Shown: in pieces, positions 1 through 64,000 of the stretch | How positions within the stretch are numbered: the first letter of the stretch is position 1 | Layout: each line of letters begins with the position of its first letter | DNA from: Blastocatellia bacterium | GTDB lineage: Bacteria; Acidobacteriota; Blastocatellia; UBA7656 | Direction of reading: 5' to 3' | DNA: 64,000 bases | NCBI GenBank assembly: GCA_963765495.1 | Contig: CAVXWP010000001.1 | Location: 448,001-512,000, forward strand | The notes under the pieces: model-generated | What the model was told of the DNA's origin: nothing | The model's database searches: none | What the model saw: only the letters and a program-made list of their open reading frames with translations | Position numbers and translations under genes: made by a program

Positions 1-1
1 C

Positions 2-253
2 CTCCACAGCGAGGCGGTCCGAATCTCTGACATCGTGGCGGAGATCGAGCGAGTGCGCCCCGATGCAATAGGGATGATCACTCACGATGAAGCGCCGCTA
101 CAGATACCGGCTGAACTCGATGACAGAGCCATCCGCGCGGCGCTTGGTGAGATGAAGGTGACGCCGCTTGACGAAGGCGTGCGAGCCACGATGAATCGCT
201 TCGCGGAACTTCAAAGCGAGGACCGCCTCGATCTGAGCGATCTTGATACTTAG
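2..253 (+). CDS. C-terminal part of a probable NAD-dependent epimerase/dehydratase (truncated by window start)
   Basis: Frame is open from position 2 to TAG at 253; 'TPLDEGVRATM' resembles the C-terminus of extended SDR epimerases. Confidence 0.55.
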   Translation, partial: LHSEAVRISDIVAEIERVRPDAIGMITHDEAPLQIPAELDDRAIRAALGEMKVTPLDEGVRATMNRFAELQSEDRLDLSDLDT

Positions 254-387
254 GTACGAATAATAGTGATTGTTAATACATTGGAAATAAAGTTCGTTTT
301 CTTCAAGGTAGCGTATCCCTGCGCCTTTTCAGGGCGCACATTGAATCTGGAAAAAACTGAAAACCCCCGTTAGCCGAAGGAGGAACT

Positions 388-1347
388 ATGTCGAGAATCA
401 AGCTTGCCGCGTTGCTGGTTTTAGCAGTCGCGCTCGGTCTTTCCGGCCTCTCGTGCCGCCGCCAAAACGATGGCAAGAAACGCATCGCCGTGATTCCTAA
501 AGGCGTTTCCCATTTCTTCTGGCAGAGCGTACACTCGGGAGCCGAAGCCGCCTCGAATGAACTGGGTGTCGAAATCATCTGGAAAGGCCCGGCTCAAGAG
601 ACCGATTACACCGGCCAGATCAACATAGTCGAAGACGCGATAAACCAGCGCGTGGACGGGATAGTCATTGCGCCAAGCCATCGCGACGCGCTTGTGCCAA
701 TCGTAGAGCGCGCCCAGCGCGAAGGCATACCCGTGACCATCTTTGATTCGGGCATCGGCACTGAACAGTATACGTCTTATGTTGCGACCGACAATCATCT
801 GGGCGGGGTAGTAGCGGCAGAGCGATTAGCCGAAAAACTCGGCGGCAAAGGCAAGGTCGCAATACTCGGAGTCAAGGCAGGCTCGGTTTCTACCGATGAG
901 CGCGAGCAGGGCTTTCAGGAAACGATGAAGCAGAAATTCCCCGGCATTCAAATAGTGGCTTTCCAGTACGGCGAGGCCAACATGGCTCTCTCTTTGGACC
1001 GCGCGAGCGACATCCTGACGGCAAACCCTGACGTCAACGGATTTTTCGCCTCAAACGAATCTTCGACCGTGGGCGTTGTGCAGGCGATCAAACAGAAAGG
1101 GCTTGCGGGCAAGGTCGTGCTTGTAGGCTTCGATTCAAGCCCAAACCTCATCGACGATCTGAAGGCCGGGGCGATTGATTCGCTTGTGTTGCAAAATCCC
1201 TACAAGATGGGTTACGAAGCCGTAAAGACGATGGTCGCAAAGCTCAACGGCCAGGAAGTGCCCCGGCAAATTGATACCGGCGTGAAGCTGTTGACCAGAG
1301 ACAATCTCAATACGCCGGAAATGCAGCAGTTGCTCACCGGGCCGTAG
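388..1347 (+). CDS. Sugar ABC transporter substrate-binding lipoprotein (RbsB-like)
   Basis: AGGAGG RBS; lipobox-like LSGLSC; Peripla_BP_4-type motifs (IAVIPK..FW, VATDN, GFDSS, QNPYKMG). Confidence 0.9.
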
Positions 1348-1405
1348 CGACACGTTTTATCGTTCCGGGTGCAAATATCAACCCCTGATCCTGAAAGGTA
1401 CAAGT

Positions 1406-2908
1406 ATGTCCTCCTCAGGGCCGTTACTTGAAATGCGCGGCATCACAAAAAGATTTGCGGGCAACCTTGTGCTCGACGGTGTAAATCTGTCGGCTCAGGC
1501 GGGCGAAGTTCATGCCCTCGTGGGCGAAAACGGCGCGGGCAAGTCTACGCTGATGAAAATACTGGCGGGCGTCTACCCGGCTGACGCGGGCGAGATTTTT
1601 ATCAGCGGCCAGAGCACGCGCTTTCACACACCCGCCGATTCGCTCGCTCGCGGAATTGCGATGATCTATCAGGAGTTGTCGCTTGCGCCGCATCTGTCTG
1701 TAGCCGAAAACATATTCCTCGGACGCGAGCCGTTAAGTTTCTCGCCGCTTGGTATCATCAACCAGCGAGAACTCAACGAACGCGTCTCGCATCTTTTAAC
1801 CGAACGCGGATTCAAGCTCGACCCGCGCGCGCGGGTCGAGCGTCTCGGCGCTGCCGACCGCCAGCTGGTAGAGATCACACGCGCGACTCTCGAAGCCCGC
1901 CGCGTCATCGTGATGGACGAGCCCACATCTTCACTTACTACACGCGAAGTCGAAGAACTCTTCCGCTTGATCGGGGATATGAAAGATCGGGGGCTTGCGA
2001 TAATTTACATCTCGCACCGGCTTGAAGAACTCGATATGATTGCCGACCGCCTGACGATTCTTCGCGACGGTCGCGTAGTCTATACGGGCGAGTGGGGCGA
2101 AATTTCGACCGGCGAGATGATCCGTCACATGGCCGGGCGAGAGTTGACAGAGATATTCCCGCCGCGCCGCGCCACGCTCGGGGGGGCGCTTCTGCGCGTA
2201 GAGCGCCTGACACGCGCAGGGAGGTTTAGGGTTGTCAGTTTCGAAGCGCGAGCAGGCGAAATCTTAGGGATTGCGGGTCTCGGGGGCGCGGGGCGCAGCG
2301 ATCTTGTAGAAGCGATCTTTGGTGCTCAAGAGGCCGATAGCGGCGAAATCGAGATCGAAGGCGCAAGGCTCGATGCCTCGCTTCCAAAGCGTGCGGTTGA
2401 GCGCGGTCTCGCCCTGCTTACGGCAGATCGAAAGCGGACGGGTTTATGCCTAAATCTGCCGGTTGCCCGCAACCTCACGCTGGCAAACCTGCGGGCGCTT
2501 GTAAAAGGGTTGTGGGTAAATCGCAGACGCGAAATCGGCGCGGCTCGCCAGTACATAGAAAAGCTCCACATACGCCCCCCTGACCCTTTGAAAACAATCG
2601 GGCGAATGAGCGGGGGCAATCAGCAAAAGGTGCTGCTCGCGCGATGGCTTTTTGCCGACTCAAAAGTTTTTCTCCTTGACGAGCCTACGCGTGGCGTAGA
2701 CGTGGCGGCTCGGGCCGAAATCTATCGCGCCATAAACGGCCTCGCGGAAGCGGGCGCTGCCATCGTTCTGGTCTCATCGGATTTGCCGGAGTTGCTCGGC
2801 ATGGCAGACCGCATACTCGTGATGCGGCGTGGTTGCATGGTCGCCGAACTTGACGCGCGCGCAACCTCTCAGGAAGAGATTCTGAGACACGCCGCCTTGG
2901 AAACCTGA
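1406..2908 (+). CDS. Sugar ABC transporter ATP-binding protein (RbsA/MglA-like, double NBD)
   Basis: Walker [18 protein letters not shown], second-half SGGNQQK and DEPTRGVD. Confidence 0.93.
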
Positions 2909-2912
2909 CAAA

Positions 2913-3059
2913 CAGGGGCCGGGGGCCAGGGGCCGGTAATCACTGGTTAGATATGCACTTTCTCTTACTCATCTGAAATCTGATATCTCAAATCTCAGAT
3001 AAAGGGTTGGTAAGAGATCAACCAACTTACTTTACATGTTCTCAATCACCGGCCCCCGG
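2913..3059. repeat. Nested heptamer-unit intergenic repeat
   Basis: (CAGGGGC/CGGGGGC)x3 at 2913-2933 with partial inverted copy at 3048-3059, enclosing ATCTGAA/ATCTCAA-type heptamers at 2971-3000. Confidence 0.6.
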
Positions 3060-3066
3060 AGAGACA

Positions 3067-4011
3067 ATGTCGGAACGAATCAAACGCTTTCTCCCCTTCG
3101 CCAGCCTGATCGCGCTGTGCGGATTGATAGCCGTGCTTGAGCCGCGCTTTCTTTCGGGCGCGAACCTCGCGGGCGTAGCGCGCCAGACCGCCGTGATAAC
3201 GATTATGGCGATGGGCATGACGGTCGTGATGGTGTCGGGCGGGATAGACCTGTCGGTAGGCTCGGGGATGGCTCTTGCTATGGTCGCGGGCGCATTTGCT
3301 ATGGTCGCGGGCGCGCCCGTGCTCGCAGGCATCTTTGTCTGCGTGGCGGTTGGGACCGTCTGCGGTCTGCTCAACGGAATGGCCGTCGCCGCGCTCAAGA
3401 TACCGCCTTTTATTGTCACGCTCGGCGCGATGGGCATCTTTCGCGGACTGGCCCTGCTTGTAACCGACGGCACGGCGGTCGTAGGCTTGCCCTCAAGATT
3501 CGGCTATCTTGCCGAAGGTAATCTGCTCGGCCTCATTCCCGTACCGCTTGTGCTCGTCTTTTTTGTCGCCCTGGCTACGCACTTTTTGCTTGCCGGAACG
3601 CGGGCGGGCCGTTACTGCTACGCGATAGGCAGCAACATCGAAGCCGCGCGCTACGCGGGGGTGGCCGTGTCTCGCTATCAGGTTCTTTTTTATGCGATTC
3701 TTGGGATGCTGACCGGGCTTGGAGGCGCTATCGAATCGGCGCGACTGGTCACAGGACAGCCTACGGCAGGCGAAGGCTACGAATTGCGGGTGATAGCGGC
3801 TGTGGTCATCGGAGGCGGTTCTTTGAGCGGCGGTCAGGGCACGGTCACAGGCACTATCATCGGCTCGCTGATTATGGGCGTGCTCGCCAACGGAGCAAAC
3901 CTGCTTGGTATATCTTCTTTCGCGCAGCAGGTAGTCATCGGTGCAGTAATCGTGTTAGCCGTGACCTTTGATGAATTCCAGCGCCGCCGCCTGGAAACCG
4001 CCGCCCAGTGA
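3067..4011 (+). CDS. Sugar ABC transporter permease (RbsC-like)
   Basis: GGIDLSVGS, PPFIVTLG, YELRVIAAVVIGGGSLSGG motifs; ATG 3067 follows GGAG. Confidence 0.92.
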   Translation: MSERIKRFLPFASLIALCGLIAVLEPRFLSGANLAGVARQTAVITIMAMGMTVVMVSGGIDLSVGSGMALAMVAGAFAMVAGAPVLAGIFVCVAVGTVCGLLNGMAVAALKIPPFIVTLGAMGIFRGLALLVTDGTAVVGLPSRFGYLAEGNLLGLIPVPLVLVFFVALATHFLLAGTRAGRYCYAIGSNIEAARYAGVAVSRYQVLFYAILGMLTGLGGAIESARLVTGQPTAGEGYELRVIAAVVIGGGSLSGGQGTVTGTIIGSLIMGVLANGANLLGISSFAQQVVIGAVIVLAVTFDEFQRRRLETAAQ

Positions 4012-4044
4012 TTTAGACCAATTTCCAGTCGCATATACGGCAAA

Positions 4045-4155
4045 TGTAGGGGCAGCCCGAATGAGTACATTTATTGTGGCTGCCCGAATCCGTCGTTAGC
4101 GATGATGGTCATCGCCCTTCGGGCGATCCGGGCAAGGACAAGCCTTGCCCCTACA
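4045..4155. repeat. GTAG-type REP doublet / REPIN-like element, copy 1
   Basis: Ends TGTAGGGGC...GCCCCTACA with internal hairpins; near-identical copy at 20097-20209. Confidence 0.85.
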
Positions 4156-4195
4156 CTCATTCGGGAATTGATATAAGATTTCGACTGGTCGCCGT

Positions 4196-4906
4196 TTATT
4201 TGTGGAAGACCACGTTATCAATGACGACCGTGCCGTTTAGCGGCGTGCACTGATTGCAAGACACCGTGAAGGTCACCGAAGTCAGGTTCTTCAAAATGTC
4301 TTTCGCCGAGACTCTGTGCTCTACCCAGGAAGGCTGCCCCAGGGATTTGAACGGCACTTTATAGGTGTTGAACCCCTGCTGAACCTTGAAACTCATCTGC
4401 GGGCTGCCGCTCTGTATTTCTATGCCGTGCCCCTTGCTGATAAGTTCAACCACTATTGATTCGATGCCCGTCACATAAAGCTGGACCGTAAGATAGCTGT
4501 AATCGCTCAGGTCTTCGGCTCCGGGAACTCCGTCTTCCCACGGCTTCGCCTGAATTTCAACCCCGACCCCGGCATAATCATTCGGCGCTGATAGATGATA
4601 CTCGAAGGCGATAGCTCTGTTCGGGTCGTCTTTCTTTATGTGGACAAGCTCAGGAACGTTCGTTCCTTCCATTCCTTTGTAGGTGCATGGATTCGCGGGG
4701 TTCGCGCTGTAGGTCATCAATTGCACTGCCCCTCCCTGATTGCTCAAAGGGTGATTGTCCTTGACCGTCTCAAAGTCGGCATAAACGAATTCTTTAGAAT
4801 CCGATGCCGCTTTTTCAGGCGCGGAGCCGGTCGGCGCTGCTGCGCCTGCAAACGTGATCGAAAGAGCAATATAACAAAGGGGAAGTAAGAGCTTTGTGAG
4901 TTTCAT
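4196..4906 (-). CDS. Secreted carbohydrate-binding-like protein (CIA30/CBM11-type beta-sandwich)
   Basis: Signal peptide; 'ADFE', 'DLSDYSYL', 'YKVPFKSLGQPSW', 'IDNVVF' pattern typical of galactose-binding-like modules. Confidence 0.6.
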   Translation of the reverse strand: MKLTKLLLPLCYIALSITFAGAAAPTGSAPEKAASDSKEFVYADFETVKDNHPLSNQGGAVQLMTYSANPANPCTYKGMEGTNVPELVHIKKDDPNRAIAFEYHLSAPNDYAGVGVEIQAKPWEDGVPGAEDLSDYSYLTVQLYVTGIESIVVELISKGHGIEIQSGSPQMSFKVQQGFNTYKVPFKSLGQPSWVEHRVSAKDILKNLTSVTFTVSCNQCTPLNGTVVIDNVVFHK

Positions 4907-4959
4907 AGGGGTTCCTCCTTCTTTGGGCGTTACACCTTAGTTGTATAAAAATCTGCGTT

Positions 4960-4984
4960 TTGAGATTTGAATTTCAAATCTCAA
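4960..4984. repeat. Perfect 12-bp inverted repeat of the TTGAGAT/ATCTCAA heptamer family
   Basis: TTGAGATTTGAA-T-TTCAAATCTCAA. Confidence 0.7.
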
Positions 4985-5049
4985 GCATTCTGGCGCTGAT
5001 CAAAGAAAACCAGATGGTAAGAAATCAGCGAACCTTCTTTCCCACCCTT

Positions 5050-7623
5050 TCATTTGCCAGGGCTATCGTGAGCAGGCTCGATTTCAAGATAATCGACCGA
5101 AGCCGCTTCATCACCTTCGGCTGTCGCCTCTATGCGTATCTCGTCGCCGGGCCGCAGGGCGATCCCGCAAATCCTTCGCCGTATCGAGGAGTGAGAATCG
5201 GGCAGTTTCGTAGGCAGATGAGCGTCGGCAATCCAACTGTCGACAAGCTGGCCCGCGACATAAAGCTTGAAGGTTGACTGGCCGTCGTTTTCATCGAAAT
5301 ACTCTACGCCCAGATCGAACCAGCCCGCCTTCCCTTCGTAGCGTGAGCTTGCACGGCAGGGGCCGTCCGTGCGAGCGCACCTGATGGCCTTTGCGCCCGA
5401 CGCTGCCTCCCACGGCGTTATCTCTTCGCTTTCGTACCCGTCAAGACGCATGTTTTCGGCCTCGATTCGATTGGGAAATTTCCCGGCCCGGCCCCGGAGG
5501 TCGGCGATGCCTGATTTGCGCAGAAACCAGTTGCAGACCGAATCGCGCCACACGCGGGCGTGACCCGCCTGATACTCAAGGCGATCTAAAACCTCATAAT
5601 AACGCAATTCATCAATTCGGCCCTTGAGCGTCTTCCACTCCTCGACCAGCCCTTCGGCCTCCGATGCGCCTTCATAATGCGAATCGTAAATGTGCTGGAT
5701 CACGGTCTTGCCCGAATGCAGAACATGCGTATAAGGCACGTGATGCATAAAAAGCAACAACTCATCGGGGCAGGTCTCAAGCGATTCAAACACGCGGGCC
5801 ACGGGCGGGCGATACTGGCCTATGAAGCCGGTTCCCGTAGCCACGGTGCGGTCCATCCCTATGCCTTTTTCATCGGCGCGATGCCACTGTCCCCAGCCGT
5901 TGTATTCCGACGATTCGATTGCCGGGCCGTAATGGATGTTGATGATGTCGGTCAGCGTGCCTGCGCCGAGCGGCCCCGTGTATTTCTCGTATATCGACCA
6001 CGACCTGACGAGCATATCGCTGATGGTCTTCACAACCTGCGCGTCATCGTTGAAAGTTTGACGGGTCCATTCCCTTGCTATCTGCTCGCTCGAAAGATCT
6101 GGATTCCATGCCAGCCGCCCGAATCCGTAAAGATTTGCCACCGCCAGATGGTGCCCGAGCCAGTTGCGATCAAGCCCCACGTTTGAGACGGCTACAAAGC
6201 CCCCCACGGGGCGATTGAATGTCTTGCCCGCTACCAGTTGCTTTACAGGTGTGCCCGCGCCTTTTGCGTGCATGTCAAAGTCGAGCACCTCTTTCCACAT
6301 AGGTATGAGAAAACAGAGATGGCGTTGCTGGCCCGTGTATTCCTGAGTGATCTGGAGTTCGACCACCTGATTGGTATGCTCAAGCGCGCCAAAGAGCGGC
6401 GAGGCCGGTTCGCGGACCTGAAAATCTATCGGCCCGTGTTTGATCTGAAGTATTACATTGTCGTCAAACTCGCCGTCGAGTTTTTTGAAGTTGTCGTAAG
6501 CGGCGGCGGCGCGGTCGTTTTTCAGATTGCGCCAGTCCATGTGATGGTCATAGACAAAGCCGCGATAAAAGATAAGCCCGCCGTGAGGCTTGAGCGCGCG
6601 GGCGATCACATTGGCCGCGTCGGCGTGCGTGCGATTGTAAGCCGAAGGTCCCAACCGCCCTTCCGAATCGGCCTTCAGGACAAAGCCTCCGAAATCGGGG
6701 ATCGCGCTGTAGATTCCATCAACCGTCTTCTTCCAGAAATCGGCCACGCGGCGGTCTAGAGGGTCGAATGTATCGAGGCCGCCTATCTTTTGCGGGCTGC
6801 TGAAATCCACCGAGACGAAAAGCCGCACGCCCCACGGGCGAAAGACCTCAGCTATGCGCGCAATCTGCGGCAGGAATTCCGCCGTGATGACGCGGGGATT
6901 TGCGTTGACGTTGTTGATTGAGCAGCCGTTGATCCCCGTTGATGCCATCAGGCGGGCGTAATCGCGTACGCGGCTGAGATCAGCGACTACGTTGTTGTTC
7001 TCAAAAAAAATGGACCGCCCGGCATACCCGCGCTCAATCGTGCCGTCGAGGTTGTCCCAGTGATTGAGCATCCTGACGGGCGCGTAAGGGTTCTCTCTAT
7101 AGTCAAGCGCATCAACAGGCTCACCGAGATTGATCTTTCGGAGCAAGGCAAAAGCCGCATAGAGCGCGCCGCGATCATTTGCGCCTGAAACGATCAGGTA
7201 AGAGTGCCCGCCGAGTTTTACGGTCTTTAACAGAAAGCCGTCATCTTGTAATCCGTCATCTTGTAAGCCGGGCGCGGCGGCGAAGGAGGGAATCGCCTTT
7301 TTGATCTCGCCGGTTGTGCCGATCAGAATCGCGTCTTCTGAGGGGAGTTTTGTCTCGGCTCTGAGCGTTCTGCCGAGCAGGCCGCGCACCCCCGCGATCA
7401 TCTCTCCCTGCGCGGCCTTGATTACGATTGAATCCGACAGCGCGACTACCACGGCAGGCAAACGATCATATCGTTGCCGCGCGGTTTCATCCTCGATTGC
7501 CCGGTAGCCAAGCCATGCGTCGTAGCCGGTATCGAGCTTGCGACCGGCCGCCTCTGTTAGTATGCACAGGGACAGGCAGACCAGGACAGAAATCTGTAGT
7601 CTTGGAAGAGTGGTTTTTAGCAT
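5050..7623 (-). CDS. aguA: Alpha-glucuronidase, glycoside hydrolase family 67, with extra C-terminal CBM-like domain
   Basis: NHWDNLDGTIERGYAG, INNVNA, KADSEG, KHGPIDFQVREP, ELQITQEYTGQ and PDELLLFMHH GH67 motifs; signal peptide. Confidence 0.93.
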   Translation of the reverse strand: MLKTTLPRLQISVLVCLSLCILTEAAGRKLDTGYDAWLGYRAIEDETARQRYDRLPAVVVALSDSIVIKAAQGEMIAGVRGLLGRTLRAETKLPSEDAILIGTTGEIKKAIPSFAAAPGLQDDGLQDDGFLLKTVKLGGHSYLIVSGANDRGALYAAFALLRKINLGEPVDALDYRENPYAPVRMLNHWDNLDGTIERGYAGRSIFFENNNVVADLSRVRDYARLMASTGINGCSINNVNANPRVITAEFLPQIARIAEVFRPWGVRLFVSVDFSSPQKIGGLDTFDPLDRRVADFWKKTVDGIYSAIPDFGGFVLKADSEGRLGPSAYNRTHADAANVIARALKPHGGLIFYRGFVYDHHMDWRNLKNDRAAAAYDNFKKLDGEFDDNVILQIKHGPIDFQVREPASPLFGALEHTNQVVELQITQEYTGQQRHLCFLIPMWKEVLDFDMHAKGAGTPVKQLVAGKTFNRPVGGFVAVSNVGLDRNWLGHHLAVANLYGFGRLAWNPDLSSEQIAREWTRQTFNDDAQVVKTISDMLVRSWSIYEKYTGPLGAGTLTDIINIHYGPAIESSEYNGWGQWHRADEKGIGMDRTVATGTGFIGQYRPPVARVFESLETCPDELLLFMHHVPYTHVLHSGKTVIQHIYDSHYEGASEAEGLVEEWKTLKGRIDELRYYEVLDRLEYQAGHARVWRDSVCNWFLRKSGIADLRGRAGKFPNRIEAENMRLDGYESEEITPWEAASGAKAIRCARTDGPCRASSRYEGKAGWFDLGVEYFDENDGQSTFKLYVAGQLVDSWIADAHLPTKLPDSHSSIRRRICGIALRPGDEIRIEATAEGDEAASVDYLEIEPAHDSPGK

Positions 7624-7719
7624 TTTTATTTGTGCCCTCGCGCCGGATTATCTTAATCCATCATCGCGTCACAGAAAAGTTACATGATTAGTTTTCCCAA
7701 TATAGCAGGTCAGAATAGC

Positions 7720-7827
7720 AGCAATAGGCCGCGGATGACGCGGATGCGGCGGATTTTCGCGGATTAGATTATAAAGAGTCAGATCCGCGTAGACCCGCCG
7801 CATCCGCGTCATCCGTGGCCTATTGCT
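7720..7827. repeat. Palindromic 9-nt-period element, family A (AATAGGCC...GGCCTATT), copy 1
   Basis: CGGAT units every 9 nt in the left arm and ATCCG units in the right arm; related copies at 40415, 44956, 47417, 57006, 60850. Confidence 0.85.
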
Positions 7828-8010
7828 AATTCCCTGATTTACATTTTGGGGATGCCGGGGTGTTATCCTGGCGCTGGCTGGTCTTAGCTTTTGCCGTTTG
7901 ATACAATCCGCGCTGCACTATACAATCGCTTGAAAACGCACAGGGAACAAGCAAACGGACTGATGGTCTCTTTTGATTCCCGCAATCACATAAAGCAAAT
8001 GGAGGCTGCC

Positions 8011-9657
8011 ATGCAGGTAATAAAACAGTCGAAAGTTTATGATGTCGTAGTCATCGGCTCGGGGGCTTCGGGCGGAATGGCCGCGTGGAACCTGACCCGA
8101 CAGGGCGTAAACGTATTGATGCTCGACGCGGGGCAGAAGTTCGACCGAAACAGTTTCTGGACACACGTCTTCCCCTACGAAAGGCGCGAACGCTACGCGC
8201 GAGGCGAGCGACCGCCACAATTCTTTCTCGATCAAAAAGAGCAGCCTTATATCACTCCCGAAGGCCATCCTTTCACCTTGATACGAGTGTGGGGCAGAGG
8301 CGGGAAGACAAACGTCTGGGGCAGGGTCAGCCTTCGCTATTCCGATCTCGATTTCAAGGCCGCCGAGCGCGACGGATGGGAGATACCCTGGCCCATCAGC
8401 TATAGCGACATCGCGCCCTACTATGACAAAGTGGATCAACTCATAGGCGTGTGCGGAGGCGATGACGATTCAGATTCGCTGCCGGGTAGCCGTTATCATC
8501 TGCCTCCGCCAAACCTGCGCTGCTGCGAGGTGCTGCTCAAGAAGGCAGGCGGACGGTTGGGAATCCCGGTCGTCAATATTCGGCGGGCCGTGCTGACGGA
8601 AAATCACGGCGGCTTTCCGAAATGCCACTTCTGCGGAAGATGCGGAGACGGATGCGATACATCGTCATTTTTTAACGCGAGCGATTATCTCGTCACACCC
8701 GCGCTCAAGACGGGCAAACTCGAAGTGAAAAACAATGCCGTCGTAGCTCGCATACTCACGGACAAAAAAGGCAGGGCGAGCGGCGTGCAATACTTCGACC
8801 GCAACAGCAAACAGGAGTATCAGGTGCGCGCCCGCGTGGTCGTCTTGGGCGCTTCCTGCATAGACTCGACCCGCATACTTCTCAACTCGAAATCGGATGC
8901 CTACCCGAACGGCATAGGCAACTCTTCCGACGTTATAGGCAAGTATCTGTGCGAGCAGGTGCGGATTCACGTCAAGGCTTTCCTGCCCGAACTTTTCGGC
9001 AGAGAGACCACAAACGAGGACGGCATAGGCGGAGCGCACATGTACATGCCGCGCTTCAATCATCGCGGCAAGAAACGCGATTACCTGCGCGGCTTCGGCA
9101 TGCAGTTCTGGGGGTCGGGCTGTCAGTTGTCGGCCAATAACTTCGCGCAGAAGTTCCCCGGCTTCGGTTCCGATTTCAAGACAGAGGTGCGCCGCCACTA
9201 CCCTGCATGGGTCGAGCTTCATCCGTTTGGAGAGACCCTGCCGCGAGCCGAAAACCGCGTGACGGTCGAAGGCACTCCGGTTGACAAGTACGGTATTCCG
9301 CTTCCGAAGATCACCTATTCGACAAGCGATAACGAACGAAAGATGGTCGAAGAGATGTACGACACCTGTGAGATGATGCTGCACGAAACAAAGGCGGAGG
9401 TCTTTGAATTCGAGCGCGGAAAGACAGACTCGAACGGCTCGGCCATCCACGAACACGGCACGTGCCGAATGGGAGATGACCCGAAGCGGTCGGCGCTCGA
9501 CAAATTCAACCGCATGCACGATGTTGAAAATCTGTTCGTAGTGGACGGCAGCGCGTTCCCTTCGGCATCCGAGAAAAACCCTACGCTGACGATCCTGGCG
9601 ATGTCGTGGCGGGCTACGGATTATCTGGCCGACGAGATGAAGAAAGGAAACCTGTAA
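8011..9657 (+). CDS. GMC-family FAD oxidoreductase (glycoside 3-dehydrogenase-like large subunit)
   Basis: GSGASGG Rossmann motif, [11 protein letters not shown] Fe-S motif, [14 protein letters not shown]; GGAGG RBS before ATG 8011. Confidence 0.9.
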
Positions 9658-12885
<3,228 letters not shown>

Positions 12886-12896
12886 CTCGATTTTTT

Positions 12897-12960
12897 AGAC
12901 AGGATAAACAAGATTTACAGGGGTTTCGATCCTTTTCCTGAAATCTTGTTTATCCTGTCT
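12897..12960. repeat. Palindromic 9-nt-period element, family B (GACAGGAT...ATCCTGTC), copy 1
   Basis: Perfect 20-bp IR AGACAGGATAAACAAGATTT/AAATCTTGTTTATCCTGTCT; related copies at 23415, 32803, 38197, 48877. Confidence 0.85.
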
Positions 12961-13033
12961 GAGTCGCTTTTCACGCCCCGTCAGCCCTGATTTTTATCCA
13001 AATCTCCTCTAAATCGCTCATTCTGTAAAATTC

Positions 13034-13075
13034 TTAATGATTTTTTAACAAGCGTGTTACACGTCTGTAACACGC
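13034..13075 (+). promoter_or_regulatory. Candidate Pho box array upstream of pstS
   Basis: TTAAT/TTAAC/GTTAC/GTAAC at 13034, 13045, 13056, 13067, an exact 11-bp period typical of PhoB-type direct repeats. Confidence 0.65.
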
Positions 13076-13133
13076 TATTTTTATACTCCCAATTTGGAAT
13101 ACCAACAAAAAAACGAGAGGACCTACCCTTACA

Positions 13134-14225
13134 ATGATTAAACGCACATTAGCATCGAGACTGGCGATTGCGCTACTTGCGGTATCGCTCTCTGCCTTGA
13201 CTTTCGTTGGTTGCTCCGGCACAGCAGGAGGCCCTGATGCGGGTGGTGAAATCAGGCTGACGGGCGCGGGCGCGACCTTTCCAAACCCCATCTATCAGAA
13301 GTGGTTTAGCGAATACAACAAGATGCATCCGAATCTGAAGTTTGACTATCAATCCATCGGATCGGGTGGAGGCATCAAGCAGATCAGCGAGCAGACGGTT
13401 GATTTCGGCGGCTCGGATGCGCCGATGACCGACGATGCTTTGCAAAAAGCGCCGGGCGAGCTTCTGCACATTCCTACGGTTCTTGGCGCGGTCGTAATAA
13501 CCTACAACCTGCCGAGCGTCACAACCGACCTCAAGCTGACGCCCGAGGCAATCGCGGGAATATTCCTGGGCAAGATAACTAAGTGGAATGACCCGGCCAT
13601 AACAGCCACAAACCCGGATGCGAAACTCCCCGGCGATACCATTACGTCGGTGCATCGTTCGGATGGAAGCGGCACATCTTTTGTGTTCACCGATTATCTT
13701 TCAAAGGTGAGCCCCGAGTGGAAGGCCGGACCCGGCGCAGGCGTATCGGTCGCCTGGATAGGCGGTGTCGGAGCCAAGGGCAACGAAGGCGTCACGGGAC
13801 AGGTAAAGCAAACCCCGAATTCCATCGGCTATGTCGAACTGGTTTACGCCGAGCAGAACAAGCTGCCCGTGGCCGAGATAAAAAACTCATCGGGTGATTT
13901 CATCAAGCCCACGCTTGAATCAATAACGGCGGCGGCGGCTGGCGCGGCTGGCCAGATGCCCGAAGACCTGCGAGTCTCGATCACAAACGCGCCTGGGCAG
14001 GCGGCCTATCCAATCTCTTCGTTCACCTATATACTGGTCTACAAAGATCAAAAGGATCAGGCTAAAGGCAAGGCTGTTGCAGATTTCCTCTGGTGGGCGA
14101 TTCACGACGGCGAAGGCATGGCAAAGGACCTGACGTACGCGCCTCTGCCTACAGAAGTCGTGAAGAAGGCCGAGCAGAAGATCAACTCGATCACCTTTCA
14201 GGGCAAACCGCTTCACACAAGCTAA
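13134..14225 (+). CDS. pstS: Phosphate ABC transporter substrate-binding lipoprotein PstS
   Basis: GAGATFP, YQSIGSGGG, DFGGSD, HRSDGSGT; lipobox FVGC. Confidence 0.97.
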   Translation: MIKRTLASRLAIALLAVSLSALTFVGCSGTAGGPDAGGEIRLTGAGATFPNPIYQKWFSEYNKMHPNLKFDYQSIGSGGGIKQISEQTVDFGGSDAPMTDDALQKAPGELLHIPTVLGAVVITYNLPSVTTDLKLTPEAIAGIFLGKITKWNDPAITATNPDAKLPGDTITSVHRSDGSGTSFVFTDYLSKVSPEWKAGPGAGVSVAWIGGVGAKGNEGVTGQVKQTPNSIGYVELVYAEQNKLPVAEIKNSSGDFIKPTLESITAAAAGAAGQMPEDLRVSITNAPGQAAYPISSFTYILVYKDQKDQAKGKAVADFLWWAIHDGEGMAKDLTYAPLPTEVVKKAEQKINSITFQGKPLHTS

Positions 14226-14252
14226 GCGTGAATCAGGGCATGGGTAAACGCT

Positions 14253-15248
14253 ATGACTACCAATAGAGAGCCTTCTTCGGCGGAGGCTCTCCGATTTTTT
14301 TCAATCCCTCTACAGTGGCTGCGAGGCTCCGAACGCATTGGCGACCGAGTGTTCCGCTTTGTGACCATGGCGTTTGCGCTCCTGATTGCGGGGCTCACCG
14401 TCCTGATAATAATCGAGATGGCGCGCAATTCGACGCTTTCGTTTTCAAAGTTCGGACTGAGCTTTATCTGGCGCGAGATCTGGGATCCGGTGCGCGAAGA
14501 ATTCGGCGCGTTACCGTTTATTTACGGCTCGGCAGTGACTTCGATAATAGGGTTGCTGATCGCCGTCCCTGTAAGCATAGGCGTAGCGGTATTTCTGACC
14601 GAGCACGCGCCTCGCTCGCTTGCGACCCCGATCTCGTTCATAGTGCAGTTGCTTGCGGCCATACCGTCTGTGGTTTATGGACTTTGGGGCATATTCGTGC
14701 TGGCTCCGCTTTTGAGAGAACACATCTATCCGGCGCTTCAGTCGACGCTCGGTTTTCTGCCGATTTTTCAGGGAAACTTAAACGGGCTCGGGCTGATGAC
14801 GGCGGGGATAATCCTTTCGATCATGGTCGTGCCAATTATCACATCGGTCACAACCGACGTGCTTGGGGCCGTGTCGAGTTCGCAAAGAGAAGCCTCGCTC
14901 GCGCTGGGCGCTACCAGATGGGAGGCGACACTTGTCGTCTTGCAGAACGCGAAATCGGGAATCACAGGGGCGATTATACTCGGGCTTGGGCGCGCTGTCG
15001 GAGAGACTATGGCCGTAACGATGGTCATCGGCAATCGCCCTGAGATATCGGCTTCGCTTTTCGATCCCTCGTATACGATTGCCTCGGCCATCGCAAACGA
15101 ATTCACCGAGGCAACGACAGAGACGTATCGCCACGCGCTTGTCGAGCTTGGATTGATACTCTTTATCATCACCTTCATCATCAACGCGACTGCAAGGCTG
15201 CTGGTGTGGGGAGTGACCAGAGGCCAGGGGAGAGCGGCTCATGCGTAG
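14253..15248 (+). CDS. pstC: Phosphate ABC transporter permease PstC
   Basis: LAAIPSVVYGLWG, GRAVGETMAV; operon position. Confidence 0.96.
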   Translation: MTTNREPSSAEALRFFSIPLQWLRGSERIGDRVFRFVTMAFALLIAGLTVLIIIEMARNSTLSFSKFGLSFIWREIWDPVREEFGALPFIYGSAVTSIIGLLIAVPVSIGVAVFLTEHAPRSLATPISFIVQLLAAIPSVVYGLWGIFVLAPLLREHIYPALQSTLGFLPIFQGNLNGLGLMTAGIILSIMVVPIITSVTTDVLGAVSSSQREASLALGATRWEATLVVLQNAKSGITGAIILGLGRAVGETMAVTMVIGNRPEISASLFDPSYTIASAIANEFTEATTETYRHALVELGLILFIITFIINATARLLVWGVTRGQGRAAHA

Positions 15249-16080
15249 TCTCGGGCGTAGAAAGCTGTTGAGCCACACTATGACCGCGCTAATGACCGGG
15301 GCGGCGGTTATGGTGATCGGCGCGCTCGTGGTCATACTCGGCTATATCGCCGTGACAGGCGTGCGCGAGTTGACTATCGGGTTCCTCATCAATGAACCAA
15401 AGCCCGTGGGCGAGCCGGGCAGCGGGATAGCCAACGCCATAGTCGGCACTCTGATCCTGATCGGGATCGCTTCCGTAATCGGGTTGCCCGTAGGCATACT
15501 GGGCGGGCTTTATCTGGCGGAGTTCAGTTCGAATCGTTTCGGTCAGGTCCTGCGATTTTTGATAGACACGCTCACAGGGGTTCCATCCATAGTCGTCGGC
15601 GTATTCGCCTGGACTGTGATCGTCAGGCCGATGGGCCATTTTTCGGCGCTCGCGGGCGGAATGTCGCTTTCGATTTTGATGATGCCGATAGTGGCGCGCA
15701 CGACCGAAGAGATGATTCGGCTCGTGCCGCACAGTATGCGCGAAGGGGCGCTGGCGCTTGGCGCACCCGTCTGGCGGGTCAGTCTTGGCGTCGTCTTGCG
15801 CGCGGCAGCAGGCGGCGTGGCGACAGGTGCGATGCTTGCAATCGCTCGCATCGCGGGCGAGACCGCGCCTCTGCTCTTTACAGCGCTCAGCTACAATTAC
15901 ATGAGCACGAACATCTATCAGCCCATGGCCTCGCTCACCTATCAGATATACTATTACGCAGGGTCGCCTTACGAGCAGTGGCATTCGATGGCCTGGGCGG
16001 CGACCCTCGTGCTGGTCGGGATGATTCTGGCTATCAACATAGTGGTGAGAGTGCTTACGAGAAACCGTCATCATGCGTGA
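15241..16080 (+). CDS. pstA: Phosphate ABC transporter permease PstA
   Basis: GVPSIVVG, ARIAGETAPLLFT; overlaps the pstC stop. Confidence 0.96.
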   Translation: MRSLGRRKLLSHTMTALMTGAAVMVIGALVVILGYIAVTGVRELTIGFLINEPKPVGEPGSGIANAIVGTLILIGIASVIGLPVGILGGLYLAEFSSNRFGQVLRFLIDTLTGVPSIVVGVFAWTVIVRPMGHFSALAGGMSLSILMMPIVARTTEEMIRLVPHSMREGALALGAPVWRVSLGVVLRAAAGGVATGAMLAIARIAGETAPLLFTALSYNYMSTNIYQPMASLTYQIYYYAGSPYEQWHSMAWAATLVLVGMILAINIVVRVLTRNRHHA

Positions 16081-16173
16081 TCCGTGAAGATTGATGCGTG
16101 AGACTTGCCGTTAGCCTTAAACAGGCTATCCGACTGAAAGTCACGAATCACGAATCACGAATCGCGAATCACG
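16076..16173. repeat. Heptamer-unit palindromic element (CGTGA.../TCACGAA arrays) between pstA and pstB
   Basis: Degenerate CGTGAT left arm; TCACGAA x3 + TCGCGAA + TCACG right arm at 16141-16173. Confidence 0.7.
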
Positions 16174-16181
16174 GAATACTT

Positions 16182-17066
16182 ATGAATGAACAGCAAGAGC
16201 TGAAAAAGACGAGAGAAGATATGCAGAGCACCAAGGTAGTTCCAGACGTAGCCGCGCCGGTTCCAAGAACCGAAGTCCCGCCGCGCTCGGAGGCGGAAAA
16301 GAGACCGGCGGAAAAAAAGATCTGTGTCGAGAATCTGAATTTTTATTACGGGCGCACGCGGGCGCTCAGGGACATCTCGCTGACCATTCCTGAAAAACAG
16401 GTGACGGCCTTTATCGGCCCGTCGGGCTGCGGCAAATCTACGCTGCTGCGCACGCTCAATCGCATGAACGATGTCATACCGGGGACGCGCATCGAAGGCA
16501 AGATCACGCTCGACAGTCAGGATATTTATGGTTCCGCGACCGATGTCGTATCGCTTCGGCGCAAGGTCGGCATGGTCTTTCAAAAATCGAACCCGTTTCC
16601 CCGCTCGATATTTGATAACGTGGCATACGGGCTTAAAATCAATAAGATGACCGACTCGAAGGCAGAGATGGCCGAGCGGGTCGAGGCGAGCCTTCGCGGG
16701 GCGGCATTGTGGGACGAAGTAAAGAATCGTTTAAAAGAATCCGCCTTTGGGCTTTCGGGCGGCCAGCAGCAGCGCCTCTGCATAGCGCGGGCGCTTGCCG
16801 TCGAGCCGGATGTGCTTTTGATGGATGAGCCCTGTTCGGCGCTCGACCCTATCGCCACGCAGAAGATCGAAGAGTTGATCGTTGATCTCAAGACGAAATA
16901 CACGATAGTCATCGTGACGCACAACATGCAGCAGGCCGCCCGCGTGTCGGATTTGACGGCCTTCTTCTGGCTCGGAGAGATGATAGAATTCAATACGACC
17001 GAAAAGATGTTTACAAAGCCGGATAATAAGATGACGGAAGATTACATCACCGGCCGATTTGGATGA
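16182..17066 (+). CDS. pstB: Phosphate ABC transporter ATP-binding protein PstB
   Basis: [38 protein letters not shown]; the upstream ORF extension is repeat-derived. Confidence 0.97.
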
Positions 17067-17075
17067 TTTTGGTGG

Positions 17076-17171
17076 GTGACAGGTGATGCGTGATGCGTAA
17101 TTGACCAGGCTTGCAATTTGTCTTTTACCGGCAGGCTCCCTACAGGTCACGTATCACGAATGACGCATCAC
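17076..17171. repeat. Heptamer-unit palindromic element between pstB and phoU
   Basis: GTGACAG-GTGATGC-GTGATGC-GTAA ... TCACGTA-TCACGAA-TGACGCA-TCAC. Confidence 0.65.
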
Positions 17172-17189
17172 TATTCAGGATTTAAACAA

Positions 17190-17849
17190 ATGCATAACCG
17201 ATTACTTGAACAGGACTTGAACCGGCTCAGAGACAGATTTCTCGTAATGGGCGGCGCAGCCGAGCGGGCTATTGCCGGGGCTACGCGCGCGCTCATTGAG
17301 CGCGACTCGGACCTTGCCGAGCGCATCATTCACGAAGACGACGCGATAGATCAGATGGAGCTTGAACTTGACTCGATATGTGTTGATATTCTCGTGCTCA
17401 AGCAACCCGCGGCATCCGATCTGCGCTTCGTGATTTCGGCTGCGCGCACCGCTCCGGTCGTCGAGCGCATGGCCGATCACGCTGTCAACATCGCCAAGCA
17501 CGCGCTTGAGCTAAACAACGAGCCGCAACTTGACATGCACATAGATGTGGAACGCATGGCTATTGTTGTGCAAGAGATGCTGATAGATGGGCTTGATGCA
17601 TTCACCTCGGGCGATCCGGAACGGGCGCGCATTACGATTGCCCGCGACGATGAGGTGGATTCGCTTTATGATCATCTTTACAGCCAGGTCATCGACGTAA
17701 TGATGCGCGATGCGAGTGCGGTCGCGCGAGGAGCGCAGTGGCTATTTGTGCTGAAACATCTTGAGCGCATAGCCGACTACGTGACGAATATATGCGAACA
17801 GATAGTCTATATGGCGAGAGGCCAGGTGATAAAACATACAGTATGGTAG
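17190..17849 (+). CDS. phoU: Phosphate signaling complex protein PhoU
   Basis: QPAASDLR, ERMADHAVNI, LERIADYVTNICE. Confidence 0.95.
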   Translation: MHNRLLEQDLNRLRDRFLVMGGAAERAIAGATRALIERDSDLAERIIHEDDAIDQMELELDSICVDILVLKQPAASDLRFVISAARTAPVVERMADHAVNIAKHALELNNEPQLDMHIDVERMAIVVQEMLIDGLDAFTSGDPERARITIARDDEVDSLYDHLYSQVIDVMMRDASAVARGAQWLFVLKHLERIADYVTNICEQIVYMARGQVIKHTVW

Positions 17850-18577
17850 CAAGCGGCGACGAATCACGCTTACGCAAGGTTGTAATCGTCGAGGACGACG
17901 AAGACATCGGAGACTCGATACGCTACAACCTTGAGCGGGAAGGCTTTCGAGTGAGGGTGGCAACGACGGGTGAAGATGCTTTGAATCTGATACTCGATTC
18001 GCCGCCCAACCTTATATTGCTCGATTTGAACCTGCCCCATATGAGCGGATTCGAGATGTGCCGCCGGCTGCGGGCTGAATCTACTACGGCGCGAGTGCCG
18101 ATCCTGATACTTACGGCGCGGACGGATGAATCGGATAAAGTGCTGGGATTGAATCTCGGAGCTGACGATTACATCACAAAGCCATTCAGCATGCGCGAGC
18201 TTGTGGCGCGTGTAAACGCCGTGTTGCGCCGCTCAGACGGAAGCGACATCGAGCGCCCAATCTATGACAACGGCGTGCTGATGATTGACCCGTCGACCTT
18301 CAACGTGCGCTGCGAAGGCAAGGATGTGCGTCTTACGCGAAAAGAGTTCGCGCTGCTTTCAGAGCTTGCGCGCAATCAGGGCCGGGTGATGACGCGCGAA
18401 GTCCTGCTCGACCGTGTGTGGGGACTCACCTATTACGGCGATTCGCGCACGCTCGACGTGCACATAAGACGGCTGCGGCAAAAGCTCGGCAATCCCTCGC
18501 TGATAGAGACGGTCACGGGCGTAGGTTATCGTCTGCACGACCCTCGGAAACAGACCGCGTCCGATGCATTTGAATAG
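17843..18577 (+). CDS. phoB: OmpR-family response regulator, PhoB-like
   Basis: Receiver (EDD, LLDLNLP, KPF) plus winged helix (RTLDVHIRRLR, TGVGYR); in pst operon. Confidence 0.88.
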   Translation: MVASGDESRLRKVVIVEDDEDIGDSIRYNLEREGFRVRVATTGEDALNLILDSPPNLILLDLNLPHMSGFEMCRRLRAESTTARVPILILTARTDESDKVLGLNLGADDYITKPFSMRELVARVNAVLRRSDGSDIERPIYDNGVLMIDPSTFNVRCEGKDVRLTRKEFALLSELARNQGRVMTREVLLDRVWGLTYYGDSRTLDVHIRRLRQKLGNPSLIETVTGVGYRLHDPRKQTASDAFE

Positions 18578-18616
18578 CTGGTTTCCTTCAGTCCGAGCCT
18601 TTATTTTGAGTGATAG

Positions 18617-20035
18617 ATGAAAGACCTTGCGCGACGAGTCCGAATGGTGACGGCGGCGGCGGTGGGAAGTTTTGCCCTCTACGAGCTGGTAAAGACGCTG
18701 CTTTATCCGGGCATGTCAGTCGTCGCTTCCCACATAATAACGGTATTTGTCGTAGGGACTATAACGTTCTTTGTCTCGCGGTATGCGCTGACCCGCTACA
18801 GCGCGGCGCTAAAGGAAATCGAGCGACAGACTGAAATGACGGAGGAGACCAATCGTTTGCTATCGGCTGTGCTTGCCACTATGCGCGAGGGGGTGGTGAT
18901 CGTAAATTCGCAGATGCATGTCGTGCTCTATAACAACGCGGCTGCGCGAATAGTGAAACTTCCTGACCCGACTGCCGACCCGGCTACGATCAGGGAGGAT
19001 GATAAAACAAATGGTCGGGCGGGGAACGGTCGAGCGGGAAACGGACGAGCCGACAACGGCGACGCCACGCCTCTTCCATCGGTGCCGGGGTTCTTCAATT
19101 CGCATCTGGATGCGACACAACATTACAGACTGGTGGATGCCACACGCGATCCCGCGATAAACGACGCTTTTCGCCGCTCTCTGGAAGAGCGAAAACAGGT
19201 TGAGACCAGAATAGAGATGACAGGGATAGAGTCTCGCTCGTTTCAACTCAATGTCGCGCCGCTTGGACGCGAGCTTGCCGTAGGCGTCTTTTTCGACATA
19301 ACGCAACTGGAACGGCTCGAACGCGTACGTCGAGAATTTTTTGCCAACCTCTCGCACGAACTGCGCACGCCGCTTACGGCCATACTCGCATACGCCGAGA
19401 CGCTTTTGACCGGGGCGATAGATGACCCGGAAAACAACTCCCGGTTTGTCAAAAAGCTGTACAAACACGCGGCGCGGATGAGCGAGTTGATTTCGGATAT
19501 ATCGGATTTATCGGCCATCGAATCGGGGCAGGTGAAGCTTTCGCTCGGACCCGTCCGATTGCGCAGCGTCGTAACGGATGTCATTGCGCTTGCCGAGGCT
19601 CGCCGAGGCGATTGCGATGCCAGGTTTGAGGTAGATGTTCCCGATGATTTACTGGTGGAAGCCGACCGCACACGAACAGAGCAGATACTTTATAACCTTA
19701 TAGACAACGCGGTGAAGTTCAACCGTCCGGGCGGAACGGTCAGAGTTGAAGCGAAGGCGGGCGCGGGATTTGCCGTTATACACATCACAGACACAGGCGT
19801 GGGGATAGCCGCCGCCGACCTGCCGCGCGTCTTCGAGCGATTGTATCGCGCGGATAAATCGCGCTCGCGCAAGATCGAAGGGACGGGGCTGGGACTGGCT
19901 ATCGTAAAGCACCTTGTGCAGGCGCACGGCGGCGAGGTCTTTGCAACGAGCGAGGTGGGACGCGGCTCTCAGTTCGGTTTCACATTGCCATTGCCTGTCG
20001 CGCCGGAATTGACCTCCACGCAGTCTCATCTCTAA
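18617..20035 (+). CDS. phoR: Sensor histidine kinase, PhoR-like
   Basis: Two N-terminal TM segments, PAS-like region, ANLSHELRTPL, NLIDNAVKF, DTGVGI, GTGLGL. Confidence 0.9.
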   Translation: MKDLARRVRMVTAAAVGSFALYELVKTLLYPGMSVVASHIITVFVVGTITFFVSRYALTRYSAALKEIERQTEMTEETNRLLSAVLATMREGVVIVNSQMHVVLYNNAAARIVKLPDPTADPATIREDDKTNGRAGNGRAGNGRADNGDATPLPSVPGFFNSHLDATQHYRLVDATRDPAINDAFRRSLEERKQVETRIEMTGIESRSFQLNVAPLGRELAVGVFFDITQLERLERVRREFFANLSHELRTPLTAILAYAETLLTGAIDDPENNSRFVKKLYKHAARMSELISDISDLSAIESGQVKLSLGPVRLRSVVTDVIALAEARRGDCDARFEVDVPDDLLVEADRTRTEQILYNLIDNAVKFNRPGGTVRVEAKAGAGFAVIHITDTGVGIAAADLPRVFERLYRADKSRSRKIEGTGLGLAIVKHLVQAHGGEVFATSEVGRGSQFGFTLPLPVAPELTSTQSHL

Positions 20036-20096
20036 ACCCTCCAGTGTTTTTGCGAATTTCAGGGCCATTTATAGCGGTCTTCACATGAAGGTAGCC

Positions 20097-20209
20097 TGTA
20101 GGGGCAGCCCGAATGAGTACATTTATTGTGGCTGCCCGAATCCGTCGTAAGCGCGATGACAGTCATCGCCCTTCGGGCGATTCGGGCAGGGACAAGCCCT
20201 GCCCCTACA
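20097..20209. repeat. GTAG-type REP doublet / REPIN-like element, copy 2
   Basis: Near-identical to 4045-4155; ends TGTAGGGGC...GCCCCTACA. Confidence 0.85.
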
Positions 20210-20279
20210 TTTATGCGGAAATTTGTATAAATGGCTCTGGGCAAAATCTTTCTTTGCGGGCAGTCTCTCGGTTTTCGCC

Positions 20280-20307
20280 TTGACATCACCTGTCAAAAGA
20301 ATAACCT
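20280..20307 (+). promoter_or_regulatory. Candidate sigma70 promoter for the kinase gene, with a palindrome over -35
   Basis: TTGACA-16 nt-TAACCT; TTGACA-N5-TGTCAA inverted repeat. Confidence 0.4.
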
Positions 20308-20342
20308 TGCTTGAAAGGATTTTTTCTTAATGGCAGCCGATT

Positions 20343-22364
20343 ATGAGCAAGACACTTTCACACTATAATCTGGAAGAAGAGTTGGGTCGCGGCGGGATGG
20401 GGCGCGTCTATAAAGCCTATGACACGACGCTCAACCGCATGGTGGTTCTCAAACTTCTTGCGCCCGATCTTCTGACCGATGCGGACTCGCGCAAGCGGTT
20501 TCTCAGAGAGGCGCGTCTCGCCTCGGCGCTTGATCATCCGAACATCTGCACTATATACGAGATCGCCGAAGCCGATAATCAGTACTTCATAACCATGCAG
20601 TACGTGCCGGGCAAGACGCTCAAGAAAGTGATAGGCACAAAGCCGCTTCCGCTCGACAGCCTGCTATCGATCTCGCTGCAAGTGGCCGACGGGCTGGCCG
20701 CGGCCCACGCAAAAGGAATAGTTCACCGCGATATAAAATCGAGCAATATCATAATTACCCCTCGAGGTCAGGCCAAAGTGCTCGATTTCGGTCTGGCCAA
20801 GCTGCTTTCCGATAAAGGGCGAGCGGCGGAAGCAAGAGAGCAGGTGGAGGAGTTGACAAGGCTTGGCGCGCCGCTCGGCACGCCTTCATACATGTCGCCC
20901 GAACAGGCGCGCGGCGACAGGTCGGATCATCGCAGCGACATCTATTCGCTCGGCGTGGTGATATACGAGATGGCGGGCGGGCGACTGCCTTTCAAAAGAG
21001 AATCCAATGTCGAAACCATGCACGCCGTTATGCACGAAGCCTACAAGCCGCTTCTCGAGATCAACGACAAACTGCCGCCGGACCTGGCCAGGATCGTAGA
21101 CCACGCGATGGCCAAAAAGCCCGGCGACCGCTATCAGGCAATGCAGAAGATGCTCGGAGACCTGCAGGACGTGAATCGCGCGGTACGGCTTGGGGCCAGT
21201 GGAGTGCCTGACGGAATAACGGTTCCCTTCGTTTCTCCGAAGCGGCAGACTTTTTTCGGCTCGCTTAAACAGTTCATCGGTCGCCTCTTTTCCGGCAAGC
21301 CTGCGACAGAAATGAGCCCCTCGCAGATGCCGTCTCCCAGGCGACCGTCGAGCGCCGCGCAGGAATTCTCTATAGTCAGCGGCACGCAAAAAGCGCTGGC
21401 CGTGCTGCCTTTTCGCAATCTGAGTGGCGACCCGCAGGCCGATTTTTACGGGCTTACGCTGGCCGATGGCCTTATCACTGAGCTTGCAAGAGCGAGGGCC
21501 GTCACCGTCATGCCTTTGAGTTACGTTACAAAATATCAGAACCAGTCCATTGATCCCGCGCAGGTGCGTACGGAGATGAACGTGGATGTGATTCTGATGG
21601 GAAATTTCCTGAAGGCGGGCGAACGACTTCGCGTGACCGCTCAACTGATAGATGCATCGGGCGGCGGTATCATCTGGAGCGAAAAGATAGACGCCGACGC
21701 CGAAGATGTGCTCGCGATTCAAGATCGCATATCACAGCAGATTATGAAGGGTCTGTCTGGCGGGCAGGTAGCCGTAGACCCAACCATTTTGCTTAAGGAC
21801 GAGAATGAAGAAGTCCGTCTGGATGCGATTCGCACGCTGAAGTTTTCGCACGACCCGCGCGCGCTTTCCGTCCTTGTCGAAGCTCTCAGGGACGCGAGCC
21901 TGAAGGTCAAAGCCGAAGCCGTACAGGCCATAGTCAAACTGGGAGAGCAGGCAACAGGCCCCGTCATCGGCATGCTCAACGATTCCATGGATGAAGGCGA
22001 TTATCTGACCGCGCGTTTTGCCGCCAAGGCGCTCGGCCTTATCGGCGATAAAAGCATATCGGCGGTGCTCGTTGAATTGCTCAGGGGAGATGATAAATTT
22101 GTGGCCTGCGAGGCAGCGCTCGCGCTCGGAAGACTTGAAGAGACTAAAGCGGTTTCCGATCTGATCGAGTTGTTGGATGACGAAAATGGGAATATGCGTT
22201 TTGCGGCGGCCGAAGCCCTGGGCCAGATATGCGACCCGGCTGCGCGCAGTGCGCTGCAAAAGCGACTGGGCGACGAAGACGAGGGCGTTCGGGCCAAAGC
22301 TCGATGGGCACTGAGCCGGTTGAAAAAAGCCAGGGTTCAGGCCCTCGCCGGGTCCGCCCTTTAA
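20343..22364 (+). CDS. Hanks-type Ser/Thr protein kinase with TolB-N-like domain and C-terminal HEAT repeats
   Basis: GRGGMG, HRDIKSSN, DFG, YMSPEQ; LAVLPFRNL domain; repeats such as 'L.DE.E.VR..A..AL'. Confidence 0.92.
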   Translation: MSKTLSHYNLEEELGRGGMGRVYKAYDTTLNRMVVLKLLAPDLLTDADSRKRFLREARLASALDHPNICTIYEIAEADNQYFITMQYVPGKTLKKVIGTKPLPLDSLLSISLQVADGLAAAHAKGIVHRDIKSSNIIITPRGQAKVLDFGLAKLLSDKGRAAEAREQVEELTRLGAPLGTPSYMSPEQARGDRSDHRSDIYSLGVVIYEMAGGRLPFKRESNVETMHAVMHEAYKPLLEINDKLPPDLARIVDHAMAKKPGDRYQAMQKMLGDLQDVNRAVRLGASGVPDGITVPFVSPKRQTFFGSLKQFIGRLFSGKPATEMSPSQMPSPRRPSSAAQEFSIVSGTQKALAVLPFRNLSGDPQADFYGLTLADGLITELARARAVTVMPLSYVTKYQNQSIDPAQVRTEMNVDVILMGNFLKAGERLRVTAQLIDASGGGIIWSEKIDADAEDVLAIQDRISQQIMKGLSGGQVAVDPTILLKDENEEVRLDAIRTLKFSHDPRALSVLVEALRDASLKVKAEAVQAIVKLGEQATGPVIGMLNDSMDEGDYLTARFAAKALGLIGDKSISAVLVELLRGDDKFVACEAALALGRLEETKAVSDLIELLDDENGNMRFAAAEALGQICDPAARSALQKRLGDEDEGVRAKARWALSRLKKARVQALAGSAL

Positions 22365-22409
22365 CCTGAAACCATTAAGCATTCCAGGCCGAAGCAGGAG
22401 AGAGTCAGG

Positions 22410-23375
22410 ATGCCGGATCTAAAAAAGCTATATGTTGGGCTGGATGTTGGGCGCACCATCCGAGGGGCGCTTGTCGATGAAGAGGGTCACATACTAAAAC
22501 GATGTCAAATAGTAACCGAGGTGAGCAACCCGCAGGTTTTTATTGATCAGCTTGTAGATGTTATCAACGGGCTGCGCGCCTCTGTAGAAACCGAAGGCAA
22601 GGTCTCTGCCGTGGGCATAGGATGGGCGGGCATGGTGAACCAGAAAGCTCAACGAGTCGAGGTTATGCCGAACCTTGTGGATATGTCGTCTTTTGCTCTA
22701 CACGAGGAACTAGAAAAGGCCACAAAACTGCCTGTCGTATTCGATAATGATGCCAACGTAGCTGCCTACGGCGAATGGCGATGTGGCGCGGCCCGAGGGT
22801 CGAGCGATGTCTTTTATGTCACTATGGGCACAGGCATAGGCGCGGCCTTGATTCTGGGGGGGCAACTCCAGAGAGGCACGCGCGGTTTTGCGGGCGAATT
22901 CGGACACTTCAAAATAGAGATGGATGGATTGGAATGCGCCTGCGGCTCAACGGGCTGTCTTGAGACGCTGGCCTCCGGCCCCAACATCGTACGGAGGGTG
23001 CGGGAACAGCTCTTCAGCGATCCTTCATATTCGATCTCGCATCTTGCTAAAGACATGGAAGGCACGCTGGTATGCGAACGGGTTTTTCAGGCCGCGAGCG
23101 AAGAAGATGAACTTGCGCGGTTAGTCCTCGAAGAGACCGGAAAGATACTGGGCACCGCTATAGCGAGCGTGATCAATCTGTTGAATGTGGAAGCAGTGGT
23201 TCTGGGCGGCGGCGTGATGGCCGAGGGAAAGTTGTTGCTTGAGCCTGTCAGAGAAGAGACTAAGAAACGTACCATGGCCCCCGCCTTTGAAAGCTGTCGT
23301 ATAATTGCTGCCGAACTGGGACAGGACGCGGGAATAATCGGCGCTGCGCTGCTGGCTTGTGATCTGCTGCAATGA
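22410..23375 (+). CDS. ROK-family sugar kinase (glucokinase-like)
   Basis: GLDVG, NDANVAAYGE, GTGIG, GEFGH, CACGSTGCLE. Confidence 0.92.
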   Translation: MPDLKKLYVGLDVGRTIRGALVDEEGHILKRCQIVTEVSNPQVFIDQLVDVINGLRASVETEGKVSAVGIGWAGMVNQKAQRVEVMPNLVDMSSFALHEELEKATKLPVVFDNDANVAAYGEWRCGAARGSSDVFYVTMGTGIGAALILGGQLQRGTRGFAGEFGHFKIEMDGLECACGSTGCLETLASGPNIVRRVREQLFSDPSYSISHLAKDMEGTLVCERVFQAASEEDELARLVLEETGKILGTAIASVINLLNVEAVVLGGGVMAEGKLLLEPVREETKKRTMAPAFESCRIIAAELGQDAGIIGAALLACDLLQ

Positions 23376-23497
23376 TGCGCGATCCGTGATCCGTGACCGG
23401 AGAATCGGGTTTTTGGCAGGATTTACAAGATTTACAATACTTGGGACATAGAGTTAAAGAATCCCGTTAATCCGGTTAAAGATTTTTTCACGGATCA
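23373..23497. repeat. Nested repeat: CGTGATC heptamer arms enclosing a degenerate family B element
   Basis: GATCCGTGATCCGTGA ... TCACGGATCA around GGCAGGATTTACAAGATTTACAA...AATCCCGTTAATCCGGTT (about 23415-23478). Confidence 0.6.
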
Positions 23498-23512
23498 ACT
23501 TCATTCGTTGTT

Positions 23513-23941
23513 TTATTCTTTTCGCCTTATCTCCCTCAGACTGGCCTTATATTGATTGAAGGCGAACAGGTATTTATAAGTCCAGCTAAAGGCAATTTCG
23601 ACGGCGCGACGTGCTGTCTGGTTGGCCGCTATTATTCCTGCCGGCCCTTGCCGGAGAGCAGTCAGGATCGATCCCATTATTGATTGATAGCGTTTGTTGC
23701 TGCTCTCTTTTGCCACCTTCTCAATCAATTGCAAATCCGACTCGTTAAGTTCGCCTCCAATTGGCGAGCCGGTTACATCGCTTACAACCTGCATCCTTCC
23801 CGCCATTACATTTATCTGGTTGACAGGCAATTTTTCAATGAATTTACGGATTTCGGTTTCAGGGACCAGATAACCCTCGGAATAAGTAACAAATTCGGAT
23901 TTTGTTTTTGTGCCAGTATCCCTTTTTTCTGGTATACTCAT
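23513..23941 (-). CDS. Hypothetical protein, 142 aa (orphan of the AT-richer cassette)
   Basis: ATG 23941 preceded by GGAG; no recognisable family. Confidence 0.6.
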   Translation of the reverse strand: MSIPEKRDTGTKTKSEFVTYSEGYLVPETEIRKFIEKLPVNQINVMAGRMQVVSDVTGSPIGGELNESDLQLIEKVAKESSNKRYQSIMGSILTALRQGPAGIIAANQTARRAVEIAFSWTYKYLFAFNQYKASLREIRRKE

Positions 23942-24065
23942 AGCCGTTCTCCGGTATGCAAGCGTGTTTTTGGACAAACCAATCCCTTTACACGGCTGTG
24001 TGCAGTTGAGCCCGGGTGGGTCATCGGGCAACGATGGCCCACCTCAAGATATAGGTTTTGAAGGT

Positions 24066-25118
24066 TTACCGGTTTTTAATCCAAAGACATGAAGGTGGGG
24101 CGCGAGGTTGGATACTCTGACGCATCATTTCAAGAATGCGCCGGTTTACCTGATCGTCGGCGATTGCCACACACGGGGCAATCGTAAAAACTGATATTTG
24201 AAGATTAAATTTATCGCAGGCAGGCCAGGCAAAAACCAGGACCCTCACCGGCTTCAGGCTGGGCAGAGTTTGAGGCTGTGGCGAGGGAGCGATTTCAGGC
24301 GCGCGATTGAGAGCGATAAAGGAAGAAGAAGCGGCTTGCTGTTTAGCTGAGATCTCCTCACGAGTTTCAGCCCATTCGGGATAAGCAGCGGCAAAGGGAG
24401 ACCGCAGAGCGATTTCGCTAGCGGCCTGCGCTTCTGTGATGCGGCCGACTTCTGCAAGATCGACCGCAATCGCGTTATGGTAAACATAGAAATATAAAGG
24501 ATGCTGCTTGCTGACCAGCTGCATAAGAGGCGAAAGGTTTTCGAGATAGGCTATTGCTCCAAGATGATCGCCCTCTATGCTCTGGTGAAGCACTATATCC
24601 AAATGGGCCATCAGTATAGGAAGCCAATTTTGCCCATTTTTGGTTGATGCGATCTTTAGTGCTTCGAGATAACACCGCGATGACTCATCTACCTGACCTT
24701 GTTCGTAGTGTATTACTCCCAGCGATTGAATCGCTCGCGCCCTGTAGGCCAACGGCCCATTCTCTGCAACTTTTTCAAGCAGGAGTCGCGCTTCGCTTCT
24801 TTGCCCGCTCCGCTTGACGGCAAGAGCGTGATAGTACAAACCCGTCTGCCGCGCCGCTTCAATCGGCAGATTCATCAGCACCTGGCTTGCATTTTCAAGC
24901 GTTTCTAAATCACGCAGGCTGTAAGCATGTTCAGCGAATCGGGTAAATTTATCAGCAGTTTCATTGAATAATTGATGTGAGTTAAAAGTGTGAGCCAGTC
25001 GGCTCAAAATGGCGTGTTGAAACAATCCACCCCGGCCAGCCAAGCTTTCCAGGCCGGCAAATCCCAATTTGGAGGAAGTATTCGTGAGAAAACGACTTGT
25101 ATTTGCGGTTTTTTGCAT
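24066..25118 (-). CDS. TPR-like repeat protein with C-terminal PRAPP motif
   Basis: About four TPR-like helical pairs (e.g. RAIQSLGVIHYEQGQVDESSRCYLEALKI), Pro-rich linker, ends QPRAPPSCLWIKNR. Confidence 0.75.
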   Translation of the reverse strand: MQKTANTSRFLTNTSSKLGFAGLESLAGRGGLFQHAILSRLAHTFNSHQLFNETADKFTRFAEHAYSLRDLETLENASQVLMNLPIEAARQTGLYYHALAVKRSGQRSEARLLLEKVAENGPLAYRARAIQSLGVIHYEQGQVDESSRCYLEALKIASTKNGQNWLPILMAHLDIVLHQSIEGDHLGAIAYLENLSPLMQLVSKQHPLYFYVYHNAIAVDLAEVGRITEAQAASEIALRSPFAAAYPEWAETREEISAKQQAASSSFIALNRAPEIAPSPQPQTLPSLKPVRVLVFAWPACDKFNLQISVFTIAPCVAIADDQVNRRILEMMRQSIQPRAPPSCLWIKNR

Positions 25119-25413
25119 CCTTGCTCTTCCGCTTCTGTTTTCGCCTTCTCAATTCGATAAACAGAACATCTCGACTCCATTCACCACTGTTGCATTAGCA
25201 GGCCACACCCTTGTTGGCGGCTACTGCGACTGTGGAACTATCGGTTGCATTTGTGGTCCAGGTGAAAATTCTACAAACATCAAAACGACTGATCTTTCCG
25301 ACACAAATTCGGATGCGAGGTCCAGCAATCAAACCAACACCGCTGGGGCCGATCTGGCATCAGGGATGCTGGCATTTGCTTCCGCTCTTCTCCTGTGGTT
25401 TAGAATGCGATAA
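25084..25413 (+). CDS. Small exported Cys-rich protein (CxCx4CxC) with C-terminal hydrophobic/basic anchor
   Basis: GGAGGA RBS at 25071 then GTG; signal peptide MRKRLVFAVFCILALPLLF; YCDCGTIGCICGPGE; ends GMLAFASALLLWFRMR. Confidence 0.7.
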   Translation: MRKRLVFAVFCILALPLLFSPSQFDKQNISTPFTTVALAGHTLVGGYCDCGTIGCICGPGENSTNIKTTDLSDTNSDARSSNQTNTAGADLASGMLAFASALLLWFRMR

Positions 25414-25850
25414 AACTCTCAGCATCTCAAGTCCGAATTGAATCAACACCGTTAGATTCGCCGCCCCGACAACTTTGGCGGCTTAGGATGAGTGTGGCCT
25501 CGTGACCTGCGCATTGTATCATAAAAATTCCAGGATGAAACGAATAATCTAGCTTACATATACAAAATATTGAAGACATTTGAATGAATGAATTGCATCG
25601 TAAATATTCGGTCATATTGCCATTTGCCGGACAGATTGGATGCCGAAATGGAGACTTTTGGGCACTCCACCTGACTGCGCGGCAAATCCAGGGACAAGGC
25701 ATATTCTTGCCTGAATCAAGACGGTCGTCCGGGGGGCAATTCGGTGAGCCACTATAAAATGGATTCATTGCGACTGCCCCTATACTCTTGAAAAAGCTCT
25801 GCATTTGCGGTATAAGCAGTGGTTGCAAATCCCAGATCAAGTTCAGTTAT

Positions 25851-27668
25851 ATGCTTATGCGCAAAATTCAGCTTTTAATCATTACCCTCGCAATTTGCCT
25901 ACCCTCCCTCACAATGCAAATACCCGTCTCTGCTTCAAAGCATAAGCGAAACCCTTCCGCTTATGCTCCCGGAGAAGTAATAGTCAAGCTCAAGCAAGGA
26001 ATCGATTCCTTCACCTTGGCCGATAAGGAGCGGCACAATCGAGCGCTCGCCCGCTCGATTGGAGAGACAAACGGGAGGCTGCGGGATGAAGATATTGTGC
26101 CGATGGCCGTCCGTCCGAATCAAGATGCGAATCGAGATGCGAATCGAGATGCGAATCTTGATCGGATAGACGAGATCATATCGCGGCGCGGGCTGGATCG
26201 CACCTTTGTACTGCATTTTGATCGGAACGCCGATATTGATTCAATAATCGAGCGGCTTCGCGCCGATGACCGCGTAGAGTACGCAACGCCGAATTACCGT
26301 GTAACTCCGGGCTCGCTGCGACCGGATGACCCCGCCTTTATAAGGCAATGGGCGCTTTTGAACCTCGGTGCATTCGATAATCGAATCACAAAGGCTCAGG
26401 CTGATATCAAGGCGCTTGAGGCGTGGGACATAACTACGGGTAACCCCGATCTTATAGTGGCCATTAGCGACTCGGGCGTCGACATAGATCATCCTGATCT
26501 CGCGCCGAACATTTATACCAATCCCAAAGAAATCCCCGGCAACGGAATAGATGACGACAATAATGGATATATTGATGACGTGCATGGCGCAAATGTGGTG
26601 ACTCGCGACGGCGATGTCAGGGATGTATATGGCCACGGGACGTTCATGGCCGGCATAATTGCCGCGCGTATGAATAATAATGTCGGCATAAGCGGCGTTG
26701 CGCAGATAAAGATATTGCCGGTCAATTTTTTCACTACAGAGGATGACGGATTCCCTGTGGCGACTATGGCTGATGCGGCGCGCTCGCTGCTCTATTCGAT
26801 AGCCGCCGGAGCCTCGATCATCAATGCAAGCTGGAGCTCGGAACTCTACACGGCAGGCGAAGAAGCGGTGCCGCCGGAAGACGCTCAGGCGCTAAAGGAT
26901 GCGGTCCTTGCAACCAATGATGCGGGAGTGCTGCTTGTGTGCATAGCAGGCAATAAAGGTTACGATAACGACAAGAGCCTGCTTTACCCGGGCGCTTACA
27001 AGCTGCCTAATCAAATAGTTGTGGCCGCCACAGACTACAACGACAAGATATGGGCAGACTACTTCGGAAACTTCCTTATAACAGGCTTCGGCCAGACGAG
27101 CGTGCATCTGGCTGCGCCCGGTGTTTCGATACTCACAACCTCGGCACGCGGATCGTGTCTGCTCTGTTCGCTTTCGGATGACCCTGACGACTGGTACGCG
27201 CTCGTAGACGGAACATCTGCCTCCGCCGCATTCGTAACGGGTGTCGCGGCGCTGGTAAAATCGAAGTACCCCGAAGACCTCGCACCCGTCATAAAGAGCC
27301 GGATACTCGGCGGTGTTGATCAACTCGACACTCTCTATGACCGCGAAGGACACCCCTACGTAGCAACCGCAGGCCGTCTGAACGCATTCGGCGCGCTGAT
27401 GTTTCAGCCCGCAATAACGCCGCCCGTGCTTACCCGCGTGAAGTACAAAAAGGGATCAGGAAAGCTGCTCTTATATGGAGAGGCTCTACAGGAAGGCGTC
27501 GTTGCCGTTGTAGGAAACATCGTCTATCCGATAAAGCCTAAGAGCCCTGACCTGTCGGTCGTGCTGGCTCGCGTGCCAAACGATAAATTTCCTGTGGGGG
27601 TCCCGGTTTCGATCACTCTGCGCAATCCTGACGGCGGAATCAGCCAGATCGTGACCTTTACGCGCTGA
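25851..27668 (+). CDS. S8 (subtilisin-family) serine peptidase, secreted
   Basis: Triad motifs DSGVD, HGTFMAG, GTSAS; GNGIDDDNNGYIDD loop; signal peptide and propeptide. Confidence 0.92.
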   Translation: MLMRKIQLLIITLAICLPSLTMQIPVSASKHKRNPSAYAPGEVIVKLKQGIDSFTLADKERHNRALARSIGETNGRLRDEDIVPMAVRPNQDANRDANRDANLDRIDEIISRRGLDRTFVLHFDRNADIDSIIERLRADDRVEYATPNYRVTPGSLRPDDPAFIRQWALLNLGAFDNRITKAQADIKALEAWDITTGNPDLIVAISDSGVDIDHPDLAPNIYTNPKEIPGNGIDDDNNGYIDDVHGANVVTRDGDVRDVYGHGTFMAGIIAARMNNNVGISGVAQIKILPVNFFTTEDDGFPVATMADAARSLLYSIAAGASIINASWSSELYTAGEEAVPPEDAQALKDAVLATNDAGVLLVCIAGNKGYDNDKSLLYPGAYKLPNQIVVAATDYNDKIWADYFGNFLITGFGQTSVHLAAPGVSILTTSARGSCLLCSLSDDPDDWYALVDGTSASAAFVTGVAALVKSKYPEDLAPVIKSRILGGVDQLDTLYDREGHPYVATAGRLNAFGALMFQPAITPPVLTRVKYKKGSGKLLLYGEALQEGVVAVVGNIVYPIKPKSPDLSVVLARVPNDKFPVGVPVSITLRNPDGGISQIVTFTR

Positions 27669-27785
27669 GTCGCTTGCGGGCCGGTTCTTATTGGGAGATA
27701 ATGACCCGATTCGGGAGCGTCCGCTGTTTTTGTTGGCTCGTCATAACCCGATACTTGTTCATTTCTGGAATATTTTCAACCGAGG

Positions 27786-29861
27786 ATGACCGATATCAGA
27801 CAGACACTTTCACTGGAGCGTAAGCTGAGAATGTACGAGGCTCGTGAGGCGATTTTGAGCCGCGTCGGGTCGGAAACTTATTCCGTTATTGATCTGGACC
27901 ACTTCCTGCAAGGGACCGTAACCGAAGTCGGAAAGATGATGGAGGTGGACCGCTGCAACGTCATGACGCTTACGGCCGAAGGCCGCCTTCGCATTACCCA
28001 CGAATATCGCGCGGAGGCCGACGATATTCCTCTGCCTTCCTCAATCGATCTTGAAGTGCCGTTTGATTTGAACCGCCTGCAGGAAAACATGGACATCTAT
28101 AATCCGCAGGTGGTCGAAGACACCTCTTCGGGCGAATTGCCTCACGTAATACATATGCTGGCCGAGCAACTCGGAAGCAAGTCAATACTGATCGTGCCGA
28201 TCATGTCAAACTGGGAGTTGCTCGGCATGATAGGTCTGCATCACTGCCGCCGCAATTATCACTGGAACGAAGACGAAATAGACTTTACGCGCAGTCTGGC
28301 GCAGCAGGTAGCCATAGGCTATCGCTACACTCATATCTACAGCGAAAAGGAGAAAGAGGCGCGGATAAACAAGGCGCTTCTCGAAATCGCAAACGACATA
28401 AATACGGGGTCGGATTCTTCCGAGCTTACGGCGCGCATTCTCGACCGCTCTCTGGATTTGCTCCGGCTCCAGGCGGCCTGTCTTGCCATACTCGACGCAA
28501 ACAGCAGCGACATACACTTCACAAACCTGCGTACGGCCCCGGGCGTCAGCACCCAGATACTCAAGCAGCCGTCGCTTAAGATTCCCATCCAGGTGATGCT
28601 GCCAAAGACCATCGAGCACGGGCAGATGCTCAGGATACTCAGCCCGGACCAGAACGATTACACGCGGGTCTTTTTGACGGAGGTCGTCGCTTCGGGCGCG
28701 GCCATAATCGCCCCGATAATAATAGACGACCGTGTTTTCGGCGCGCTCATACTGCTTTGGGAACAGCCCAAAACCCATTTCACACGCGACGAAACGGCGC
28801 TCGCCCTGGGGATAGCCGACCAGCTTGCCATAGCGCTTTCAAAGGCCAGTCTGTCTGCCGAGGTTCTGAGGCTGCGGCGCGAGCTTGAACACGTCCACAC
28901 AGGCCACGATGCCGGTTTTATCGGCAAAAGCGATAACGTAGTCCGATGCGTGGAGATGGCGCTTTACGTGGCCGATAGTTCGACAACCGTCCTGCTTCAG
29001 GGTGAGTCGGGAACCGGCAAAGAATTGCTGGCCGATTTTATTCAGTCGCGCTCCTCGCGCGCCGATAAGCCTTACATACGAATCAACTGCGGGGCCATCC
29101 CTGAAAACCTGCTGGAAAGCGAACTGTTCGGACACGAGAAGGGCGCCTTCACCGATGCGCGCAATCGTAGGATAGGCAAGTTCGAAGAGGCAAACAACGG
29201 CACCCTCTTTCTAGATGAAGTCGGAGAGATGACATTGTCGGCGCAGGTCCGGCTGCTTCGCGTGCTGCAAAACGGAGAGATAGCCCGCGTGGGCGGCAAC
29301 GAGATTATTAAAACCGATGTTCGCGTGATAGCCGCTTCCAATATCAACCTCGAACGCGCGGTCAGCGAAGGCCGCTTCCGCCGCGATCTCTTCTATCGCC
29401 TCAACGTCTACCCGATTTCGCTTCCGCCGCTCAGGGAGCGGCGCGAAGATATACCGCTACTTGCGCTTCATTTTCTTGAAATCTATAAGAAACGCTCCAA
29501 CAAAAACATCACCGGCCTCACTGAAAAAGTGCTCGCCCGATTGCGCCGCTATGATTGGCCCGGCAATGTGCGCGAACTTGAGAACGCCATCGAGCGCGCC
29601 GTGATAATCGCTCAGGGGCAGCTTATTACCGTAGACGATCTGCCCGATGCAGTGCGCGGTGCCGAGAGCGAAGCCGACGCCCCTCGCACGCTCGAAGTGG
29701 AGATCGGAAACTCGATAAGCGAGATTGAAAAGCGCGTGATAATGGAGACACTCAGTCACACTCGCGGCGACAAATCGCGCGCCGCTCAGATACTGGGCAT
29801 AGGACGAAAAACGCTCTATCGCAAACTTCAACAATACGATCAGGACACCAATCGAAAATAA
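27786..29861 (+). CDS. Sigma54-dependent enhancer-binding protein with two N-terminal GAF domains
   Basis: GESGTGKE, GAFTDA, LDEVGE, WPGNVRELEN, Fis-type HTH; tandem GAF-like input region. Confidence 0.93.
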   Translation: MTDIRQTLSLERKLRMYEAREAILSRVGSETYSVIDLDHFLQGTVTEVGKMMEVDRCNVMTLTAEGRLRITHEYRAEADDIPLPSSIDLEVPFDLNRLQENMDIYNPQVVEDTSSGELPHVIHMLAEQLGSKSILIVPIMSNWELLGMIGLHHCRRNYHWNEDEIDFTRSLAQQVAIGYRYTHIYSEKEKEARINKALLEIANDINTGSDSSELTARILDRSLDLLRLQAACLAILDANSSDIHFTNLRTAPGVSTQILKQPSLKIPIQVMLPKTIEHGQMLRILSPDQNDYTRVFLTEVVASGAAIIAPIIIDDRVFGALILLWEQPKTHFTRDETALALGIADQLAIALSKASLSAEVLRLRRELEHVHTGHDAGFIGKSDNVVRCVEMALYVADSSTTVLLQGESGTGKELLADFIQSRSSRADKPYIRINCGAIPENLLESELFGHEKGAFTDARNRRIGKFEEANNGTLFLDEVGEMTLSAQVRLLRVLQNGEIARVGGNEIIKTDVRVIAASNINLERAVSEGRFRRDLFYRLNVYPISLPPLRERREDIPLLALHFLEIYKKRSNKNITGLTEKVLARLRRYDWPGNVRELENAIERAVIIAQGQLITVDDLPDAVRGAESEADAPRTLEVEIGNSISEIEKRVIMETLSHTRGDKSRAAQILGIGRKTLYRKLQQYDQDTNRK

Positions 29862-29884
29862 CTTTCTAAAGCGAGGTATACCCG

Positions 29885-30628
29885 ATGAAAAGAGTCTCGA
29901 ATTTCAGTATGGTTTTAATTCTCTTTGTTGCTGCTCTCTCTTTTGGGCTCGATACGGTAAAAGCGCAGGAGGGGGCAAAGATCGCTGGCAGCTGGGATTT
30001 CACAGTGGAATCACCGCAGGGCACTTTTCCCTCGCTGCTAGTAATAACGCAGGAAGGCGATAAGCTCACGGGCGCGATGAAAAGCACGCGCGGCGAGCGC
30101 GCCCTCGACAAAGTCGCTATAAACGGCGACGATGTAACTCTTGCAATCACGATCCAGTTTCAGGGATCGGATATGGTAATCACATACACGGGCAAGCTGG
30201 ACGGCGATTCGATGAAGGGCGAAGCCGATTTCGGCGGGCTCGCAACGGGCGACTGGTCGGCCGTGCGCCACAAGGGAGATATGGCCGCCTCCGCTTCTGC
30301 GCCTGCTACAGGCGCGACCAGCGCCGCTGCCAATATCAGCGGCGTGTGGGCCTTTACCGTCCAGACTCAGATGGGAACCGGCACGCCTACCTTCACCTTC
30401 GAGCAGAAAGGCGAAGAGTTGACCGGCAAATACAGCGGCCAGTTGGGAGAAGCCCCGCTCAAGGGAATGATAAAGGGGACGGACGTAAACTTTTCAATCA
30501 AGGTAAATGTTCAGGGTGAAAACCTTGAAGTTACCTACACTGGAAAGGTCGAAGGCTCGGATCAGATGAAGGGGACCGCCAAATTTGGTGGGCTCGGAGA
30601 AGGCACCTGGACGGCTAAAAGAAAATAA
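29885..30628 (+). CDS. Secreted protein with two tandem beta-barrel-like repeats
   Basis: Signal peptide; duplicated unit 'I.G.W.FTV....GT.......Q.G..LTG ... TYTGK ... MKG.A.FGGL..G.W.A.R'. Confidence 0.75.
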   Translation: MKRVSNFSMVLILFVAALSFGLDTVKAQEGAKIAGSWDFTVESPQGTFPSLLVITQEGDKLTGAMKSTRGERALDKVAINGDDVTLAITIQFQGSDMVITYTGKLDGDSMKGEADFGGLATGDWSAVRHKGDMAASASAPATGATSAAANISGVWAFTVQTQMGTGTPTFTFEQKGEELTGKYSGQLGEAPLKGMIKGTDVNFSIKVNVQGENLEVTYTGKVEGSDQMKGTAKFGGLGEGTWTAKRK

Positions 30629-30712
30629 TAGGTTTTGCCCCATCCGCCTCAGATAGTTATTTGCGATTGGCATCAGGCCGAATCATATTTGTTCAGAAAT
30701 GAAATATACATG

Positions 30713-30776
30713 CCACAGAGAGACAAAGGCGCAGAGTTTTTATAAGACGGTTTCTATGCCTGCCGCGCCTCTGTGG
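30713..30776. repeat. Palindromic 8-nt-period element (CCACAGAG...CTCTGTGG)
   Basis: CCACAGAG-AGACAAAG-GCGCAGAG left arm with a degenerate inverted right arm. Confidence 0.55.
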
Positions 30777-30947
30777 TCGTTCTGAACTCATAGGCCGAAT
30801 TTTCTATTTACTCAGGCTATTCACCGATATTTGCGGAAGCGGCCCTTTCCGTAAACCGGCGGGATAGCTTCTTTCATAATCAGGCCGAAACCGGCTATCT
30901 TCCAGCCCGCTGCCGCGCATCTTGCGGGTTGCCTGTAGAGGTGTCAC

Positions 30948-32798
30948 ATGAAACCTGAACAATACTCCTCGAATGGAAACTCGTCTCAATCTGAGAAACA
31001 GACGGCTATCCATCCAGAAGCGAGCACTGTTTCGCCTCCCGACGGCGGTAAATTGATCGTTTTGACTGCGCCGCTTACCGAGACCATCGATCACGCGGGC
31101 TATTTTATCCAGATGGGTATGGCAAGCATGCCTATCTGGATGGAGGGCGTCATTGATCGCAAGTATCCGCGCTGGCGCGAAGTCGAATATAACGAAGACG
31201 GCTCGGCGCGTTATATGCCCGCAGGCGTGCGGCTCGTGGAAAAATCCCTGCTGCGCGAATACGACCCGCAAGACATAGCCGCCTGCTACCCGGATGACCT
31301 CGAAAAGTTCGTAGGCCCGAATACCCGCGTAGTAGCCGTTTCGACTCACAATCCGCTAGGTGTAACCTTTGCCGCAGGCGTCTATACCTCGATCTTCGGC
31401 ACCTCAAAGATGCCGATCAACTCGCATTATTCGCGCCTGATGTTTGAGAAGATCAAGACTAATCCCTTCCGCAATAACTTCAAGGTGATAGTGGGAGGAT
31501 CGGGGGGATGGCAGATCACACAGACCGATACCTTCGAAGAACTGGGCGTGGATTGCGTGGTCGAAGGCCGTAGCGAATCGAGCGAAACTATGGACCTGTT
31601 TCGCCGGGCCATCGAGGGGGATGACCTCCCCAGACAGGTGGATGTGAAGCACCCTAATTCGCGTGATCAGATATTGTTCCCCGATAAGCGGACTACCTTT
31701 GGCGTGGTAGAGATGACGACCGGATGCGGGAGGCGCTGCCAGTTCTGTGTGCCCGATTTGAATCCGCAGATAGACCTGCCAAAAGACAAGATCATGAACG
31801 CGGTTCGCGCCAACGTCCGCGAGGGCAACAAGCAGATATCGCTCGCCACCGAGGACATGTTTATCTGGGGACAGGTGCACACCGACACACCTTTTTATTT
31901 CCCGAACCGCGAGGCGCTCCTTGACCTCTACTCCGAAATCGTAAACACCCCCGGCGTCGAACAGCACGTCCTGAGCCATTGCACCATTGCGCCGGCGGTC
32001 GTTGATCCCATTCTTATCAAGAAACTCTCGGAGATACTGCTCCCGCAAAGCCCTTTGCATTATCCTCGCTTGAGCACGCACCCCAAGCACAAGGCGCTCA
32101 CCCCGCTGATCGGGCTTGAGACCGGCTCCGTCAGCATGGCAAAGCAGATTATGCCGAGCAAGGGAGTGCCGTTTTCAATCGAAGACTGGCCCAGCGTGGT
32201 GATTCAGGGCCTTAAGGTGTTAAACGAGAACAACTGGTTCCCGGCCATGACGCTCATAGTCGGGAATCCCGGCGAGACAGACGAGGATGTAAAGGCCACA
32301 CTCGATCTTATTTACGAGGTGGAGCGGCGAGGGTTATTTGCCTTCTTTATCCCTTCGATCTTCACTCCGCTGCACGACACGCGCATGGAGAAGAAGAAAG
32401 GCGTGACCGAAACACAACAGCTCACGCCTCTGCAATGGCAACTGATGATGAAGTGCTGGAAGATGAATCTGCGGCCCGGCCAGTATAGCTGGTGGGGACC
32501 GACCGCCTGGCGCGTAGGTTCTATTGTGTTGTGGCTCTACAAACTGAGGCGGCTCAACGGGCCAAACTTTACCTGGCCCCTGTGGTTATTCTCGGGAGCC
32601 ATTCCTGAAAAAATGCTCGCGCGCATGGGCAAGATTTACGAGGGGCAACCCATAAAGATCAAGACCCGCAAAGAACTGATCGCCACGATGAAACCTCATC
32701 AATTGCAATACCTGCGCGCCGACAACGGAGACCTGCCCGAAGGCTTCACGGCTCCGCCGCCGCTGAGGGCCGGGCACGCCCTCAGAGTCCTTTCGTAA
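30948..32798 (+). CDS. B12-binding-type radical SAM protein (GrsA/GrsB-like)
   Basis: CGRRCQFC cluster motif; N-terminal B12-like domain (VVAVSTHNPLG, KVIVGGSG); GLETGS. Confidence 0.85.
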   Translation: MKPEQYSSNGNSSQSEKQTAIHPEASTVSPPDGGKLIVLTAPLTETIDHAGYFIQMGMASMPIWMEGVIDRKYPRWREVEYNEDGSARYMPAGVRLVEKSLLREYDPQDIAACYPDDLEKFVGPNTRVVAVSTHNPLGVTFAAGVYTSIFGTSKMPINSHYSRLMFEKIKTNPFRNNFKVIVGGSGGWQITQTDTFEELGVDCVVEGRSESSETMDLFRRAIEGDDLPRQVDVKHPNSRDQILFPDKRTTFGVVEMTTGCGRRCQFCVPDLNPQIDLPKDKIMNAVRANVREGNKQISLATEDMFIWGQVHTDTPFYFPNREALLDLYSEIVNTPGVEQHVLSHCTIAPAVVDPILIKKLSEILLPQSPLHYPRLSTHPKHKALTPLIGLETGSVSMAKQIMPSKGVPFSIEDWPSVVIQGLKVLNENNWFPAMTLIVGNPGETDEDVKATLDLIYEVERRGLFAFFIPSIFTPLHDTRMEKKKGVTETQQLTPLQWQLMMKCWKMNLRPGQYSWWGPTAWRVGSIVLWLYKLRRLNGPNFTWPLWLFSGAIPEKMLARMGKIYEGQPIKIKTRKELIATMKPHQLQYLRADNGDLPEGFTAPPPLRAGHALRVLS

Positions 32799-32802
32799 AA
32801 CG

Positions 32803-32885
32803 TTGACAGGATTTACAGGATTTCCGAAGGATTTACAGAATTAGAAATCTTGTTAAATCCTCCCGAATCCTGTAAATCCTGTCAA
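32803..32885. repeat. Family B 9-nt-period palindromic element between convergent genes
   Basis: Perfect 20-bp IR TTGACAGGATTTACAGGATT/AATCCTGTAAATCCTGTCAA. Confidence 0.85.
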
Positions 32886-32900
32886 AAATCCGAACCTTTA

Positions 32901-35900
32901 TCAATTTCCTTCGGCCTCGCGCACCTGCGGCGAGTGCAACGGCTCGGTCGCCTGTTCAGGCTTGACCTCAATATCCGCCTCTTCCATTTGACCTAGCGGC
33001 TCGGTCTTCTTTTTGGATTCAGCAGACTTTTTGGACTCGGTCGCTTTTTTAGACTCGCCCGTCTTTTTGGAATCGGTCGTCGCGGGGGCTTGCCTGAGCG
33101 CGTTGCCAAACTCTTCGGTCACCTGTTCGGTGCGTCGCGCCTGCTCGGCTTCGGTCACAGGTGGCCTCTGATCGGTTTCCGCCACATCATATTGTTGCGG
33201 GGCGCGTTGGCGCACGGCTATCGAATACTCTTCGTTGGCCGCTTCAAGATCGCCCATCGAATAGAGCACGCGACCGAGGTCCTGATGCGCCTGCGCGTAC
33301 TGACCCCCGCGTTGCTCTATCGCTGTGCGATAAGCCCGCACGGCCTCTTCCTGATTGCGGCTGCGAACATAAGCCAATCCCATCTGATAATTGGCTTCGG
33401 GATAGATGCCGTTTGATTGTTCGATGGCGGTCCCGTAAGCGTCAATCGCATCGGTTATTTCGCCCTTGCGCGCAAGCAGCAACCCTTTTTGAAAGTAAGC
33501 TTCGGGGAAAGTCCCGCCCTGTTGCTTTATGGCGCTTTCGAGTTCCTCCATAGCCTCGTTGTAATTGCCTGCGCGAATGAGTGCGCGGCCAAGTTCATAA
33601 TGGGCGCGGGGAAAGACGCCGTTGCGCTGTTTTATCGCGATGCGGAATTCGCGAATAGCCTCGTCGCCGTGGCCCAGATCATAAAGGACACGGCCTAAAT
33701 CGTGATGGGCCTCGGGAAAGACGGCCTGAGCCGTGGCAGCCCGAGTCGGAGCGGACGGAGTCGGAGCGGACGGAGGCGGCGAAGAGCCCAGTGTCTCTTC
33801 GCCTTCGTCCGAATCGCTGATCGATCCAAAAGATTCGGTGGTGAGCAGCGCCGTTCCGCCGTCGCCTATCACATGCGTCCCGGCGTCTCTCAACTGGTGG
33901 GTCTTTGCGAAATCTTCGCCCGAACGGACCTCGCGTTGAGCAATCGCCATCTCGAATTCCTCGCGGGCTCGTTCGAGCGCGCCGCTTTCATAGAGTGCGC
34001 GGCCCAGATTGCGATGGGCTTCGGCATCCATATTGCCGCGCAATTCGAGCGCGGTGCGAAATTCGGCTATGGCTTCGTCAAGCTGTCCGCGCCCGTAAAG
34101 TATCAACCCCAGATCGTGATGGGCGTTGGCCGCCCCGTCGCCTTGCGCGATAGCCTGATTGAGCGATTCGGCCGCGCGGTCGAGGTTGCCGAGCCTGGCC
34201 ATAGCGTTTCCTAAATTACGATACGCATCGGGGAAGTTGCCCCGCTGCTGCTCGATGGCCGTTTCGTATGCGCGGACGGATTCTTCTATCTCGCCGCGCG
34301 CATACAGGGCATTGCCTAGATTGTAATGGGCTTCGGCGTAACGTCCTCCGCGCTGTTCTATCGCGGTGCGATAGGCGGTGACGGCTTCATTCATTTCGCC
34401 CAGATCATAGAGCGCGACGCCCAGATTGTGCCACGCGGACGGGAAGCTCTCGCCAAGCTCTTTAGTCGCGCGTTTGAGGCTGATTACAGCCTCTTCGAGC
34501 GCGCCGCCCTCATACAGAGCAAGCCCCAGATCGTGATGCGCCACGGCATAAGAAGGGCGCTCGTTGATGGCGGCGCGATAAGAATTGATCGCGCCGTCAA
34601 GGTCGCCCATATCATAGAGCACGCGACCAAGATCGCGGTGCGCTTCGGCGATCTTCGGGTCGGCGGCAAGCGCTGCCTGTAAAGCATCGCACGCCTGATC
34701 GAGGTCCCCCATCTCGTAAAGCGCGCGACCAAGCATGTAATGAGCCTCGGGGAATTCCGAGCCGTGCTGGGTGATGACGTGTTCGCACGCCTCTACGGAT
34801 TCGGAGAGGTCGCCGTGATCGTAGAGCGAACGGGCCAGATCGAGATAGGCGGCCGGGAAATCGGGTTGCTGCTCTACGGCGCGGCGCAACTCAAGAATGG
34901 ATTCGTCAAGCTGGCCCGACCTGTAAAGAGCGATTCCCAGATAGTGGTGCGCCCACGGCATGTCATCGTTGAGCGCAAGCGCGCGGCGGAATTCCGCGAT
35001 TGCTTCCTGGGTGGCCGAAGACTCAAGCAACGCAGCCCCAAGGCTGTAATGCGCCGCCGGGAAGACTTCGTTTTCAGAGATAGCGGCCCGGTAGGAATCT
35101 ATCGCCTTGTCGAGCGCGCCCGTGCGCGCATAAGCGAGACCGAGACTGTAATGCGCCTCCGGGTACGGGGCTTCGCGGGTCTCAATCGCGGAGCGGTATG
35201 ACATTATGGCAGAAGCCACATCGCCTTTCGCGTTATAAGCGGTGCCGAGCCAGAAATGCGCGTCGGCAAATTCGGCGGCCTGCTCTATAGCCATGCGTTG
35301 CGCGCCTATGGATTCGTCGAGCTGCCCCTTGCTGAAATAGGCAAGGCCAAGATCGTGATAGGCTTCGGCGAATTCGCCGTCGCGTTGATCTATGGCTGTG
35401 CGCAGCGATTGTATAGCGCCTTCGAGATCGCCTACGCGATAGAGCGCGCGGCCCAGATTGCGATAAGAACGCGGGAAGACGGGCTGCTGTTTTATCGACT
35501 CGCGGAACTCTTTTGTGGCCTCTTCGAAGCGTTCCAGATCGAAAAATACGAGCCCGAGGTTGTGGTGAGCCTTGGCAAACTCTCCGCCGCGCTGTTCTAT
35601 GGCCGACTGGAATGTCTTGACCGCTTCTTCAAGTTCGCCGCTGCGATAATGGGCGAGGCCAAGATCGTGATAGGCTTCGGGGAAATTCTCGTTCTGCGAG
35701 ATAGCCGTCTTGAATGATTTGATCGCGAGGTCAAGTTTCTGCTCGGCCGAATATATGCGCCCAAGCTCGTAATGAGCATCGGGGTAGCTGCCTCCGCGCA
35801 GGCTGATTGCCGCGCCGAACTGCTCGGCGGCGCTCGCGGCATCTCCCAGATCATAGAGCGCAAGCCCCAGATTGTAATGAGCGCGCGGATAGCGTTGATT

Positions 35901-36842
35901 CTGCTCTATGGCGCTGCGATAGGCTTCAACCGCTTCGCGCAGATCGCCCCGGCGCGCAAGCGCCTGCCCCAGATTGTGATAAGCCCACGGGAAATCCGGC
36001 CTCTGTTGAATGGCGGAGCGGTACTCGTCAATGGCTCCCTGAAGATCTCCCTGCCGGGCAAGCGCGCGGCCAAGTTCGTGATGCGCGTCCGGGTAAAGCG
36101 GCTGCGCTTCGAGCGCGGAACGAAGCTCTGTGATCGCCTCGTCCAGATGGCCCAGACCGTAAAGCGCCCGCCCAAGCTCCAGATGGGCCTGCGGGAAACG
36201 CGCGCGCTGCTGCTCGATTGCCGCGCGAAAGGCCTCGACCGCGCCCTTGAGGTCGCCCATCGCCATAAGCACGCGACCAAGCTCGAACTGTGTATCGGGA
36301 TAGCTGCCGTGCCGCTGATCAATCGCCTTGCGAAGCGCCGAAGCCGCGCGGTCAAGGTCGCCCTTGCGGGCAAGCGTTATGCCGAGGTTATGCCACGCCT
36401 TTGGAAACTCGCCGTTGCGCTGTTCTATGGCCTGATTGAAGGCCGCAGCCGCTTCGTCAAATTCGCCCCGTCTGAGCAAAGCTATTCCGAGATTATGATA
36501 GGCCCACGGATGATTGCCGCCGCGTTGCTCTATAGCCTTGCGATACGAATCCACGGCTTCGGCGTATTCGCCCCGCCGCGCCAGTGTCAGCCCCAGGCTG
36601 TAATAGGCATCCGGGTTTTCAGGTTGCTGATTGATCGAAGTGCGAAACGATTCGATGGCCCCATCAACATCACCCATGTCGAGCAGCGCCCGAGCAAGCT
36701 GATAATGAGCGCGAGGAAAATTGTCTTCGCGCATCTTTATGGCCATTCGATAACTGTTTATCGCTTCATCGAGCCAGCCTTTGTTGTAAAATACGAGACC
36801 CTTATCCAGGTATTGCTGCGCGGTACTCAAAGAGCCTGTCAT
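32901..36842 (-). CDS. Very long tetratricopeptide repeat protein (1313 aa)
   Basis: About 30 repeats of 'AH..LG.AL...G....A...FR.AI.Q....FP'; no catalytic domain seen. Confidence 0.92.
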   Translation of the reverse strand: MTGSLSTAQQYLDKGLVFYNKGWLDEAINSYRMAIKMREDNFPRAHYQLARALLDMGDVDGAIESFRTSINQQPENPDAYYSLGLTLARRGEYAEAVDSYRKAIEQRGGNHPWAYHNLGIALLRRGEFDEAAAAFNQAIEQRNGEFPKAWHNLGITLARKGDLDRAASALRKAIDQRHGSYPDTQFELGRVLMAMGDLKGAVEAFRAAIEQQRARFPQAHLELGRALYGLGHLDEAITELRSALEAQPLYPDAHHELGRALARQGDLQGAIDEYRSAIQQRPDFPWAYHNLGQALARRGDLREAVEAYRSAIEQNQRYPRAHYNLGLALYDLGDAASAAEQFGAAISLRGGSYPDAHYELGRIYSAEQKLDLAIKSFKTAISQNENFPEAYHDLGLAHYRSGELEEAVKTFQSAIEQRGGEFAKAHHNLGLVFFDLERFEEATKEFRESIKQQPVFPRSYRNLGRALYRVGDLEGAIQSLRTAIDQRDGEFAEAYHDLGLAYFSKGQLDESIGAQRMAIEQAAEFADAHFWLGTAYNAKGDVASAIMSYRSAIETREAPYPEAHYSLGLAYARTGALDKAIDSYRAAISENEVFPAAHYSLGAALLESSATQEAIAEFRRALALNDDMPWAHHYLGIALYRSGQLDESILELRRAVEQQPDFPAAYLDLARSLYDHGDLSESVEACEHVITQHGSEFPEAHYMLGRALYEMGDLDQACDALQAALAADPKIAEAHRDLGRVLYDMGDLDGAINSYRAAINERPSYAVAHHDLGLALYEGGALEEAVISLKRATKELGESFPSAWHNLGVALYDLGEMNEAVTAYRTAIEQRGGRYAEAHYNLGNALYARGEIEESVRAYETAIEQQRGNFPDAYRNLGNAMARLGNLDRAAESLNQAIAQGDGAANAHHDLGLILYGRGQLDEAIAEFRTALELRGNMDAEAHRNLGRALYESGALERAREEFEMAIAQREVRSGEDFAKTHQLRDAGTHVIGDGGTALLTTESFGSISDSDEGEETLGSSPPPSAPTPSAPTRAATAQAVFPEAHHDLGRVLYDLGHGDEAIREFRIAIKQRNGVFPRAHYELGRALIRAGNYNEAMEELESAIKQQGGTFPEAYFQKGLLLARKGEITDAIDAYGTAIEQSNGIYPEANYQMGLAYVRSRNQEEAVRAYRTAIEQRGGQYAQAHQDLGRVLYSMGDLEAANEEYSIAVRQRAPQQYDVAETDQRPPVTEAEQARRTEQVTEEFGNALRQAPATTDSKKTGESKKATESKKSAESKKKTEPLGQMEEADIEVKPEQATEPLHSPQVREAEGN

Positions 36843-37181
36843 AATATTGAAACCCCTCGTTAAATCAGAAAAAGTGGTTGCCTGATAATATCACGCGACA
36901 GCCGGACACAAAAAGTGGGGAGAGATGAGCTTGCAAGGGATGAGGTAGGATGAGATACCTCCGGGCCTGCCGCCTATACTATTCGAGCCGACGCGGCTCT
37001 ATTATTACACCAGCGCAAAGAGTTTTATCAAGCAGTACATGGCCAATCGATTTATCGGGAAGTGCTTTGAGCCGAAGGAGCAGCTTTCTTTGAGACCCGG
37101 CCTATTCCCATTTGCTTTCGGCTCAAAGTGATATTCAACACTGTTTATGTCGAATGCCGACGGATCAAAATTGAATAACTC

Positions 37182-38072
37182 TTACTCGGAAGCGGGCGCG
37201 GTTTCGATGAGCATATCAATAAATCGGCGTGCGGCGGCGGTAAAGACTTTGCCCTTGCGATGGATGATGCCGATGGGGCGAGTGAAATTACGCGTAAAAT
37301 TGACTGCGCTCAGGGTTCCGGAGCGAAGCTCGTTTTCGACCGTGGCTCGCGGGACTATCGTAACACCGAGATCGGCCTCGACCGAGCGTTTTATCGTCTC
37401 AATGTTATCAAACTCCATAACGTATTGAACGGTTGTATCGTAGGAGCGGAGTATCTTATCGACGGCCTTACGAGTAGGAATATCGCGCTCGAATCCTATA
37501 AACCGCTGCCCGCCGAGCGCGTTGATGTCAATCCGTTTGCGCGAAGAGAATTCGTGATCGGGGCTGCATACGAGCACAAGCCGGTCGCTGCGAAAAGGGA
37601 TGATCTCGATCTGAGGCCGCGCCGCAGGGTAAGCGACTATGCCCATGTCAACGGAGCTTGCAATCACATCTTCATAGATCTTATTTGTGCGGCTGTATTC
37701 GATATGGATGTTGACCTGCGGGTATGATTTGATAAAGCGTTTCAGCAGGGGCGACAACTCGTGAAGCCCGACCGAATAAATAGTCGCCACGCGAACCTGT
37801 CCGCCCACAACATTGCCGAGCCCCTGAACCTCTTCGGTCAGGTTGTCGAACCGCTCGATGATCTCGCGGCACCCCTGATAAAATGCCAGCCCGGCAGAGG
37901 TAGGAACCAGCCCGCCCCGGCTTCTTTCGACCAGCTTGCGTCCGAACCGTTCTTCGAGGCCGCGCACCTGCTGGCTGACGGCCGATTGCGATACGAAATT
38001 CATGCTCGCCGCTTTTGAGAAACTGCGCGTCTCTATCAAATCGCAGAAGACTTTCAAGGATTCGATGTGCAT
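37182..38072 (-). CDS. LysR-family transcriptional regulator
   Basis: SFSKAA..NFVSQSAVSQQVRGLE HTH; C-terminal PBP2 domain. Confidence 0.95.
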   Translation of the reverse strand: MHIESLKVFCDLIETRSFSKAASMNFVSQSAVSQQVRGLEERFGRKLVERSRGGLVPTSAGLAFYQGCREIIERFDNLTEEVQGLGNVVGGQVRVATIYSVGLHELSPLLKRFIKSYPQVNIHIEYSRTNKIYEDVIASSVDMGIVAYPAARPQIEIIPFRSDRLVLVCSPDHEFSSRKRIDINALGGQRFIGFERDIPTRKAVDKILRSYDTTVQYVMEFDNIETIKRSVEADLGVTIVPRATVENELRSGTLSAVNFTRNFTRPIGIIHRKGKVFTAAARRFIDMLIETAPASE

Positions 38073-38196
38073 AACAGAGCCTTATCCTGCATCTCGGTGC
38101 CGCTCGACTTACTTATAGCATATCTCATCAGCGGGCAGTAAGCCTTGCTCTTTCATCCGAGCGCCAATAGTTTATACTCGATGCGTAAAAAACTTA

Positions 38197-38249
38197 GACA
38201 GGATTAACAAGATTTTCTTTTAATCTTTTTGATTCTTGTTAATCCTGTC
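38197..38249. repeat. Family B 9-nt-period palindromic element
   Basis: GACAGGATTAACAAGA...TCTTGTTAATCCTGTC. Confidence 0.8.
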
Positions 38250-38273
38250 AAAAAAATCCACTGGAGGACGTGA

Positions 38274-40382
38274 ATGAACAGGCCCATCAGGTACATTGTA
38301 CCGCTCTTGCTCGCGTTTATCGCCAACGGAATTTCGCTTACCGCTCTGGCATCAACACCAACTAATGAGGCGGCAACGCGGTTCTTCCCGGCAAAGGATT
38401 TGATGAGGATAGGCGTTTACTACTATCCCGAACACTGGCCCGCCGAGCAATGGGACCGCGACTTCGCAAAGATGGAAGCGATGGGATTTGAGTTTGTCCA
38501 CATGGCGGAATTTGCCTGGGCATTCATGGAACCGGAAGAAGGCAAGTTCGATTTCGCGTGGCTCGACCGGGCGGTAGAACTGGCCGCGCGCCATCACCTG
38601 CGCGTTATTCTTTGCACCCCGACTCCCTGTCCTCCCGCCTGGATGGCTGAAAAATACCCCGAGACTTTTCTTGTAGGCACAGACGGGCGGCGCAGGGAAC
38701 ACGGCTCGCGCGGCAACAACGCGCTTGCCGACCCTACTTATCTGCGGTTGAGCCAGCGCGTGATCACCGAGATGGCCCGCCGCTATGGTCGAAACCCTGC
38801 GGTCTGGGGCTGGCAGTTGGATAACGAGCCGATTGCTCAGCCCGATTACAGCCCTTCGTCCGAGCAGGCGTTCCGCAAATGGCTCGAAGCCCGCTACAAA
38901 ACCATCGATGTGCTGAACCGCGAATGGGGGGCGGCTTTCTGGAGCCTGAAATACAACAGCTTTGATCAGATACGCATTCCCAACCCGACTATGCTTTACG
39001 GTCCGAGCCCGCACGCCATCCTGGATTTCCGCCGCTTCACGGCTGACCAGACGGCGCGGTTTTTGAACTGGCAGGCCGGTCTGCTTCGCCGCGACACCGC
39101 GCCCGCTCAATGGATCACGACAAACTACATATCCAACATAGGCAGTGCCGACCCGCGCCGTTCGGATGCGCTCGACTTTATCTCTTTCACGATCTACCCG
39201 GTCAGCGGCGGCCACAATCTGGGCGAAGACGGATTCCGGCTCGGGTGGCAGGACGGAATCGCTTTCGCCGGACCTTTCTACAAACACATCAAAGGAGCTA
39301 CGGGCGTGATGGAGTTGCAGCCCGGTCAGGTGAACTGGGCGTGGGTCAATCCGCAGCCTATGCCCGGAGTCGTGCGTATGTGGCTCTGGCACGCCTTTGC
39401 CGCCGGGTGTTCTTTCGCCTCTCCTTACCGCTTCCGCCAGCCGCTCTACGGCAGCGAGCAATATCATTACGGCATAGTTGGTACGGATGGAGTGACGCCC
39501 TCGCCGGGCGGTCTGGAGTATCAGCAGGTAGCGCGTGAAATGGCTATGCTGCGGACGAAATACGATGCGGCCCGAAAGCCTCCGGCTGATTATCTTGCGC
39601 GCCGGACGGCCATCCTCTGGAATCACGAAAACCTCTGGAACATAGATCAGCAAAAACAGAGCGGCATGTGGGATACGTGGGGGCACATGTTCCGCTATCT
39701 GGAAAGCGCCCGATCCCTTGGCGCGCCGGTCGATTTCCCCTCTGAATCGGATGACTTTTCGGACTATCCGGTGTTGATAGCCCCGGCCTACCAGTTGATA
39801 GATGAAGAACTGGTTCGCAAGTGGACAAGGTATGTTGAGCAGGGCGGCCACCTCGTGCTGACCTGCCGCACGGGACAGAAGAAGCGCAACGGTCAGTTGT
39901 GGGAAGCGAAATGGGCCGAGCCTATTTATCCGTTGATCGGCGCTGAGATCTCCTTCTTCGATCTTCTGCTGAATGACGGCAAGGGAGAGGTCACGATGAA
40001 TTCCGCCACTTACCCGTGGAATGTCTGGGGCGAGGTTTTGAAACCGATGGCAGGTACGGAGGCGGTTGCCACCTATTCAAATCAATTCTACGCGGGACAG
40101 ACGGCGGTGACATATCACCGCCTCGGCAAAGGCAGCGTCACATATATCGGCGTGCACACAAAAGATGGAAGGCTCGAAAAAGAGGTGCTGCGCGAGGTCT
40201 ATAAACGGGCCGGAATCGGTGTAGAAGACTACCCGGAAGGCGTTTATGTAGACTGGCGCGACGGCTTCTGGGTCGGAGTGAATTATTCTTCGAGCCCTGC
40301 GGAAATCAAGCTGCCCGATAAGGCCGAAATTCTATTTGGAAGCCGGACCTTGAAACCCGCAGACGTGCTTGTGTGGAGATAA
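38274..40382 (+). CDS. Beta-galactosidase, glycoside hydrolase family 42 (secreted)
   Basis: GVYYYPEHW, AEFAW, CTPTPCPPAW, WQLDNEP, MELQPGQVNW; signal peptide. Confidence 0.93.
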   Translation: MNRPIRYIVPLLLAFIANGISLTALASTPTNEAATRFFPAKDLMRIGVYYYPEHWPAEQWDRDFAKMEAMGFEFVHMAEFAWAFMEPEEGKFDFAWLDRAVELAARHHLRVILCTPTPCPPAWMAEKYPETFLVGTDGRRREHGSRGNNALADPTYLRLSQRVITEMARRYGRNPAVWGWQLDNEPIAQPDYSPSSEQAFRKWLEARYKTIDVLNREWGAAFWSLKYNSFDQIRIPNPTMLYGPSPHAILDFRRFTADQTARFLNWQAGLLRRDTAPAQWITTNYISNIGSADPRRSDALDFISFTIYPVSGGHNLGEDGFRLGWQDGIAFAGPFYKHIKGATGVMELQPGQVNWAWVNPQPMPGVVRMWLWHAFAAGCSFASPYRFRQPLYGSEQYHYGIVGTDGVTPSPGGLEYQQVAREMAMLRTKYDAARKPPADYLARRTAILWNHENLWNIDQQKQSGMWDTWGHMFRYLESARSLGAPVDFPSESDDFSDYPVLIAPAYQLIDEELVRKWTRYVEQGGHLVLTCRTGQKKRNGQLWEAKWAEPIYPLIGAEISFFDLLLNDGKGEVTMNSATYPWNVWGEVLKPMAGTEAVATYSNQFYAGQTAVTYHRLGKGSVTYIGVHTKDGRLEKEVLREVYKRAGIGVEDYPEGVYVDWRDGFWVGVNYSSSPAEIKLPDKAEILFGSRTLKPADVLVWR

Positions 40383-40414
40383 GGCAGCCCGCCAACGGCA
40401 GAAAAGCAAGTTGA

Positions 40415-40517
40415 AATAGGCCGGGACGGACGCGGATCGGGCGGATATACGCGGATCTGAAACCATATGATCTGATCCGCGTTGATCCGCCTAAATCCGC
40501 GTCCGTCCCGGCCTATT
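40415..40517. repeat. Family A 9-nt-period palindromic element, copy 2
   Basis: AATAGGCCGGGACGGACGCGGAT...ATCCGCGTCCGTCCCGGCCTATT (23-bp perfect IR). Confidence 0.88.
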
Positions 40518-40630
40518 GCCCTTCTCCAATCCATGCACTTTGAATTAACGCCTGCACATTCGCCCGCCGCGTTGACTTGGCGAGAGAAAGTTTATAACGT
40601 GATTTATGGGGACGTTCTTGAATTGAAAGG

Positions 40631-41560
40631 ATGAGAATGAAGATAGGCATATCGCTTCCGCAACTGGGGCCGCAGGCTTCGCCGGAAAATCTGATCCGCG
40701 TGGCCGAACGAGCCGAACAACTTGGATACGATTCCGTCTGGGTGCTCGAACGCTTGATGGTTCCGCTCAACCCGCAGGAACCTTATCCCGCATCACCCGA
40801 CGGGAAACTACCCGATACTTACAAGATAGTCTTTGATCCGATTGAAACGCTCACCTTCGTCGCCGCCCGCACAAGCAAAGTGCGGCTCGGCACAAGCGTA
40901 CTAGTTTTGCCTTACCACACGCCGATTGAGCTTGCGCGAAGGCTTGCCACACTCGATGTGCTTTCAAACGGGCGCGTCTCGGTAGGCGTGGGCGCAGGCT
41001 GGTCGCACGATGAATTTGAGGCCGTGGGAACTCCCTTTAATCGGCGCGGTGCGCGCAGCGACGAATTTCTTCAAGCGATGATCGACCTCTGGACCGATGA
41101 CCCCGTGAAATTCGACGGCGAGTTTTATCACGTCGCCGAAGCTTACGTAGGCCCAAAGCCCGTTCAAAAACCGCATCCGCCAATCTACGTGGCAGGCTTT
41201 GGCGATTTCGCGCTCAAGCGCGCAGTCAGGTACGGGAATGGCTGGAACCCTTCCGGCGTTCCAAATTTCGAATGGTTTGAAGCGATGCTCAAACAGCTTT
41301 ACGAGATCGCCGGGCGCGAAGGGCGCGAGACGCCCGAAGTCGTGGTGCGCGCGTTTACTCTTGTGCTCGACAAGGCAGCGGGCGAAGGTCGCGGAGTCAC
41401 TATGGGCAGCCTCGACGAGATCAAGCAGGACATAGGGCGTATGCGCGACCTCGGAGTGACCGAATTGATCCACTCCCCGCCTGAAATCGGTTTCACCGAT
41501 TCGCCCGACATCGAGCCGGGCCTGGCGCTGATGGAACGGTTGATTGAAATCTCGCGTTAA
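40631..41560 (+). CDS. LLM-class F420-dependent oxidoreductase
   Basis: GYDSVWV, LGTSVLVLP, GVGAGW, PKPVQKPHPPI; next to cofG/cofH. Confidence 0.9.
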   Translation: MRMKIGISLPQLGPQASPENLIRVAERAEQLGYDSVWVLERLMVPLNPQEPYPASPDGKLPDTYKIVFDPIETLTFVAARTSKVRLGTSVLVLPYHTPIELARRLATLDVLSNGRVSVGVGAGWSHDEFEAVGTPFNRRGARSDEFLQAMIDLWTDDPVKFDGEFYHVAEAYVGPKPVQKPHPPIYVAGFGDFALKRAVRYGNGWNPSGVPNFEWFEAMLKQLYEIAGREGRETPEVVVRAFTLVLDKAAGEGRGVTMGSLDEIKQDIGRMRDLGVTELIHSPPEIGFTDSPDIEPGLALMERLIEISR

Positions 41561-41565
41561 GAATT

Positions 41566-41612
41566 ACAGGACAGGAATCACAGGACAGGAATCACAGGGC
41601 AGGAGTCGCAGG
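41566..41612 (+). repeat. Tandem 14-nt (2x7) direct repeat
   Basis: ACAGGACAGGAATC x2 followed by a degenerate third unit. Confidence 0.6.
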
Positions 41613-41623
41613 CGGCGCTCGAT

Positions 41624-42052
41624 ATGGATGATAGAGTGCGAGAGTTTATAAGCAGTCACGCGGTTGCGCGGCTTGCAACCGTGGACGGCGACGGGCGGCC
41701 TACGGTCATACCCCTCTGCTTTGTGCTTGACGGCGATCACATCTATTCGCCTGTTGACGAGAAGCCGAAATCCGTAGCCCCCGCCCGGCTCAAGCGCGTT
41801 CGCAACATAGAGGCGAATCCGCACGTCTCGCTTGTGATAGACGACTATTCGGAAGACTGGAGCCAGCTTGCTTATGTGCTCGTAGGCGGGCTGGCCGAGA
41901 TCGTCAAGCCTGAGGATAACCCCACCGAGCGCGAGCGCGTCATCCGGCTGCTGCGCGACAAGTACACGCAGTATCGCTCGATGGCGCTCGAAAATCGGTT
42001 GCTGATAAAGATCACACCCATCAGAATAAAACAATGGAGCGCTCAACGGTAA
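41624..42052 (+). CDS. PPOX-class F420-dependent oxidoreductase (split barrel)
   Basis: VARLATVD, DEKPK, LKRVRNIEANP, DDYSEDWSQL. Confidence 0.88.
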   Translation: MDDRVREFISSHAVARLATVDGDGRPTVIPLCFVLDGDHIYSPVDEKPKSVAPARLKRVRNIEANPHVSLVIDDYSEDWSQLAYVLVGGLAEIVKPEDNPTERERVIRLLRDKYTQYRSMALENRLLIKITPIRIKQWSAQR

Positions 42053-43251
42053 AAATGATGGGGTCTCAAATCTCAAATCTCAAATCTCAAATCGGCTTTG
42101 ATCGAGCGTTAGCCGCTGCGCGTGAGGGCGAAATCACTCGCGAGATAGCCCTCACGCTTATAAGCGCGAGCGATGAAGAGAGGCTCGCCTCACTCACTCG
42201 CGCAGCCGCCGAGGTGCGAGATCATCTAAAAGGGCGGGTGATCAGCTTCTCAAAGAAAGTCTTCATACCGCTTACAAATCTGTGCCGTGACTATTGCGGC
42301 TATTGCACGTTTCGCAAGGACCCCGGGGATGCCGGCGCGCACACGATGACGCCCGACGAAGTGCTTGAGGTGGCCGAAGCGGGCGCGCGTCTCGGTTGCA
42401 AAGAAGCGCTCTTTAGTCTGGGCGACAGACCCGAAGCTCTCTTTCCCGAGATGCGCGAAACGCTTCGGCGACTCGGGCATCGCACTACGCTTTCATATCT
42501 GGCCGAGATGTGCGAGCGCGTATTGAATGAAACCGGATTGCTGCCGCACGCAAACCCCGGACTTTTGGGGCGACGCGATCTGGAATCGCTCAGACGCTCA
42601 AACCCGAGCGCGGGCCTTATGCTTGAAAACGTAAGCGAGCGCCTTACGCTTGCGGGGATGCCGCACGACAACGCACCCGATAAACGCCCCGCGCTCCGGC
42701 TTCGCACGATTGAAGAGGCGGGAAGATTGCGCGTGCCCTTTACCACGGGGATATTGATCGGTATAGGCGAGACGCTCGCCGAGCGGGTCGATTCGCTGTT
42801 TGCCGTTCTGGAATTGAATCGGCGCTATGGTCACATTCAGGAAGTGATCATTCAGAATTTTCGCGCAAAGCCGCTTATACCCATGCGCCATCATCCTGAA
42901 CCCGGCCTCGACGATCTCGCCCGTACAATAGCCGTAGCGCGGTTGATACTTCGAGATATGAACGTACAGGCTCCGCCCAATCTGTCGGATGATAATTACC
43001 CTTCGCTGATCGAGGCCGGATTGAATGACTGGGGCGGAATCTCTCCGCTCACGCCCGATCACATAAACCCCGAAAAACCCTGGCCGCACATCGAAGCCCT
43101 GCGCGATCACACCCGCGCGGCGGGCTACGAGTTGCGAGAGCGATTGAATATCTATCCCGAGTTTGTCTTTCGAGACGAGTTTCTCGATCCGAAGCTGGCG
43201 ACGCGCGTGCGCTCAATGGCAGACAAATCGGGTTATGCGAAAGTAAGTTAA
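42034..43251 (+). CDS. cofG: FO synthase subunit CofG
   Basis: FIPLTNLCRDYCGYCTF, LLPHANPG, FTTGILIGIGE, QNFRAK, DWGGISP; start could be 42055 or 42058. Confidence 0.95.
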   Translation: MERSTVKMMGSQISNLKSQIGFDRALAAAREGEITREIALTLISASDEERLASLTRAAAEVRDHLKGRVISFSKKVFIPLTNLCRDYCGYCTFRKDPGDAGAHTMTPDEVLEVAEAGARLGCKEALFSLGDRPEALFPEMRETLRRLGHRTTLSYLAEMCERVLNETGLLPHANPGLLGRRDLESLRRSNPSAGLMLENVSERLTLAGMPHDNAPDKRPALRLRTIEEAGRLRVPFTTGILIGIGETLAERVDSLFAVLELNRRYGHIQEVIIQNFRAKPLIPMRHHPEPGLDDLARTIAVARLILRDMNVQAPPNLSDDNYPSLIEAGLNDWGGISPLTPDHINPEKPWPHIEALRDHTRAAGYELRERLNIYPEFVFRDEFLDPKLATRVRSMADKSGYAKVS

Positions 43252-43303
43252 TCTCGTCAGGCAATTTTGTATTGCCTGCAAGACTTGTGAAAGGAGAGCA
43301 ATT

Positions 43304-43726
43304 ATGAAAGAACTTTCTACAAGCTTAAAAGAGTTTATCGAGAATCAAGAACTGATGCGAATCGCCTATACAGACAGCAAAGGGTTTCCGCGCGTCGTGC
43401 CTGTCTGGTATGTAGTGCTTGAAGACAATTACTACGTCGGCACATACAAGTCGAGCGCAAAGTGGAAAGCGATTGAGCAAGACTCGCGCATGGGCTGGGT
43501 CATAGATGGTGGGGAGGACTACAAATATAAAGGCGTTTCCAGGTACGGACACGCGGAAGAAGTGACTGATGCCGACCAGCGTGCTACCGTATACAACGCG
43601 CTGGGTGTAAAATATTTTGGCTCGACGGATGACCCAAATTTTCTTGAGATATACGGCCAGGTCGATAACCAGGATACGCTTTACATGCGGCTCAAGGAAG
43701 ATGGCGGCAATTCGTGGGAATATTGA
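43304..43726 (+). CDS. Pyridoxamine 5'-phosphate oxidase-like split-barrel protein
   Basis: MRIAYTD..G.PRVVPVWY pattern; AAGGAG RBS. Confidence 0.8.
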   Translation: MKELSTSLKEFIENQELMRIAYTDSKGFPRVVPVWYVVLEDNYYVGTYKSSAKWKAIEQDSRMGWVIDGGEDYKYKGVSRYGHAEEVTDADQRATVYNALGVKYFGSTDDPNFLEIYGQVDNQDTLYMRLKEDGGNSWEY

Positions 43727-43734
43727 GAAAAGTC

Positions 43735-44934
43735 ATGGCGCAATCAATGAATGAATCCTGCGAGGGTGAATCGGGCGGACCCTCCATCAGTTTATCCGCG
43801 ATTGATCCTCGGATAGCTGACATACTCGACCGGGCGCTTGAGGGGGGCGAGCTAGACTTCGAAGACGGAGTGGCGCTCGCCCAATCAAGCGGGCCGGAAT
43901 TAGAGGCGCTCATACAAGCGGCCGACCATATCAGGCGCGAGCGCGTGGGCGATTGTATTACCTATGTCGTCAATCGCAATATCAACTTCACAAATATCTG
44001 CTTTGTAGGTTGCCGCTTCTGCGCCTTCAGCCGCGCGCCTCGTGAAAAGGATGCTTATTTTCACTCTTTCGAAGAGATCGGACGGCGATCACAGGAGGCC
44101 TGGGAACGCGGCGCGCGCGAGGTCTGCGTGCAGGGAGGGCTGCCTCGCGGGCTTGATCCTTTTTATTACCGCGATCTTCTCCGCGTAATCAAAGAGGCCA
44201 CGCCCGATATGCACATCCACGCATTTTCGCCTATGGAAATAGTCTACGGCGTAGAGTTGACCGGGATGAAGCTGGCCGATTATCTGCTGATGCTAAAAGA
44301 GGCGGGGTTGGGAACGCTCCCCGGCACCGCCGCTGAAATTCTGGATGATGATGTGCGCCATAATATCGAGCGCATAAAGCTGAAAGTTTCCGAATGGGTC
44401 GAAGTCATTCGTACCGCGCATGGCCTCGGCATCCCTACCACCTCAACGATGATGTACGGCCACACGGAGACACCCACACACTGGGTTCGGCATCTTTTGC
44501 TGTTGCGCGATATTCAAAAAGAGACGGGCGGTTTTACGGAATTTGTGCCGCTCGGATTCGTACACGAATTCACTCAGTTGTATAAATCCGGCGATGCGCG
44601 GCCCGGGCCTACGACCGAAGAGCATCTGAAGGTACACGCGCTTGCGCGATTGATGTTGAACGGATGGATAGACAACATACAGGTCTCGTGGGTGAAGCTC
44701 TCGCGCCAGATGGCGCAGGACTGTTTTCGCGCCGGAGCAAATGATTACGGCGGAACCTTGATGAACGAAAACATATCGAGGCTCGCGGGCGCAACCGCCG
44801 GAGAGTATCTGTCGCCTGAGGATTTTCACGAGCGCATACGCGAGCTTGGCCGTATCCCCGCCGAACGTACCACTACTTACAAAATAGTAAACATCTACGA
44901 CAACATCGCCGCGGACGCAAAGGCACAACAGTAA
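43735..44934 (+). CDS. cofH: FO synthase subunit CofH
   Basis: NRNINFTNICFVGCRFCAF, PGTAAEILDD, NIQVSWVK, GGTLMNENISR. Confidence 0.95.
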   Translation: MAQSMNESCEGESGGPSISLSAIDPRIADILDRALEGGELDFEDGVALAQSSGPELEALIQAADHIRRERVGDCITYVVNRNINFTNICFVGCRFCAFSRAPREKDAYFHSFEEIGRRSQEAWERGAREVCVQGGLPRGLDPFYYRDLLRVIKEATPDMHIHAFSPMEIVYGVELTGMKLADYLLMLKEAGLGTLPGTAAEILDDDVRHNIERIKLKVSEWVEVIRTAHGLGIPTTSTMMYGHTETPTHWVRHLLLLRDIQKETGGFTEFVPLGFVHEFTQLYKSGDARPGPTTEEHLKVHALARLMLNGWIDNIQVSWVKLSRQMAQDCFRAGANDYGGTLMNENISRLAGATAGEYLSPEDFHERIRELGRIPAERTTTYKIVNIYDNIAADAKAQQ

Positions 44935-44955
44935 AAATAAATTAGAAGCGAGTAC

Positions 44956-45058
44956 AAATAGGCCGCGGGTGACACGGATGCGCCGGGTCTACGCGGATCT
45001 GATTTTACTGGGTTAATCCGCGTAAATCCGTCGCATCCGCGTCCGTCCCGACCTATTT
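44956..45058. repeat. Family A palindromic element, copy 3
   Basis: AAATAGGCCGCG...GTCCGTCCCGACCTATTT with 9-nt CGGAT period. Confidence 0.82.
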
Positions 45059-45235
45059 CAATTTCCCTGTTCTGTGTTTGAAGGAAAACCGAATAGCTCT
45101 CTCAGGTGTTTCTCCTTGATGTGAGACAGCCTTTTACGGCTGCCGCTACGAGTGATAGAATCACGCCGCAATCTAATTTCTCAGGTCAGGTAAAAAATCA
45201 ACAGTCGTCCTAACCGCCCGGTTGGAGCAGATTAA

Positions 45236-45829
45236 ATGTGGGATTCGCTTTCACAAATCAGCGCGCTTTCGGTCTTTCTCGTACTGGCGGCAATCGGATT
45301 TCTCTTTCTGCTGATCTCGTTTCTGTTTGGAGAGATTCTCGGATTTCTGGAATTCGAGCACGAGTTCGAGCACGAGTTTGGCGATGAGGGGCCGAGCTTT
45401 TTCAGCCTGCGAGTCATAGCGGTTTTCGTGACCGCTTTTGGCGGCATCGGAGCCATAGGGATTTATCGTGGTTACAGCACTCTTATAAGCTCGATGTTTG
45501 GCCTCGCCAGTGGAGTGGTGACGGGCGCTGTGGTCTATTTCTTTGCGAGACTCCTTTACTCGCAGCAAGCCTCGAGCATGGTGGATGCTTCCGACCTCAT
45601 AGGTGTGACCGCTCAGGTGATCGTCAGAATCCCGTCCGAAGGGTTCGGGCAGGTGCGCTGCGTCGTAGGCGAATCCATGATCGACAAGCTCGCCCGGTCA
45701 CGCGGGGGCGTAGAGATTCCGAATAACTCTACTGTGAGAATCGAAGAGATTGCGGGCGAAAGCGTCATAGTCAGCCCGTGCCCGGCAGAGGGCGAAGGCA
45801 AAGGGTTATTTCTTTTCACAAATGATTGA
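45236..45829 (+). CDS. NfeD-like (YuaF-type) membrane protein
   Basis: Three TM segments then an OB-fold-like C-terminus; directly upstream of flotillin. Confidence 0.8.
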   Translation: MWDSLSQISALSVFLVLAAIGFLFLLISFLFGEILGFLEFEHEFEHEFGDEGPSFFSLRVIAVFVTAFGGIGAIGIYRGYSTLISSMFGLASGVVTGAVVYFFARLLYSQQASSMVDASDLIGVTAQVIVRIPSEGFGQVRCVVGESMIDKLARSRGGVEIPNNSTVRIEEIAGESVIVSPCPAEGEGKGLFLFTND

Positions 45830-45850
45830 CAAGCACAGGAGGTTACGAAA

Positions 45851-47404
45851 ATGCTTCTCCAGGACCCGACCATTTTGATCATTATTGCAGTAGTAGTTTT
45901 TGCCCTTTTGCTGGCGCTTTCGGTCATCAGCAAGAACTATATCAAGGTTCCGCCAAACGAGGCGGCCGTATTTTCCGGGCGCAAACGAAAGCTCGCCGAC
46001 GGTCGCATAGTCGGCTATCGCCTGATAAAAGGCGGCGCGGCGCTTCGCATCCCGCTTCTTGAGAAGGTTGATTATCTCTCTTTGAATGTGATGACGCTGC
46101 CGCTCGAAATCCGCCGCGCCTACACGCTCAGAGGCGTTCCGGTCTCTGTAAAGGCGGTCGCAAACGTCAAGATCAAAGGCGACGATATATCTCTGCAAGC
46201 CGCCTCCGAGCGCTTCCTGGGGATGTCGCCCGCGCAGGTGCAACAGGTCATATTTCAAACGCTCGAAGGCCACCTGCGCGCCATACTCGGCACCCTGACC
46301 GTGGAAGAGATAAACAATGACCGGCAGAGTTTCGCTCAGAAACTCACAAGCGAAGCGGCCTCGGATCTCGAACGCATGGGCATAGGCGTAGATGTTTTAA
46401 CCATACAGGAGATCAGCGATGAAGAAGGCTACCTCGACGCTCTCGGCAAGAGCCGAACTGCCGAGGTCAAACGCGATGCCCAGATAGGCGAGGCCGAAGC
46501 CCTGCGCGATTCGAAGATACAGGCTTCGCTTGCGATGCAGGAAGGAGAGAAGGTCAAGCTCGACACCGAGGCTAACATTTCGCTTGCGCAGCGCGATCTG
46601 GAAGTAAAGAAGGCGCAGTATCAGGCCGAGATCGAAAAAGAGCGATCCACAGCCGATCAGTCGGGGCCGCTCTCATCGGCCAAGGCTCGCCAACTGGTCG
46701 TGGCCGAAGAGGTGCGGATTGAAAAGATTCGCACGCAGGAACAGATATCGGTTCAGGAACAAGAGATTCTCAGACGCGAAAAAGAGCTTGAGGCCACAAT
46801 AGTGAAACCTGCGGAATCGGCGCGAACGGCAGCCGTCCTGAAGGCCGAAGCTACAAAGCAGTCTTCCATCCTCGAAGCCGAAGGCAAGCGCGCATCGCTT
46901 ATCGCTATAGCCGAAGCCGAACAGGAAAGGCTCAAGAAAGAAGGTGCGGGCCGTGCCGCCGCTATCGAATCGGAAGGTAGAGCCGAGGCGGCAAAGATCG
47001 AAGCCATAGGTCTGGCTCAGGCGAAAGCCATCGAGGCGCAAGGTCTGGCCGAAGCGACTGCCATCTTCAAAAAGGCCGAGGCGTGGAAGCAATTCAACGA
47101 GGCCGCGCGTCTCCAGACTATTCTTGAAAAATTGCCTTCGATCATCGAAGCGTCGGCCCCGGTATTTGGCGCGGTCGCCTCTCCGCTCGGCAACATCGAC
47201 AAGGTGGTCGTGATCGAACAGGGCAACGGGAACGGGCAGGGCGGCGTGAATAAATTTGCCGCCACGGCGCCATCGGTAATCTTCGGGCTGTTACAGCAAC
47301 TCGAAGCGCTTGGCCTGAACGTGCCCAATCTGCTTGCGCAACTTGGGGTCGAGAATAAAAAAGAGATTGTTCCAAACACCCCCGTCGAAAGGATTGATTC
47401 CTGA
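45851..47404 (+). CDS. Flotillin (SPFH domain) protein
   Basis: N-terminal TM, LEGHLRAILGTLTVEEI, AEA-rich coiled coil. Confidence 0.93.
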   Translation: MLLQDPTILIIIAVVVFALLLALSVISKNYIKVPPNEAAVFSGRKRKLADGRIVGYRLIKGGAALRIPLLEKVDYLSLNVMTLPLEIRRAYTLRGVPVSVKAVANVKIKGDDISLQAASERFLGMSPAQVQQVIFQTLEGHLRAILGTLTVEEINNDRQSFAQKLTSEAASDLERMGIGVDVLTIQEISDEEGYLDALGKSRTAEVKRDAQIGEAEALRDSKIQASLAMQEGEKVKLDTEANISLAQRDLEVKKAQYQAEIEKERSTADQSGPLSSAKARQLVVAEEVRIEKIRTQEQISVQEQEILRREKELEATIVKPAESARTAAVLKAEATKQSSILEAEGKRASLIAIAEAEQERLKKEGAGRAAAIESEGRAEAAKIEAIGLAQAKAIEAQGLAEATAIFKKAEAWKQFNEAARLQTILEKLPSIIEASAPVFGAVASPLGNIDKVVVIEQGNGNGQGGVNKFAATAPSVIFGLLQQLEALGLNVPNLLAQLGVENKKEIVPNTPVERIDS

Positions 47405-47416
47405 AAAGGCAGATCG

Positions 47417-47520
47417 AAATAGGCCACGGATAACACGGATCGGACGGATTTTCACGGATTAGCTCAAACAGGGTCAGATCCGCGAAAATCCGCCGCATCC
47501 GCGTCCGTCCCGGCCTATTT
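47417..47520. repeat. Family A palindromic element, copy 4 (between convergent genes)
   Basis: AAATAGGCCACGGAT...GTCCGTCCCGGCCTATTT. Confidence 0.85.
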
Positions 47521-47570
47521 ATATTTCCCTTACTTTGGAGGTTCGTTTGTACGATCCTGTGCTTTTTAAT

Positions 47571-48230
47571 TCAGGGCGCTTCCTGCCGACGCCTGCGAAA
47601 ACGGCGGACCTTGGCCAGATTACCGCAATCCTTCATGTCGCACCAATGGCGACTCTTGTTGCGGCTCGTATCCAGAAATAACCACCCGCAGTTCTCCCCT
47701 CCGCATTGCCGCACTCGGGCGAGGTCGCCCGAGGTCAATAAATCTGCGGCTGATCGCGCTACGGGCCAGAGCATTTTATCAAGCGCCGCGCTCGTTTCGC
47801 GCCACGCCCAGTTGAACGCGCCCGCTGAGTAAACAAGCGTCTCGTGGCCTTTTGCTATCGCCAACTCTTCGTTTAATTTCTCAAGGTCTGCCCCTTCCGG
47901 CGGCCACCCCTCCGCTACCGATTTGAATATCCTGTATATCGCTTCCCTGAGCGCTCTGCCTCTCACAAGAACGGCTTCCGCTGCCTCCGGCCGCTCTTCG
48001 GCCAGCTTTAGCAGTCTGCGCGCTTCGGTCTCTGTTGCCAGTCCCACATCCCTCGACCACGCTGCCAGATCGGCGTAACCATTGATCTTCTCTCCATCCG
48101 CCCGGTACCCCGCATCCCGCAGAGCCTTCCGCGTCTTTACCTGATCTCTCCCTCCAACCGTGTTCGTAAAATCAAGGCTCAACGCCCCACCAATCAGCTT
48201 GAAGCTTTTTGCCGGTAACTCAAGCCCCAT
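47571..48230 (-). CDS. ABATE/CGNR zinc-finger (DUF1470) protein, putative regulator
   Basis: LDFTNT; C-x4-C...FLDTSRN...WC-x4-CGN..K..RFR; GGAGG RBS before ATG 48230. Confidence 0.92.
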   Translation of the reverse strand: MGLELPAKSFKLIGGALSLDFTNTVGGRDQVKTRKALRDAGYRADGEKINGYADLAAWSRDVGLATETEARRLLKLAEERPEAAEAVLVRGRALREAIYRIFKSVAEGWPPEGADLEKLNEELAIAKGHETLVYSAGAFNWAWRETSAALDKMLWPVARSAADLLTSGDLARVRQCGGENCGWLFLDTSRNKSRHWCDMKDCGNLAKVRRFRRRRQEAP

Positions 48231-48266
48231 TCGAATACCTCCCTTCCAGGTCTCTAAAAAATTCCT

Positions 48267-48344
48267 CGTAACCTGCAACTTGTATTTGACAGGTTACGTA
48301 TCGAGGAATATGATGTAACTGCTTTAGATAGTTTAACTGGTTAC
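48267..48344 (+). promoter_or_regulatory. Sigma70 promoter of the DinB-family gene flanked by two GTAAC-N20-GTTAC operators
   Basis: TTGACA (48286)-17 nt-TATGAT (48309); inverted repeats at 48268-48297 and 48315-48344 with identical spacing. Confidence 0.75.
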
Positions 48345-48396
48345 GTCGATCATTTCCACTGACGGCACAGGAGTCAGTATAGCGAAGGGAGAGAGA

Positions 48397-48864
48397 ATGG
48401 GCATGGAGAATGAAAAGCTTGTAGATGAATTAAGAAGGATTCATGACGGTGATGCGTGGCACGGACCGGCCTTACGCGAATTGCTTTCCGGCCTGACGCC
48501 TGAGCAGGCGAATGCAAGGCCAATCGAGGGCGGGCACAACATCTGGGAACTCGTCCTGCACATTCGGGGTTGGGAAAACGTCTTTTTAAGCCGCATCAAA
48601 GGCGATAATGTCAGTGAGCCGCCGGAAGGCGATTTCCCAGACATAGAGCAAGCGACTCAAAAGGCCTGGGATGAAGCCCTATCGGGGCTGGACGAGACTC
48701 ACGCAAAGTTGATCAGCGTGGTGGAAAATCTGGATGATAGGGCGCTTGAGGAGAGAGTCGCGGGCTATGAATATACGGTGCGTTTTCTGCTCGACGGCGT
48801 CACTCGCCATCACGTCTATCATACGGGGCAAATCGCGCTGCTAAGGAAAGCCTTTGTCAGGTGA
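48397..48864 (+). CDS. DinB/YfiT-family protein (four-helix bundle, not DNA polymerase IV)
   Basis: HNIWELVLH and HHVYHTGQI His triad. Confidence 0.9.
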   Translation: MGMENEKLVDELRRIHDGDAWHGPALRELLSGLTPEQANARPIEGGHNIWELVLHIRGWENVFLSRIKGDNVSEPPEGDFPDIEQATQKAWDEALSGLDETHAKLISVVENLDDRALEERVAGYEYTVRFLLDGVTRHHVYHTGQIALLRKAFVR

Positions 48865-48876
48865 ATCGGATTTTTT

Positions 48877-48947
48877 GACAGGATTAGCAAGATTTTTAAG
48901 GATTAGCAGAACTCTCTTTTAATCTGTTGAATCTCGTTAATCCTGTC
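48877..48947. repeat. Family B palindromic element between convergent genes
   Basis: GACAGGATTAGCAAGATT...AATCTCGTTAATCCTGTC. Confidence 0.78.
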
Positions 48948-48956
48948 TGAGTCTTT

Positions 48957-49874
48957 TCAGGTTTGAGGAGCGATCTCTCGAAGGTCTTTCAGAATATCGG
49001 CCGGTTTCCAGTCATTGCCGCGATAAACTTTCAGCACTTTTCCGTCAGGTGTAATGACTGCCGTGCGCAACCCGTGGATGATCTGAGCGCCCTCGGCCCA
49101 GTAATTCAAGCCGAAATACTCGGCCACTTTTTTCACCTGTTCGGCAGTTCCCGTAGCGAATTCCCAGTGCTTGAAATCATCCGGGCTGTCTGTGCCCATA
49201 GAAGCCTGCCCGTAGCCGCGCAGCACCTTCGGCGTATCATATTCGGGATCAACCGTGATGCTGAGCAATTGCGTCTTTTTATAAAGCTCGGCGTTGTCTT
49301 TTAGCGCCTTCTCTATTTCGGCAAACTGCCGCGTCATCAGAGGGCAGTAATCCGGCAACGGGCAGCGCGTATAGATAAAGGTCAGCGCCAGCGCCCGCCC
49401 GCGATAGTTGTGAAGGCTCGTAGGTTTTCCGTCCTGATTGACGAGCGCGAAATCTGGAACCTCTTCGCCCGGCGAAGGCCCTACGCGGCTTTCGGGCTTA
49501 TCGACATAGGCAGGATCGGGGGTCTCGCGAGTAATGACCAGGTCTTCAAGCCACGAACGGTCATCTGCGACTACCAGAGTAGCCTGCACGCGGTCGCCCG
49601 GCTGCAAGTCGTTAAAGGCCCATTCATCTTTCAAAGTGAAGGGCATCGTCATGGCCTCCATATACCCCGGTATGGCTTCGTGAGAGATGATTACCTGATG
49701 GCCTCTTTCGTCTACCGAGACGACTTTGCCTGTGAAATCGTAACGCTTGCCTTCGGGCGCGCGGTGATTCCGGCATCCTGACAGCCCCGCAAACAATATA
49801 ATTACAACCAGCATCAGACCTGAAAATTTGTTAATGCGAGATGCTTTTAAGATCGTGTGAGAAGCTCTGTTCAT
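48957..49874 (-). CDS. SCO-family copper chaperone with N-terminal CusF-like copper-binding domain (lipoprotein)
   Basis: LSGC lipobox; HEAIPGYMEAMTMPF; FIYTRCPLPDYCP; SITVDPEYDTP; distal His. Confidence 0.9.
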   Translation of the reverse strand: MNRASHTILKASRINKFSGLMLVVIILFAGLSGCRNHRAPEGKRYDFTGKVVSVDERGHQVIISHEAIPGYMEAMTMPFTLKDEWAFNDLQPGDRVQATLVVADDRSWLEDLVITRETPDPAYVDKPESRVGPSPGEEVPDFALVNQDGKPTSLHNYRGRALALTFIYTRCPLPDYCPLMTRQFAEIEKALKDNAELYKKTQLLSITVDPEYDTPKVLRGYGQASMGTDSPDDFKHWEFATGTAEQVKKVAEYFGLNYWAEGAQIIHGLRTAVITPDGKVLKVYRGNDWKPADILKDLREIAPQT

Positions 49875-50039
49875 AAAGATCAATTCTCTTCTATTGAAGG
49901 CCGAAGAACAACCTCAACCATCAGCTTACAGACGAACCGTAAGAGACCATACAATCAAGCCCGACCTGTCAGGACGCTGGACGGGTCGCTTGACTGCGTG
50001 CCCGGTTCTATTATTTCATTAAAGGCCAGGGAGATTATC

Positions 50040-50540
50040 ATGCATAAGAAATCGCTCTCAATCATTTTAGCCGCTGTCGCAATCCTGTTGTTTGGCGGTC
50101 TATCTTTTGCGCCGAGAGCCACAGCCCAGAACGAACACACTCTGGTGGGCGAATGGATAGTCACATCCACCCCTATAAACGGCGAGACGACTTCCCGTCA
50201 GGGCAACACGCTCGGGTTTCCTGAACGAGACATGTTTTTTGAGCAGAACGGCGATATACGCACGGGTGTGGTAGATCGTGAAGATGCCGGAACCAATGTC
50301 AAACCGCTCGGAGTATGGCGCGTAGACGGCGACAGGTTAAGCGCGACGTTTCAACTCTGGTGCCCCGATGCCAACGGGCCCTGCGGCTCAATAGTGATGC
50401 GGGGAAAGTTCACCGATGATGACCACATCAGAGGCACTATGGCTGCTTTCTTCGATGTGCCGGACGATTTCTTTCCTACGGGCTACGATACGTGGACGTT
50501 CTCATTCAGAGGCGAGCGAGTGCAGAAGGGAGGAAACTGA
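50040..50540 (+). CDS. Secreted hypothetical beta-barrel-like protein (paralog 1)
   Basis: GGAG RBS, signal peptide; shares GVWR...C-x5/6-C...YDT...F.G.R with the next ORF. Confidence 0.7.
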   Translation: MHKKSLSIILAAVAILLFGGLSFAPRATAQNEHTLVGEWIVTSTPINGETTSRQGNTLGFPERDMFFEQNGDIRTGVVDREDAGTNVKPLGVWRVDGDRLSATFQLWCPDANGPCGSIVMRGKFTDDDHIRGTMAAFFDVPDDFFPTGYDTWTFSFRGERVQKGGN

Positions 50541-51028
50541 TGGCAAATAGAGTTCGAATTACCAACAGATGGGCGGCTGCGCTTCTGGCGATCTGTCTCT
50601 TTCTGGCCGTGGCAACTCCTCAGACATTTGCAGGCGGCAAGGCGCTCGACGGGCGGTGGAGCGTGACCATCAAGATACCGGAATCTCCATTCAGCACTAC
50701 CAAACAGGAGCTTACCCTCACCTGGGTTGTGAGCCCTCGCGAGGCCAACAGCCTGCACGGGCGACTTCTTATCACCGACGCGGAAAATCGCACCGTGGGC
50801 GGCGTGTGGCGGCAGGTGGGCAAGAAGGTCTCTATAGCATTTGAGCTTCCCTGCACGGAAGGGGACACGTGCGCCTCGCTCATACTTCTCGGAAAGATCA
50901 AGGCGGAGAATACAAAACTCAAGAAGGGCAAGGTCATCGTCATGTGGGACACTCCCAATGATCAGGACCATACTTTCTATGATACATCTAAGGGTACTTT
51001 CACGGGCGACCGATTGCCCGACGAGTAG
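50540..51028 (+). CDS. Secreted hypothetical beta-barrel-like protein (paralog 2)
   Basis: TGATG coupling, GGAGG RBS, signal peptide; paralogous motifs. Confidence 0.7.
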   Translation: MANRVRITNRWAAALLAICLFLAVATPQTFAGGKALDGRWSVTIKIPESPFSTTKQELTLTWVVSPREANSLHGRLLITDAENRTVGGVWRQVGKKVSIAFELPCTEGDTCASLILLGKIKAENTKLKKGKVIVMWDTPNDQDHTFYDTSKGTFTGDRLPDE

Positions 51029-51132
51029 TCTTCAATCAATTCCAGGCAATTTCTGATGAAATCTTATTAATCCTCTACACGTCCTTGTCGCGCTTTATGC
51101 GCCGACGGTGCCATCCTTTCTTTGATACTCGA

Positions 51133-51159
51133 GTGTTACATTTTCGAAAAATGTGCTAC
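51133..51159 (+). promoter_or_regulatory. Candidate NikR operator
   Basis: GTGTTAC-N13-GTGCTAC 40 nt upstream of nikR; matches the GTGTTAC-N13 type site recalled for Arg-Gly-Ser (Geobacter-type) NikR. Confidence 0.75.
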
Positions 51160-51199
51160 AGTAATTTTCGCGCAACGGGATTCCAGAAAGGAGTTTTTG

Positions 51200-51685
51200 A
51201 TGGGCAAGGTTCAAAAGATCGTGGAATACGGAGGGCTGCGCCGCTTTGGCGTTTCGATGGAAGATGAACTGCTTGAGCAGTTCGACAAGTTGATCGAGCG
51301 CAAAGGCTATGATACGCGATCCGAGGCAATCCGGGACCTGGCGCGCAATGCGCTTTCCGAAGAGGTCTTAACCGATGAATCGGCAGATGCCGTGGCGACT
51401 ATTTCACTGGTCTATAACCATCACGTACGCGACCTCACATCAAAGCTCACCCGGTTTCAGCATAAAGCGCTGGATATGATCGTCTCCACGCTCCACATCC
51501 ACCTTGACGCGCATAATTGTCTTGAAGTGTTGATCGTGCGCGGCCCTTACGGGCGGGTGCGCGAACTGGCCGAATCTTTAATAAGCGTCAAGGGGGTGAA
51601 GCACGGCAAATTCGTCACCGCGATGGCGGAAACCGAGACTCACAAACACAAAGCCCATTCACACTCGCACAAACATGAGCATTGA
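51200..51685 (+). CDS. nikR: Nickel-responsive transcriptional regulator NikR
   Basis: RHH ([14 protein letters not shown]), [15 protein letters not shown]; His-rich tail. Confidence 0.96.
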
Positions 51686-51743
51686 TTATCTTTGACCCGG
51701 ACACCCCTTCGATCTTTAGATTCGCGCGCTAAAGGAGATCATA

Positions 51744-54113
51744 ATGCCCTGCACATGTCGCAAGGCTTCAAGAATCGGCTCTCTGCTGCTTATCACTTTT
51801 CTGGCAGTCATTGCCGCTCAGGCCCAGGCGGTCGCCACTCGCACTCTTTCAGGCGCAGTCGTAACCGATAGAAACGAATCGGTCGCCGGAGCCGAAGTGG
51901 TTGCCCGATACAATTCGGGAGAGACGCGTGTGACGACCGATGCGGATGGTAATTTTCAGATAGCGGTTCCTGAGGGGCCGATTGAGCTTACGGTTGAGGG
52001 GAAGAACATCGAGCCGGTGAAGAGGACAATCGGGTCTGGTGAGATGATTGAAAATCTCAGGATTGCAATCAAATACGTGGTACCCGCGGTCCACGAAAGC
52101 GTGGTCATTCAGGGTGAGGGGCTCGACCCGACCATTGACCAGCGCAATGATGCGATCTATAAAAATACGCTTTTCGGACGCGATGATCAGCTTGTCCAGA
52201 CGCTCAACGCAGGAATCAACGCGGGCCAGCACGAAGGCGGCGGCAAGTCGCTTGAGATACGCCGCTTTGGTTACAACCTCGATCACGGCGGGGTGAACGG
52301 CGGGCTAAAGGTGCTTGTGGACGATGTGCAGCAGAATCAGGGAACGCAGGGGCACGGGCAGGGGTATCTCGGCCAGTTGAAAAGCCTGAGTCCCGAACTG
52401 GTCGAAGATGTAGAGATACGGAACGGGCCTTTCAGTGCGCAGTACGGCGATTTTTCCGGTCTCGGAGTCGTTCACATCCGTTTGAGGGAATCTTTCCCCG
52501 ATCAGATCACCGCGCGCTTGCAGGGAGGGTCATTCAACTCTCGTCGCGCATTTGCGGCCTACAGCCCCGTTTTGAAAAATGCCAGAGCGTTTATCGCCTA
52601 CGATTACTCCTATACGGACGGGCCGTTCCTCAATCCCGGTCGATACCGTAGAGACAACGTGACGGGAAACTATACGCAGCTGCTCGGCGAAGATCAGGCG
52701 CTCGGATTCAAATTGAATACCGGAGGCAATGATTTTTTCTCTTCGGGCCAGATACCGCTCGATCTTGTGACGGCGGGAGAGCTTGATCGCTTTGGTTTTA
52801 TTGATCCCTTCAACGGCGGGCGCGTAAAGACGGGCATCTTCAGCGCCTATTACAAGAAGGATATAAAGTCGGGCGGCGCTTTGAAGGTAGACGGTTTTCT
52901 TGGACGGTCTTTGTTCGATCTTTTTTCAAACTTTACTTTCTTCCTGAACGATCCCGTATACGGCGACGAGATCGACCAGCACGATTCTCGTCTTCAGCAA
53001 GGAGTCAACCTGCAATATCTTCGCCCGTACAAACTCTTCGGAGGGCAGGCGCTTCTGACGGCGGGCGGTAATGTGCTGGCCAATCAAATCCTTGTGGGGC
53101 TCTACCCGTCGGTCGGTCGCAACCCGAACAGGCTTGAGTTGAATCGGGCGCTCGGTATTGAAAACCAGAATGTTTTGCTGACCCGAGCGCGTGCCAGTGT
53201 GACCAACACAGGCGCATATGTGCAACAGGGAATAAATTTCATGGACGGCCATCTGCATCTGGAAGGAGGGCTGCGCTATGATTATTTCCATTTCGGCTTG
53301 AATGACGGAGTCAATGAAATGCCGACCGAAAGAATGATCTTTTCGGGGACCGACGGCGCGGGGCGTTTAGAGCCAAAGGCAGCCATAGCTTATACGGTGT
53401 CGCATCGAGCGCCTCTGACTTTCTACCTCAACTATGGTCGGGGCATTAACAGTCAGGATGCGCGCGGGGTGGTTCAGGATTCTTCCGGCCCGAGGATCGC
53501 TACGACCGATTTCTATCAGGCGAGCGTAGCCTACATCAGCAGAAGGGTCTCGTTCAGCACGGATTATTTTCTCATAGACCATTCCAACGAACAGGTTTAC
53601 ATACCCGATGACGGGAGCTTCGAATTTCAGGGGCCGAGCCGCTCGACCGGGTATGAAGTCAAGCTAGCCGCAGAATTTGTGCATAACCTGACTTTCAGCG
53701 GCGGGCTCACGCAGGTGACCCAGGCTTTTTTTCGAGGCACGTTCCCGAGGGTTTATGTTGATAGCTCGCCGCACACGGTTGCCAACGCGAGGCTGACTTA
53801 TTCCGGTCTTCGCGGATTTTATGGAACGCTGGCCTATCGCCACACGGGCAACTATCGGCTGGACGGAGAAGATGCCGGTATTCGAGCATCGGGGCTTGAT
53901 GTGCTCGACATCAGTCTGAAGCAGCGCATCCGGGCGTGGGTGGATTTTAACTTTTCGATTGATAATCTCACCGATAAACTATTCTTCGAGACGCAGAACT
54001 ACTTCGATTCGCGTGTGCGTCCCGATGCTCCTGTCATCGCCCGTATTCACGCCACTCCGGGATATTCGCGGGGTGTGACGGTGGGGCTGACATTTCACAT
54101 TTTTGGAAAATAG
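51744..54113 (+). CDS. TonB-dependent receptor, probable nickel uptake
   Basis: Signal peptide, carboxypeptidase-regulatory-like N-domain, plug with QHEGGGKS and GHGQGY, beta-barrel; between nikR and nikMN. Confidence 0.88.
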   Translation: MPCTCRKASRIGSLLLITFLAVIAAQAQAVATRTLSGAVVTDRNESVAGAEVVARYNSGETRVTTDADGNFQIAVPEGPIELTVEGKNIEPVKRTIGSGEMIENLRIAIKYVVPAVHESVVIQGEGLDPTIDQRNDAIYKNTLFGRDDQLVQTLNAGINAGQHEGGGKSLEIRRFGYNLDHGGVNGGLKVLVDDVQQNQGTQGHGQGYLGQLKSLSPELVEDVEIRNGPFSAQYGDFSGLGVVHIRLRESFPDQITARLQGGSFNSRRAFAAYSPVLKNARAFIAYDYSYTDGPFLNPGRYRRDNVTGNYTQLLGEDQALGFKLNTGGNDFFSSGQIPLDLVTAGELDRFGFIDPFNGGRVKTGIFSAYYKKDIKSGGALKVDGFLGRSLFDLFSNFTFFLNDPVYGDEIDQHDSRLQQGVNLQYLRPYKLFGGQALLTAGGNVLANQILVGLYPSVGRNPNRLELNRALGIENQNVLLTRARASVTNTGAYVQQGINFMDGHLHLEGGLRYDYFHFGLNDGVNEMPTERMIFSGTDGAGRLEPKAAIAYTVSHRAPLTFYLNYGRGINSQDARGVVQDSSGPRIATTDFYQASVAYISRRVSFSTDYFLIDHSNEQVYIPDDGSFEFQGPSRSTGYEVKLAAEFVHNLTFSGGLTQVTQAFFRGTFPRVYVDSSPHTVANARLTYSGLRGFYGTLAYRHTGNYRLDGEDAGIRASGLDVLDISLKQRIRAWVDFNFSIDNLTDKLFFETQNYFDSRVRPDAPVIARIHATPGYSRGVTVGLTFHIFGK

Positions 54114-54141
54114 ATGATAAAGCAGACGGCAGGAGACTGGT

Positions 54142-55269
54142 ATGCATATTCCTGACGGGCTTCTCAGCCCCTCGACTTGCGCGGTGCTTTATACAGCCGC
54201 CGCACCTTTCTGGTATGTTGCGCTCCGGCGAATCAAGCGGCTGTTGAACACGCGGATGGTCCCGCTGTTATCCGTCTTTGCGGCCTTTTCGTTTGTGATA
54301 ATGATGTTCAATCTGCCGCTGCCGGGCGGCACTACGGGCCACGCGGTCGGCGTAGGCATCGCAAGCATCGTGCTTGGTCCGTGGGGTTCGATGCTTGCCA
54401 TCTCGGTGGCGTTATTGATTCAGGCTGTCTTTTTCGGCGACGGCGGCATCACGGCTCTCGGGGCCAATTGTTTCAACATGGCCGTTGTCGGCTCGCTTGT
54501 GGCTTACGGCGTCTACCGCACCATAGCCGCCGGGTCTGCGATCCACTCTGCGAGGCGAGTCATAGCCGCCGCGCTTGCCGGTTATGCCTCAATCAATGTA
54601 GCCGCGCTTATTGCGGCCATCGAGTTTGGCATTCAACCGATGCTTTTTAGAAATGCTTCGGGCGCGCCGCTCTACGCGCCCTATCCTCTCAGCGTAGCCG
54701 TCCCGGCGATGATGATAGGCCATCTGACATTTGCGGGACTGGCCGAACTTATCATCACAGGCGGCGTTGTGGCCTACTTGCAGCAGAGCGATCCTTCGTT
54801 GTTGAAGATGACCGCCCCGTCCGCATTCGCCTCATTGCAGAAAGGGCAGGGAATCGAGCGAAAATCGGGCTGGCAAACCACGCGCCCGCTATGGGTAGGT
54901 CTGGCCCTGCTGATGATACTCACACCATTAGGATTGCTGGCAGCGGGCACGGCATGGGGCGAGTGGGGAGCCGGAGATTTCACCGATCCGGTCGCACGCC
55001 AACAGATAGCGGCGGCTTCCGGCAATCAAGCGCCGCCCGCTCAGCCGCCCGAAGGAATGCTTCGCCTCTCTTCTATCTGGACCGCTCCGATGTCGGATTA
55101 TGCGCCTCCATTTATGCGGAGCGCGGCGTTCGGTTATATCATGTCGGCCCTGGTCGGAACGGGGCTTATAGTTCTGCTTTTCCTGCTGATCGGCTTGGTC
55201 ACGCGCAAGGCTGTCAGACGCCCCGAAGCAGAGGATGAGAGATCAAACGATGATTCGGGAACCAGTTGA
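54142..55269 (+). CDS. cbiM: ECF nickel/cobalt transporter substrate component (fused NikMN / CbiM family)
   Basis: N-terminal MHIPDG, GGTTGH, FGDGG; C-terminal PDGLE-type extension (PLGLLA..TAWGEW). Confidence 0.92.
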   Translation: MHIPDGLLSPSTCAVLYTAAAPFWYVALRRIKRLLNTRMVPLLSVFAAFSFVIMMFNLPLPGGTTGHAVGVGIASIVLGPWGSMLAISVALLIQAVFFGDGGITALGANCFNMAVVGSLVAYGVYRTIAAGSAIHSARRVIAAALAGYASINVAALIAAIEFGIQPMLFRNASGAPLYAPYPLSVAVPAMMIGHLTFAGLAELIITGGVVAYLQQSDPSLLKMTAPSAFASLQKGQGIERKSGWQTTRPLWVGLALLMILTPLGLLAAGTAWGEWGAGDFTDPVARQQIAAASGNQAPPAQPPEGMLRLSSIWTAPMSDYAPPFMRSAAFGYIMSALVGTGLIVLLFLLIGLVTRKAVRRPEAEDERSNDDSGTS

Positions 55270-56137
55270 AGAGACGGCAACATCAAACCGGGCAGCTTCT
55301 GTAAAGCCTTTGCGGCGCAAACGGCGCAGGAGTTTTATAGAGCGCACGATTACGCATCTGTTCAATGCCGTTGAGCATTCGCTCTACGCCGAAGAGATTG
55401 CGCGAGCCGACGGATTGCTACAGCGGCTCGATCCTCGCGTGAAGGTAATCGGGTTGACCGCTCTCATCATAGCCGCCGCCACGGCTCACAAAATATCAAT
55501 CATCCTTCTGCTGTTTGCCGTTGGGACGGCGCTCGCTCTTTTTTCGCGAGTCTCCTTCCGCACGCTTGCGACACGTGTGTGGGCGAGCGCCCTGCTCTTT
55601 ACGGGATTGATCGCGCTGCCCGCGATTTTTATCACTCCCGGTCGCGTCGTCTATCGCCTGCCGTTTGTCGAATTGCCGGTCACGGCTCAGGGCCTTACGA
55701 GCGCCGCCTATCTGATCTCAAGGGTAGAGACGGCGGCCACTTTTTCGATCCTGCTGATCCTGTGCACACCGTGGAGCCATGTGCTCAAGGCGCTCAGAGT
55801 CTTGCGCGTGCCCGTGCTGCTCGTCGTGATTTTAGGCATGACGTATCGGTACATTTTTTTGATGCTCCAGATTGCGCGCGATATGTTTGAATCGCGGCAG
55901 AGCCGTCTGGTAGGCAATTTGCCCCCCTCTCAACAAAGACGCATTGCCGCCGCAAGCGTGGGCGTATTGTTAAGCAAGAGCCTTCTACTGAGCGGCGAGG
56001 TTCACATGGCGATGCTTGCTCGCGGCTTTCGCGGCGAGGTTTATACGCTCGACGATTTCAAAATGCGCGCGCGTGATTTTGTGGCGCTCGCCTTATTCTC
56101 TGCGGTTGCAGTTGCGGCCTTCTGGTTTGGGCGATAA
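55235..56137 (+). CDS. cbiQ: ECF transporter T component (NikQ/CbiQ)
   Basis: LDPRVK, MTYRYIF, AMLARGF; start could be 55250. Confidence 0.92.
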   Translation: MRDQTMIREPVEETATSNRAASVKPLRRKRRRSFIERTITHLFNAVEHSLYAEEIARADGLLQRLDPRVKVIGLTALIIAAATAHKISIILLLFAVGTALALFSRVSFRTLATRVWASALLFTGLIALPAIFITPGRVVYRLPFVELPVTAQGLTSAAYLISRVETAATFSILLILCTPWSHVLKALRVLRVPVLLVVILGMTYRYIFLMLQIARDMFESRQSRLVGNLPPSQQRRIAAASVGVLLSKSLLLSGEVHMAMLARGFRGEVYTLDDFKMRARDFVALALFSAVAVAAFWFGR

Positions 56138-56157
56138 AGGATAAAGGGTAAAGTTCA

Positions 56158-56976
56158 ATGGAGCTTATGCGAGTTGATACGATTTTCGATATTCAGGATG
56201 TGACTTACAATTACAACGATGTGACGGCGCTCGACCGGATAAGTCTCAGGATCGAATCCGGCAAGCGGATAGTCCTGCTGGGCGCAAACGGATCAGGCAA
56301 ATCGACGCTGCTCAGAATACTCGACGGATTGTATTTCCCAAGCGGCGGTCGCGTTTCGGCCTTTGGCGAGCCGTTGACCGAAGAAAGCTTCGAGGATGAG
56401 GGCTTCGCATTAGGCTTCAGGCGGCGCGTAGGGCTTGTCTTTCAGAACCCTGATGTTCAACTCTTTAATCCAACCGTATTTGACGAAATCGCCTTTGGGC
56501 CGCTTCAACTCGGCTGGTCAAAACAGCAGGTCAGAGAGCGGGTTGCCGGGGCGCTTGAAGAGATGGATATTACTCATCTGAAAGACCGTCCGCCGCATCG
56601 GCTTTCAGGCGGCGAGAAGAAACGCGTGGCGCTCGCCTCGGTGATAGTGCTCGACCCCGATGTATTGTTGCTGGATGAGCCTACGGCGGCGCTTGATCCA
56701 AAGAGTCAGGGGCAGGTCATAGATTTACTTGTAGGCTGGCGCAGCGGACGAAAGACCGTTGTGACGGCGACTCACGATCTGGATACTGTTGAAGACATCG
56801 CGGATCATTGTTTCATATTCCAAAACGGGCGCGTCGTAGCCGAAGGTCCGCCCGACGCTATCCTTCACGACGAAGCATTGCTCAAACGCACCAACCTGCT
56901 CCATGCCCATCGCCACGTGCACCCATCCGGCAAGATTCATTCTCACCCGCACCTGCACCACAACCACGAACATTAA
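56158..56976 (+). CDS. cbiO: ECF transporter ATPase (NikO/CbiO) with His-rich tail
   Basis: GANGSGKST, FQNPDVQLF, LSGGEKKRVA, DEPT. Confidence 0.9.
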   Translation: MELMRVDTIFDIQDVTYNYNDVTALDRISLRIESGKRIVLLGANGSGKSTLLRILDGLYFPSGGRVSAFGEPLTEESFEDEGFALGFRRRVGLVFQNPDVQLFNPTVFDEIAFGPLQLGWSKQQVRERVAGALEEMDITHLKDRPPHRLSGGEKKRVALASVIVLDPDVLLLDEPTAALDPKSQGQVIDLLVGWRSGRKTVVTATHDLDTVEDIADHCFIFQNGRVVAEGPPDAILHDEALLKRTNLLHAHRHVHPSGKIHSHPHLHHNHEH

Positions 56977-57005
56977 TAACTAAAATTTTGGGCGAAAGCT
57001 GAACA

Positions 57006-57091
57006 AAATAGACCACGGATCAACTCGGATTAGCTCAAATAGAATCAGATCCGCGTAAATCCGTCCGATCCGTGTCATCCGTGGCCTATTT
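57006..57091. repeat. Family A palindromic element, copy 5 (shorter left arm)
   Basis: AAATAGACCACGGAT...ATCCGTGGCCTATTT. Confidence 0.82.
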
Positions 57092-57132
57092 CTATTTCCT
57101 CACGCTACATCTTAAGGAAACCCAGAACGCGG

Positions 57133-57681
57133 TCAGGCCTTCTGGAAATCGGTTGTCAGGGCGTAGGTGCCCCAGTGCAGGGTGAACCTTCCGCCGTTGC
57201 CCTGCTTTGTCAGATTGATCGTCATCAACTCGACCGAGTCGTCAGTCTTCTCCATCGCCAGAGGCGCTTCGGCCACGTGCGATTTGTCTTCGTCGCTGAT
57301 TATCAACTGCCAGTTGTCTTTATCGACGCGCTTCGCCGTCAGCACGTACTTTCCTTTTGGAACGGTCTTATCGCCGAATTTCAAATCTACATCAGTCGTG
57401 AGGGTTGTAGCCGAATTGGCTCCCATTCGCCATTCATCACCCGGGCTCAATAACCCCATAATGTCTCGCCCCTTCAAGGCAGGGCGTCCGTAATCAACAG
57501 ATACTTTTCCTCCATCCAGATCCAGAACAGCCTCGCCGCGATCCGGGTTTGCCGTCGCGCTGCTTTCGGACCGGCCCGCGGTGTTGCCCGTCGCGTTGCT
57601 GTTGGCCGCAGTGCCTCGGGCGGCGCAAGCCATCGTCGCGAATAAAATCGCAAAGGCTGTGATCAAATACATCTTTCTCAT
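57133..57681 (-). CDS. DUF2911-family exported protein / lipoprotein
   Basis: VDYGRP..KGR.I....WRMGAN.AT....GKY pattern; AAGGAG RBS. Confidence 0.82.
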   Translation of the reverse strand: MRKMYLITAFAILFATMACAARGTAANSNATGNTAGRSESSATANPDRGEAVLDLDGGKVSVDYGRPALKGRDIMGLLSPGDEWRMGANSATTLTTDVDLKFGDKTVPKGKYVLTAKRVDKDNWQLIISDEDKSHVAEAPLAMEKTDDSVELMTINLTKQGNGGRFTLHWGTYALTTDFQKA

Positions 57682-57815
57682 CAATTAATCTCCTTCGAAT
57701 TAGATAAAGCCCTTCATCAAGGAAGTAGCCGATTGGTAAATCCCTCTGACCACCGAAATGTTTTCGGCGCGAATATTATTCTAAACGTCGGGAAGCGTTT
57801 TCAGAAGCTCTCGCT

Positions 57816-60122
57816 TCAAAAATGGAATCGCACCGAACCGGACAGGAAACGCGGCGGCGAAAACTGCACCGGAGTAAATTCGCTCTCTTTCGCTATTCGA
57901 TAAACCCTGTCGGAGGCGTTCTCCACATTGAATTGCAGGCTCACTTTGTTGCGTTCCTTGCGGAAAAGGTCGATCCCGAAATAGAAGTTTGACACGAAAT
58001 GATCGGGCAATCGCACAAGCGACGGCTCGCCTAAAGAGTTCGGCAACTCGGCCGGGGTGCCGCTCCCGTATTCGAAGGCGGCGCTGGCCCAGAATCCGCT
58101 TCTGTGCTCGCGCCAGGTCAGCCCCGCTACCGCCGTGTGAATCTGATCGAAGGCCGCCGGGTTGCGCTCGCCCGGCTCTACGTTTTCAACCGTGAATCCG
58201 CCCGCGACCGGGCCTGTCTGGAAGGCGCGTTGTGCCGTGTAGCTGAAATAGCCCGAGAGCCCGAGAGGCTTGATTTCAGCAAGTTGAGAGGAGAGTTCTA
58301 TGCCGTAGGCTTTACCGCGCGCAAAAGAAGTGGGCGCAAAGATGCGAACGTTTGCAAGTTCTGAGGTCTCGAAGGTGTTTTTGTCCGAGCGCCAGTAGGC
58401 GGTCATTCGAATCACCAGTTTATCGCGCACGGATCGGTTCACCCCTGCTTCAAAGTGATTGCTGCGAGCTATCCTCGGCGGCTGTCCTTCAAATCCGAGC
58501 GCCGCCGAAAGCAACAGGTCTTCAATCGGCGGCGGCGAAAAAAAGCGGTTATAGGCGAAGTGCAAAACGGTTCGCCCGCCGTCAAGCGCATAGGCGAGAT
58601 TGATTCGAGGGCTTAAGGCGTGGCCGCTCGTCACAAGGCTGTATTGATCGTAACGCACTCCTAAATTGGCAGTGAGGTTTTTCAAAAGCGTTATCTTGTC
58701 TTGAAAATAAAGGCTGGCCTGGCCTCCGGTCTTGCGCCCGCGAAAATTAAAAGGCTCGATCTCTTCTTCCCCTGCGTCGCGCGGGTCGAGGAAAAAATCT
58801 TCTCTCAATCTGAGTTGCACAAGGTCCAGCCCCATCTTTATCGAGTGACGCGAGCCTCGATAAATCGAATAATCGCTTTTAGCACCAACCGTCACATCCT
58901 GGCGCAGCCCGCCTGCCTGAATCGAGAAGGGGTCGGTTGTAGGAAGCAGCCGCGCGCTCGCAAACCGTTCGTAGAGCGATGATGTGAGGACCGAAGAGGT
59001 CGAAAAAATATGGGTCCAGGAAAGCGCGGCGGTCTGCTCGCGATTGCGCGCAAAGAAATCTCGCCCGCGCAATTCATCCTCGGTAGTATTGGGCAGTTCG
59101 AGATTCGTCCCGTCTCCGCTCAGCAATAACTTGAAGTTGTCGGCGGCGCGCGGCCTGTAATCGAATTGCGTGAACAAGTGCGATCCTTTGCCCCTGTCGT
59201 GAAAACGGCGCTCTTCGGGCGTGTTCAGGAAACGGTCGCTTTGAATCCCCTGGGCGTACAGAAAATAGCCGAATCTCTCAGTATGTCCGCCGTAATCCAC
59301 CTCGGCCGTGTCTCGTAGATAGTTGCCTGCGCTCAGGCTCAGGCTGCCGTGATCATTTGCATCGAATCCGTTGCGAGTCACTATGTCGAGTATGCCGCCG
59401 AATCGGTTTCCGAACTCAGCCGGGAAACCTCCTGTGATGACATTGACCGATTGTATTATGCCGGGCGCAAGCCCCGGCGTGAATAACTGGTGCGGGTTGT
59501 CAAAAAAGGAGACGCCGTTGATAAAAGTATTTAGCGAAAGCTCATTGCCGCGCAGATGAACAAGGTTGTCGTGACCCGCAACGGCGCTCGAAACAAACGG
59601 TGTAATGATGTCTGTCAATTGGGCGCGCCTCGCCTCGGGCAGAATATCTATCTGCTCGCGGTCGAGAGCGGTCGCGGTCGCGGCTTCCGTCTCGTCAATC
59701 AGCCTGTCTCGGGCCTGGACAGCCACCTGTTCCTGAATTGATGCGGCGGGCGTTAATTGAAAATCTATCTCCTGTAAAGCGCGCGGCCCAAGCGTTATCG
59801 TGGTCTTCTCGGTATAGAATGTATCGGCCGATGCGCTCACGCTATAACGCCCGGGGCTGAGGTTCGCAAACGAAAATCGCCCCTCATTATCGGTCGTCAA
59901 TGTCAGATCAAGGTCCAACAAATCGCTTTCAAGTTTCACAGATGCCGATGCGAGTATATGCCCGGTGTTTTTGGCAGTAACTGTTCCGCTTATTCTCTGC
60001 TGTGCCAGGACCGGCGAACCGAGCAAGAGCAGCCATAACGCAATAGTTCCGATTCTTTTGCCCGCGCTGCCGCGCGAATGCCGGTTGAGGGGAATGCTCA
60101 TATCAAATAAATAGTTCTTCAT
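57816..60122 (-). CDS. TonB-dependent receptor (probable metal uptake)
   Basis: GGAGG RBS before ATG 60122; signal peptide; plug (TGGFPAEFGNRFGGILDI); terminal Phe. Confidence 0.9.
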   Translation of the reverse strand: MKNYLFDMSIPLNRHSRGSAGKRIGTIALWLLLLGSPVLAQQRISGTVTAKNTGHILASASVKLESDLLDLDLTLTTDNEGRFSFANLSPGRYSVSASADTFYTEKTTITLGPRALQEIDFQLTPAASIQEQVAVQARDRLIDETEAATATALDREQIDILPEARRAQLTDIITPFVSSAVAGHDNLVHLRGNELSLNTFINGVSFFDNPHQLFTPGLAPGIIQSVNVITGGFPAEFGNRFGGILDIVTRNGFDANDHGSLSLSAGNYLRDTAEVDYGGHTERFGYFLYAQGIQSDRFLNTPEERRFHDRGKGSHLFTQFDYRPRAADNFKLLLSGDGTNLELPNTTEDELRGRDFFARNREQTAALSWTHIFSTSSVLTSSLYERFASARLLPTTDPFSIQAGGLRQDVTVGAKSDYSIYRGSRHSIKMGLDLVQLRLREDFFLDPRDAGEEEIEPFNFRGRKTGGQASLYFQDKITLLKNLTANLGVRYDQYSLVTSGHALSPRINLAYALDGGRTVLHFAYNRFFSPPPIEDLLLSAALGFEGQPPRIARSNHFEAGVNRSVRDKLVIRMTAYWRSDKNTFETSELANVRIFAPTSFARGKAYGIELSSQLAEIKPLGLSGYFSYTAQRAFQTGPVAGGFTVENVEPGERNPAAFDQIHTAVAGLTWREHRSGFWASAAFEYGSGTPAELPNSLGEPSLVRLPDHFVSNFYFGIDLFRKERNKVSLQFNVENASDRVYRIAKESEFTPVQFSPPRFLSGSVRFHF

Positions 60123-60270
60123 TGCCTGCACCTCCATATGCACAACTCGATCAAAAACAGAGCCGTGCAAAACTCCTACAGGTTTTATAAAAAAAGGCAG
60201 CGACGAGATGATTGCCGACCACACTTGTCGGGCAAGCGACGAGAGGCGGCAACCGGGTTGCCTGCGAGGA

Positions 60271-60708
60271 TCAAGCTATTAAATTGGCAGGAAACCGAGG
60301 AGGAGCGCGCGGAGAAGAAGGGCGCGACCATACAGAATCAGACGTGATGATAAAACGATCCGTTCTGTCGGCAGCGGAGCAGGATATGTCCAGGGCATAA
60401 CTCGCTGTGTGATCGCCATCGCGCAAATTCAAGAAGGTTGCCGCCTGTGGTGTGACACATCCTTCGGGGCAACTCGGCAGCAGACTTGTGGCGGCTATCT
60501 TATCGCGACCGTCCTCCGACTGGCCTTTTACAAAAGGCAGGTGCGGCGTGCAGCAGCAATGGCCTTCTGTGACGCAACAGGCCATCGAGCAGACATTCGG
60601 CGAAGGCAGTATCAGATCAACCGAAGCAGCGATCCATCCGAGCGCAATCGCAAGTAAGACGCACGCTGCGCGAAGCTTCAGGAATCGCTTTTGCCAGGTT
60701 GCTTTCAC
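60271..60708 (-). CDS. Cys-rich upstream leader protein with C-terminal RAPP motif (DUF2946/CruR-like)
   Basis: N-terminal hydrophobic segment, CSMACC...HCCC, CPEGC, ends SSPRAPPRFPANLIA; directly upstream of a TonB receptor. Confidence 0.75.
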   Translation of the reverse strand: MKATWQKRFLKLRAACVLLAIALGWIAASVDLILPSPNVCSMACCVTEGHCCCTPHLPFVKGQSEDGRDKIAATSLLPSCPEGCVTPQAATFLNLRDGDHTASYALDISCSAADRTDRFIITSDSVWSRPSSPRAPPRFPANLIA

Positions 60709-60849
60709 GGTGTTATTGCTCTTTCAATTTCGGATTACCCGAGTCTATTTCAATCCCGGCTTAAAATCAAATGATTATAAACATTACAAAGCGCCGGGCT
60801 CTCAGGGACAGGTCAATTCAATCTGCCAAAATGTTTAAAGGAAAATGGG

Positions 60850-60877
60850 AATAGGCCGCGTCCGTCCCGGCCTATTT
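60850..60877. repeat. Collapsed family A element (ends only)
   Basis: AATAGGCCGCGTCCGTCCCGGCCTATTT = left end fused to right end. Confidence 0.75.
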
Positions 60878-60947
60878 CAACTCGCCTTTCGCACAAATTA
60901 CCCTTTAATACTGATGCCGCCTGCTGCCCGTAAAATAAAAACTAGAT

Positions 60948-63656
60948 TTACGGCTTGGCTTCGACCCAGTTGCGGCCTACGCCGAGGTCAACCGTCAGCG
61001 GGACCGCAAGTTTGTAAACCGTTTCCATCTCTTCGCGCACCACTGCGGTTGTGCGTTCAACTTCGGCTTCGGGCACTTCAAGCAGCAGTTCGTCGTGAAC
61101 CTGAAGTATCATCCGTGCGCCGAGCCGTTCGCGGATCAGCCGGTCGTGGACGCGAATCATAGCCATCTTGACCAGGTCGGCAGCGGTGCCCTGAAGTGGC
61201 GCGTTGATCGCTTCGCGTTCTGCGCGGGCGCGAAGGTTGTGGTTGCGATTGTTGATATCAGGGATAGGCCGTATGCGCCCGAACAGGGTCTTTACCAGCC
61301 CGGTCTCGCGCACACGCTCGGGCGTCTCTTCCATATAGCGGCGCACGCCCGTGTATGTCTCGTAATAATTATCTATCGCCTTTTTGGCCTCGGCTCTGGT
61401 CAGCCCGGTCCTTTGCGCCAGCCCGAACGGGCCTACATCATACGCGATGGCAAAATTGACTACCTTGGCAAGGCGGCGATATTCGGCCTCTTCCTCGGGG
61501 GTCTTCGCGCCAAACACGGCCCGCGCCGTTCGCGCGTGTATATCTTCGTTATGATTGAACGCTTCGGTCATCACAGGGTCGCCGGTCAGGTGCGCGAACA
61601 GGCGGAGTTCGATCTGTGAATAATCGGCCGACATCAACAGATAACCGGGCGAAGGCACGAAAGCCGCACGAATGCGGCGACCGAGTTCCGAGCGTATCGG
61701 AATGTTTTGAAGATTTGGATTAGTGGATGAGAGCCGCCCCGTCGCCGCAACCGCCTGATTCAACGTAGTGTGAACGCGGCCCGTTCGCGGGTCTATCAGC
61801 TTCGGCAGCGCGTCAACATATGTGTTCTTGAGCTTTGTGATCTCGCGATATTCGATAATCAGCCGGGGCAGTTCATATTTGGCGGCAAGCTCTTCGAGCA
61901 CGTCGGATGATGTTGATATGCGCCCGGTCTTTGTTTTGCGGCCGACTTCGAAATTTAGCTTCTCAAAGATTTCGCCAAGCTGAACGGTCGAATTGATATT
62001 GAACTCTTCTCCGGCAAGCTTGTAAATCTCTCCGGTGAGCCGACTGATCTCGGCCTCCATCCCACGGTTTGCCTCTTCAAGCGCGCCGGTGTCGATGCGT
62101 ACGCCTATGCGCTCCATCTCGAAGAGTATCTCGACCAGAGGCAATTCTATATCGTTATAGACGCGTTCGAGTTCGGCCGTCTCAAGGCGTGCGCGCAAAA
62201 CGTCCGCGAGGTGAAATGTGAGATCGGCCGCCTGCAATGCCTGCGCGTCCGAAGCATCGAAATCGTCTACGGTTTCGGCCAGTTCCAACCCCAGGTATTC
62301 TCGCGCAAGGTCGGCTACGCGGTAGCCGGTTCGATTCGGATCGAGCAGATAAGCCGCAAGCATCGTATCCTCTTCAACGCCTTCGATGCGAATGGCGGGT
62401 TCGAAATCGCGAATGCACCCGTCGCTTGATCCTTCCGAGGCGGGCGACTGTCCGCACACATAGCGGTCAAGCGCCGTGAGCGCCCCCTTCCAATCGTGCA
62501 CCGATTTTCGTAAGAGACCGTTTTCCAGCACCTCTTTTACGCCTGTCAAAGGATCAATTCCAGGTTCAAATTTCTCGAAATCAATCAACGCGGCATTCAT
62601 CATAGCCGTAGAGATCGCGATGCCGTAAGGCACGCCTCCGCGCTCGGCTATGGACAGGGCTATGCGATCAAGCGACCAGAGCGATTTGATAAACTTTTCG
62701 AGTTCATTGGCGGTCGTGATTCGCGCGTATCTGGGCTTGCCGGGCTTGCGGGCCGCGACCGTGGCCACGGAATCGTGCGTGGCCGCATCGGCAAACTCGC
62801 GTGTGAGTTGCGAAAACTCAAGCTCGGAAAACAGTTCGTAAGCGGCCTTGCGGTCAGGCTCCTCGTAGCGCAGGGCTTCAAGGTCAAGCTCAATCGGCAT
62901 GTCGCATTTGATCGTAGCCAGTTCCTGCGATTGGCGGATCAGCGGGATATTGTTTTTGAGGCTCTCGCGATAAGTCTTGCGCGATATTTCGTCGGCGTGA
63001 GCGAGCGCGTTTTCAAGTGTGCCGTATTGCTGGATCAGTTGCTTTGCGCCTTTTTCACCTACGCCGGGCGCGCCCGGAATGTTATCGGATGAATCGCCCC
63101 ACAGCCCCAGCAGATCGACTATCTGATCCGGGCGCACGCTGAATTTCTCTTCGACCGCCTTCGCATCCATCAGAGTCATTCCGCCCGCCCGCTCCGTACG
63201 CAGCACCTTGACGTGCTCGTTTACGAGTTGACACATGTCCTTGTCGTTGGTCACAAGCACAACGTCAAGCCCGGCCTGGTCGGCTTTGCAGGCGAGAGTC
63301 CCGATGATGTCGTCGGCCTCGTATCCGGGCACTCGCGTGAGAGGAACGCGCAAGGCTTCACACACGCGCTCGATGTAGGCAAGCTGCGGGACAAGATCAT
63401 CCGGCATAAGCCCTCGCGTGGCCTTGTATGCCTCGAAGGAGTCGTGACGAAACGTGCGTTCCGGGGAATCGAATGCCACACCCAGATAATCGGGCTTTTC
63501 CGAAGCGATCAACCGGCGCAACATCATCGTGAATCCGTAGATCGCGTTTGTCGCAAGCCCGCTCGAATTCGTCAATCCGCGAATCGCGTAATAGGCGCGA
63601 TATACCTGCGACATCCCATCGACCAGGAACAGTCGCTTGTTTTGAGTTTCGGCCAT
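60948..63656 (-). CDS. polA: DNA polymerase I
   Basis: 5'-3' exonuclease (LVDG, EADDIIG, GDSSDNIPG) and polymerase motifs (DYSQIELR, QVHDEL). Confidence 0.98.
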   Translation of the reverse strand: MAETQNKRLFLVDGMSQVYRAYYAIRGLTNSSGLATNAIYGFTMMLRRLIASEKPDYLGVAFDSPERTFRHDSFEAYKATRGLMPDDLVPQLAYIERVCEALRVPLTRVPGYEADDIIGTLACKADQAGLDVVLVTNDKDMCQLVNEHVKVLRTERAGGMTLMDAKAVEEKFSVRPDQIVDLLGLWGDSSDNIPGAPGVGEKGAKQLIQQYGTLENALAHADEISRKTYRESLKNNIPLIRQSQELATIKCDMPIELDLEALRYEEPDRKAAYELFSELEFSQLTREFADAATHDSVATVAARKPGKPRYARITTANELEKFIKSLWSLDRIALSIAERGGVPYGIAISTAMMNAALIDFEKFEPGIDPLTGVKEVLENGLLRKSVHDWKGALTALDRYVCGQSPASEGSSDGCIRDFEPAIRIEGVEEDTMLAAYLLDPNRTGYRVADLAREYLGLELAETVDDFDASDAQALQAADLTFHLADVLRARLETAELERVYNDIELPLVEILFEMERIGVRIDTGALEEANRGMEAEISRLTGEIYKLAGEEFNINSTVQLGEIFEKLNFEVGRKTKTGRISTSSDVLEELAAKYELPRLIIEYREITKLKNTYVDALPKLIDPRTGRVHTTLNQAVAATGRLSSTNPNLQNIPIRSELGRRIRAAFVPSPGYLLMSADYSQIELRLFAHLTGDPVMTEAFNHNEDIHARTARAVFGAKTPEEEAEYRRLAKVVNFAIAYDVGPFGLAQRTGLTRAEAKKAIDNYYETYTGVRRYMEETPERVRETGLVKTLFGRIRPIPDINNRNHNLRARAEREAINAPLQGTAADLVKMAMIRVHDRLIRERLGARMILQVHDELLLEVPEAEVERTTAVVREEMETVYKLAVPLTVDLGVGRNWVEAKP

Positions 63657-63663
63657 AAAAGGG

Positions 63664-63693
63664 ATAGTACGGGCCGCCTTTTCTGAGTGTCAA
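63664..63693 (-). promoter_or_regulatory. Sigma70 promoter for polA (probably leaderless transcript)
   Basis: TTGACA-18 nt-TACTAT ending 7 nt before the ATG; no SD sequence. Confidence 0.6.
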
Positions 63694-63758
63694 GGAGACG
63701 CATCCGAGCGGGTGGGAATGGACCTATTTTACTTCTGCCCGTCTGAGGTCCGAGAATT

Positions 63759-63780
63759 GAAATCTCAGATTTGAGATTTC
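63759..63780. repeat. Heptamer-family inverted repeat
   Basis: GAAATCTCA-GATT-TGAGATTTC; same unit as 2971, 4960 and 42064. Confidence 0.6.
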
Positions 63781-64000
63781 GGATTGAAGCGTGTGCGCGC
63801 CCGCAATTCAGTCTAAAACATCCCGGCAGATATTATCGGGGAAGCGCAGGCACGGCGACGCCAGCTAAAGTGGATTCCGGCCGCTCACTATTAACGCATC
63901 ACTGGCGCATAAGACCGGCGATCTGTCAGATATGGTCTTTTGTCGCCACCCGGACTTGTTGGTCGTAAGTGGCCGCCGCCCCCGTGCCTTCGCTTCCCCA

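Follow-up and report, generated by a model that had tools for sequence, protein, structure and literature searches.

A RAPP motif near the C-terminus of a tetratricopeptide repeat protein co-occurs with a covarying leader RNA in a multicopy cassette of soil Blastocatellia

The window, which is the whole stretch of 64,000 nucleotides that was analysed, carries the three genes of one cassette at positions 23513–25413, all at the coordinates given earlier (Table 1). An earlier note on this DNA had described an AT-richer block holding a 350-residue tetratricopeptide repeat (TPR) protein with PRAPP 8 residues before its stop, a 142-residue open reading frame 124 nt beyond that stop on the same strand with its own ribosome-binding site, and a divergent 109-residue predicted exported protein with a CxCx4CxC core. 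All of these elements are present as described. PRAPP corresponds to residues 338–342 of the TPR-RAPP protein, with the RAPP codons at 24104–24093, and is followed by 8 residues and a TAA stop codon (24066–24068). The downstream gene, termed O142, is preceded by the ribosome-binding site GGAGA, and the Cys core of the divergent protein reads YCDCGTIGCIC. The G+C content in 300-nt windows is 0.43–0.55 at 23250–25949 versus mostly 0.52–0.60 in the flanks.

Table 1. Coordinates of the cassette features in the window.
Feature	Position	Strand	Description
TPR-RAPP gene	24066–25118	–	350 aa, C-terminal end ...QPRAPPSCLWIKNR
TPR-like helical repeat domain	24306–25034	–	residues 29–271; Pfam, AlphaFold2, Foldseek
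Pro-rich disordered linker (predicted)	24141–24305	–	residues 272–326, poorly conserved
Putative arrest module	24093–24140	–	residues 327–342 RRILEMMRQSIQPRAPP; family consensus SILDRVLxCIGPRAPP
Spacer	24047–24092	–	from the RAPP codons to P1; contains the final 8 codons with the stop
Hairpin P1	24011–24046	–	G+C-rich, 12–17 bp, no U-tract after it
Hairpin P2	23954–24003	–	long three-part stem
Shine-Dalgarno region GGAGA	23942–23953	–	just 3´ of P2
O142 downstream gene	23513–23941	–	142 aa, ATG 23941, MSIPEK...
Divergent exported Cys-rich gene	25084–25413	+	109 aa, GTG 25084 after GGAGG

The region from ~23510 to ~25521 is one copy of a self-contained multicopy cassette, whose homology borders at these two positions are sharp. 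The homologue search called for in the earlier note yielded a multicopy family with 112 TPR homologues, and the cassette occurs only in a single family of uncultured soil Blastocatellia (Acidobacteriota). The DNA was traced to one soil-metagenome study. Up to 24 TPR-family matches are found per genome, with RAPP and RAPP-less types counted together, and many matches lie close to contig ends. Paralogues within a genome are 31–66% identical by segment, which indicates old copies and no recent transposition; inspection of 25 regions revealed neither a transposase or integrase nor terminal repeats. The neighbours of the cassette are unrelated in every locus compared, and the S8 protease and the ROK kinase beside the copy in the window are not conserved neighbours in the 25 regions. 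The leader RNA, the multicopy state, the RAPP-less TPR type and the regulator-type downstream genes reported below were absent from the earlier note.

The N-terminal part of the TPR-RAPP protein is predicted to form a helical repeat. In Pfam, only TPR models match the protein, and the best of them (TPR_2, E 3.9e-6) matches one repeat only at 27.0 bits, exactly at its cut-off of 27 bits. AlphaFold2 models the helical repeat with confidence at residues 29–271 (pLDDT >90), followed by a disordered linker (271–321) and a short helix (322–335). The Foldseek matches are generic TPR superhelices, and the top ones are TPR proteins with E values of 2e-4 to 5e-3. By profile and predicted fold, the protein is thus a tetratricopeptide repeat protein. 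No HTH or other extra domain was found with Pfam, NCBIfam and AlphaFold2. Neither a signal peptide nor a membrane helix was detected, the top Kyte-Doolittle 19-residue window being 1.24; linker stretch 306–324, which has this value, is moderately hydrophobic and short of membrane-helix level. The sequence suggests a cytosolic protein.

The divergent Cys-rich gene overlaps the first codons of the TPR gene with its first 35 nt on the opposite strand. The N-terminus of its product is hydrophobic and signal-like (Kyte-Doolittle 19-residue window 2.01). In the family, the core VALAGHxxxGGWCxCGTPGCICDPGE is followed by a variable S/T/N-rich linker and a conserved C-terminal tail, which comprises D-x-(A/G)-(S/T)-G, 13–14 hydrophobic residues and R-x-R. 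The VPEID-CTERM model touches 7 of 26 family members below threshold (best E 0.01), and PFE-CTERM touches one member (E 0.068). Folding of the region beyond the Cys-rich gene does not surpass that of shuffled sequences (z 0.32). The TPR and Cys-rich genes stand head to head in 21/25 regions and in 61/75 complete loci, and the co-occurrence on which the earlier note had staked its proposal is therefore borne out. The Cys-rich partner pairs with RAPP and RAPP-less TPR types alike. Since it is constant with the TPR domain and not with the arrest module, it more likely belongs to the sensing or target function of the TPR protein.

The RAPP motif is conserved at the amino-acid level. R[AGS]PP occurs no more than 21 residues from the stop in 102 of the 112 TPR homologues, which answers the question of PRAPP conservation raised by the earlier note, and exactly 3 residues follow the motif in 76/112. 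The last R.PP among the 112 homologues is RAPP in 90, RGPP in 7 and RSPP in 6 cases, and position 2 is A, G or S only; RAPP, RGPP and RSPP are arrest-competent variants according to the available text of PMC12992588. The motif always precedes the stop by 1–21 residues, and its distance to the leader RNA is fixed. Some copies (L061, L063 and, weakly, L033) have RAPT instead of RAPP and keep the RNA. Immediately upstream of the motif, a 12-residue stretch (SILDRVLxCIGP, positions –12 to –1), which would be located in the exit tunnel, is conserved; the information content is mostly above 2 bits at positions –12 to +3 and below 1.7 bits in the linker. Such a two-module layout, in which the motif adjoins a conserved N-terminal segment, is typical of RAPP arrest peptides as presented in the accessible portion of PMC12992588.

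Codon usage at the motif was compared in 39 distinct sequences. The Ala codon is GCG in 17, GCA in 8, GCC in 5 and GCT in 1; the first Pro codon is CCT in 15, CCG in 10, CCA in 9 and CCC in 5; the second is CCC in 19, CCT in 10, CCA in 5 and CCG in 3. The use of all four synonymous codons at Ala and at both Pro positions indicates selection on the peptide. A crude collection of 5797 ORFs from this genome contains 16 RAPP occurrences, of which 12 lie within 25 residues of a C-terminus, compared with 5/48 for AAPP. In the window, a TonB-dependent receptor-like gene is also preceded by a canonical exported RAPP leader.

A leader RNA composed of the spacer, the two hairpins and the Shine-Dalgarno (SD) region connects the TPR-RAPP gene with the downstream gene. 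The stem of P2 is assembled from an outer part of the GCGCAC/GUGUGC type, an inner part of the CGUGUG/CACGCC type and an apical AGG/CCU part. GGAGA with the first codons ATGAGTATA forms the most conserved portion of the initiation region, and the SD is unpaired in the consensus structure. The spacer measures 43–49 nt in 36/37 distinct sequences. It is A/C-rich, A/T-richer and apparently unstructured, with 13.4% G versus 26.9% in the genome and more C than G in 37/37 sequences. An internal promoter in the spacer might uncouple the two genes. The distance from the R codon to the downstream ATG is 158–167 nt across loci, regardless of the position of the stop. The putative stall site is ~50 nt upstream of P1, and a stalled ribosome would therefore be too distant to open P1 directly.

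For the leader, RNAalifold run with default settings on MAFFT alignments produced a poor consensus, and the structure was therefore taken from per-sequence folds. These folds came partly from the same sequences that were later scored, and alignment A5 was fitted to the structural model. In 42 distinct sequences, 23/29 pairs show compensatory changes on both sides (13/14 in P1 and 10/15 in P2), and 82.6% of cells pair versus 27–48% with the partners slid. The covariation score is 0.327 versus a maximum of 0.112 for slid partners and is reached by 0/500 shuffles; pairing and covariation figures were similar for the initial 16 sequences. The single-sequence fold of the leader in the window is unexceptional (z –1.5), and Rfam contains no relevant family for 23300–25900 at E values up to 10, with chance-level matches only. 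No convincing covarying helix joins the spacer, the RAPP codons or the inter-hairpin linker with the SD or AUG; between these segments, numerous possible 4-bp pairings of the GYGYG type were all that was found. The leader is rich in GYGYG/CRCRC words, and many weak alternative pairings are possible. A covarying two-hairpin RNA thus follows the motif at fixed spacing.

The motif and the RNA strictly co-occur. Among 75 complete loci, the RNA follows 30/30 TPR genes with R[AGS]PP and 1/45 TPR genes without it, and the single exception ends in ...IHGPPFRT. HGPP is named as another stalling motif in the available part of PMC12992588. The RNA has 91 matches in all; R[AGS]PP lies at the expected place in 30 of the 33 RNA matches examined, and the RNA is found in 0/6 RAPP-less loci. 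These represent a RAPP-less second type of the same TPR family, in which the Cys-rich partner is kept. On a quick tree, ~4 label changes suffice to explain the association; the locus counts are therefore not independent and reflect few evolutionary events.

The gene downstream of the RNA varies under the constant motif, a combination that the earlier note had proposed to look for. In 33 loci, the downstream gene is O142 in 18, a truncated O142 in 1, an AraC-type gene with an HTH_18 domain in 6 (L021/L035, L039, L042, L043, L048 and L058) and a Crp-like gene in 2; another gene is found in 2, and in 4 it is absent, short or off the contig end. The AraC-type variants have ~140 residues and consist of the HTH_18 domain alone (E 2e-29 to 9e-22), which by domain content makes these variants, with the Crp-like ones, transcription regulators. 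The O142 of the window has no HTH_18 or HTH_AraC domain, these being restricted to variant loci. The regulator genes downstream of the RNA begin with MSI. O142 and the AraC-type proteins share the N-terminal peptide MSIKE..KR..YPxGxVVPESxIR despite their differing domains, and the Crp-like proteins are without it.

AlphaFold2 predicts six helices for O142 (mean pLDDT 76), which belongs to no Pfam or NCBIfam family. A profile search recovered 124 representative clusters, and a word-based homology search returned the self-match only. The ESM Atlas gave no usable match, and Foldseek against the PDB gave nothing at E ≤0.001, the best matches being Csm2-like helical bundles (E 0.18). The O142 profile matched a designed helical repeat among PDB sequences (E 3.7e-4), with weaker rows besides. 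Ten longer O142 relatives contain no Pfam domain. O142 is thus a predicted six-helix protein outside known families and a putative small regulator. A longer 172-residue reading of O142 from a TTG start has no support, all homologues beginning with MSI. A fused O142 was also considered for the RAPP-less TPR proteins and rejected, as their C-terminal domains show no similarity to O142.

These features are best accommodated by a cytosolic TPR protein that carries a RAPP arrest element, the pause at which would set the expression of the downstream regulator through the leader, a reading to which we assign a probability of roughly 60%. The last 16 residues of the family consensus, usually with 3 more behind them, would act as a RAPP-type ribosome-arrest sequence. 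The ribosome would pause while its P site holds ...RAP-tRNA and its A site Pro-tRNA, at which point the whole TPR domain and ~35 linker residues would already be beyond the tunnel. The length of the pause would be transmitted to the expression of the next gene via the spacer, P1 and P2 and, beyond them, the SD with AUGAGUAUA. The target of this control would be a small regulator gene, usually O142 and in some copies a MarA/SoxS-like AraC HTH-only or Crp-like gene. Two modes of coupling are conceivable. The spacer resembles a short rut site, and a stalled ribosome could mask Rho loading as in tnaC; alternatively, the leader could refold. We infer both stalling and its control of the downstream gene from the sequence comparisons. 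Since the TPR protein has neither a signal nor a membrane segment, force-based release by Sec or YidC cannot apply. A doubtful extension is that a partner binding to the ribosome-tethered TPR domain lengthens or shortens the RAPP pause, with the leader RNA setting the synthesis of the small regulator; the shared N-terminal peptide of the regulator or the product of the Cys-rich gene would be the candidate binder.

Another explanation, which we regard as unlikely, is that the GPRAPPxxx tail serves the finished protein as a post-translational signal (for docking, for degradation or for folding back into the TPR groove) and that the hairpins are part of the 5´ UTR of a regulator gene with its own transcript and with no link to stalling. 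Short extended peptides are commonly bound by TPR domains, and the RAPT variants retain the RNA; nevertheless, position 2 of the tail tolerates exactly the arrest-permissive set of A, G and S, the lone RNA-bearing exception has a stalling motif, RAPP is otherwise rare in the genome except at C-termini, and the motif keeps its place ahead of the stop and its distance to the RNA. Separate transcription would suit a spacer that is A/T-richer, of fixed length and promoter-like, together with an SD that is not sequestered in the consensus fold, but a consensus scan of the minus strand between the genes, which is a weak test, revealed neither a sigma-70 promoter nor a terminator. The origin of the association in few events would also be compatible with genes that are neighbours by descent.

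Quite unlikely in our estimate is a real stall that operates no switch, with the nascent TPR domain capturing the regulator or the leader RNA in cis, the shared N-terminal peptide as the hypothetical ligand, and fixed stoichiometry or a sequestered default as the outcome. TPR chaperones partner AraC-type activators and secreted proteins in type III secretion, as in IpgC-MxiE and SicA-InvF, and such pairs would offer a precedent. The YPxGxVVPESxIR peptide common to O142 and the AraC-type proteins and the lack of a sensor domain in HTH-only AraC proteins also favour capture, which is opposed by the Crp-like downstream proteins, where the shared peptide is missing, and by the covarying leader and fixed spacer, which would be superfluous for mere tethering. 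A selfish or defence mobile module (toxin-antitoxin-like or a contingency locus), with the copy number reflecting mobility and an incidental RAPP tail, is highly improbable, as the high copy number, the frequent contig-end positions, the AT-richer block with sharp borders and the unrelated neighbours are outweighed by the lack of mobility genes and terminal repeats in the 25 regions, the age of the paralogues and variant outputs that are ordinary transcription regulators.

The arrest reading bears on questions posed in the available text of PMC12992588, namely which forces or signals besides Sec and YidC control arrests and whether arrests truly regulate downstream genes. If it is true, the RAPP principle would extend to cytosolic proteins of full size that have a domain of the ligand-binding type and transcription regulators as their output. 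If the doubtful extension also held, soil Acidobacteria would possess a co-translational signalling circuit, with up to two dozen TPR-family copies per genome, and arrest control would have a non-Sec, non-metal source. More than 100 natural variants, among them RGPP, RSPP, RAPT and HGPP forms and the RAPP-less sister type, provide ready-made controls. The cassette further contributes a covarying RNA motif absent from Rfam, and it offers an initial functional lead for a gene family that is expanded in uncultured soil Blastocatellia. In the accessible literature, no publication combines arrest peptides with TPR domains or Blastocatellia with ribosome stalling. The accessible text of the RAPP papers does not mention tetratricopeptide; the supplements of PMC12992588, which lie outside that text, may list RAPP proteins >300 residues. 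Taken together, the cassette points to a novel mode of gene control by ribosome stalling.

Among known systems, the earlier note had likened the layout to RRNPP signalling (Rap, NprR, PlcR, PrgX and AimR). The likeness holds in that a receptor-like TPR protein is encoded beside a small exported protein. It fails in that the TPR-RAPP protein has no HTH or phosphatase domain and comes from a different phylum, and the partner is a 109-residue protein with a four-Cys core and a C-terminal hydrophobic anchor in place of a short pro-peptide. The fold match is generic: phage Rap is among the Foldseek matches (TM 0.43, E 1.3e-3), but kinesin light chain, OGT and designed CTPR proteins match better. 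In 25 regions, the conserved neighbours of the cassette include no genes for peptide import or processing, and the RRNPP analogy is weak. MarA/SoxS-like proteins are controlled through their synthesis. The AraC-type variants resemble them in size and in having HTH_18 alone and differ by the cassette-specific MSIKE...VVPESxIR peptide and by the RAPP motif and leader upstream; the copy in the window carries O142 in place of an AraC-type gene.

In SecM-secA, MifM-yidC2 and VemP-secDF2, as in the cassette, an arrest sequence, established or candidate, closes the upstream ORF, and the SD lies behind a structured intergenic RNA. In these systems, the stalled ribosome melts a stem that hides the SD, and Sec or YidC pulls on a signal or membrane segment to release the arrest. 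The TPR cassette differs in that its SD lies outside the conserved stem, its hairpins are beyond the reach of the stalled ribosome and it has no export signal. The cassette shares with the Rho-dependent attenuation of tnaC-tnaA in E. coli a stall, here putative, beside the stop codon of the upstream ORF, which is followed at once by a G-poor, unstructured stretch with more C than G as a possible Rho loading site. The leader peptide TnaC has 24 residues; it detects free tryptophan inside the tunnel and prevents termination. In contrast, the spacer of the cassette is only 43–49 nt long and the stall would occur at elongation (RAP/P).

The closest relatives are the RAPP/RGPP-type arrest peptides, which include ApdA, ApdP, the CruR/DUF2946 leaders and the Streptomyces lividans set (available texts of PMC12992588, PMC10951233 and PMC9426467). 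As in the cassette, a few residues separate their R-(A/G/S)-P-P core from the stop, the adjacent N-terminal segment is conserved, they stand directly upstream of a presumed regulated gene on the same strand, and their motif is strongly depleted elsewhere in the proteome. In the parts of PMC12992588 at hand, the described examples are small, mostly with a signal peptide or a membrane segment, and come from a survey limited to proteins <300 residues; with 350 residues, the TPR-RAPP protein falls outside this class of small (< ~300 aa) signal-peptide or membrane carriers. The family thus differs from the described peptides in three respects: the carrier, probably cytosolic and 340–370 residues long, contains an entire TPR domain, transcription regulators or an uncharacterised helical protein are encoded downstream, and a conserved two-hairpin leader RNA lies ~50 nt past the putative stall site.

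The cassette consists of a TPR gene, whose 350-aa TPR-like repeat product carries a RAPP ribosome-arrest motif near its C-terminus, a downstream gene for a 142-aa protein (O142), and a divergent gene for a 109-aa exported Cys-rich protein (the Cys gene). An earlier note had described three genes, the motif, the gap and an AT-richer block, and every element was confirmed; the block is modestly AT-richer, with a G+C of 0.43-0.55 compared with mostly 0.52-0.60 in the flanks. The TPR and Cys genes overlap head to head, and the same 35-nt overlap is seen in most related loci. The promoter and RBS of each gene thus lie inside the coding region of the other, and the two mRNAs would be complementary at their 5' ends. 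The two genes may interfere with each other through antisense or transcriptional effects. Directly 3' of the Cys stop codon, ~70-125 nt are kept at 74-79% identity in the paralogous cassettes of contigs 8 and 9, also in cases where most of the Cys gene has gone. This stretch has a GCCGCC...GGCGGC hairpin without a U-tract and folds no better than shuffled sequences.

Features of the cassette, of a second RAPP locus in the window and of two variant copies elsewhere
Feature	Position	Strand	Details
TPR gene	24066-25118	-	350-aa ORF, C-terminus ...QPRAPPSCLWIKNR
RAPP codons of TPR gene	24104-24093	-	
O142 gene	ATG at 23941	-	142-aa ORF, GGAGA before start, 124-nt gap after TPR gene
Cys gene	GTG at 25084	+	109-aa ORF, GGAGG before start
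TPR/Cys head-to-head overlap	25084-25118	both	35 nt, first codons of each
Nucleotide similarity to contig 8 paralogue	23510-25521		
Region holding conserved stretch 3' of Cys stop	25396-25526	+	
Gene for exported Cys-rich protein	60271-60708	-	145 aa, end ...SPRAPPRFPANLIA, RAPP 8 residues before stop
TonB-dependent receptor-like gene	57816-60224	-	802 aa, 47 nt downstream of 145-aa protein gene
Interrupted paralogous TPR gene	G000:C8:215619-216651		window's own genome; one TAA, halves in different frames
Insertion in second tandem cassette copy	L018 8327-8540 (G003:C57)		relative genome; ~200 nt

The motif is strongly conserved. The last R.PP in 112 database homologues is RAPP in 90, RGPP in 7, RSPP in 6 and, well away from the end, RQPP in 1, with none in 8; in 102 it is found no more than 21 residues before the stop, and in 76 exactly three residues follow it. 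All four synonymous codons are used at each of Ala, Pro1 and Pro2 (39 distinct nucleotide sequences), and the 12 residues N-terminal to the motif (SILDRVLxCIGP) are well conserved while the linker is not. This pattern indicates selection on the RAPP tail as a peptide, covering both the arrest-type motif and the segment that would occupy the tunnel. PMC12992588 describes robust, EF-P-resistant arrest by RAPP and RGPP, a partly permissive RSPP, HGPP as a further stalling motif, and the need for a variable N-terminal adjacent segment. According to the same paper, proteomes are purged of such motifs except close to the C-terminus of small proteins, most of them exported. A crude ORF set of the window's genome fits this picture: RAPP lies within 25 residues of the C-terminus in 12 of 16 cases and AAPP in 5 of 48. 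The same set holds eight more RAPP proteins (contigs C1, C3, C5 and C8; 97-217 aa; motif 1-14 residues from the stop); several start with a hydrophobic, signal-like stretch, and two pairs look paralogous (tails ...LSDRAPPLA and ...LSDRAPPLV). The 145-aa protein gene and the adjacent TonB-dependent receptor-like gene form a classic CruR/DUF2946-type RAPP leader layout.

A structured leader RNA separates the RAPP codons from the downstream gene. The distance from the R codon to the downstream ATG is 158-167 nt in nearly all loci, despite a stop codon that shifts from 1 to 16 codons past the motif. The leader comprises a spacer (43-49 nt in 36 of 37 sequences; G 13.4% versus 26.9% in the genome; C > G in 37/37), a G+C-rich hairpin (P1), a long three-part hairpin (P2), and a Shine-Dalgarno (SD) sequence with the near-invariant start AUGAGUAUA. 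In the structure derived from per-sequence folds, 80.5% of cells pair in the first 16 sequences, compared with 29-44% for slid partners, and 17 of 29 pairs show changes on both sides. A covariance model built from this structure gave 91 matches, which fall in 31 of 53 genomes from the family. Among 42 distinct matches, which include sequences used to derive the structure and are aligned by fitting to the model, pairing reaches 82.6% (27-48% for slid partners) and 23/29 pairs are compensatory; the covariation score is 0.327 versus at most 0.112 for slid partners, and 0 of 500 shuffles attain the 0.327. No Rfam family matches this RNA.

Motif and RNA co-occur strictly, and the RNA covaries at a fixed distance from the motif. 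Among 80 loci from named genomes, 75 have a complete TPR ORF. All 30 TPR genes with R[AGS]PP within 25 residues of the stop have the RNA downstream, 27 have the Cys gene and 15 have O142 by tblastn; the corresponding numbers for the 45 genes without such a motif are 1, 34 and 0. The sole motif-less locus with the RNA ends ...IHGPPFRT. In another set of 33 RNA matches, R[AGS]PP stands at the expected place in 30 (RAPP 23, RSPP 4, RGPP 3), and the remainder are two RAPT and one partial duplicate. The motif, the RNA and the regulator form one module, and the Cys gene is tied to the TPR domain. In a quick tree, which requires about four label changes, the RAPP type falls into two main clades, so the association reflects few origins kept over deep divergence rather than many independent events. 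A sub-lineage (L061 and L063, genus g20, and L033) has ...CAPIRAPT... where other copies have RAPP, which puts Thr at the A-site position; the leader RNA is kept and the downstream small protein differs. This natural variant could reveal the importance of the fourth residue. Type B proteins, which have no RAPP-type motif, are longer, with an acidic helical domain at the C-terminus that bears no relation to O142; six such loci tested separately gave no RNA match (0/6). At three of seven such loci (L004, on G000:C16; L028; L032), a convergent ORF of one family (151-164 aa) abuts the 3' end of the TPR gene and may be part of the type B cassette.

The outputs of the module are regulators. Behind the same RAPP and RNA module, 33 loci carry O142 (18, plus one truncated), an AraC-type protein of ~140 aa with the HTH_18 domain alone (6; E 2e-29 to 9e-22), a Crp-like regulator (2) or other small proteins (2); in four the gene is missing, short or beyond the contig end. 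A common N-terminal peptide, MSIKE..KR..YPxGxVVPESxIR, precedes unrelated domains in O142 and the AraC-type proteins. Neither Pfam nor NCBIfam has a family for O142, and the PDB contains no significant relative by structure or sequence. O142 is predicted as a six-helix protein (mean pLDDT 76), its family forms 124 representative clusters in a library of 1.84 billion proteins, and ten longer members scanned contain no Pfam domain.

The TPR protein matches TPR models only (best TPR_2, E 3.9e-6, exactly at the cut-off). An AlphaFold2 model built on 46 homologues predicts a confident helical repeat at residues 29-271 (pLDDT >90), a disordered linker at 271-321 and a short low-confidence helix at 322-335, directly before RAPP. 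Foldseek returned generic TPR superhelices, with phage Rap just one among many. There is no N-terminal hydrophobic segment (top 19-residue window, 1.24). The Cys protein comprises a signal-like N-terminus, a nearly invariant core (VALAGHxxxGGWCxCGTPGCICDPGE), a variable S/T/N-rich linker, and a conserved tail of D-x-(A/G)-(S/T)-G, a hydrophobic stretch and R-x-R. The tail resembles exosortase-type sorting signals at below-threshold scores only (VPEID-CTERM touched by 7/26 members, best E 0.01).

The TPR gene occurs at four further places in the window's genome, one of them broken, with O142 at two and at least part of the Cys gene at three. In the interrupted contig 8 copy, the RAPP tail, leader RNA, O142 gene and Cys gene are all intact. 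A set of 40 relatives comprised 24 genomes of the same family, of which 23 have the gene (up to 24 matches per genome), and 16 from other families of the class, of which only one gives a match, a weak one (E 4e-4). All named records holding relatives are MAGs of Blastocatellia or Acidobacteriota. One of them is titled 'uncultured Clostridia bacterium' (L065, CAZJQQ010000061.1), evidently a wrong label; its cassette nests among Blastocatellia copies in the tree, and an error in binning or labelling probably explains the title. When all ORFs from 25 regions of ~11 kb were clustered, only three families recurred: TPR (25, by selection), Cys (21) and O142 (13). The remaining neighbours vary, including the ROK kinase and S8 protease of the window. 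The insertion in the L018 copy lies between the RAPP tail and the leader RNA, folds into a highly stable hairpin (about -80 kcal/mol) and resembles a small repeat element.

We infer that the ribosome pauses at RAP/P of the TPR gene and that the gene that follows is controlled by this pause. The spacer, which adjoins the stop, is poor in G and has C > G, looks like a short site for Rho loading, and this likeness suggests that the pause may be read out by tnaC-like control. An internal promoter inside the spacer is a possible alternative. A SecM-type model, in which the stalled ribosome melts the stem, is no simple fit, because the ribosome edge would fall ~35 nt before P1, the SD lies outside any conserved stem, and no covarying long-range helix was found in the leader. 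For control through a RAP/P pause, the usual modulator is absent since the TPR protein has no export signal; modulation by partner binding to the finished TPR domain would be an attractive substitute.

The RNA motif of the cassette is new. Among the papers searched, none links arrest peptides with TPR domains or Blastocatellia; the supplements of PMC12992588 may list long RAPP proteins. The cassette allows a direct test of which signals control RAPP arrests besides pulling by Sec or YidC. It does not count as an RRNPP system. At the level of sequence it has the features of RAPP-class regulatory arrest peptides and would work most like them, although those peptides are small, mostly exported leaders and the TPR protein is not.
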